NCBI RefSeq assembly: GCF_001465295.1
Contig: NZ_CP011034.1
Coordinates: 3,330,001 to 3,362,000 of the forward strand
Direction of reading: 5' to 3'
Length of the DNA: 32,000 nucleotides
From: Pseudoalteromonas translucida KMM 520
GTDB taxonomy: Bacteria; Pseudomonadota; Gammaproteobacteria; Enterobacterales; Alteromonadaceae
Shown: positions 1 through 32,000 of the stretch, one piece after another
Layout: every line of letters begins with the position of its first letter
Numbering within the stretch: position 1 is the stretch's first letter
Translations under genes and position numbers: made by a program
The notes under the pieces: generated by a model
What the model was told of the DNA's origin: nothing
Database searches by the model: none
What the model saw: the letters and a program-made list of their open reading frames with translations, nothing else

Positions 1-108
1 CAACAGCGATAAACCCGACACGCTGCGATTTTTACGAATTTTATTTAGCAGTGGTAAAAAACTAATGACTAAAATAAATGAAGACAATACAGGCAGAAAA
101 TGTGCCAA
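1..108 (-). CDS. Window-truncated small membrane protein with a PQ-loop / SemiSWEET-like N-terminus (start codon uncertain)
   Basis: The reverse-strand frame is open from the window edge. From the TTG at 108-106 it reads (M)AHFLPVLSSFILVISFLPLLNKIRKNRSVSGLSLL. That is a hydrophobic helix, then a basic loop, then G-x-S-L, which resembles the PQ-loop signature (FLPQ..K..K.KS..G.S) with Q replaced by L. It is too short in-window to appear in the ORF track, and no ATG is available. Confidence 0.25.
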   Translation of the reverse strand, partial: MAHFLPVLSSFILVISFLPLLNKIRKNRSVSGLSLL

Positions 109-337
109 AGCAACCTCGCTCGTTACGTAAGTGTTAATAGGAATTAAAATAGAAACATATAATAAACATATGTTTTAGAAGGACTTTATCTTATGGCTGC
201 ATTGTAGTGGCGACTAGATTTTACTCAACTAAATTGAAAATATTTATTTAGCAACTGGCAACTTAGCTATACAAAAATCGTTAGCTTAAGTTCACGATTT
301 TGTTGTTTTTAGCATAACCACCTGCAAAACTTGAATT

Positions 338-356
338 GAAATTGATAATTGTTATC
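338..356 (+). promoter_or_regulatory. Fur box upstream of the PepSY gene
   Basis: GAAATTGATAATTGTTATC matches the 19-bp Fur consensus GATAATGATAATCATTATC at 15/19 positions. Its core is TGATAAT-T-GTTATCA. It lies 35 nt upstream of the preferred ATG at 391, where a -10 element would sit. Confidence 0.7.
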
Positions 357-390
357 ATGCGCAATACAATTTATTTCTATTGCTTTATAT

Positions 391-1524
391 ATGCGAAAAA
401 CACTGTTTAAAATTCATAGCTGGGTTGCCCTTATTGCTATCATCCCGCTTATTGTTATTAGTATTACAGGGAGTGTTTTAGTATTTAAGAGCGAAATAGA
501 TGGCCTGCTAATGCCAAATAGCCACTTTGTGGTAAAGGCACTCCCTGAACGACTGCCTATTGATAAGTTAATTGCAAAAGCAGAGCGTACTTATCCTAAT
601 TATATAGTAGCTAGCTGGGAAATATTTAACGATGATACTGCTGATCGGGTTTACTTAATAAAGCGCGGTACAGAGCAATGGGCTAAGTTACATTTAAACC
701 AATACACTGGTGATATTTTGTCCGAGCCTGTGGGCACCAGCCATTATTTCACCGATTGGTTTTTAGAGCTGCATTACACTTTTTTACTTAACGACTTTAA
801 AAACTTACCAGGGCAAACAGGCACTGTATTAGGGTTCTTTTTTGCGGTGTTTTTACTCGTATTGGGTATTAGCGGCCTGATTATTTATCGCAAATTTTGG
901 CGACGCTTATTTAGCGTGCGCTGGCGTGCAACATTACAAATAGTACTTAGCGACATTCATAAAATGGCCGGCGTAATAGGCTCACCCATTATTATTATTT
1001 TAGCCATTACTGGCGGCTACTTTAACTGGGCAGTGTGGTATCACGAAGCGATAGAGCACGCACAAGAAGCGCATTATGTACTAACCAACCCCTTATACAG
1101 TCACGACATTTCGTTGCAGCAAATACTTGATGACAGCAAAAAACAAATCTCTACTTTTAACGGTACTTTTTTAGTTTTGCCATTAGAGCCAGACGAAAAC
1201 ATTACCTTATTTGGTGAAGTAAGCACAACCAATCCGCTGGCTAGTGAATACGCCAATACTATTACTTACAGTAAACTAACTGGCGAACACATGGCTAACT
1301 GGGATATTCGGGAAGTAGGAATTGGCTGGCAAGTAATTGATAGCTTTAGAAAACTCCACTTTGGCTACTTTGCAGGGTTTGTAAGTAAGGTGCTGTGGGC
1401 TATTATTGGCTTAAGCCCTGTATGGCTTGCAGCTACTGGCTTTTATTTATGGTTTACCCGCCGTGTACGTAAAAAGCAATCACGACAAAACCGTTTAAAT
1501 AAACGTCGCGCAGCAAACTCTTGA
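391..1524 (+). CDS. PepSY-associated TM-helix protein (PiuB-like, iron-regulated membrane protein)
   Basis: This is track ORF 349-1524. I prefer the ATG at 391, which gives MRKTLFKIHSWVALIAIIPLIVISITGSVLVFKSEIDG, the typical N-terminus of PepSY_TM proteins. There are several further TM helices and a basic C-terminal tail (RRVRKKQSRQNRLNKRR). A Fur box lies just upstream. Confidence 0.8.
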   Translation: MRKTLFKIHSWVALIAIIPLIVISITGSVLVFKSEIDGLLMPNSHFVVKALPERLPIDKLIAKAERTYPNYIVASWEIFNDDTADRVYLIKRGTEQWAKLHLNQYTGDILSEPVGTSHYFTDWFLELHYTFLLNDFKNLPGQTGTVLGFFFAVFLLVLGISGLIIYRKFWRRLFSVRWRATLQIVLSDIHKMAGVIGSPIIIILAITGGYFNWAVWYHEAIEHAQEAHYVLTNPLYSHDISLQQILDDSKKQISTFNGTFLVLPLEPDENITLFGEVSTTNPLASEYANTITYSKLTGEHMANWDIREVGIGWQVIDSFRKLHFGYFAGFVSKVLWAIIGLSPVWLAATGFYLWFTRRVRKKQSRQNRLNKRRAANS

Positions 1525-1610
1525 TTAAAAAACAAACTCATTATAATGTTAGGTATAATAGTAATTAGCTCAATTTAAGCTGCTTACTTTCGTATCAATG
1601 GAGTGAGTTT

Positions 1611-2786
1611 ATGAAACTTTATCCGCTAGTGGTAATTACTGTTTTTTCATTAGTAGCTGGCTGCACCGGTACTAACAATCAAAAGCAAATACTGCAAACT
1701 ATACCGCTTACACAAGTAATTAATCATGCTTTATTTAGCCAACAACCCACTTTATCTGAACAAGCTATTTTTGAGCTGTCTGAAGTCGAGACAGAGCAGT
1801 TTTTAGCGTATGCCAAAAAACAGTTATTATCTGGGGTTCGTACCGATAGAGTTGTTTATAATTACCTTGAAAACCAACTAACTAACTTTACATATCACGG
1901 CGATACACTCACTTCCACACAAGCGGTTAATCGAGCGCAAGGAAACTGTATTAGCCTAGCGGTGCTTACCCAAAGCTATGCTCGCATTCTTGGTTTAGAT
2001 ACGAGCTTTCAGGAAATGACCAGCGAGCCTGTTTATGCAAAAGAAAGTAACTTAGTGTATGTAGCTAACCATTTTAGAACTATGGTTTATGCCCCTAAAG
2101 AAGTAGATACCGCTAAAAACATAAATTCAATAAGCGCAATAACAACCCGCGCAGGTACGTTAATAGACTACTTCCCAACTCGAGACAGTGTTTACTCTGG
2201 TAGCGCTAACCATAATGACTTACTCGCTAAGTTTTATAGCAATTTAGCCGCTAGCGCATTAGCAAAAAAACAATTAAACATGGCATATTCTCTTATTTTG
2301 CAAGCTAATAACTACACCCCTAAAGATCCTGAGCTATTTAACTTAGCAGGCATCTTACACCGCCATGCTGGCGACTTACAAAGTGCGAAGAATATTTATC
2401 AAGCAGCATTAAATAACAATTATGCGAGCATTAATTTAATTAGTAACTATCAATTATTAGCTCAAAAGCTTGGTGATACTCAGCTTGCGCAGCAGTTATC
2501 TTTACAACTAATAAATATAGAAAAAGATCCTTATGAGTTATTAGTACTGGCTAAAAACGAGTTACAAACAGGAAATATTTATAGCGCTAACAAGCATGTT
2601 GAGCAAGCAATAGTAAAAGCACCGTATATAGCCGATCTTTATTTAGAGTTGGCTAAAATACGCTTTCAGCAAGGTAAAACTCAACAAACACAAAGCTTGC
2701 TTGAAAAAGCCATCGAACTTGAACGCGACAAACAAAAGCTTAATGTGTATCAAGCTAAGTTACTGTCGTTAAGTATGACAAAGTAA
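1611..2786 (+). CDS. Lipoprotein with a transglutaminase-like Cys/His core and C-terminal TPR repeats
   Basis: It has a signal peptide with lipobox LVAG-C (Cys18). [22 protein letters not shown] followed about 40 residues later by ANHFRTMVY resembles the G-x-C...R..G / H-x-x-x-x-Y core of transglutaminase-like cysteine peptidases. The C-terminal half has TPR-like A/Y/L periodicity (e.g. [25 protein letters not shown] and [27 protein letters not shown]). An RBS (GGAGTGAG) precedes the ATG. Confidence 0.6.
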
Positions 2787-2790
2787 GTGT

Positions 2791-2825
2791 GGGTTTTGCG
2801 GCACCTAAGTCGCCGCTCAAACCCC
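2791..2825. terminator. Imperfect GC-rich hairpin between convergent genes (candidate bidirectional terminator)
   Basis: GGGTTTTGCGGC-acctaagtc-GCCGCTCAAACCC forms a stem with one bulge and is followed by T-rich sequence. It sits between the stop at 2786 (+) and the stop at 2862 (-). Confidence 0.45.
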
Positions 2826-2861
2826 GTTATTAATTATTTTTACCTTTGCTTTTATAAAATG

Positions 2862-5693
2862 TTAAAGCGAATAATAAAAACTTAACCACGCGCGCATTTC
2901 ATCTGCAAAGCTATCGCCTTCTACGCGCGATAAGCCCAAATTAAACGTTAAATCGTTTACACCAGCAGGCCCCACCCCAAAGTTAAAATCACCTTGATAT
3001 TTTAAGCCGTAACTTTGTGCATATACCATGCTATCGAGTTGGTGTTGCTTGTAATAAAGCCAAGGTAACCCCTCTTTAAAGCTAAAACCAGCGCCATAAC
3101 CTTGATAGCGCTTTGCAGTTGCACTGTAAAAAGGCAGCTCGGATGAAAGTACAAATTCGCTACTTTGTTGCTGATTAATCAGGTTTGAACTAAAGCCACC
3201 TAATGCAAGGCTGCCATCATCACGTTGCTTTTGCTCAAGGCTTGCATAAAGAGGAATACCAAACGCTTTACCAAAAATTTTGGCGGCTAAATCGTAACCT
3301 TGCCAATTATTACTTTTGTTGCTGCCATCGTACCAGCTCGCATAAATACTTTGGCCTATTACAAAATCTTGGCGGTCATATTGCCAGCTTTGAGTAACGC
3401 CTAAGCGCGTCCAGTTTTTATGATTTTGCTTGTAGTCAGTGTAATTATAAGCAAGCTCTGGCGTTAAGTTTAACTGGCCAAATTTAAGGGGGTAACTTAT
3501 TGCAGCAAAACCACCGCGCGCAGCAATATCGGCGCTTAAGCCTGTTTGATTTAAGGATTGATATTGGCGTGCTGTATTTAAATTATAATCAAACACGCTG
3601 AGTTTAAACTTTACTGGTAATGCACTGTATTTTGCCTGCACAAAACCACCATGCAAAGCGCCATTGTGCAAGTCGGCGCTATACCCTGCCTGTAAGTCGA
3701 GCTGTTTTAATAAATCGCTACTTTTAATCCCTAAATTCAACAAACTGGTTGCAGCCGAATAATACTGCGCGCCTAGTGCAAAAGTGGCTTGTTGCTCAAG
3801 TGCATTGTAGCTACTTTGGGTGCCTACTTGGTTAGTGTAAATGTTAGCTTTTGGAAGTGTGTGTTGATTAACCATAAGCAGTGGCGCATGTTTAGTGGTT
3901 GCAATATCACTAACCACATTCCCTTGGTGTGCTTTAGGTAGCTGTTTTACATTGGGTCCATCTGCGCTAATCGAGAAATAAAGTAATGAGCCATCAGCTA
4001 TTTCAATAGGATGTGCAACCGCTTCTTGCCCCTGAGTTAGTTTAGTGAGTGTTTTACTTGCAATATGATAACTATAAATATCGGTAGCGCTATTTAAGCC
4101 AGCAATGAAGTAAAGCGACTCTCCATTTTGACTAAAACTTGGTTGGCTTAAATATTGATACCCGTTTGGCATAGCCACTGATTGACGGTGCTCACCATCA
4201 ATATTTTGTATATATAATTGCCAGTTTTCGTTTAAAGACGCTGATAAGTAAGCTAATTTAGTTTCATCAGGGTTTAATATTGGATAGTCATACGCCGTTT
4301 TTAAACTTTTATTAAATAACTCAGTGACGATTTTAGTGGTTAAATCTACTTTCACTAATTCTGAGTAACCACCTCTTACTTGCTCAGCATATAAGGTTTC
4401 ACCATCGCTGGTTACGCTAAAACGGCGAATACCTGCAAGCTCGGTAAGCTGCTCTGTATTGCCAGTTTCAGTGTTGTAGTTAAAAACATCAGAAACACGA
4501 TTATAACTACCCGAGTCCTCAGTACTAAAAGCACTAAAGTAAAGCGTGGTATTGTTAATCCATTGTGGGTTAGCTATGCCTGCTCGATTAATTTGGTTAA
4601 GCACTTGTTTTTGTTCACGCTTAAAAACAGCAGGTGCAGTGTCAGCAATATCTAGGGAATCATTTTCTAATAACTCTTTTTGTGCTTTATTAAAGCTGTT
4701 TTCGGCTTTAGTGTTTTGCTCTGTGCTGTACACAATAAGCTTAGTGTTATCGTTTTTATCACGCTCTACAATTGCCAGCTTACTGCCATCTTTTGCAAGC
4801 GCGGGGTTACTTGCATACAAACCAAGCTGTAGCCACAGCTCACTATTAAGCTTAGGTTCTAATTGCTCTTTGGCCATAGCTTTATAAGTGTATTCAGCTA
4901 CAAAGCGGCGGTACAGTTTAGCGGCACTTTGCCCAAACACACCACTAAATGCTTGATCAAAATTACGTGTTTTAACCGCTTGCATGCGCGTCCAAACGCT
5001 ATCGAGCGTTTGCTCTGTATAGTTTTTCTCTAACCAATTTAAAAAACGGCTACCAATTAAATACGCCATAGAGCTGGCCATAAAGCCACCTTCGGTACTA
5101 TTTAGCTGTGAGTAGCTGGGCAACGCTCCTTGCTGGGCAAACTCTACTAATATTGCTTCTGAGTAGTTATCAAATAAGCGCCCACGACCGGTCATTTTAG
5201 ATTCAATTAACGTGGCATAACCTTCGGCAACCCAACGAGGGGTATCGCTGTAAGTTAAATCGTATAGATCCCATAGACTGCGTATTTTTTGCTGCCAGTT
5301 ATTACGCGTTGGCTGCGCTAAATGCACTAAGTGAATGTACTCGTGCAATACCAATAACTGCTGCCAGCCTGAGGTATTTGATATAACAGTATCTGATTGT
5401 GGCGGCGTGGTAAAAAGTGCCATTATGGGGTTATTTGAAGTAGGTAGCGCAAAACCATTGGCTGCATTTAAGGGATCAAACACCACTACATCTACAATTT
5501 TATCAAGGGCGCGGTTTTGTTGCTCAAGCACTTTAGTACGTACTATTTCAAGCTCTACAGCAGTCGATTTAGCAAAGTCGGTATGCTCAATACTGTAATG
5601 CACATTAAAGTGCTCGGTATGAATGGTTTGCCAGTCGTTACCATAACTCGGCGCGGTAAGTAATAAAGCCGCAGCCATAAGTGTTTTTTTCAT
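2862..5693 (-). CDS. Exported modular protein: N-terminal HExxH (gluzincin-like) peptidase domain, TolB/PD40-like beta-propeller, C-terminal predicted outer-membrane beta-barrel
   Basis: Signal peptide MKKTLMAAALLLTAPSYG. The HEYIH motif is at residues 117-121 (nt 5345-5331, checked by reverse translation), with WVAEGYA 36 residues downstream as a candidate third zinc ligand. The middle part has repeated PD40-like units (DGSKLAIVE.., SDGETLYAEQ.., NPDETKLAYLSA.., SQNGESLYFIAG.., ADGSLLYFSIS). The last ~320 aa are rich in alternating aromatic and small residues (G/Y/S/A) and end WLSFYYSL, which looks like an outer-membrane barrel. Confidence 0.7.
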   Translation of the reverse strand: MKKTLMAAALLLTAPSYGNDWQTIHTEHFNVHYSIEHTDFAKSTAVELEIVRTKVLEQQNRALDKIVDVVVFDPLNAANGFALPTSNNPIMALFTTPPQSDTVISNTSGWQQLLVLHEYIHLVHLAQPTRNNWQQKIRSLWDLYDLTYSDTPRWVAEGYATLIESKMTGRGRLFDNYSEAILVEFAQQGALPSYSQLNSTEGGFMASSMAYLIGSRFLNWLEKNYTEQTLDSVWTRMQAVKTRNFDQAFSGVFGQSAAKLYRRFVAEYTYKAMAKEQLEPKLNSELWLQLGLYASNPALAKDGSKLAIVERDKNDNTKLIVYSTEQNTKAENSFNKAQKELLENDSLDIADTAPAVFKREQKQVLNQINRAGIANPQWINNTTLYFSAFSTEDSGSYNRVSDVFNYNTETGNTEQLTELAGIRRFSVTSDGETLYAEQVRGGYSELVKVDLTTKIVTELFNKSLKTAYDYPILNPDETKLAYLSASLNENWQLYIQNIDGEHRQSVAMPNGYQYLSQPSFSQNGESLYFIAGLNSATDIYSYHIASKTLTKLTQGQEAVAHPIEIADGSLLYFSISADGPNVKQLPKAHQGNVVSDIATTKHAPLLMVNQHTLPKANIYTNQVGTQSSYNALEQQATFALGAQYYSAATSLLNLGIKSSDLLKQLDLQAGYSADLHNGALHGGFVQAKYSALPVKFKLSVFDYNLNTARQYQSLNQTGLSADIAARGGFAAISYPLKFGQLNLTPELAYNYTDYKQNHKNWTRLGVTQSWQYDRQDFVIGQSIYASWYDGSNKSNNWQGYDLAAKIFGKAFGIPLYASLEQKQRDDGSLALGGFSSNLINQQQSSEFVLSSELPFYSATAKRYQGYGAGFSFKEGLPWLYYKQHQLDSMVYAQSYGLKYQGDFNFGVGPAGVNDLTFNLGLSRVEGDSFADEMRAWLSFYYSL

Positions 5694-5770
5694 TATAATC
5701 CCTTAGATGATTCCTTAACTGCATCTAGGTTATTACTAATTGCTTTTAGTTGGCAGTAATAAAGTGTAAT

Positions 5771-5799
5771 AAAACATGTGCAACTATAAATTACACATG
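5771..5799 (-). terminator. Rho-independent terminator after the ydbT-like gene
   Basis: On the minus strand CATGTG-taatttatagttg-CACATG is followed by TTTTATT. It begins 12 nt after the stop at 5812. Confidence 0.5.
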
Positions 5800-5811
5800 C
5801 TTTTAGTGAAG

Positions 5812-7347
5812 CTACATCCAACTACGGGGATCAGATTCAACCTGCATAAGTATAAAATCAATTATAAAGTCAGCATCTTGCTGCTTTATATAGGGCATAA
5901 AAGCGTAACCTGAGGCGAGTTGTATACACACACTTTTTAACCCTGAGCGACGCATTAAGTAGGTACTTATACTACGGGCACTTTGTGTTTTATACAGCTC
6001 AAACACCCGATAATGTACGCCAATCAAGCCTTTGCGCACCACCATATAATACCGGCCATTATCTTCATGTAAGTAATAGCCATAACGCTGATATGACAAG
6101 GTAACTAAACCTGCAAACGCAACAAACACACCTAAACTAAGCCACATATTAAATTCAGCTACTAAGCAAAAAATGAATACTAATATGCTCGGTAAAAGCG
6201 CATAAAACACCAAGTTTTTATATAGTAGTGCGCGCTCTGCGCCTGTAAATGCGAGGTTTTTGCTATTAAACCAAGGATAAATCCATTGGCAAACACTGTT
6301 TACTTGTGCCGCGTTTAATACCGGTAAGAGCAAGGTTTGTTTATTATTTTTAGCAGCAACGCCTGCTACCATACCGCCACTACTCGCTTGCAAACATTCA
6401 ACGGTAAAGCGTTTTAATAGTCGGGCAACTAAGTTTTGTTTTATAACAATTGATTGCACCTTATCTAAGCTCATAGATAACTGATGGCGCTCTAATAAAC
6501 CGGCAATGCGTTTAAATTTTTGTCCTTTAAAATACAGCTCGTAGTTATAAAACCGAATCAACGACATGCCAACCGACAACAACACCGCAATAATAACCAA
6601 CAAAACAATTAAGGTGATCACCGCAAACATGGCAGCATTGGCCATTATACCTAGCTCTTGCTGGTAAAAGCCCTCCATTTTAGCAATCAGCTTTTGTTCT
6701 AAAAAGTCGATAACAACATTTATAAATGGCGCAATAGCTGCAAAGGCTAAAATAGCCATGTTTGATATTAAACCAAACTTAGCAATTTCTTTGTTGCTAA
6801 TAAATAGACTGCTTTGTGCCGCTAATTGGTGATCTACATTGTCAGTTACTGTATCTTGCTGCTGGGCTTTGTATGCAAAAATTTGTTTACGCATTTGTTG
6901 TGCGTGTTCTTTGGTTATTCCCGGCAGTACCACTTCTTGCGCTACGCTACCAGCGGCATCAAAAATACAATTTACTAAGTTAATAGGGGTAAAATAAAAC
7001 GGCTCAGCAATATTTACGTTTTGTACGCGAGCAAATTTAAGGGTTAAACGCTCTTTTTTAAATACGCCTTTTTTAAGTAATATTTCGTGCTCTTCAGAAA
7101 TACAAAAACGAAAGCTTTTATAATATAAAAAAGAGTAAATAAGCAAAGCAACAAGCGCGACTGCTCCGGCAATTTGCCCCCAAAATAGTTTGTTTTCAAC
7201 TTGAGTTACAAACACAATAGTAATAGGTAGCAAATTAAAGATGCCATCTCTTATAATTCGCACCGTAAAATGGACAACAAAATACACTAACGCCCAAGGC
7301 GATACAGCTTGCCAATGTAAATTACTTGCGCTACCAGCGTTACTCAT
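5812..7347 (-). CDS. YdbT-like membrane protein with three bacterial PH (bPH_2 / DUF304) modules
   Basis: This is track ORF 5812-7398. I prefer the ATG at 7347 (MSNAGSASNLHWQ..), which overlaps the upstream stop by 8 nt (ATGAGTAA). Three copies of the bPH_2 pattern each follow a TM hairpin: KKGVFKKERLTLKFARVQNVNI.., FKRIAGLLERHQLSMSLDKVQSIVI.., VRKGLIGVHYRVFELYKTQSARSI... Confidence 0.75.
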   Translation of the reverse strand: MSNAGSASNLHWQAVSPWALVYFVVHFTVRIIRDGIFNLLPITIVFVTQVENKLFWGQIAGAVALVALLIYSFLYYKSFRFCISEEHEILLKKGVFKKERLTLKFARVQNVNIAEPFYFTPINLVNCIFDAAGSVAQEVVLPGITKEHAQQMRKQIFAYKAQQQDTVTDNVDHQLAAQSSLFISNKEIAKFGLISNMAILAFAAIAPFINVVIDFLEQKLIAKMEGFYQQELGIMANAAMFAVITLIVLLVIIAVLLSVGMSLIRFYNYELYFKGQKFKRIAGLLERHQLSMSLDKVQSIVIKQNLVARLLKRFTVECLQASSGGMVAGVAAKNNKQTLLLPVLNAAQVNSVCQWIYPWFNSKNLAFTGAERALLYKNLVFYALLPSILVFIFCLVAEFNMWLSLGVFVAFAGLVTLSYQRYGYYLHEDNGRYYMVVRKGLIGVHYRVFELYKTQSARSISTYLMRRSGLKSVCIQLASGYAFMPYIKQQDADFIIDFILMQVESDPRSWM

Positions 7348-7894
7348 CTGCAGGGGTTGCTTGTGCGATGTTGTCGTCGTTGCGGTAGTTTTGTACAAAC
7401 TGGCGCATATTTTTACAATCGTCGTGAGTTAAGCCGCTAATTTGCAGGTCGGCGCTCATGCCACCAGCGCTATATAGCTTTAAACTCGCTAAGCCGAGTT
7501 TGCGCTCAATTGGCCCGCGGTGCACTTCAATATGCTGTACTCGCGCCAGCGGTAAAATAACAATTTGCTGCCAAATAATTCCCTTTTTAAACGCGATATC
7601 GTGGGTACGCATTGCTACCCCTTGCAGCTTTATACTCACTACATTATAAAGTATTGATAATATGATAATTATTGGCATGCCAATCAACAAATACGTTTGC
7701 GCTAGATTAGCAAAAGCGGCATTTAAGTAACACGCCACCACTAAGCCGATAATTAAAGGAATATAAAACGCCAGCCAATTAAGTTGCACATGCAGCAAAG
7801 CGTTAGCCCCCAACGGCTTAAACTCAATATTACTATGTTGTGGTAAGTTGGTTATTTGTTGATTATTAAACACCATATTATTGCTTAAACTCAC
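7340..7894 (-). CDS. YdbS-like membrane protein with a single bacterial PH (bPH_2) domain
   Basis: Two TM helices are followed by KKGIIWQQIVILPLARVQHIEVHRGPIERKLGLASLKLYSAGG, the hallmark bPH_2 segment. The start at 7894 is a GTG, and an ATG at 7876 (MVFNNQQ..) is an equally plausible start. Confidence 0.75.
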   Translation of the reverse strand: MSLSNNMVFNNQQITNLPQHSNIEFKPLGANALLHVQLNWLAFYIPLIIGLVVACYLNAAFANLAQTYLLIGMPIIIILSILYNVVSIKLQGVAMRTHDIAFKKGIIWQQIVILPLARVQHIEVHRGPIERKLGLASLKLYSAGGMSADLQISGLTHDDCKNMRQFVQNYRNDDNIAQATPADE

Positions 7895-7915
7895 TCTTAC
7901 TTATAAATACAAGGC

Positions 7916-8770
7916 TCAACTCAGCCATTTAATGATGGTAATCAAGGTATGGCTTTGTTTTGGCGCGAGCGTAACGGCATCATTTAATACGTTGGCTGCT
8001 TCAAGGCAAAGCATGCTGTTATATTCTGTATTAGCGAAGTTAGATAAACGCTTTGATTTTTCTATCCATGGATTCCACAATACGCAAGAGCTGGAATTTT
8101 CTCGGCCCACACTAATAATGCCCTCTGGGGTATTAATGGTTTGCACTGGCGCTGCTTGGGTATAAACCATGTCGGTTTCGCGGGCAAAACTAACTACACC
8201 ACTTTGCATTACTGGGGCTTCGCCAAATTCAGTATATTGCGCACCTTGCAAACCATCAACGCTGGTATTGTTAATATCTGATGTTGGAAAATAAGTATGC
8301 AGCGCTTGCGAAAAGCTAAACGGTGTATTGCTTAAATTAGTGGTTGTTAAGCGCACTTGTAACTGCTCGTTTAGTACAAACTCAACTCGTAAGCTTGACT
8401 GATGCGGCCAATAATCAAGATTAACTAGTTTCATGGGTAATTTAAGGCTAACAATAACTTCGTATTCGGTTTCATGCACTTCATCGGCCTGCCACAAACT
8501 CGTTCGAGCAAAGCCATGCGCCGGAAAACCATTGTTATCGTGTGCTCCAAACCAAGGCCAACAAATTGGAATACCGCCGCGAATACTGGCATTTTCTTGA
8601 AATGTTTCTTCTTGAGATACCCATAACAGTGGCTGCTTACCTTTTGGGGTAAATTCGGTAATTTGCCCGCCTTGCAAAAATATTTTTGCATCGCAATGGC
8701 TGCTATTTATATTAATAAATTCTAAACCGGTGTCAGTATGACAAATACTAACGGAAGGTGATAACTTCAT
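7916..8770 (-). CDS. yeaD: D-hexose-6-phosphate mutarotase (glucose-6-phosphate 1-epimerase, aldose-epimerase fold)
   Basis: IRGGIPICWPWFGAHDNNGFPAHGFARTSLWQ matches the conserved YeaD core (IRGGVPVCWPWFG...LPAHGFAR). The length (284 aa) also fits. Its stop is only 21 nt upstream of the ydbS-like start. Confidence 0.85.
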   Translation of the reverse strand: MKLSPSVSICHTDTGLEFININSSHCDAKIFLQGGQITEFTPKGKQPLLWVSQEETFQENASIRGGIPICWPWFGAHDNNGFPAHGFARTSLWQADEVHETEYEVIVSLKLPMKLVNLDYWPHQSSLRVEFVLNEQLQVRLTTTNLSNTPFSFSQALHTYFPTSDINNTSVDGLQGAQYTEFGEAPVMQSGVVSFARETDMVYTQAAPVQTINTPEGIISVGRENSSSCVLWNPWIEKSKRLSNFANTEYNSMLCLEAANVLNDAVTLAPKQSHTLITIIKWLS

Positions 8771-8829
8771 ATTATTTCCTATAATGCTGGCACTTAGTGT
8801 TAAATGTGCACCTAAATAGTCAAGTAAGC

Positions 8830-8980
8830 TTATAAATCATCTACATAATAAGCGAAATAATTTAAATATCGATCGCTTTATTTTCACTCGATAATACCTG
8901 CGAGATATTTATAAATAATTACTTTGTACTAATACTTATTTATAAATGCCATCTTCAGCAAATTAGCAATACTTATAAAT
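8830..8980. promoter_or_regulatory. Four TTATAAAT motifs (two inside perfect palindromes) in the divergent yeaD / marR control region
   Basis: TTATAAAT occurs at 8830-8837, 8909-8916, 8940-8947 and 8973-8980. The middle two sit in the palindromes TATTTATAAATA (8906-8917) and ATTTATAAAT (8938-8947), whose centres are 31 bp apart. Confidence 0.3.
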
Positions 8981-9221
8981 TGATAAAAAAAACTCATTAT
9001 CTATACTCTATAGGCTTAAAGGTATACTACAGCCATTAGCGAATAAAACACTACAGACATAGATTAAAAATTAAAAAACACAAATTTTAATTACTGCTCA
9101 AACTAATAAAAACCACAAAAAGCAGGCTAAAATGCAATATATCATTTGAATTCAATTTACTTGATGTGTAACATTTCGCGATTATGGCAAACCATTGCGC
9201 CCTTTTAACGAGATTAGCTAA

Positions 9222-9701
9222 ATGCAAAAACATAACGAGTTATTGGTTTCTTTACGTAAAGTGATTCGTGCGATCGATTTACACTCTAAGCAACTGAATA
9301 AAACTTCAGGCTTAACTGGGCCACAACTACTTATAATGCAAGAGGTTTCCCAGACAGATGGGATAACAGCAAGCCGTATAGCTCAAAATGTAAATTTAAG
9401 CCCGGCAACCGTTACTAATATTCTTGATAGGATAGAAGGTAGAGACTTAGTAACTCGGGTACGTAGCCAAATGGATAAGCGTCGAGTGAGTTTATACCTC
9501 ACCGATAAAGGAAAGGAGTTACTTGATAAAGCACCGCAACCACTACAAGAGCATTTTATTGCTAAGTTTTCGGCACTTGCCGAGTGGGAGCAGAGCCTAT
9601 TACTGTCGTCAATGCAGCGCATTGCCGCAATGATGGATGCAGATAAACTTGATGCATCGCCTCTGTTAGAAGTGGGGGCGCTTACTCAAGCTCCTAAATA
9701 A
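9222..9701 (+). CDS. MarR-family transcriptional regulator
   Basis: It has a winged-helix MarR pattern: LTGPQLLIMQEVSQTDGITASRIAQNVNLSPATVTNILDRIEGRDLVTRVRSQMDKRRVSLYLTDKGKELL. It is 159 aa long. Confidence 0.85.
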   Translation: MQKHNELLVSLRKVIRAIDLHSKQLNKTSGLTGPQLLIMQEVSQTDGITASRIAQNVNLSPATVTNILDRIEGRDLVTRVRSQMDKRRVSLYLTDKGKELLDKAPQPLQEHFIAKFSALAEWEQSLLLSSMQRIAAMMDADKLDASPLLEVGALTQAPK

Positions 9702-9762
9702 TAAATTTACACGGGATGTGCTTTACATCTTAAATTTTCAATCAAAATCTGAGCAGCAATTT

Positions 9763-11082
9763 ATGACTAAACTTTCGAAATTAACACTTGCCCTCATGCT
9801 AGCTGGTGCGTCGAGCAATGTATTCGCCGCAGATCTAGACACGCTTCAAACTCAGCTTAAGCAACTTAAACAGCAAATGCAGATGCTAGAGCAGCAATTA
9901 GCTGCTGAAAAAACCAAACAACAGAAAATTAATGAGCAACACGAACAACAAGTTGCTCAAATAAGTAAAAAAGCGGAACAAACAACTGTGGTTGCTGCCA
10001 CTAAAGCTGAAGAAAAAGAATCTGCTGGTATAACCGTAGGTGGTGCTATTCGTACTAACTACAGTGTTACCTCGTATAGTGAAGGTAATGAAGACCGCCT
10101 TGGTGACTTTGATTTTGATATTTTTCGTTTAAACCTCTCAGGTGAAGTTGGTGGTGTACTTTTAGGCGGTGAAATTCGCTTTTTTGATTACATGACCGTT
10201 ATAAAATCAGCGTGGGCTGGTTATCAACTTAATGATGAGTGGCAAGTGCAAGCAGGTATTACTAAAGTACCATTTGGTAACGACCCGTATAACTCACATA
10301 ATTACTTTTTTAGTACTAACTATTATATTGGCCTAGAGGATGATCACGATCTAGGTATTATGTTTAAACGTAAAGTTAGCGATAACTGGCAGCTAGACCT
10401 TGGCTTTTTCAAAAATGATGAACTTGGTGGTGTTGACGGTTATGTAGAAGATCGTAGCCATCGTTATTCGTACGATATTGTTGGAAGCCGCCCTGTCGGT
10501 GAAGGTATTTACGCAGAGCCTGCAAAACAGCTTGGCGAATACAACACCTTTACCGGTCGTTTTGCCTATCATTTTGAACACGGCGAAGGCATAACCACTG
10601 AAGTAGGTATTTCAGCACTTGCGGGTGGCTTACATGATGGGACCGATCGTGCGGGTGATTACAATGCTTGGGCACTGCACTTAAATAGCCATATTAATAA
10701 CTGGAATATTCAACTACAACACGGTGAGTATAACTACAATGTTGATAATATAGATCGCATGGCTGTAGGCGCATACGGGTTTTATGATTCAATTGCCGCC
10801 GATGCTACTACCAGTACCTTTAACGTAGCATATAGCGTACCAGTACAATGGGGACCGGTAAGCAACCTACAGTTTTATAACGACTACGGTATTATTTACA
10901 ATAAATCAGACAACAGCGCAAATACCTGGATGAACGTAACGGGTGTATCGGTTGCCGCCGGAGGACTATTTACTTACATCGATTATGTACATGCGCGTAA
11001 TCAGCCATTTGTAGGCGGTTCTATCGCGGGTAACGGCGAAACAGAAAGCCGCTTTAATATTAACCTTGGTTATTACTTTTAA
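9763..11082 (+). CDS. Outer-membrane porin with an N-terminal periplasmic coiled coil (DcaP-like architecture)
   Basis: This is track ORF 9718-11082. I prefer the ATG at 9763, which gives the signal peptide MTKLSKLTLALMLAGASSNVFA. It is followed by a ~50-aa heptad-rich Q/K/E segment (DLDTLQTQLKQLKQQMQMLEQQLAAEKTKQQK..). After that comes G/Y/N/D-rich beta-strand sequence ending in the classic OMP terminus LGYYF. Confidence 0.7.
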   Translation: MTKLSKLTLALMLAGASSNVFAADLDTLQTQLKQLKQQMQMLEQQLAAEKTKQQKINEQHEQQVAQISKKAEQTTVVAATKAEEKESAGITVGGAIRTNYSVTSYSEGNEDRLGDFDFDIFRLNLSGEVGGVLLGGEIRFFDYMTVIKSAWAGYQLNDEWQVQAGITKVPFGNDPYNSHNYFFSTNYYIGLEDDHDLGIMFKRKVSDNWQLDLGFFKNDELGGVDGYVEDRSHRYSYDIVGSRPVGEGIYAEPAKQLGEYNTFTGRFAYHFEHGEGITTEVGISALAGGLHDGTDRAGDYNAWALHLNSHINNWNIQLQHGEYNYNVDNIDRMAVGAYGFYDSIAADATTSTFNVAYSVPVQWGPVSNLQFYNDYGIIYNKSDNSANTWMNVTGVSVAAGGLFTYIDYVHARNQPFVGGSIAGNGETESRFNINLGYYF

Positions 11083-11120
11083 GCCAAGTAAGTTAATTAG
11101 CTAGTTAATTAGTTACTTAT

Positions 11121-11146
11121 AAAGGGCAACATTGTTTGCCCTTTTT
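11121..11146 (+). terminator. Rho-independent terminator after the porin gene
   Basis: AAAGGGCAA-cattgt-TTGCCCTTT (9-bp stem) runs into a T tract. Confidence 0.8.
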
Positions 11147-11267
11147 GCTGCGCTAATTTTATTTACCCCTTTTATTGCCCACGTATTAAGTAACTGCAAT
11201 TGCGCTTAAATTGCGGCATTAATTACTCTATAATCAAACTAACTATAATTTAATAAAACTCACCTAA

Positions 11268-11663
11268 GTGGATATAAAAACAACCTATATATATTACAAA
11301 AAGGTATGGTTTAAAGTGCTTGGCTTAATGCTAGTGGTGCTTGGAATTATAGGTATAGTACTGCCGGTTATGCCCACCACCATCTTTTTTATTTTAGCTC
11401 TGGCCTGCTTTACCCGCTCATCTCCTGCACTTGAGCATTGGCTTTTAAATCACCCACGATACGGCACTACGCTGCAACAGTGGCAAGCACATAAAGTAAT
11501 GCCTGTTAAAGCCAAATATTGCGCTGCCCTTGGCATGCTGGTGGGTTTTATATTTTTACTGGCTTCATCTCCTGCTGTTTGGGTTATTCTTTTAGTTGCT
11601 ATAATTGAAGTAGCCGTAATGATTTATTTAATTTTAAGGCCCTCGTCCGTACCAAAAAGTTGA
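11268..11663 (+). CDS. ybaN: DUF454 inner-membrane protein YbaN
   Basis: LGIIGIVLPVMPTTIFFILALACFTRSSPALEHWLLNHPRYG parallels E. coli YbaN ([36 protein letters not shown]). The start is a GTG and there is no in-frame ATG before the first TM helix. Confidence 0.8.
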   Translation: MDIKTTYIYYKKVWFKVLGLMLVVLGIIGIVLPVMPTTIFFILALACFTRSSPALEHWLLNHPRYGTTLQQWQAHKVMPVKAKYCAALGMLVGFIFLLASSPAVWVILLVAIIEVAVMIYLILRPSSVPKS

Positions 11664-11689
11664 ATAACCTGAACTTTGGATAATAGTTA

Positions 11690-12073
11690 GTGCCTTCGCA
11701 TACTTCGTTATCTGGCGATAAAGCACATTATGTAATGATTGACGCGAGTATTTCTAATGAAATTTTTGCTCCCAACAAAGCATACCGCCCAGCTGAGGAA
11801 GACGCACAATACGACGATAATTTACTAATGGCTATCGGCCCTGATGGCAAACCTATTAGTGATAATATTCGCGCTTACTTTTTACAGCGTAAAAACTCTG
11901 CGGCAGTTAAATTAACCAGCGAAGGGACTTACCATATTGCAATGAAACGTGAACCACGTTTAATGACCTTCTATAAAGATGATAAAAACGGCTTTTTTAG
12001 CACAATGTGGCAGCACCCGGGTTTATACTTAATTGAAGCAAGCGTGAGCGAAGAGTCGACTGAAAAGGCATAG
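11690..12073 (+). CDS. Hypothetical cytoplasmic protein (no family recognised)
   Basis: This is a 127-aa ORF with a GTG start 26 nt after ybaN; an alternative ATG lies at 11735. Amino-acid composition is balanced, there is no signal peptide, and a good terminator follows. I recognise no motifs. Confidence 0.45.
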   Translation: MPSHTSLSGDKAHYVMIDASISNEIFAPNKAYRPAEEDAQYDDNLLMAIGPDGKPISDNIRAYFLQRKNSAAVKLTSEGTYHIAMKREPRLMTFYKDDKNGFFSTMWQHPGLYLIEASVSEESTEKA

Positions 12074-12160
12074 ATAACGGCGTTACTCGTTATTTACTAC
12101 ATTAGACGTTGCGCCAGAGTGATATTTAATAATTGAATTCAAGCATTAAAAAACAATAAA

Positions 12161-12188
12161 GAGGCCAAGTAATTTACTTGGCCTCTTT
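12161..12188 (+). terminator. Rho-independent terminator after the ybaN-orf127 unit
   Basis: GAGGCCAAGT-aattt-ACTTGGCCTC is a perfect 10-bp stem followed by TTT. Confidence 0.7.
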
Positions 12189-12413
12189 ACTTATATCAGC
12201 TACATTAATTTTATTAAAAAACACCTCAATACATCCTGAAGCTGCAACTACTCAACACAAGCATACCTATTTAAATCAGTACGTTCAGCGCAAAGTAAAC
12301 ACCAGCCTCAACTTTAGCATAACTTAGTTTTTTTTGATCTTTGCACTATCCTATCAGCTTCTTTAAGATGCGGCGCTTTTAGACTCAACAATAGCAGCCC
12401 TTGGGGGAGCAAC

Positions 12414-14945
12414 ATGACCATACAGCGCTTTTCAGCGAAAAAATTAGCACTTAGCTTGGCCGTTACTACTGCATTGAGCACGCCTTATTCAGTAGCTGTA
12501 GCCGCAGAGCAAGGTAATCAAGCACAAGAAAATATCGAAGTAATTTCAGTAACGGGTACTCGTCGCAGTTTACGCAGTATTGCTGAAAGTTCAGTACCTG
12601 TTGATATTATTACCAGTAGCGATATGGCCAGCACAGGCCAGCTTGAAATCAGCCAAGTACTTGCAAACCAAGTGCCGAGCTTTAACTACCCAAGCGCAAC
12701 AATGGGTGATGGTACAGACCATGCTAAACCTGCAGTTTTGCGTGGTTTAGCTCCCGATCACACCCTAGTGCTTATTAATGGTAAGCGTCGTCATTCAGGT
12801 GCGCTATTAAACTTAGCTGGCGTAGTTGGACGTGGTTCAACTGCTGTTGATTTAAATATGATCCCAACCTCGGCAATTAAGCGCGTAGAAGTATTACGCG
12901 ACGGTGCTGCAGCGCAATACGGCTCAGATGCCATTGCAGGGGTTATTAATATAATTCTTAAAGATGCAGCGCAGGGCGGCAGTGTAAGCGTAACTTACGG
13001 ACAATATGATACTCAAATGGCCGGAGTACCTCAGCTTGAAAGCGCGTACGCAGATGCAAACGGTAACTTAGCATTTAATACTGGCGACGACCGTAAAATG
13101 AGCGATGGTGCAACGCGTACTATTAGCGCTAACTCTGGTTTTTCGTTAGCCGATAACGGTTTTGTAAACGTATCTATTGAATATCGTGATAACGACTCTA
13201 CCCAACGCTCTGGTTTTGACCCTCGCGAGCAATATAGCCGCCTTGGTGATGGTAGCCTAGATCCACGTGAATTTACTATCGATCGTTACAATCACCGCTT
13301 TGGTAAAGCAGAGCTTGAAGACTATGCACTGTTTTACAATATGGGCTACGACTTTGATAACGGCTTAAACTTATACTCTTTTGGTAGCTACTCTAAGCGT
13401 GAAGGCAACTCAGGCGGATTTTATCGCCGAGCTGTAGATAAAAATAACATTTTAGACGTTTACCCTAATGGCTTTTTACCACAAATTGAAACCGACGTAG
13501 AAGATTACTCTCTCGCTCTGGGCTTGCAAGGTGAAACAGGCGACTGGACATGGGATGTAAGTACCAACTACGGTCGTAACGACTTTGCATTAGGCGTAGT
13601 AAATAGCTTAAATACATCTTTAGGTGCCACCAGCCAAACCGAATTTGATAACGGCGCATTGGTTTATGACCAATTTATTGTTAATGGAGATGCCAGCACA
13701 GCATTTGATTTAGGTTTACCAGATGACGTGTTTTTTACTATAGGTGCTGAATACCGCCACGAAAGCTACAAAATAGAACAAGGCGAAGAGGCTTCTTATA
13801 TTACCGCGCTTGATAGTAACGGCAAGCCAATTGCAGCAGGTGGTGCACAGGTACTATCTGGTTTTGGTCCGCAAAGCGTTACCGATGAAAGCCGCCACAA
13901 CGTAGCGCTTTTTGTTGAGTTTGATACCTACCTAACAGAAAAGTGGAATGTAGTTTTAGCCAGCCGTTATGAAGATTACAGCGACTTTGGCAACACATTT
14001 ACCTCAAAAATAGCAACGCGTTACAGTATTACTGATAACTTATCGTTACGTGGTGCAGCAAGTACCGGCTTTCGCGCGCCATCGCTAGCCCAAAGCTCGT
14101 ATCGTCAAATATCAACCATACTTGAAAACAACCAAGCGTTTGAAGTAGGTTTATTTCCAAGTGACTCACCAGCAGCACAAGCATTAGGCGCTAAAAAATT
14201 AGACGCTGAAGACTCTGTAAACTTAACCGCTGGCTTTGTCTATACACAGGGCAACTTTAGCCTAACGGTTGATGCATATCGTATTGATATTGATGACCGG
14301 ATTGTACTCTCTGAAAATTTAGCGGGTGCAGCAGTAGCGCAAATTTTAGCAAACGCTGGTGAGCTAAACACCGAAAGCGTACGCTACTTTACCAATGCAA
14401 TAGACTCACGCACGCAAGGTGTAGACATAGTTGCAACGTATTTGCTTGAGCTAGATAATCTAGGCGATGTGCGCTTAAACGCAGCGGTTAACTTTAACGA
14501 CACTGAAGTCACCCATATAGACGACAACCCTGAAGAACTCAATTCGTTAGGTGATGACTATGTTGTATTTGCTCGGCGTGAAGTGGGCCGTTTTGAAGAA
14601 GGCACACCAGATAGCAAACTAAACTTATCGGCCGTTTGGAACTTTAACCAATGGCAAACAACACTGCGTGCTACGCGCTATGGCGAAGTTGCTGATATTT
14701 CTACAAGCAGCGACCGAGATGAATACCTAGATGCAAAATGGATAACCGATCTTGAAGTGGCTTATAGCCCTAACGACGAATGGAAATTTGCCGTAGGCGC
14801 TAACAACCTGTTTGATCAGTACCCACAAGCAACTGTAGATAACATTGGTCACTCTAACTTTGGACAAATATTCCCGTACACCCCCTACGTGCCATACAGT
14901 TTAGATGGCCGCTTTTTATACGGTAATATTACTTACCGCTTTTAA
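12414..14945 (+). CDS. TonB-dependent outer-membrane receptor
   Basis: RBS GGGGGAG. Signal peptide ending AVA-AEQ. The plug region is NIEVISVTGTRR...AVLRGLAPDHTLVLINGKRRH...IKRVEVLRDGAAAQYGSDAIAGVINIILK. It has a long beta-barrel and the terminal aromatic motif ITYRF. Confidence 0.9.
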   Translation: MTIQRFSAKKLALSLAVTTALSTPYSVAVAAEQGNQAQENIEVISVTGTRRSLRSIAESSVPVDIITSSDMASTGQLEISQVLANQVPSFNYPSATMGDGTDHAKPAVLRGLAPDHTLVLINGKRRHSGALLNLAGVVGRGSTAVDLNMIPTSAIKRVEVLRDGAAAQYGSDAIAGVINIILKDAAQGGSVSVTYGQYDTQMAGVPQLESAYADANGNLAFNTGDDRKMSDGATRTISANSGFSLADNGFVNVSIEYRDNDSTQRSGFDPREQYSRLGDGSLDPREFTIDRYNHRFGKAELEDYALFYNMGYDFDNGLNLYSFGSYSKREGNSGGFYRRAVDKNNILDVYPNGFLPQIETDVEDYSLALGLQGETGDWTWDVSTNYGRNDFALGVVNSLNTSLGATSQTEFDNGALVYDQFIVNGDASTAFDLGLPDDVFFTIGAEYRHESYKIEQGEEASYITALDSNGKPIAAGGAQVLSGFGPQSVTDESRHNVALFVEFDTYLTEKWNVVLASRYEDYSDFGNTFTSKIATRYSITDNLSLRGAASTGFRAPSLAQSSYRQISTILENNQAFEVGLFPSDSPAAQALGAKKLDAEDSVNLTAGFVYTQGNFSLTVDAYRIDIDDRIVLSENLAGAAVAQILANAGELNTESVRYFTNAIDSRTQGVDIVATYLLELDNLGDVRLNAAVNFNDTEVTHIDDNPEELNSLGDDYVVFARREVGRFEEGTPDSKLNLSAVWNFNQWQTTLRATRYGEVADISTSSDRDEYLDAKWITDLEVAYSPNDEWKFAVGANNLFDQYPQATVDNIGHSNFGQIFPYTPYVPYSLDGRFLYGNITYRF

Positions 14946-14975
14946 TAAAAGTGCTAGCTAAAAGTTGAAAGTGAT

Positions 14976-15002
14976 AAAGGATGCATTACGCATCCTTTTT
15001 TT
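14976..15002 (+). terminator. Rho-independent terminator after the TonB-dependent receptor
   Basis: AAAGGATGC-attac-GCATCCTTT is followed by a T run through 15002. Confidence 0.85.
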
Positions 15003-15168
15003 AACTAAAGCAGAGCTAGGATATGCCAACGTTAATAATACTTTGAAGGCTGTAAAACTTTAAAAAACAGCATTTTTAGCCACTTAAATTATTGTATTTT
15101 ATAAGCGTGTCAGTCATTCTATTTATACGCAAACCACTTGGGTTTAAAAACTCACCTAGGAAAAACAC

Positions 15169-17061
15169 GTGTTAAAAATAGCTTTAATTTACTTAGCGGC
15201 AGCAATTGTAGCTGTGCCTATTGCCAAACGAGTAGGGCTCGGATCGGTGCTAGGTTATTTAATCGCTGGCATACTTATTGGCCCTTACGCCTTAGCTATG
15301 GTTGGCGATCAAACCGATGTAATGCACTTTGCCGAATTTGGCGTAGTAATGATGCTATTTTTAGTTGGTTTAGAGCTGCAACCGTCACGTTTATGGACAT
15401 TACGCCACTCTATTTTGGGGTTAGGTGGTTTGCAGGTAGTGTTAACCGCAGCCGTTATTTTTGCATCTTGTTATTGGCTGTTTGCCATGCATTGGCAAAC
15501 AGCCCTTGCCATTGGTTTAATGTTGGCGCTTTCCTCTACCGCTATTGTGCTGCAAAGCCTAGAAGAAAAAGGCTGGCTAAAACAAGAAGCTGGGCAAAAT
15601 GCTTTTTCTGTATTGCTATTTCAAGATATCGCCATTATTCCTATTTTAGCGTTATTACCCTTACTCGCATTTGCACCACTGAGCGGCAGCGCCGAGATTA
15701 GTGATTCAATTATTGCCAACTGGCCGGTTTGGCAACAAGTAGGTGCATCGGTTGCTGTTATTGCCGCCATTATTGTTTGCGGTAAATATATATCGGCCCC
15801 TATTTTTAGATACATAGCCCAAACACATATACGTGAAATATTTACCATTTTTGCGCTTTTTTTAGTGGTTGCCATTGCATTGGTTATGCAAAGTATTGAC
15901 TTATCACCTGCGCTGGGTACCTTTTTAGCTGGCGTAGTACTTGCCGAAAGCGAATTTAGGCACGAGTTAGAGGCCGACATAGAGCCCTTTAAAGGCCTGC
16001 TATTAGGGCTGTTTTTTATTACCGTGGGCGCGTCGATTAACTTTGAACTGTTTTTTAATCAATTTAGTACTGTAATTAGCTTAGTTGTTTTATTAATAGT
16101 AATTAAGGCCTGTATTTTATTTGCGCTGGCTTTTACCTTTAAAATAAATAAAAAACAGCAACTATTATTTACACTGGCTTTGGCACAAGGAGGCGAATTT
16201 GCTTTTGTATTGTTAAGTGTAACCAGTACGCTAAGCATTTTAACGCCCGAACAAACCGCGTTAACAACCTTAGTGGTGGCTATTTCTATGTTAATAGCCC
16301 CTTTATTATTAATGTTTTACGAACAACTGCAAAAACGCGATAGCAGCGTAAAACCTGAATTTGATAAACCCGAGCACATTAGTAGCGCTAAGCATGTCAT
16401 TATTGCCGGCTACGGTCGCTTTGGCCAAGTAATGGGGCGTTTACTGCATGCCCAGGGCTACGAAATAACAGTACTTGATCATAGCCCTACACAAATTGAA
16501 TTATTACGCCGCTTTGGTAAAACGGTATTTTATGGTGATGCTGGGCGTCAGGAGCTACTTGAAGCCGCAGGCGCAAAAACAGCGCAAATGCTGGTAGTGG
16601 CTATAGATAACCCCGATAAAACATTAGAAATTATTAAGCTTGCGCAAAAAAACTACCCGCAGTTAAAAATTGTTGCACGTGCTATCGACCGTCGCCATGC
16701 TTATCAATTACTTAGTTTAAAAGTAGATGCCTTTAATCGTGAAACGGTTGATTCTGCCATTAGCCTTGCGGTTAAAGCGCTCGAGTTATTAGGTAACAAT
16801 AAACCCGATGCCGAGCGAGCTGGTAGGCTATTTAGAGATCACGACCGCGCCAGTGTATTACAGTTAGCAAAATTATGGGGCGACGATATTAGCTACGGTG
16901 TAGCGGTACGCCAGCGCATGGAAGATTTAAAACAAGTACTACAACAAGACAAACAAGCACAAGAAGATTTAAATACCTGCGACAACAACGACTATATAGC
17001 GGGCTTAACAGAAGACGCTGCCAAGCCCAAAAAATCTAATGATGATGCTCACCTTGGATAG
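15169..17061 (+). CDS. kefB: Glutathione-regulated K+ efflux / monovalent cation:proton antiporter (CPA2, KefB/KefC type) with a C-terminal RCK/TrkA-N domain
   Basis: The GTG start gives LIYLAAAIVAVPIAKRVGLGSVLGYLIAGILIGPYAL, which parallels the KefC N-terminus. About 12 TM helices are followed by the Rossmann motif HVIIAGYGRFGQVMGRLL. I cannot resolve the B versus C paralogue from sequence alone. Confidence 0.85.
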   Translation: MLKIALIYLAAAIVAVPIAKRVGLGSVLGYLIAGILIGPYALAMVGDQTDVMHFAEFGVVMMLFLVGLELQPSRLWTLRHSILGLGGLQVVLTAAVIFASCYWLFAMHWQTALAIGLMLALSSTAIVLQSLEEKGWLKQEAGQNAFSVLLFQDIAIIPILALLPLLAFAPLSGSAEISDSIIANWPVWQQVGASVAVIAAIIVCGKYISAPIFRYIAQTHIREIFTIFALFLVVAIALVMQSIDLSPALGTFLAGVVLAESEFRHELEADIEPFKGLLLGLFFITVGASINFELFFNQFSTVISLVVLLIVIKACILFALAFTFKINKKQQLLFTLALAQGGEFAFVLLSVTSTLSILTPEQTALTTLVVAISMLIAPLLLMFYEQLQKRDSSVKPEFDKPEHISSAKHVIIAGYGRFGQVMGRLLHAQGYEITVLDHSPTQIELLRRFGKTVFYGDAGRQELLEAAGAKTAQMLVVAIDNPDKTLEIIKLAQKNYPQLKIVARAIDRRHAYQLLSLKVDAFNRETVDSAISLAVKALELLGNNKPDAERAGRLFRDHDRASVLQLAKLWGDDISYGVAVRQRMEDLKQVLQQDKQAQEDLNTCDNNDYIAGLTEDAAKPKKSNDDAHLG

Positions 17062-17749
17062 CTTGTCCCTGCTGGTTATAAAAGCCAGTGGCGCTATGCT
17101 CAATAAAACCAAGGTTAATCATTTTAGCTAAAAAGGGATCGTTTTCGTTGTCGCCTATATCGGCATAGTCGGTAGTTTGAAAGTTATCCCATTTAGCAAA
17201 CTGAGCAACTATCACTTGCTCATTACTGCTTACATTATTAAGGCTAAGTAAGGTGCTTACTTGGCTTTTTTTATTGCTAACTCTAAGCGTTTTAACTAAC
17301 TTTAACTGTGTAAATAAAGCCAGTTTATACTCAGTTTCGGCTTCGTTTAACACATAGTTTTTTACTTCTTCACAACCTGTGCCTTGGGTGTTTACTAACG
17401 TCATTTTTTCTATTAAATGCGCATCCACCAGCTGGTTTTTAGCACTCCAACTTTGTACCCCGCGCACTTCTGACGGTTGGTATTCAATACCTCGCTGCTG
17501 AGCATTAAAATAGCGAATTGGCCGTATTTGCTTATTAGTTAAATGCTGCCACAGTTCGGTCGTTATTTCGTTTTGATGTGCTACTTGTTGCTGGTTTCGC
17601 CACAGGGTTAGTGCTTGAGTTGTTGGCTCGTTATTTTTATTGTTGGTTACTGTGTAAGTTGCTTTTAATAGCGCTGGGTTAACATTGCATTGCAGGGAAA
17701 AAGCGCTGCTACTGAATAGTACGGTCATCATTAATAATGCTTTTTTCAT
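17036..17749 (-). CDS. Exported protein of unknown function with a C-terminal His-His-His tail; has its own Pho-box promoter
   Basis: Signal peptide MKKALLMMTVLFSSSAFS. The protein is 237 aa, I recognise no domain, and it ends GEHHH-stop (CATCATCAT TAG read from 17047-17036). A Pho box lies 54 nt upstream of the ATG. Confidence 0.65.
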   Translation of the reverse strand: MKKALLMMTVLFSSSAFSLQCNVNPALLKATYTVTNNKNNEPTTQALTLWRNQQQVAHQNEITTELWQHLTNKQIRPIRYFNAQQRGIEYQPSEVRGVQSWSAKNQLVDAHLIEKMTLVNTQGTGCEEVKNYVLNEAETEYKLALFTQLKLVKTLRVSNKKSQVSTLLSLNNVSSNEQVIVAQFAKWDNFQTTDYADIGDNENDPFLAKMINLGFIEHSATGFYNQQGQAIQGEHHH

Positions 17750-17786
17750 TGGGTACTCTTTTTTAATGGCTCTAACTTATGCTTTT

Positions 17787-17820
17787 AACATAGCTAAAAA
17801 TAATGGCTGTTTTATGACAA
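17787..17820 (-). promoter_or_regulatory. Pho box plus -10 element for the 237-aa ORF
   Basis: The minus strand at 17820-17803 reads TTGTCATAAAACAGCCAT. This matches the E. coli Pho-box consensus CTGTCATAAAACTGTCAT at 15/18 positions. Ten nt downstream is TATGTT (17792-17787), the geometry expected for PhoB-dependent promoters. Confidence 0.65.
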
Positions 17821-17830
17821 ATATAATATA

Positions 17831-17861
17831 AAAACAACCCGCACAGAGTACGAGTTGTTTT
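17831..17861 (-). terminator. Hairpin after the alkaline phosphatase pair
   Basis: The minus strand reads AAAACAACTCG-tactctgtg-CGGGTTGTTTT (stem with one mismatch). It ends in a T run followed by AT-rich sequence, and begins 21 nt after the stop at 17882. Confidence 0.5.
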
Positions 17862-17881
17862 GTACACAATTTATAAACTCA

Positions 17882-19687
17882 TTACTGCGCTACTTTATCG
17901 TTTGCTGTTTTAACTAAATCTGCGGCAAAGTCCATTACATGAAATAAAAAGCTTTGCTCATTAGTGCCTGTAACTAAGTGCGCGCCAGGGCCCATAGCAT
18001 ATACGCCAACATCTTCACCAGCGTGTGTTTCTGAGCTCATTGGTACTAGCGCTTCTTGATGAAAACCAGGGGTTGTTGTATCAATATTGGTTAAATCAAC
18101 CCGCCCTGTTACTGGGCCAGAGCCATTATTTGCATCGGCATTAGTTTCACTGCCAAGGTTTTTAAAACCACCACCATTGGTGTAACCAAGCGTTGTATAT
18201 GGCATATCATCGGCCGCTAGGCTTGGCGTTGTTTCACCTACGCCCACCACTTTACCTAAAATAGGATTACCGCGTTTAGGGTAACCCGCAATGGTAAATA
18301 CATGGCTGTGATCGGCTGTTACAACAATAAGCGTTTCCTCTGGATTGGTGTTATCAACCGCAGCTTGTACTGCTTTTGCCAATTCAATGGTGTCGTTTAA
18401 AGCGTTATATGCATTACCCGCATGGTGCGCGTGATCAATACGACCCGACTCAACGGTTAAGAAAAAACCTTTATCGTTTTTGCCCAGTACATTTATGGCT
18501 TTTTCGGTCATTTGCGAAAGCGAAGGCTCGCCAGCAATATCATTTTTACGGTCAGCTTCGTATTGCATGTGGGATTCGTTAAACAGCCCAAATACTTTAG
18601 TAGCATCATCGCTAATTGCATCAAAACCGGTTTGATCCATTACGTAAGTACCATTTGGATATTGCGTTTTCCATTCACTAATTAAATTACGATTATCTGT
18701 TCGATCCCCTTCAACTGCACTTACTGCATCGGCTGAATTAAACGCAGCGTCTTTTGGTAAAAAGTGACGACGACCGCCTCCCATAACAACATCAATACCA
18801 TCTACATCAACACCATTAAAGCGCGCTTTGAGGTTGGCTTCAAAGTTAACCAGTTGCGATGCAATATCTTCACAATTAGCTGACTCGCTCGCAGGCATAT
18901 CAGAAATATCTTCCCAGTTACGATCGGCCGATTTAGCGTACATAGCTGCAGGGGTTGCATGAGTAATGCGGGCAGTTGAAATAATACCGGTCGCTTTACC
19001 CGCAATTTCAGCAAGCCCTAGTGAGGTAACTAGCTCATGCCCTTTGCCTGATACACAATTACCACGCTCAACCGCTTCATCAATACCAATAACCCCCACA
19101 TCGGTTTTAACCCCAGAGGCCATTGCCGTCATAGTACCTGCCGAGTCGGGCGTTTGTGCATCTACGTTATAGGTTTTTACAAAACCTGAATACGGCATAG
19201 TTTCAAAGCTTAATTGATGCTCCTCACCCATTTTGTCCTCTAGCTGCCCGGCTAAAATACGCGCTGCAGTTATTGTCGAAATTCCCATACCATCGCCAAC
19301 AAATAAAATAACATTTTTAGCCTTACCCGATTCAGTCACTATGCTGGCATTTGCTGTTTTTGTTGTTGCTAACTTAGTTTGTGCATCGCTAAACCAAGTA
19401 TTACTAGTAAGCGATGCTAACTGCTCGCTGCTAAGCGACGTAGCTGGTGCATTGCATACTAAGTTATTTGATGTAGCCTCACTGCTTTCTAATATTCCAT
19501 TACCATTGGTATCTTCGCCTGTTTGTGTTGCTACTCCACCGTTAACACATTGCTCGGACCCGACAGCAATTACGTTATTAACAGTTAATATACTATTTTG
19601 GTTTTTATCGCTGTCACTTGAGCAACCCGTTAGTGCAAGAGTTACTGCTAAAGAAAGTACCGTTAATTTTTTCATGTTAGCCGCCAT
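17882..19687 (-). CDS. phoA: Alkaline phosphatase (PhoA family), lipoprotein form with an extra ~75-aa N-terminal module
   Basis: Lipobox LALTG-C. The core motifs are FVGDGMG, the active-site TPDSAGTMTAM, GRIDHAHHAG and VTADHSH. The start overlaps the upstream stop by 1 nt (TAATG); an alternative start is the ATG at 19675 (MKKLTV..). Confidence 0.9.
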   Translation of the reverse strand: MAANMKKLTVLSLAVTLALTGCSSDSDKNQNSILTVNNVIAVGSEQCVNGGVATQTGEDTNGNGILESSEATSNNLVCNAPATSLSSEQLASLTSNTWFSDAQTKLATTKTANASIVTESGKAKNVILFVGDGMGISTITAARILAGQLEDKMGEEHQLSFETMPYSGFVKTYNVDAQTPDSAGTMTAMASGVKTDVGVIGIDEAVERGNCVSGKGHELVTSLGLAEIAGKATGIISTARITHATPAAMYAKSADRNWEDISDMPASESANCEDIASQLVNFEANLKARFNGVDVDGIDVVMGGGRRHFLPKDAAFNSADAVSAVEGDRTDNRNLISEWKTQYPNGTYVMDQTGFDAISDDATKVFGLFNESHMQYEADRKNDIAGEPSLSQMTEKAINVLGKNDKGFFLTVESGRIDHAHHAGNAYNALNDTIELAKAVQAAVDNTNPEETLIVVTADHSHVFTIAGYPKRGNPILGKVVGVGETTPSLAADDMPYTTLGYTNGGGFKNLGSETNADANNGSGPVTGRVDLTNIDTTTPGFHQEALVPMSSETHAGEDVGVYAMGPGAHLVTGTNEQSFLFHVMDFAADLVKTANDKVAQ

Positions 19688-21276
19688 TATTGCTGAGTTA
19701 GTTCAAGAGCTTGATTAATTATATGAAACACTACATTTTGCTCAATTACGCCCTGTGCAAGCTGAGCACCGGGGCCTTTTGCATGCAATGAAATGTCTTC
19801 ACCTGCGTGTGTTTCCGAAGCCAATGGCACTGTTGTTTCTTGATGAAAACCAGGGGTTGTTGTATCAATCCCTTGTAATTCAACGCGCCCTGCCACAGCA
19901 GCACTTGCATAGCTTGCATCGGCATCTGTTTCATCGCCTAAGTTTCTAAACCCTAAACCATTTGCGTAACCAACTGTGGTGTAAGGCTTGTTATCGGCAG
20001 CTAGACTGGGGGCTCTTTCGCCCACGGCCACAACTTGACCTAAAATTGGATTGCCACGTTTGGGGTAGCCCGCAATAGTAAATACATGGCTGTGATCGGC
20101 TGTGACTAAAATGAGGGTTTCTTCTGGATTGGTGTTATCAACCGCAGCTTGTACCGCTTTGGCTAACTCTATTGTGTCGTTAAGTGCATTATAAGCATTG
20201 CCCGCATGGTGCGCGTGATCAATACGACCCGATTCAACGGTTAAGAAAAAGCCTTTGTCGTTTTTGCCCAGCACTTCAATTGCTTTAGTGGTCATATCGG
20301 TAAGTGAAGGCTCGCCGGCAATATCGTTTGCGCGGTCTGCTTCGTATTGCATGTGAGATTCGTTAAATAAGCCAAATACTTTAGTAGCGTCATCGGCAAT
20401 ATTATCAAAGCCGGTTTGGTCCATAACATAAGTTGCAGTAGGGTATTGCGCTTGCCATTCACTAATTAAATTACGATTATCGGTACGATCCCCTTCTATT
20501 GCGCTTACTGCGTCTGTTGAATTAGCTGCTGCATCTTTGGGTAAAAAATGTCTACGCCCGCCGCCCATAACAACATCAAGGCCATCTATATCAGTACCAA
20601 CAAAACGCGCTTCAAGATTTTTTTCAAAGTTAATTAGTTGTGAGGCAATATCTTCACAACCAGCTGCAATTGCATCCTCTGGCATATCAGAAATATCTTC
20701 CCAGTTACGATCGGCCGATTTAGCATACGTTGCTGCAGGCGTTGCATGGGTAATTCGCGCTGTTGAAATAACCCCAGTTGCTAGGCCTTTAATTTCTGCT
20801 AGCTCTGTTGCTGTTAGTAACTCGTTGCCCGCAACTGTTGAACACACCCCACGCTCTATATTTTCGTTAACACCAATTACACCAACATCGGTTTTCACAC
20901 CCGAGATCATCGCGGTCATAGTGCCCGCAGAGTCGGGAGTTTGTGCATCTACGTTATAGGTTTTAACTTGTGCAGAATACGGAAATGTCTCAAAGCTTAA
21001 ATAACCCTCCTCCCCCGATTGGTTATTACGTTGTCCTTGTAAAATACGTGCGGCGGTTAGTGTTGATACCCCCATACCATCACCAACAAATAAAATTATA
21101 TTTTTTGCTTTGGTGGCTTTAACACTCTGCGCTTGGGTGGTTTTTGTTGTTAGTTTTGTTTGCGCAGCGCTATACCAACTGCTGTCTTTTTGGCTTTGCG
21201 GTAGTACATCGGCATAACTCGCTGCGTTAAACGCAAATGTTAGCGCTATTGCCGCAGCAACTTTTTTAATTTTCAT
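19687..21276 (-). CDS. phoA: Alkaline phosphatase (PhoA family), Sec-secreted paralogue
   Basis: Signal peptide MKIKKVAAAIALTFAFNAASYA. It has the same catalytic motifs as the downstream paralogue (FVGDGMG, TPDSAGTMTAM, GRIDHAHHAG, VTADHSH). Confidence 0.9.
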   Translation of the reverse strand: MKIKKVAAAIALTFAFNAASYADVLPQSQKDSSWYSAAQTKLTTKTTQAQSVKATKAKNIILFVGDGMGVSTLTAARILQGQRNNQSGEEGYLSFETFPYSAQVKTYNVDAQTPDSAGTMTAMISGVKTDVGVIGVNENIERGVCSTVAGNELLTATELAEIKGLATGVISTARITHATPAATYAKSADRNWEDISDMPEDAIAAGCEDIASQLINFEKNLEARFVGTDIDGLDVVMGGGRRHFLPKDAAANSTDAVSAIEGDRTDNRNLISEWQAQYPTATYVMDQTGFDNIADDATKVFGLFNESHMQYEADRANDIAGEPSLTDMTTKAIEVLGKNDKGFFLTVESGRIDHAHHAGNAYNALNDTIELAKAVQAAVDNTNPEETLILVTADHSHVFTIAGYPKRGNPILGQVVAVGERAPSLAADNKPYTTVGYANGLGFRNLGDETDADASYASAAVAGRVELQGIDTTTPGFHQETTVPLASETHAGEDISLHAKGPGAQLAQGVIEQNVVFHIINQALELTQQ

Positions 21277-21343
21277 CCATAATTCCCATTATTTAGTGAT
21301 TATTTTTTAAAAAATGTGTGACCACAAAAAGATCAACCGCTGC

Positions 21344-21399
21344 ACTATAAAAAACAGATATGACTAATAAAGGTAATTTTTATGAAAGTTAAATGACTA
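21344..21399 (-). promoter_or_regulatory. Tandem Pho boxes plus -10 element for the alkaline phosphatase operon
   Basis: The minus strand reads TAGTCAT-ttaa-CTTTCAT-aaaa-ATTACCT-ttat-TAGTCAT (21399-21360). These are four 7-mers in strict 11-bp phase, three of which match CTGTCAT at 5-6 of 7 positions. After a 10-nt spacer comes TATAGT (21349-21344). The ATG at 21276 lies about 68 nt further downstream. Confidence 0.6.
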
Positions 21400-21532
21400 A
21401 ATTTATGAATGTAATTACTATAAAATCAAAACGCATTAAAAACACAAAACAAAGTGAAAAAATAAAACCCTTAATTTACAAAAGGATATGAAATAATTAT
21501 ACCATTTTATATAACTTTTAATTATATAAGGC

Positions 21533-21561
21533 TTGCTACATGTTTTAACTTACTCTAACAT
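21533..21561 (+). promoter_or_regulatory. Sigma-70-type promoter for the first csp gene
   Basis: TTGCTA (21533-21538), a 17-nt spacer, then TAACAT (21556-21561). This predicts a ~150-nt leader, as in E. coli cspA. Confidence 0.45.
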
Positions 21562-21590
21562 GCCTGCATCGGGTTGATTGAAAACCCAGC

Positions 21591-21715
21591 TTATTTGTAA
21601 GTACCACGTTGTTATTAGTAATAATCCTGCGCGTTATCCTCAGTTATATGCTTGTTTTCTCCCTGTTAAATTGCCTATTTTAAGGCACACTTTTATTAAT
21701 TCTTAGGATACTATT
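21591..21715 (+). promoter_or_regulatory. Long conserved csp 5' UTR, copy 1 (candidate cold-responsive leader)
   Basis: TTATTTGTAAGTACCACGTTGTTATTAGTAATAATCCTGCGCGTTATCCTCA and ...AGGCACACTTTTATTAATTCTTAGGATAC are repeated almost verbatim upstream of the second csp gene. Confidence 0.6.
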
Positions 21716-21925
21716 ATGTCTAATACTACAACTGGTACAGTAAAATTTTTTAACGAAGCAAAAGGTTTTGGCTTTATCGAGCAAGAATCTGGCGCAGACG
21801 TTTTTGCACATTTCAGTGCAATTTCAGGCGACGGTTTCAAAACTTTAGCTGAAGGCCAACGTGTACAGTTTACTGTTACTCAAGGTCAAAAAGGCCCACA
21901 AGCCGAAAACATTGTTTGCATCTAA
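21716..21925 (+). CDS. cspA: Cold-shock protein (CspA family), copy 1
   Basis: 69 aa. It has RNP1 KGFGFI and RNP2 VFAHF, and the canonical [15 protein letters not shown] start. Confidence 0.95.
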
Positions 21926-21939
21926 TTGCATAACAATTT

Positions 21940-21961
21940 AATGGGTTAGCAATAACCCATT
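21940..21961 (+). terminator. Stem-loop after csp copy 1 (weak terminator or RNA-stabilising hairpin)
   Basis: AATGGGTTA-gcaa-TAACCCATT is a perfect 9-bp stem, but no U tract follows. Read-through into copy 2 is plausible. Confidence 0.4.
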
Positions 21962-21990
21962 TAGAATACTAGTTTGAAAGAAGTTCTGTT

Positions 21991-22112
21991 TTATTTGTTA
22001 GTACCCCGTTGTTTTAGTAATAATCCTACGCGTTATCCTCAAGTTAACTATTTTTTCCGGCTCAATCGCCTCTTTTCAGGCACACTTATATTAATTTTTT
22101 AGGATACATATT
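21991..22112 (+). promoter_or_regulatory. Long conserved csp 5' UTR, copy 2
   Basis: TTATTTGTTAGTACCCCGTTGTTTTAGTAATAATCCTACGCGTTATCCTCAA and ...AGGCACACTTATATTAATTTTTTAGGATAC are about 90% identical by eye to copy 1 across the two conserved blocks. A TAGAAT hexamer lies at 21962-21967. Confidence 0.6.
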
Positions 22113-22322
22113 ATGTCTAATACAACTACTGGTTCAGTAAAATGGTTTAACGAAGCAAAAGGTTTTGGCTTTATCGAGCAAGAATCTGGCGCAGACGTTT
22201 TTGCACATTTTAGTGCTATTGTTAGCGACGGTTTCAAAACTTTAGCTGAAGGCCAACGTGTACAGTTTACTGTTACTCAAGGTCAAAAAGGCCCACAAGC
22301 CGAAAACATTGTTTGTATATAA
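22113..22322 (+). CDS. cspA: Cold-shock protein (CspA family), copy 2
   Basis: 69 aa, identical to copy 1 at 65 of 69 residues (T8S, F11W, S37V, G38S). Confidence 0.95.
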
Positions 22323-22355
22323 ACACTGTTAAATAATACGCTTTAGTGTATTAAC

Positions 22356-22394
22356 AGCTCACATATAATTAATTTGTCTGTGAGCTAATTTTTT
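22356..22394 (+). terminator. Rho-independent terminator after csp copy 2
   Basis: AGCTCACA-(15-nt loop)-TGTGAGCT is followed by AATTTTTT. Confidence 0.65.
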
Positions 22395-22593
22395 ACCACT
22401 TATATTAAGTAATTGGTATTACTAAATATTTAAAATTGAGTATGTACTATGCAGCTTAATTTATTTTCGACTCACTGTCCGAGTCAGTCTCGCCTTATGC
22501 TTTATTCCACCTTATCTTTATCAATCTTAAGTCTTTTATATTCCTAGTTTGTAGATACACAGTAAAAGCGCTGGGCGAATTTAAGAGAGTTTT

Positions 22594-24843
22594 ATGAATT
22601 TGAACCCAACCGCACAATTATCATCACCAATTTATGACAACCCGATCCCGGGTCGTGAATTTATTTTAAGCCTTTTTGGCAAAATGAAAAAAAACCTTAA
22701 CCGTGAACAAATCGCGCATGCCTTAGAGCTAAAAAACGCTGAGCAAAAAGAAGCGCTCAGAAGACGTTTACGCGCCATGGAACGCGACGGCCAACTTATG
22801 TTTAGCCAACACAAAGGTTACCAAGTTATTGATCAAACCTTACTTGTGAGCGGTGTAATTACCCTGCATGCAGATGGCTTTGGTTTCGTTAATTATAGCG
22901 CCAGCGAAAAAGATTTATTTATCGCTAAAAACCAGTTAGCCCACGTATTTGAAGGCGATATAGTACAAATACTACAAGAGGCTGCTAGTCATAAACGTTC
23001 AAACAATAAATTAATAAAAATTATTGAGCGTAAAACCACCCATTTAGCCGGTATATTAAAACGCCAAGGCAAAGACTACGTACTCGTAGCCGATAACACA
23101 AAATGCCCACAAAAAGTGCAAGTAGCGCAGTGCCAATTAGCAAACACCAGTGTGGGCCAGTATGTAAATACTAAAATTACCCAGTACCCTACTTTTCGCC
23201 ATGCAACTCAAGTGCAAATAACCGAGGTACTTGGTCTTCCTCACTCTGCAGGTATGGAAACAAAGCTTGCGCTGCGTCGCCATGGTGTTGCAGATAGCTG
23301 GAGCAAGGATTTACTAGTACAAGCAAGTTCACTTGGTAATAAAGTAACCGAGCAAGATAAATTAGCGCGTGTAGATTACCGCTTGTTTCCATTTGTTACT
23401 ATTGATGGCGAAGACGCAAAAGATTTTGACGACGCCGTATACTGCGAAAGAACAGAGCAAGGAAACTGGCGTTTACTGGTCGCTATTGCCGATGTATCGC
23501 ATTATGTAAAACCCAATGATGTGTTAGATATAGAAGCGCAGCAACGTGCCACCTCTATTTATTGCCCGGGGCAAGTTGTTCCTATGCTGCCAGAAGCATT
23601 ATCAAATGGCCTATGTTCGTTAAACCCAAATGAAGATCGCCTGGTATTAGTGTGTGATATGACCATTAACCAAGATGGCCAAGTGACTCAAGCTAATTTT
23701 ACAGAGGGGCTGATCCACTCACATGCAAGGCTAACCTACACACAAGCACATGCTGTAATTGCTAAACCCCATTCTAGCCCAGCTAAACAATTAGCCGAGT
23801 TGAATGCTGATGTGTCACCACTGATTAAAAATTTGCATTATCTTTATTTAGATTTAAGCGCAGCGCGCAAACTTCGCGGCGCTATTGATTTTGATACGCA
23901 AGAGCTCAAGCTTAATCTGAATAAAAATCAAAAAATTACCAGCATTGAGCCAATAGAGCGCAATGACGCACACCGCATGATTGAAGAATTCATGCTGTGT
24001 GCTAACGTGTGTACCGCACAATTTTTAGATAAACACCAAATCCCCGGATTATTTAGAGTACATGCAGGGCCACAACAGAAAAAGCTACAAACGCTACGGG
24101 CACTCCTAGCCGAAAAAGGACTGCAGCTTGGCGGCGGTGATAAGCCAACGCCAGCCGATTATAATAAACTACTAAATAACATTAGTCAGCGCAGCGATGC
24201 CAGCGTGATCCGTACTTTATTACTGCGCTCACAATCGCAAGCCGAATACTCGGCTAATAACCAAGGTCACTTTGGTTTAGCATACGAAGCCTATGCACAT
24301 TTTACCTCGCCAATTCGTCGTTATGCAGATTTAGTAACCCATCGTGCAATTCGCGCCAAAATTCAGGCTAAGCAGCAAAATGGTTTACAGCGGGCGATAA
24401 GCTTCTTAAATGTGTTTGCTAATAAAACGTCTAACGTTAGCAAATTAGCTAAAAAGGCATACCCTTATAACCTTGAAAGTATAGAAACATTAAGCTTACA
24501 TTGCTCAGCGCAATCGCGCAAAGCCAACGATATTGGCCGTGAAGTAGAAAGCGCCTTAAAATGTAGCTACATGGAAAAATACCTTGGCGATACATTTACC
24601 GCCACTATTAGTGGTGTATCAAGCGCTGGCTTTTTTGTTGAGCTCGACTGCACAGGCGTTGAGGGTTTAGTAGCGGTGAGTAGCTTCAGCCAAGGTGAAT
24701 TTGTATTTAATGCTGCCAAACAACAGTGGAGCAACAGCAAGCAAAAATTTACTATTGGTGAGCGTGTGAACGTGACCTTAAAAAGTATTGACTTACGCCA
24801 ACGCAAAATGAGCTTTTCACTGGCTAGTTTAACGTTTCATTAA
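22594..24843 (+). CDS. rnr: Ribonuclease R (3'-5' exoribonuclease, RNB family)
   Basis: The N-terminus YDNPIPGREFIL...ALRRRLRAMERDGQLMF parallels E. coli RNase R (YANPIPSREFIL...GLRRRLRAMERDGQLVF). The RNB core is VTIDGEDAKDFDDAVYCE...VAIADVSHYV...HFGLAYEAYAHFTSPIRRYADLVTHRAI. A C-terminal S1 domain is present, but the Lys-rich tail of the E. coli enzyme is absent. Confidence 0.9.
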   Translation: MNLNPTAQLSSPIYDNPIPGREFILSLFGKMKKNLNREQIAHALELKNAEQKEALRRRLRAMERDGQLMFSQHKGYQVIDQTLLVSGVITLHADGFGFVNYSASEKDLFIAKNQLAHVFEGDIVQILQEAASHKRSNNKLIKIIERKTTHLAGILKRQGKDYVLVADNTKCPQKVQVAQCQLANTSVGQYVNTKITQYPTFRHATQVQITEVLGLPHSAGMETKLALRRHGVADSWSKDLLVQASSLGNKVTEQDKLARVDYRLFPFVTIDGEDAKDFDDAVYCERTEQGNWRLLVAIADVSHYVKPNDVLDIEAQQRATSIYCPGQVVPMLPEALSNGLCSLNPNEDRLVLVCDMTINQDGQVTQANFTEGLIHSHARLTYTQAHAVIAKPHSSPAKQLAELNADVSPLIKNLHYLYLDLSAARKLRGAIDFDTQELKLNLNKNQKITSIEPIERNDAHRMIEEFMLCANVCTAQFLDKHQIPGLFRVHAGPQQKKLQTLRALLAEKGLQLGGGDKPTPADYNKLLNNISQRSDASVIRTLLLRSQSQAEYSANNQGHFGLAYEAYAHFTSPIRRYADLVTHRAIRAKIQAKQQNGLQRAISFLNVFANKTSNVSKLAKKAYPYNLESIETLSLHCSAQSRKANDIGREVESALKCSYMEKYLGDTFTATISGVSSAGFFVELDCTGVEGLVAVSSFSQGEFVFNAAKQQWSNSKQKFTIGERVNVTLKSIDLRQRKMSFSLASLTFH

Positions 24844-25000
24844 TTGCAGACAAGCTGCACTGTTAGTTATTAATTTAAACCGCCGCGCTTAACTGTGAAG
24901 TTTAATAGCTAACTTTATTAGCATTTATTGTTGTCGTGCTTGAGCATAACACCTGTATTGCCTACAATAGCGCACTATCTATTCAATGCAGATCACAATT

Positions 25001-25246
25001 ATGACTGATACAAATAAACCAGAGTTACCAGACCAACTTTCGATTAATCCACGCAGCAAGTTTTATGTAGAAGAAGTATTCGAACATGAAATTGGTGTAA
25101 CTCTGAACGGCAAAGAGCGTTTTGACGTTGAAGAATACTGCATCAGCGAAAGCTGGATCAAAGTTGCCGCACCTAAAGCGCTAGATCGTCGTGGCCAACC
25201 ATTACTTATAAAAGTAAAAGGTACTGTAGACGTATTTTATAAATAA
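25001..25246 (+). CDS. Small conserved protein, DUF3297-like
   Basis: This is track ORF 24986-25246, and I prefer the ATG at 25001. PDQLSINPRSKFY...GVTLNGKERFDVEEYCISESWIKVAAPKALDRRGQPLLIKVKGTVDVFY fits my recollection of the ~80-aa DUF3297 family. The family assignment is from memory only. Confidence 0.55.
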   Translation: MTDTNKPELPDQLSINPRSKFYVEEVFEHEIGVTLNGKERFDVEEYCISESWIKVAAPKALDRRGQPLLIKVKGTVDVFYK

Positions 25247-25266
25247 AACACTGATGCAGTACAAAG

Positions 25267-25290
25267 AAGCCGACGTAACGTCGGCTTTTT
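25267..25290. terminator. Bidirectional rho-independent terminator between convergent genes
   Basis: AAGCCGACG-taa-CGTCGGCTT is flanked by an A-rich tract on the left and TTTTT on the right. Confidence 0.85.
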
Positions 25291-25329
25291 AGATCAATGT
25301 TTACTCTAATTACTTAACTTGAACTCCGG

Positions 25330-26634
25330 TTACTTAGATTTACCTCGCCAACCAGCCCAAACATCGTCTTCAAGATCTGCTTTTTTGTTCTTTTTCTTGC
25401 CTGTGCCTTCGGGTTTTGCCATTGGCTTTTCGTTTTTAAGCGCCTGTGCAGCATCAATATTCGCTTGGTTCACTGCAAAGCCTGCCACTTGCTCGCGCTC
25501 AAGACGTAGTTTATTTTTCTTCTCAATTATTTTAAAGTGATGCAAATCTTCATAATCAACTAATGAAAGCGCTAAACCCACTTCACCTGCACGGCCGCTG
25601 CGGCCAATACGGTGCATATAATCAGCAGGGCTGCGTGGCAGGTTAAAGTTTATTACCACTGGCAGCTTTTCAATATCTAAACCACGTGCTGCAATATCAG
25701 TTGCTATTAGCACTTCAATTTCGCCTGCTTTAAACTTTTCGATTACCCGGGTACGTTCACTTTGGCCTTTATCGCCATGAAACACTTGCGCGTTAACACC
25801 ACGTTTTTCAAGCTTTTGCGCTAAGTGTTCACAATCTTTTTTAGCATTAACAAAAATAAGTGCTTGGCGCCATTTATGGGTTTTAATTAAATGCGCTAAA
25901 ACAGTAGTTTTCTCGCCTTTATTAACGCTAAACACACGCTGTACTAACGTGCTTTCGTCTTTGCTTTGAACTTGTATTTCAACAGGGTCGTTTAATAAAT
26001 CTTGTGTTAATAGCTTAACTTGCTCTGGGAAAGTGGCTGAAAATAACATAGTTTGTTTTTTAGCAGGCATTAACGCTAATAACTCAGCAAGCTCTTCGGT
26101 AAAGCCAAGGCTTAGCATACGGTCGGCTTCATCAAGCACGAGTGTACTTAGTTTATCTAGCTTAATAGCATTGCTTGAGATTAAATCGAGTAAGCGACCT
26201 GGTGTTGCTACTATAATATCAGTGCCACCACGAAGAGCCTGCATTTGTGTATTAACCGATACACCACCAAACACAGCAACCGTTTTAATTGCACCATTAA
26301 AGTTAGCAGAATACGATTTAACGCTATCGGCTACTTGCGTAGCAAGCTCACGAGTAGGTACTAAAATAAGCCCTGTAACAAAGTTACCTTTGCTCGCTGT
26401 GCTTTTACTACCTTGCTCAAGGAACATTTTTTGTAGCATTGGCAGCGCAAACGTTGCTGTTTTACCAGAGCCCGTATTTGCCCCAGCAATTAAATCACTG
26501 CCCGCAAGCACACTAGGTATAGCCTTAGCTTGAATTGGCGTAGGCTGGGTATATTCCAAATCGGTTAAACGAGCTAATAGCTCTGGAATAAGGCCAAGTT
26601 CGTTAAAAGTGCTAGGGCTTGTGGCTGAGGTCAT
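25330..26634 (-). CDS. rhlE: DEAD-box ATP-dependent RNA helicase (RhlE-like)
   Basis: It has the Q motif FNELGL...PTPIQ, motif I ANTGSGKT, motif Ia PTRELA, motif II VLDEADRML, motif III SAT, motif VI HRIGRSGRAG, and a short basic tail KKKNKK. Confidence 0.9.
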   Translation of the reverse strand: MTSATSPSTFNELGLIPELLARLTDLEYTQPTPIQAKAIPSVLAGSDLIAGANTGSGKTATFALPMLQKMFLEQGSKSTASKGNFVTGLILVPTRELATQVADSVKSYSANFNGAIKTVAVFGGVSVNTQMQALRGGTDIIVATPGRLLDLISSNAIKLDKLSTLVLDEADRMLSLGFTEELAELLALMPAKKQTMLFSATFPEQVKLLTQDLLNDPVEIQVQSKDESTLVQRVFSVNKGEKTTVLAHLIKTHKWRQALIFVNAKKDCEHLAQKLEKRGVNAQVFHGDKGQSERTRVIEKFKAGEIEVLIATDIAARGLDIEKLPVVINFNLPRSPADYMHRIGRSGRAGEVGLALSLVDYEDLHHFKIIEKKNKLRLEREQVAGFAVNQANIDAAQALKNEKPMAKPEGTGKKKNKKADLEDDVWAGWRGKSK

Positions 26635-26733
26635 AAAAGTGTGGGCTCATTGCTAAAAATTAGCATACAATTTTAGCGTATTTAACGCTTATTAAGTAGG
26701 GGTTAGTAGTTTAAATCGCATTTAGTTACTGGC

Positions 26734-26760
26734 AAAAAAAGACGCTTTCGCGTCTTTTTT
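26734..26760 (-). terminator. Strong symmetric terminator, probably the ancestral glmS terminator
   Basis: AAAAAAAGACGC-tttc-GCGTCTTTTTT lies 22 nt beyond the stop codon of the orphan glmS 3' fragment. It insulates the helicase gene from upstream minus-strand transcription. Confidence 0.85.
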
Positions 26761-26782
26761 ATCTTATAACACTAACTTATTG

Positions 26783-26854
26783 TTATTCAACAGTAACCGA
26801 TTTAGCCAGGTTACGTGGTTGGTCAACGTCTGTGCCTTTAATTACCGCTACGTA
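26783..26854 (-). pseudogene. glmS: Orphan copy of the last 23 codons plus stop of glmS (left direct repeat)
   Basis: The minus strand reads [23 protein letters not shown]-stop. It is 69/72 nt identical to 28129-28200. Mismatches at 26804, 26807 and 26809 are all synonymous. No upstream glmS sequence is attached. Confidence 0.9.
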
Positions 26855-26860
26855 CATGTA

Positions 26861-27940
26861 CTAGCTATGGGCTATAAGTAATTTATACAACGGATCGTTA
26901 ATATAATAGTTAGCACGACCAATTTTTTGTTTAGTTAAAAAACCATGCTCAACCAACTGCTCTAAATACTTAGTAGCAGTAATACGGGATACGCCTAGCT
27001 CTTCCACTATAAATTCTATTTTGGTGTAAGGGTGATTAAATAAATTATTGAGCAAATCTTGGCTATATATTTTAGGTAGTTTTTCACGTATACCGTGTTT
27101 CACTTCAGCCATAGTACTTTTCATTTGAGTAATGAGTGAGATGGTATTTTGTGCGGTATCAATGATACCGTCGAGCATAAATAATAGCCAAGCTTCCCAG
27201 TTTCCTGTTTCTCTTACTGCTTGCAAATTACTGTAGTAGTCGGCTTTATGGTGAATAATAAAGCGACTTAAATATAATACAGGCAAGTTAAGTAGCTCTT
27301 TGGTCACTAAATACAAAATATTTATTATACGCCCAGTCCGTCCATTGCCATCATAAAATGGATGAATACTTTCAAACTGGTGGTGAATAATAGCCATTTT
27401 AACCAGTGGATCAGCGTCACACAGTGAATCGTCATTGATGTAGGTGATGAGGTTAGCCATTAATTTTGCTATTTCTTCAGCGTGTTGTGGTGGTGTATAA
27501 ACGATCTCGCCTGTACTGGCATTTTTTAAATCTGTACCTGGGAGTTTTCGCAGTCCTGCATTATTATGCTCTAGGTTTTTTTGTATTAACAAGATGTCAC
27601 TTAAGCGCAGTAACTTATTTTTGCGTGCCGTATTAAAGCCTTGCTTTAAAGCAAAGGCATAGTCTTGCACTTCCTTCGTGGCTGGATTGGTAATAGCTTC
27701 TTCAAATAAGCTCGCTTTGTAAAGCTCGTCATGTGTGGTGACAATATTCTCTACCTCTGAGCTGTCTTTTGCCTCTTGTAGCGACAGGGTATTTATTAAA
27801 ATGGCTTCATTTGGAATACTGGCCGCAACGCCTTTTAGTTCGGCAAGATAACGGTGAGCTTCAGCTGTTTTTTTTAGTACTGCGCGGGTTTCCCACTTTT
27901 CAATATTATTTAGTGGAAGCTGTTTAACACTTGCTGACAT
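26861..27940 (-). CDS. Fic-domain protein, class II (N-terminal inhibitory helix), SoFic-like AMPylase with a C-terminal winged-helix domain
   Basis: The Fic motif HPFYDGNGRTGR is at nt 27364-27329 (reverse-translated and checked). The inhibitory motif SSEVEN, fitting [ST]xxxE[GN], is at 27763-27746 within EAKDSSEVENIVTT. The C-terminal segment VEELGVSRITATKYLEQLVEHGFLTKQKIGR looks like a wHTH. I prefer the ATG at 27940 (MSASVKQLPL..) to the track start at 28048, whose extra 36 residues are AT-rich promoter sequence. Confidence 0.85.
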   Translation of the reverse strand: MSASVKQLPLNNIEKWETRAVLKKTAEAHRYLAELKGVAASIPNEAILINTLSLQEAKDSSEVENIVTTHDELYKASLFEEAITNPATKEVQDYAFALKQGFNTARKNKLLRLSDILLIQKNLEHNNAGLRKLPGTDLKNASTGEIVYTPPQHAEEIAKLMANLITYINDDSLCDADPLVKMAIIHHQFESIHPFYDGNGRTGRIINILYLVTKELLNLPVLYLSRFIIHHKADYYSNLQAVRETGNWEAWLLFMLDGIIDTAQNTISLITQMKSTMAEVKHGIREKLPKIYSQDLLNNLFNHPYTKIEFIVEELGVSRITATKYLEQLVEHGFLTKQKIGRANYYINDPLYKLLIAHS

Positions 27941-28048
27941 GTATAAATAACGCCTTTTTGTAGGTATAAATTTTTTATATGTATAAATAATTGCAAAAAT
28001 TATACATGAAGCCTTAGTTATGTATAGATTTTCTATTTTATTATACAT
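27939..28048 (-). promoter_or_regulatory. Repeat-dense AT-rich Fic promoter region (six GTATA-core heptamer copies, two embedded TATAAT boxes)
   Basis: The plus strand has ATGTATAAATAA at 27939-27950 and 27979-27990, GTATAAA at 27964-27970, TGTATAG at 28021-28027, and the inverted TTATACAT at 28000-28007 and 28041-28048. Minus-strand TATAAT boxes lie at 28004-27999 and 28045-28040. Confidence 0.4.
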
Positions 28049-28066
28049 ATATTTCTAATTACACAT

Positions 28067-28101
28067 AAAAAAACGGCTACATGTTGCTGTAGCCGTTTTT
28101 T
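28067..28101 (-). terminator. Rho-independent terminator now serving glmS (carried on the insert)
   Basis: AAAAAAACGGCTAC-atgttgct-GTAGCCGTTTTTT is symmetric with an 8-bp GC-containing stem. It lies 28 nt after the glmS stop. Confidence 0.8.
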
Positions 28102-28128
28102 GCTTTCTACTTTAAAATTAAAAGCTAA

Positions 28129-28200
28129 TTATTCAACAGTAACCGATTTTGCTAAGTTACGTGGTTGGTCAACGTCTGTGCCTTTAATTACCGCTACGTA
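28129..28200 (-). repeat. glmS: Right direct repeat: the functional 3' end of glmS
   Basis: It is identical to 26783-26854 except at 28150, 28153 and 28155, and it is contiguous with the rest of glmS. Confidence 0.9.
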
Positions 28201-29949
28201 GTACGACAGTAGCTGTAATGGTAAAGTATAAACAATTGGCGCAATAATATCGTCAGTGTGATTTACGTTGATAACACGCATGGTGGTGTCTGATTCAAAG
28301 TGAGAATCTTTATCTGCGAATACGTAAATAATACCGCCACGCGCCCGTACTTCTTCTACGTTCGATTTAAGCTTTTCGAGCAATTCGTTATTGGGGGCAA
28401 CCACAATAATTGGCATGTCGGCGTCAATTAGTGCCAGTGGACCATGTTTAAGCTCGCCTGCAGCGTAGGCTTCTGCGTGAATGTACGAAATTTCTTTAAG
28501 CTTAAGCGCGCCTTCCATTGCAATTGGGTATTGCGAACCACGGCCTAAAAATAGTGAATGTTGCTTATCGGCAAACTCTTCTGCTAACTCGGCAATGCTA
28601 TCTGCAAGCTGTAAAGTTTCTTCTAATTTTGCAGGAAGTACTTTAATTGCATTAACAATTGCGCTTTGATCAAGGCCTTTTTCTTGTGCTATAGACGCAG
28701 TAAGCATTAACAAACCAACTAATTGCGTAGTAAACGCTTTAGTAGATGCTACGCCAATTTCGGCGCCGGCTTTGGTCATAAAGGCAAGGTCTGATTCGCG
28801 TACAAGCGATGAGCCAGGTACGTTACAAATGGTCATTGAAGCCATGTAACCTTGTTGCTTTGCTAAACGCAGTGCAGCAAGTGTATCGGCAGTTTCACCT
28901 GATTGTGAAATAGTTACTAGGAGGCTTTTTTCGTGTACAAACGACTGGCGGTAGCGAAATTCTGAGGCAATTTCTACATTACAGCTTACGCCTGCAAATT
29001 GCTCAAGCCAGTAACGTGCAACCATACCCGAATGGTAAGACGTACCACAGGCAATAATTTGTACGTGTTTTACATCTTTAAATATTTGTTGTGCACTGTC
29101 GCCAAAAGCGTCAATTGCTACGCGATCGTTGTTTAAACGCCCTTCAAGGGTATTACGTACAGCAAGTGGCTGCTCGTAAATTTCTTTTAGCATGTAGTGA
29201 CGGTAGTCGCCTTTACCTGATGCATCTTGCGTAATGTTTGATTCAACCACTTCACGCTCTACAGCGTTGCCATCGGCATCAAAAATTTCTACTGTGTCAC
29301 GTGTAATACGTGCTACGTCGCCTTCTTCTAAAAATATAAAGCTGCGAGTAACCGGTAGTAGTGCCAATTGATCAGAGGCAATAAAGTTTTCGCCAAGCCC
29401 TAAACCTATAACAAGTGGGCTGCCTGAGCGCGCTACAATAATTTCGTTGCTGTTGTCTTTATCAAATACAACGGTACCAAATGCGCCTTCAAATTGCTTA
29501 ACGGCAGCTTGTACTGATGCGAGCAAGGTTTTGTGCTGCTGACGAAGCTGGTGAATTAAGTGCACCATAACTTCTGTGTCGGTGTCTGATAAAAATTCGT
29601 AACCGTCGCCTTTTAATGCGGCGCGCAAGCTTACGTGATTTTCAATAATACCATTGTGTACTAGTGCTAGTTGGCCGCTTGACACATGTGGGTGTGCATT
29701 GGCTTCAGTTACACTACCGTGAGTAGCCCAGCGAGTGTGTGCAATACCTGTATGGCCGCTAACACCTGATTGCTCAAGTGCCGACTCTAGGTTTACTACT
29801 TTACCAACTGCTTTTACAGTTTTAAGGGTGTTGCCATCAAGCAGTGCTACGCCTGCTGAATCGTAACCACGGTATTCTAGGCGTTTAAGGCCTTCAACTA
29901 AAATTTTATTTACTGGACGTTCTGCAACTGCCCCAACTATTCCACACAT
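28129..29949 (-). CDS. glmS: Glutamine--fructose-6-phosphate aminotransferase (isomerising)
   Basis: MCGIVGAV has the N-terminal nucleophile Cys after Met. The protein has two SIS domains and the invariant C-terminus [18 protein letters not shown]. It is 606 aa. Confidence 0.97.
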
Positions 29950-30008
29950 AGTGTCTCCATTGATTTTTTAATATTTGCCCGCTTATAACCTGAATTCAAG
30001 TTAACGGG

Positions 30009-30773
30009 CTATTCCATAATCTCTGCACAAATTAGTTTTACACCACATTCCTCAATTGCTTTGCGTTTATCGTCTGCTAAGCCATTGTCGGTTATTAAGG
30101 TGGTTACTATTTGCCACGGTAATTCTAAATTCGGGATTTTTCGGCCAACTTTATCTGATTCAACCATCACTATAACTTCACGTGCTGCTTTTGCCATTAC
30201 TTGGCTTAAGCCAACTAGTTCGTTAAAGGTAGTAGTACCGCGCTTTACGTCTATGCCGTCGGCACCAATAAATAGCTGATCAAAGTCGTAAGAGCATAGT
30301 ACGCTTTCAGCCACTTGCCCCTGAAATGATTCTGAATGCGGATCCCATGTCCCACCGGTCATCAATAATGTTGGCTCGTTTTCGAGCGCTAGCAAGCGAT
30401 TAGCAACTTTAATAGCATTCGTCATTACAACTAAGCCTTGTTTACTTGCAAGCTCTGGGATCATTGCTGCTGTAGTTCGCCCGCTATCAATAATAATACG
30501 GTTATGATCTTTGATCAGTGCGGCTGCCGCTTTGGCTATTGCCACTTTACGTTTTGAATCTATTTCGTCACTAACGATTTCTTTTGGTAATGCAATAGCA
30601 CCGCCATAACGGCGCAGTAATAAGCCACTCTTTTCAAGCGCAGTTAAATCTTTTCGAATGGTCACTTCTGAGGTTTGAAACTGCTCAGCTAATTTTTCCA
30701 CGACCACTTCACCAAGCTCATTAACCTGAGCCAATATATTGTGACGTCGTTGCTGGGTGTTTCGTTTGGTCAT
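30009..30773 (-). CDS. DeoR-family transcriptional regulator, probably co-transcribed with glmS
   Basis: It has an N-terminal HTH (VVEKLAEQFQTSEVTIRKDLTALEKSGLLLRRYGGA) and a DeoR C-terminal sugar-phosphate sensor domain. It is 254 aa, with only 59 nt between its stop and the glmS start. Confidence 0.85.
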   Translation of the reverse strand: MTKRNTQQRRHNILAQVNELGEVVVEKLAEQFQTSEVTIRKDLTALEKSGLLLRRYGGAIALPKEIVSDEIDSKRKVAIAKAAAALIKDHNRIIIDSGRTTAAMIPELASKQGLVVMTNAIKVANRLLALENEPTLLMTGGTWDPHSESFQGQVAESVLCSYDFDQLFIGADGIDVKRGTTTFNELVGLSQVMAKAAREVIVMVESDKVGRKIPNLELPWQIVTTLITDNGLADDKRKAIEECGVKLICAEIME

Positions 30774-30789
30774 AAGTGATATACAATTA

Positions 30790-30827
30790 AGTTTCGTTTC
30801 GAAAGATGCGCAATTTTAAACGAAACT
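30790..30827. promoter_or_regulatory. Candidate DeoR-type operator: perfect 10-bp inverted repeat plus an internal palindrome
   Basis: AGTTTCGTTT (30790-30799) and AAACGAAACT (30818-30827) are exact reverse complements separated by 18 bp. TTTCGAAA (30797-30804) overlaps the left arm. The site lies 17-54 nt upstream of the DeoR regulator start codon. Confidence 0.5.
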
Positions 30828-30931
30828 AGTTAAATGGCAAGTGAACGAGCAAAAATAAAGCAATTTAATCAAATTATAATAAAACTTAAAATACGGTAAG
30901 CTAGGGGTAATAGCCGAATAAAGTAAAGTAT

Positions 30932-31459
30932 ATGCAATTATTTAATAGTATCAGTAAAGAATATTTAACTCAGCGTAAGCTCGCCGGCGATACCTGCCGT
31001 TTATTTAATAAAAGCCCCAGTAAGGGCAATTTAAAGCGTATTAAAAGCTTATTTTTTGATTGTGGTGAAGAGGTAATTATTGAAGCAGGGTTTCACTGCG
31101 ATTATGGTAGTACACTTATTATTGGTGATCGTACCTTTATAAATATTAACTGCACCATTTTAGATTCTCCGCTACCTGAGTCGGCCATAAGTATTGGGAA
31201 CGACTGTTTAATAGGCCCTAATGTACAATTGCTAGCTGTATCTCACGCGCTAGATCCGCAGCAAAGATTAAGTAAAGAAAACTTTAGCCAGCCAATTAGT
31301 ATAGGTAATAATGTATGGGTTGGTGCAGGCGTAATTATTTTAGCTGGAATAACTATTGGCGATAATGCCGTTATTGGAGCGGGCTCGATAGTAACAAAAA
31401 ATGTGGCAGCCAACACCGTGGTGATTGGAAATCCTGCTGTTAAAGTTAAAGATATTTGA
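30932..31459 (+). CDS. maa: Sugar O-acetyltransferase of the hexapeptide-repeat (LbH) family, maltose/galactoside acetyltransferase-like
   Basis: IEAGFHCDYGSTLIIGDRTFININCTILD...ISIGNNVWVGAGVIILAGITIGDNAVIGAGSIVTKNVAANTVVIGNPA parallels E. coli Maa ([25 protein letters not shown]...[48 protein letters not shown]). Confidence 0.8.
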   Translation: MQLFNSISKEYLTQRKLAGDTCRLFNKSPSKGNLKRIKSLFFDCGEEVIIEAGFHCDYGSTLIIGDRTFININCTILDSPLPESAISIGNDCLIGPNVQLLAVSHALDPQQRLSKENFSQPISIGNNVWVGAGVIILAGITIGDNAVIGAGSIVTKNVAANTVVIGNPAVKVKDI

Positions 31460-31546
31460 AGCAGTAGTGCGTTAAACACAACCTACAAAGCCTACTCTGT
31501 AGGTCGTACAATATATAACTAAGCAGTGTATTTCTAAGGGAAGGGT

Positions 31547-32000
31547 TTATTGTTTATTTTTTAATGTAAGCGCTAAACCCGCCATAATAAACTCAACTTG
31601 GGAAACCTGCGCAGCTAATGCTTGATGTAACCAGCCAGATTCGTCTACAAATGTACGACTTAATTCACCAAGCGGAACTATACCGTGCCCCACTTCGTTA
31701 CTTACAAAAATAACTTGCCCAGGTAAGCTCTTAAGTTGAGCTAATAACTCAGCTTTTTGCGTTTGCCAGCAATGCTTGTCGCTATGGCATAAACAGTTTG
31801 TAAGCCATAGCGTTAAACAATCTACCAATATGCAGTTATCAGCTTTACTATGGGCTTTAAGTAGTTTGGCAAGCGCTATGGGCTCTTCAACTAATTGCCA
31901 GTTTGCTGGGCGGTCTTTTTGATGGCGCGTTATACGTGCTTGCATTTCATCGTCATTAGGCTGTGCAGTGGCCAGATAAATCACTGATTTATTACTCTTC
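31547..32000 (-). CDS. cobU: Adenosylcobinamide kinase / adenosylcobinamide-phosphate guanylyltransferase, 3' part (5' end beyond the window)
   Basis: VIYLATAQPNDDEMQARITRHQKDRPANW...ILVDCLTLWLTNCL...VIFVSNEVGHGIVP parallels E. coli CobU ([29 protein letters not shown]...ILLECITTMVTNLL...VVLVTNEVGMGIVP). The frame stays open upstream of the track start (a GTG at 31984) to the window edge, and the P-loop N-terminus is missing from the window. Confidence 0.85.
   Translation of the reverse strand, partial: KSNKSVIYLATAQPNDDEMQARITRHQKDRPANWQLVEEPIALAKLLKAHSKADNCILVDCLTLWLTNCLCHSDKHCWQTQKAELLAQLKSLPGQVIFVSNEVGHGIVPLGELSRTFVDESGWLHQALAAQVSQVEFIMAGLALTLKNKQ

Follow-up and report, generated by a model that had tools for sequence, protein, structure and literature searches.

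How did a single gene come to lie between two copies of the end of glmS in Pseudoalteromonas translucida KMM 520? The window, meaning the whole stretch of 32,000 nt of contig NZ_CP011034.1 that was analyzed, contains direct repeats at 26783-26854 and 28129-28200 that are 69/72 identical and offset by 1346 bp, and blastn E values for a chance match of 72 nt at 96% in this part of the DNA run from about 1e-29 to 1e-31. The boundary of the right copy coincides exactly with the glmS stop codon (28129-28131), and glmS is 97% identical in nucleotide sequence to its relatives. The left copy is an orphan that still translates as 23 residues followed by a stop. All three mismatches (TTA GCA in the intact gene versus CTG GCT in the orphan) are synonymous, and the probability that three random changes would all come out synonymous is ~0.015. 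Sequence comparison within the window bore out every coordinate in an earlier sequence-only reading of this DNA, together with the repeat identity, offset, and synonymous mismatches that it reported, and ORF and empty-site alignments agreed with its assignment of the right copy as the true end of glmS and of the left copy as an orphan.

The sequence-only reading had also proposed that the variant positions be compared with the glmS alleles of relatives. The right copy reads TTA GCA AAA TCG, an allele also present in P. issachenkonii (L188) and strain A601 (L009). The orphan reads CTG GCT AAA TCG, and its CTG GCT version is a natural glmS allele in two other Pseudoalteromonas loci (L011 and L012). 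Both versions are therefore natural in the genus, but the orphan CTG is unlike the TTA of the closest relatives (7/7). Moreover, TCG is common to both window copies, whereas close relatives have TCT. Further inside glmS, a divergent patch stands against a background of about 2-3 differences per 100 nt and may be a recombination mosaic.

Four relatives (L088, L090, L091, and L097) have empty sites with one copy of the 72-bp segment. The left and right flank alignments to these genomes overlap on exactly the 72 bp, which proves that KMM 520 carries an insertion of 1,274 bp with a 72-bp duplication relative to the empty sites. The proposal of a real insertion into the 3' end of glmS that left the gene intact was thus correct. 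As had been anticipated, the glmS stop codon in the four relatives is followed directly by the native terminator, and the orphan tail of KMM 520 runs straight into this same empty-site sequence and terminator. The earlier reading would have been undermined by a duplicated tail in every relative, but the second tail was absent from the other loci compared. It was found in none of 16 other Pseudoalteromonas loci and in none of 74 other gammaproteobacterial glmS loci, and the 80 other genomes among the matches listed showed no second tail inside a range of 10 kb. A scan of the genome collection with glmS gave at least six Pseudoalteromonas loci among the matches listed, with a second tail in none.

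Features of the glmS-helicase region of the window
Feature	Coordinates	Strand	Basis
DEAD-box RNA helicase gene, right-hand core gene of the hotspot	25330..26634	-	Pfam DEAD and Helicase_C
Native empty-site-type glmS terminator, now behind the SoFic gene	26734..26760	-	Same sequence after the glmS stop in L088, L090, L091, and L097
Left repeat copy, displaced orphan glmS tail, contiguous with native downstream DNA	26783..26854	-	
Insert, 1,274 bp, absent from empty-site relatives	26855..28128	-	Flank alignments to L088, L090, L091, and L097 end at 26854 and resume at 28129
Junction hexamer TACATG between SoFic stop and orphan tail; presumed illegitimate joint	26855..26860	-	Read from sequence
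SoFic-type Fic AMP-transferase gene, 359 aa, full length	26861..27940	-	Pfam, PADLOC, and PDB matches
Conserved SoFic upstream module, four TTATACAT/ATGTATAA boxes in inverted pairs	27941..28060	-	Inverted-repeat and promoter scans
Insert-borne intrinsic terminator, now ending the glmS transcript (predicted)	28068..28101	-	Terminator scan and fold
Right repeat copy, functional glmS tail, last 23 codons and stop	28129..28200	-	
glmS (glutamine-fructose-6-phosphate aminotransferase), intact, 606 aa	28129..29949	-	ORF; Pfam GATase_6/7 and two SIS domains
Divergent patch within glmS, 12 differences/76 nt versus all close relatives	28336..28411	-	

The only ORF of the insert encodes a Fic protein, and the neighboring genes are glmS, a DeoR regulator gene, and the helicase gene. 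Pfam matched Fic_N, Fic, and SoFic-like_C in this protein (E values of 7e-26, 3.5e-18, and 9e-26, respectively), the PADLOC SoFic model matched residues 7-355 at 1.1e-116, and SoFic chains in the PDB matched at about 1e-80 (3eqx/3zcn) and 3e-87 (9vjc). The translation contains the Fic catalytic motif HxFx(D/E)GNGRxxR as HPFYDGNGRTGR, with the catalytic core HPFYDGNGR, and the N-terminal inhibitory motif (S/T)xxxE(G/N) as SSEVEN. From these matches, the cargo is predicted to be a SoFic-type single-gene anti-phage system (abortive infection, AMPylation). The protein is 100% identical to PTRA_a3563 of P. translucida KMM 520, and its next relative is 87% identical. Because its score of 377 bits against the NCBIfam equivalog NF046030 falls below the 550-bit cut-off, it is classed as a member of a diverged clade related to S. 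oneidensis SoFic, and not as an equivalog. An exact-protein look-up matched an 86-aa DUF3297 protein and gave nothing for SoFic, glmS, DeoR, or the hexapeptide transferase. That the Fic gene belongs to a known single-gene defence system had been missed in the sequence-only reading.

The usual home of this SoFic clade is between hsdR and hsdM in type I restriction-modification (RM) operons, whereas the window copy is solo. A 47-aa AS1-like antitoxin gene has been reported for E. coli SoFic (PMC12249575). There is no such gene downstream of the window SoFic gene, where the only ORF is a 24-codon mini-ORF (26783-26857) that is started by the junction ATG and consists of the orphan tail. The RptR regulator (PMC12255303) was set aside as a different protein.

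Read in the direction of glmS transcription, the insert consists of a spacer, a terminator, an operator/promoter region, the SoFic gene, and 6 nt. Its G+C content, for which the earlier reading had proposed a profile, is 0.28-0.38 compared to 0.42-0.46 in the flanks. The insert does supply a new terminator, as had been claimed: the predicted hairpin (-24.2 kcal/mol; z -5.75) begins 27 nt past the glmS stop codon. The native terminator hairpin (-18 kcal/mol; z -5.6) lies 22 nt beyond the orphan, and its only Rfam match was a sub-threshold one to isrK. The start of the insert, a spacer and then a terminator, is arranged like other Pseudoalteromonas glmS 3' UTRs. The first 75 nt show weak similarity to these UTRs (z of 3.4-3.9 against a simple shuffle), and the similarity of the first 89 nt was not relied on because it is only marginal. 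Upstream of the SoFic gene, a promoter scan predicted a sigma-70-like promoter (28026-27999; -35 TATACA, -10 TATAAT), and all four exact TTATACAT sites in the 32-kb window lie inside 27939-28048. SoFic homologues of unrelated genomes are preceded by the same box layout, some of them within type I RM operons, and the four-box operator is a candidate DNA target of the C-terminal winged-helix domain of SoFic.

At its other end, the insert stops 6 nt beyond the SoFic stop codon (26861-26863). The junction hexamer and the first TAC of the orphan form the palindrome GTACATGTAC, and GTAC/TAC, a candidate microhomology, is present on either side of the joint. No terminal inverted repeats or conserved ends were found in the SoFic module, and inspection by eye revealed no obvious attC-like (integron cassette) or dif-like (Xer/dif module) site. 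In agreement with the sequence-only reading, the insert lacks Tn7 features and a recombinase gene, no recombinase was found in the insert or across the part of the 32-kb window that the analysis covered, and no tns gene lies in or near the insert.

The glmS-helicase spacer is a strain-variable defence hotspot in this Pseudoalteromonas clade. In relatives, the helicase gene adjoins either glmS or variable cargo, which includes a KAP NTPase gene, DarTG with HigB, a type I RM system with RhuM, and dynamin/FtsK/colicin-DNase (toxin/immunity) genes; in more distant species, the spacer holds an esterase gene. One boundary is constant at the glmS stop codon and the other at about 75-97 nt before the start of the helicase gene, and all variants in relatives diverge immediately past the glmS stop. 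Neither an orphan glmS tail nor a recombinase was present in the five other cargoes at this site, and larger islands that combine the same junction with a recombinase, which the earlier reading had suggested looking for, did not appear among them. The general character of the site as a defence hotspot had likewise escaped that reading.

Elsewhere, direct repeats that differ in length and sequence flank several of the solo SoFic copies of unrelated genomes: 32 nt (100% identical) in Pantoea (L001), 57-59 nt (98%) in L156, 27 nt in L175, and 48 nt in L173. Other SoFic modules have no flanking repeats. The repeats are ends of adjoining genes, such as the 3' end of umuC, the 5' end of a GIY-YIG-like gene, and others. 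Those that could be interpreted (L001, L173, and L156) always span the terminal codon of the neighboring gene, with 25-72 nt inside the gene and only 0-19 nt outside, and are never wholly intergenic, which fits a homology anchor inside the gene. A second P. cypripedii strain has a decayed SoFic remnant and a degenerate orphan umuC tail and not an empty site, implying that the Pantoea insertion is old; this locus does not discriminate between mechanisms. Of about 87 other SoFic loci, none is near glmS. A donor with the order glmS-terminator-SoFic was not found among the loci fetched, which include few Pseudoalteromonas among the matches listed. The closest SoFic relative (P0002; 87%) is located in a PLD-helicase island, the sole match in E. 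coli genomes was 105 bp to a distant fic gene, and viral contigs contained relatives of 55-56% only and lacked the terminator sequence.

We conclude that ordinary recombination, at a defence hotspot whose content varies, most likely produced the insertion, and that a new kind of mobile element most likely did not; within this best explanation, we infer both the donor and the route of recombination. The specific route, to which we give about an even chance, is that incoming DNA with its own glmS tail recombined by homology and that its far end was joined illegitimately after the SoFic stop codon. The donor would have been another Pseudoalteromonas-like genome in which the module already lay just behind glmS. 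The incoming fragment, starting with the donor glmS tail, would have paired with resident glmS in an empty-site recipient by homologous (RecA-type) recombination, and its far end, 6 nt past the SoFic stop, would have been joined to glmS position -72. To this effect, a linear fragment could have undergone one-ended homology-facilitated illegitimate recombination (HFIR), or a circularized fragment could have entered by Campbell insertion. Either event would leave glmS intact with a new terminator, would push the old 72-bp tail and native terminator downstream as an orphan, and would not require a dedicated recombinase. The Campbell-type or site-specific event of the sequence-only reading is plausible as a homology-driven, Campbell-like or one-ended joining of two alleles, whereas its integrase and att component is unsupported.

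This interpretation is supported by the end of the repeat at the glmS stop, where hotspot variants diverge and two homologous alleles would stop matching, and by the synonymous nature of all three differences between codon versions that are natural alleles in the genus. The single copy of the segment at empty sites, the run of the orphan into native sequence, the UTR-like layout at the start of the insert, and the gene-end repeats around other solo SoFic copies point the same way. The interpretation is further supported by the location in a hotspot without a recombinase, terminal inverted repeats, or tns genes near the insert, and by the attribution of the same displaced-orphan topology to HFIR in Rhs/T6SS effector loci. 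Against it stand the lack of a donor among the loci fetched and of any other SoFic locus near glmS, and a closest relative of only 87%. The model also requires a prior, unexplained arrival of SoFic behind the donor glmS, and the first 75 nt of the insert resemble glmS 3' UTRs only weakly. In addition, a linear one-ended event should leave the resident allele in the orphan, but the orphan has CTG where the closest relatives have TTA, which can be reconciled only with a Campbell crossover that lay 3' of the variant sites or with a later mutation. The TCG shared by both copies is also compatible with an in-place duplication.

Such a duplication, in which the SoFic insertion itself duplicated a long, variable stretch of target and the three differences arose later, seems unlikely to us. 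It could result if a widely staggered double-strand break were filled in during repair, or if replication switched templates and resumed 72 bp behind its point of exit, and one single-step mechanism would then cover all of the repeat-bracketed solo copies (27-59 nt elsewhere) with no pre-existing donor for each site. It is also consistent with the shared TCG and with the 3 differences in 72 nt, which correspond to a 3% background divergence. However, a repeat that ends exactly at the glmS stop would then be a coincidence of roughly 1 in 70-150 by our estimate, and both changes in the orphan (TTA to CTG, by parsimony) would be synonymous by chance (P ~0.06-0.13). The consistent inclusion of a gene terminus in the interpretable repeats and the absence of terminal inverted repeats or conserved ends in the module also argue against it, as does the fact that, to our knowledge, no bacterial mechanism yields target duplications of 27-72 bp. 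That the SoFic promoter-gene module is a recombinase-less mobile cassette that leaves type I RM operons and duplicates 27-72 bp of target is very unlikely. Capture at widely staggered breaks made by type I restriction enzymes is one possible route for such a cassette. If it existed, a new kind of target-site duplication would account for the duplicated gene ends in Pseudoalteromonas, Pantoea, and a number of metagenomic genomes.

Site-specific integration of a small element or island remnant with a glmS-tail attP, by a tyrosine or serine recombinase that is encoded elsewhere or was deleted, is quite unlikely. Integrase-mediated islands typically have direct repeats of a gene 3' end and restore the gene with synonymously differing element sequence, and the anatomy of the window matches this pattern. 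By contrast, the lack of a recombinase in the region, of second glmS tails in the other genomes compared, and of either feature in the other cargoes at the site speaks against the att-flanked cis-mobilizable element or decayed glmS-targeting island that the earlier reading had favored. A conserved attP is incompatible with SoFic modules elsewhere, which have unrelated flanking repeats or none and do not adjoin glmS, and a deletion that removed the integrase would need to end exactly at the repeat boundary. Finally, a false duplication caused by an assembly or sequencing artefact is so improbable as to be nearly negligible: the copies differ at three positions, the flanks are unique and sensible, each flank matches independent genomes, and the source record is a 3.39-Mb contig.

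Under ordinary recombination, the locus would be a clean natural example of a one-gene phage-defence system that entered a chromosome without a mobility gene, with an essential gene kept intact by an imported replacement tail and terminator. The comparisons also define the spacer between glmS and the helicase gene as a defence hotspot of the P. translucida/haloplanktis group, which includes the model strain TAC125. Should a broader survey confirm the duplicated gene ends around solo SoFic genes, one-ended recombination may prove to be a frequent and overlooked route by which defence genes spread.

Compared with known systems, the window protein shares with SoFic of the S. oneidensis type (PADLOC/DefenseFinder) the three-domain architecture of Fic_N, Fic, and SoFic-like C-terminal winged helix, and the inhibitory-helix motif SxxxEN. 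The chromosomal neighborhood, with cargo behind glmS, is that of Tn7, whose TnsD protein recognizes the glmS 3' end (attTn7). Insertion of Tn7 takes place about 25 bp past the glmS stop and creates a 5-bp duplication, and the element is equipped with tns genes and with terminal repeats that TnsB binds. It was rejected here, because the insert begins at the base after the stop, has a 72-bp duplication, and has no terminal inverted repeats, tnsA/B/C/D, or tniQ. Like integrase islands and cis-mobilizable elements, the locus has gene-tail direct repeats (attL/attR-like, 72 bp) and a gene restored by imported sequence; unlike them, it has no integrase in cis, no integrase-bearing element at the site in relatives, and no conserved attP. 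The spacer resembles defence-island hotspots between core genes in that it contains type I RM, DarTG, KAP NTPase, or toxin/immunity genes or is empty, but only the occupant of the window comes with a duplicated gene tail, and the other occupants have the appearance of cargo cleanly replaced through homologous flanks.

For effector-immunity loci of the Rhs, CDI, and T6SS types, C-terminal displacement and orphan 3' ends have been ascribed to HFIR (PMC5361080, which cites de Vries and Wackernagel 2002 and Prudhomme 2002). The window differs from Rhs/T6SS displacement in that the anchoring sequence is the end of an essential housekeeping gene, the displaced piece is 72 bp and protein-identical, and the cargo is a defence gene instead of a toxin tip; in both cases, the mechanism has been deduced. 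In common with Rhs/T6SS displacement, the locus has an upstream anchor shared by incoming and resident DNA, a new 3' end with cargo, an orphan, and no recombinase. Moreover, as expected for HFIR, the displaced orphan is contiguous with ancestral downstream DNA matching that of the empty-site relatives, and the repeat ends at the glmS stop, where hotspot variants lose homology.

The spacer between glmS and the DEAD-box RNA helicase gene holds a Fic gene bracketed by a 72-bp direct repeat, whose coordinates in an earlier sequence-only reading were reproduced. As that reading proposed, the right copy is the true glmS end, where ORF and domain searches place the stop of the full-length 606-aa gene, and the left copy, an orphan, keeps an open frame of 23 residues followed by a stop. 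It had also correctly described the three differences between the copies (TTA GCA in the intact copy vs CTG GCT in the orphan) as all synonymous, the Fic stop as 6 nt from the orphan, and the terminator after glmS as borne by the insert. The GC profile that it suggested gave 0.28-0.38 in the insert vs 0.42-0.46 in the flanks.

Coordinates of features in the window and in other genomic loci fetched for comparison (L handles)
Locus	Feature	Coordinates	Remarks
Window	glmS tail, orphan / intact copy	26783-26854 / 28129-28200	69/72 identical, spacing 1346 bp
Window	Insert	26855-28128	1,274 bp
Window	SoFic gene	26861-27940	- strand, 359 aa
Window	Hairpin + T-run, 3' of glmS	28068-28101	-24.2 kcal/mol, z about -5.6 to -5.8
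Window	Hairpin + T-run, 3' of orphan	26734-26760	-18 kcal/mol, z about -5.6 to -5.8
L088-L097	Helicase gene	10345-11649	bounds spacer with glmS
L096	glmS-helicase cargo		KAP NTPase
L094, L092	glmS-helicase cargo		HigB/M78, UvrD, DarT-NADAR
L093	glmS-helicase cargo		RhuM + type I RM system
L095 (strain TAC125)	glmS-helicase cargo		dynamin-like, FtsK/DUF87, colicin-DNase/WHH, SUKH genes
L187; L188; L008 (more distant Pseudoalteromonas species)	glmS-helicase cargo	6672-7862 (L187); 6716-7906 (L188)	esterase gene
L001 (Pantoea cypripedii)	SoFic-flanking repeats	5827-5858 / 7093-7124	32 nt, 100%; last 7 codons + stop + 7 nt of convergent umuC
L173	SoFic-flanking repeats	351-398 / 1593-1640	48 nt, 88%; begins 1 nt before downstream gene's ATG
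L156	SoFic-flanking repeats	3573-3631 / 5421-5479	57-59 nt, 98%; 19 nt leader + 13 codons of divergent gene
L176	SoFic-flanking repeats	145-212 / 3519-3586	68 nt, 88%; less clear
L175, L130, L166, L108	SoFic-flanking repeats		less clear

Exact look-up of the neighboring 86-aa DUF3297 protein retrieved close relatives at 10 loci (about 96.5-97.3% nucleotide identity). Four of these (L088, L090, L091, and L097) are the empty sites that the sequence-only reading had advised looking for, with the helicase gene 149 bp after glmS. Their one glmS tail aligns with both window copies: the left flank of the window aligns to 26854 and the right flank from 28129, an overlap of exactly 72 bp, and therefore the window has gained an insert of 1,274 bp together with a second copy of the 72 bp. 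A duplicated tail in every relative, which had been named as an argument against insertion, was not found, the tail being single in these four loci. Sequence past the orphan is that of the native empty site, including the hairpin that had been taken for the original glmS terminator. The event in the window is an insertion that restores glmS. Within glmS, a patch at 28336-28411 shows 12 differences in 76 nt from all close relatives, compared with ~2-3 per 100 nt elsewhere; it had no match among the other species fetched and resembles a short tract imported by recombination. Tandem 69-aa cold-shock-domain genes also differ in number (2-4 copies) among the close relatives (L088-L097, 5937-7337), and internal repeats at about 21591-22322 of the window correspond to this array.

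In all cargo-bearing relatives, the variable DNA begins directly past the glmS stop and stops about 75-97 nt 5' of the helicase start. The other cargoes in this spacer have neither an orphan glmS tail nor recombinase or mobility genes, and the larger recombinase-bearing islands envisaged for the site were not borne out in these relatives. The spacer is a defense hotspot, and among the variants compared a duplication is associated with the window's occupant alone. Given the esterase gene in more distant species, the lack of cargo at the empty sites of the translucida/haloplanktis group may be a derived state. A second variable island, between the DUF3297 and helicase genes of L089 (10565-16329), encodes RhuM, DUF2357/PDDEXK_7, McrB-like MrcB_N, and HTH proteins and may mark a further hotspot at a distance of a few kb.

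The Fic protein is PTRA_a3563 of P. translucida KMM 520 (100% identity), and its closest other relative among 5.8 billion proteins searched is only 87% identical. It contains Fic_N, Fic, and SoFic-like C-terminal domains, and two motifs can be read in its translation, HPFYDGNGRTGR for catalysis and SSEVEN of the inhibitory helix. Searches matched it to the PADLOC SoFic model (1e-116) and to SoFic chains of solved structure (about 1e-80); its score does not reach the NCBIfam equivalog cut-off (377 vs 550 bits). The cargo belongs to a known defense family, SoFic being a toxic, abortive-infection, single-gene defense protein (PMC12249575). An upstream module of ~115 nt with four ATGTATAA/TTATACAT boxes accompanies the gene in every context among the SoFic-relative loci, and the box layout is conserved 5' of homologues in unrelated genera, also within type I RM operons. 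The four exact TTATACAT sites of the 32-kb window all fall inside 27939-28048, and this region is a likely operator to which SoFic itself may bind through its C-terminal winged-helix domain. Over 27939-28066, boxes of both types (4 exact and 3 near) form inverted pairs that overlap a predicted -35/-10.

Past the SoFic stop, a putative mini-ORF of 24 codons (26783-26857, - strand) starts after 3 nt, where the junction TAG TAC ATG|TAC GTA places an ATG directly in the orphan-tail frame; a 47-aa antitoxin gene has been reported downstream of E. coli SoFic (PMC12249575). If the mini-ORF were translated, selection on it would offer a further explanation for the synonymous-only differences. An Rfam isrK match at 26735-26814 (- strand), which takes in the native terminator and extends into the orphan tail, was rejected as sub-threshold (26.9 bits, gathering score 50; E 0.003) and is probably just the terminator.

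Among about 88 loci surveyed for SoFic relatives, ~40 have the gene inside a type I RM operon, flanked by hsdR and hsdM (L002-L006, many of L098-L160, and L178), often with hsdS and an AAA_15/21 ATPase gene following and also on a conjugative Vibrio vulnificus plasmid; this interval is the usual home of the window's SoFic clade. The remaining loci are solo copies, some of which retain hsdR or hsdM fragments, and none other than the window has a glmS neighborhood. Significant flanking direct repeats occur at 9 solo loci, including the window (72 nt), and at none of the RM-embedded loci. In L173, L156, and L176, SoFic lies between an intact neighboring gene and an orphan fragment that duplicates the 5' or 3' end of that gene. 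At the L001 site, another P. cypripedii strain (L182, reverse complement, 3745-4000) has a decayed SoFic remnant, reduced to the promoter boxes and the last ~50 nt of the ORF, together with a degenerate orphan umuC tail, which implies that the Pantoea insertion is old. These recurrent duplicated gene ends are the most interesting by-product of the analysis; that they are true long target duplications, and thus a new mobility mechanism, is very unlikely.

The local anatomy is compatible with three models: integrase action on an attP containing the glmS tail, duplication in place during insertion, and homology-driven recombination in which a single joint is illegitimate (homology-facilitated illegitimate recombination or a Campbell event), after which two homologous glmS alleles would overlap. 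The integrase model, with the att-flanked element family that the sequence-only reading had favored, is quite improbable: the insert lacks a recombinase, no such element was present at glmS in 90 other loci, and the repeats around the SoFic module elsewhere are unrelated, which implies that there is no conserved attP. What stands of that interpretation is an insertion, probably homology-driven. Its dismissal of a Tn7-like element was upheld on position, duplication length, ends, and genes.

Duplication in place is unlikely, and we put the chances of a homology-driven overlap of glmS alleles at about even. The overlap is favored because the boundary of the repeat coincides with the stop codon, the very point where all hotspot variants lose homology, because the three differences are all synonymous (random expectation 0.015 for three changes, 0.06 for two), and because both codon versions are natural alleles within the genus. 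Moreover, the insert start (spacer and terminator) is arranged like a glmS 3' UTR, and the interpretable repeats elsewhere always contain a gene terminus, extending deep into the gene and barely outside it. Counting against the overlap, no donor was found, the similarity of the insert to the glmS 3' UTR is weak, and both window copies have TCG where relatives have TCT. In addition, the suggested allele comparison showed that the closest relatives do not share the orphan's CTG, which the overlap model can accommodate only through a Campbell crossover within the last 21 nt or through later mutation. An assembly or sequencing artefact is scarcely credible, and the remaining weight falls on more complex histories.

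The site of the window behaves like known defense hotspots. In topology, the orphan tail matches the 3' ends known to be displaced at Rhs and T6SS loci, a displacement that has been attributed to homology-facilitated illegitimate recombination (PMC5361080).
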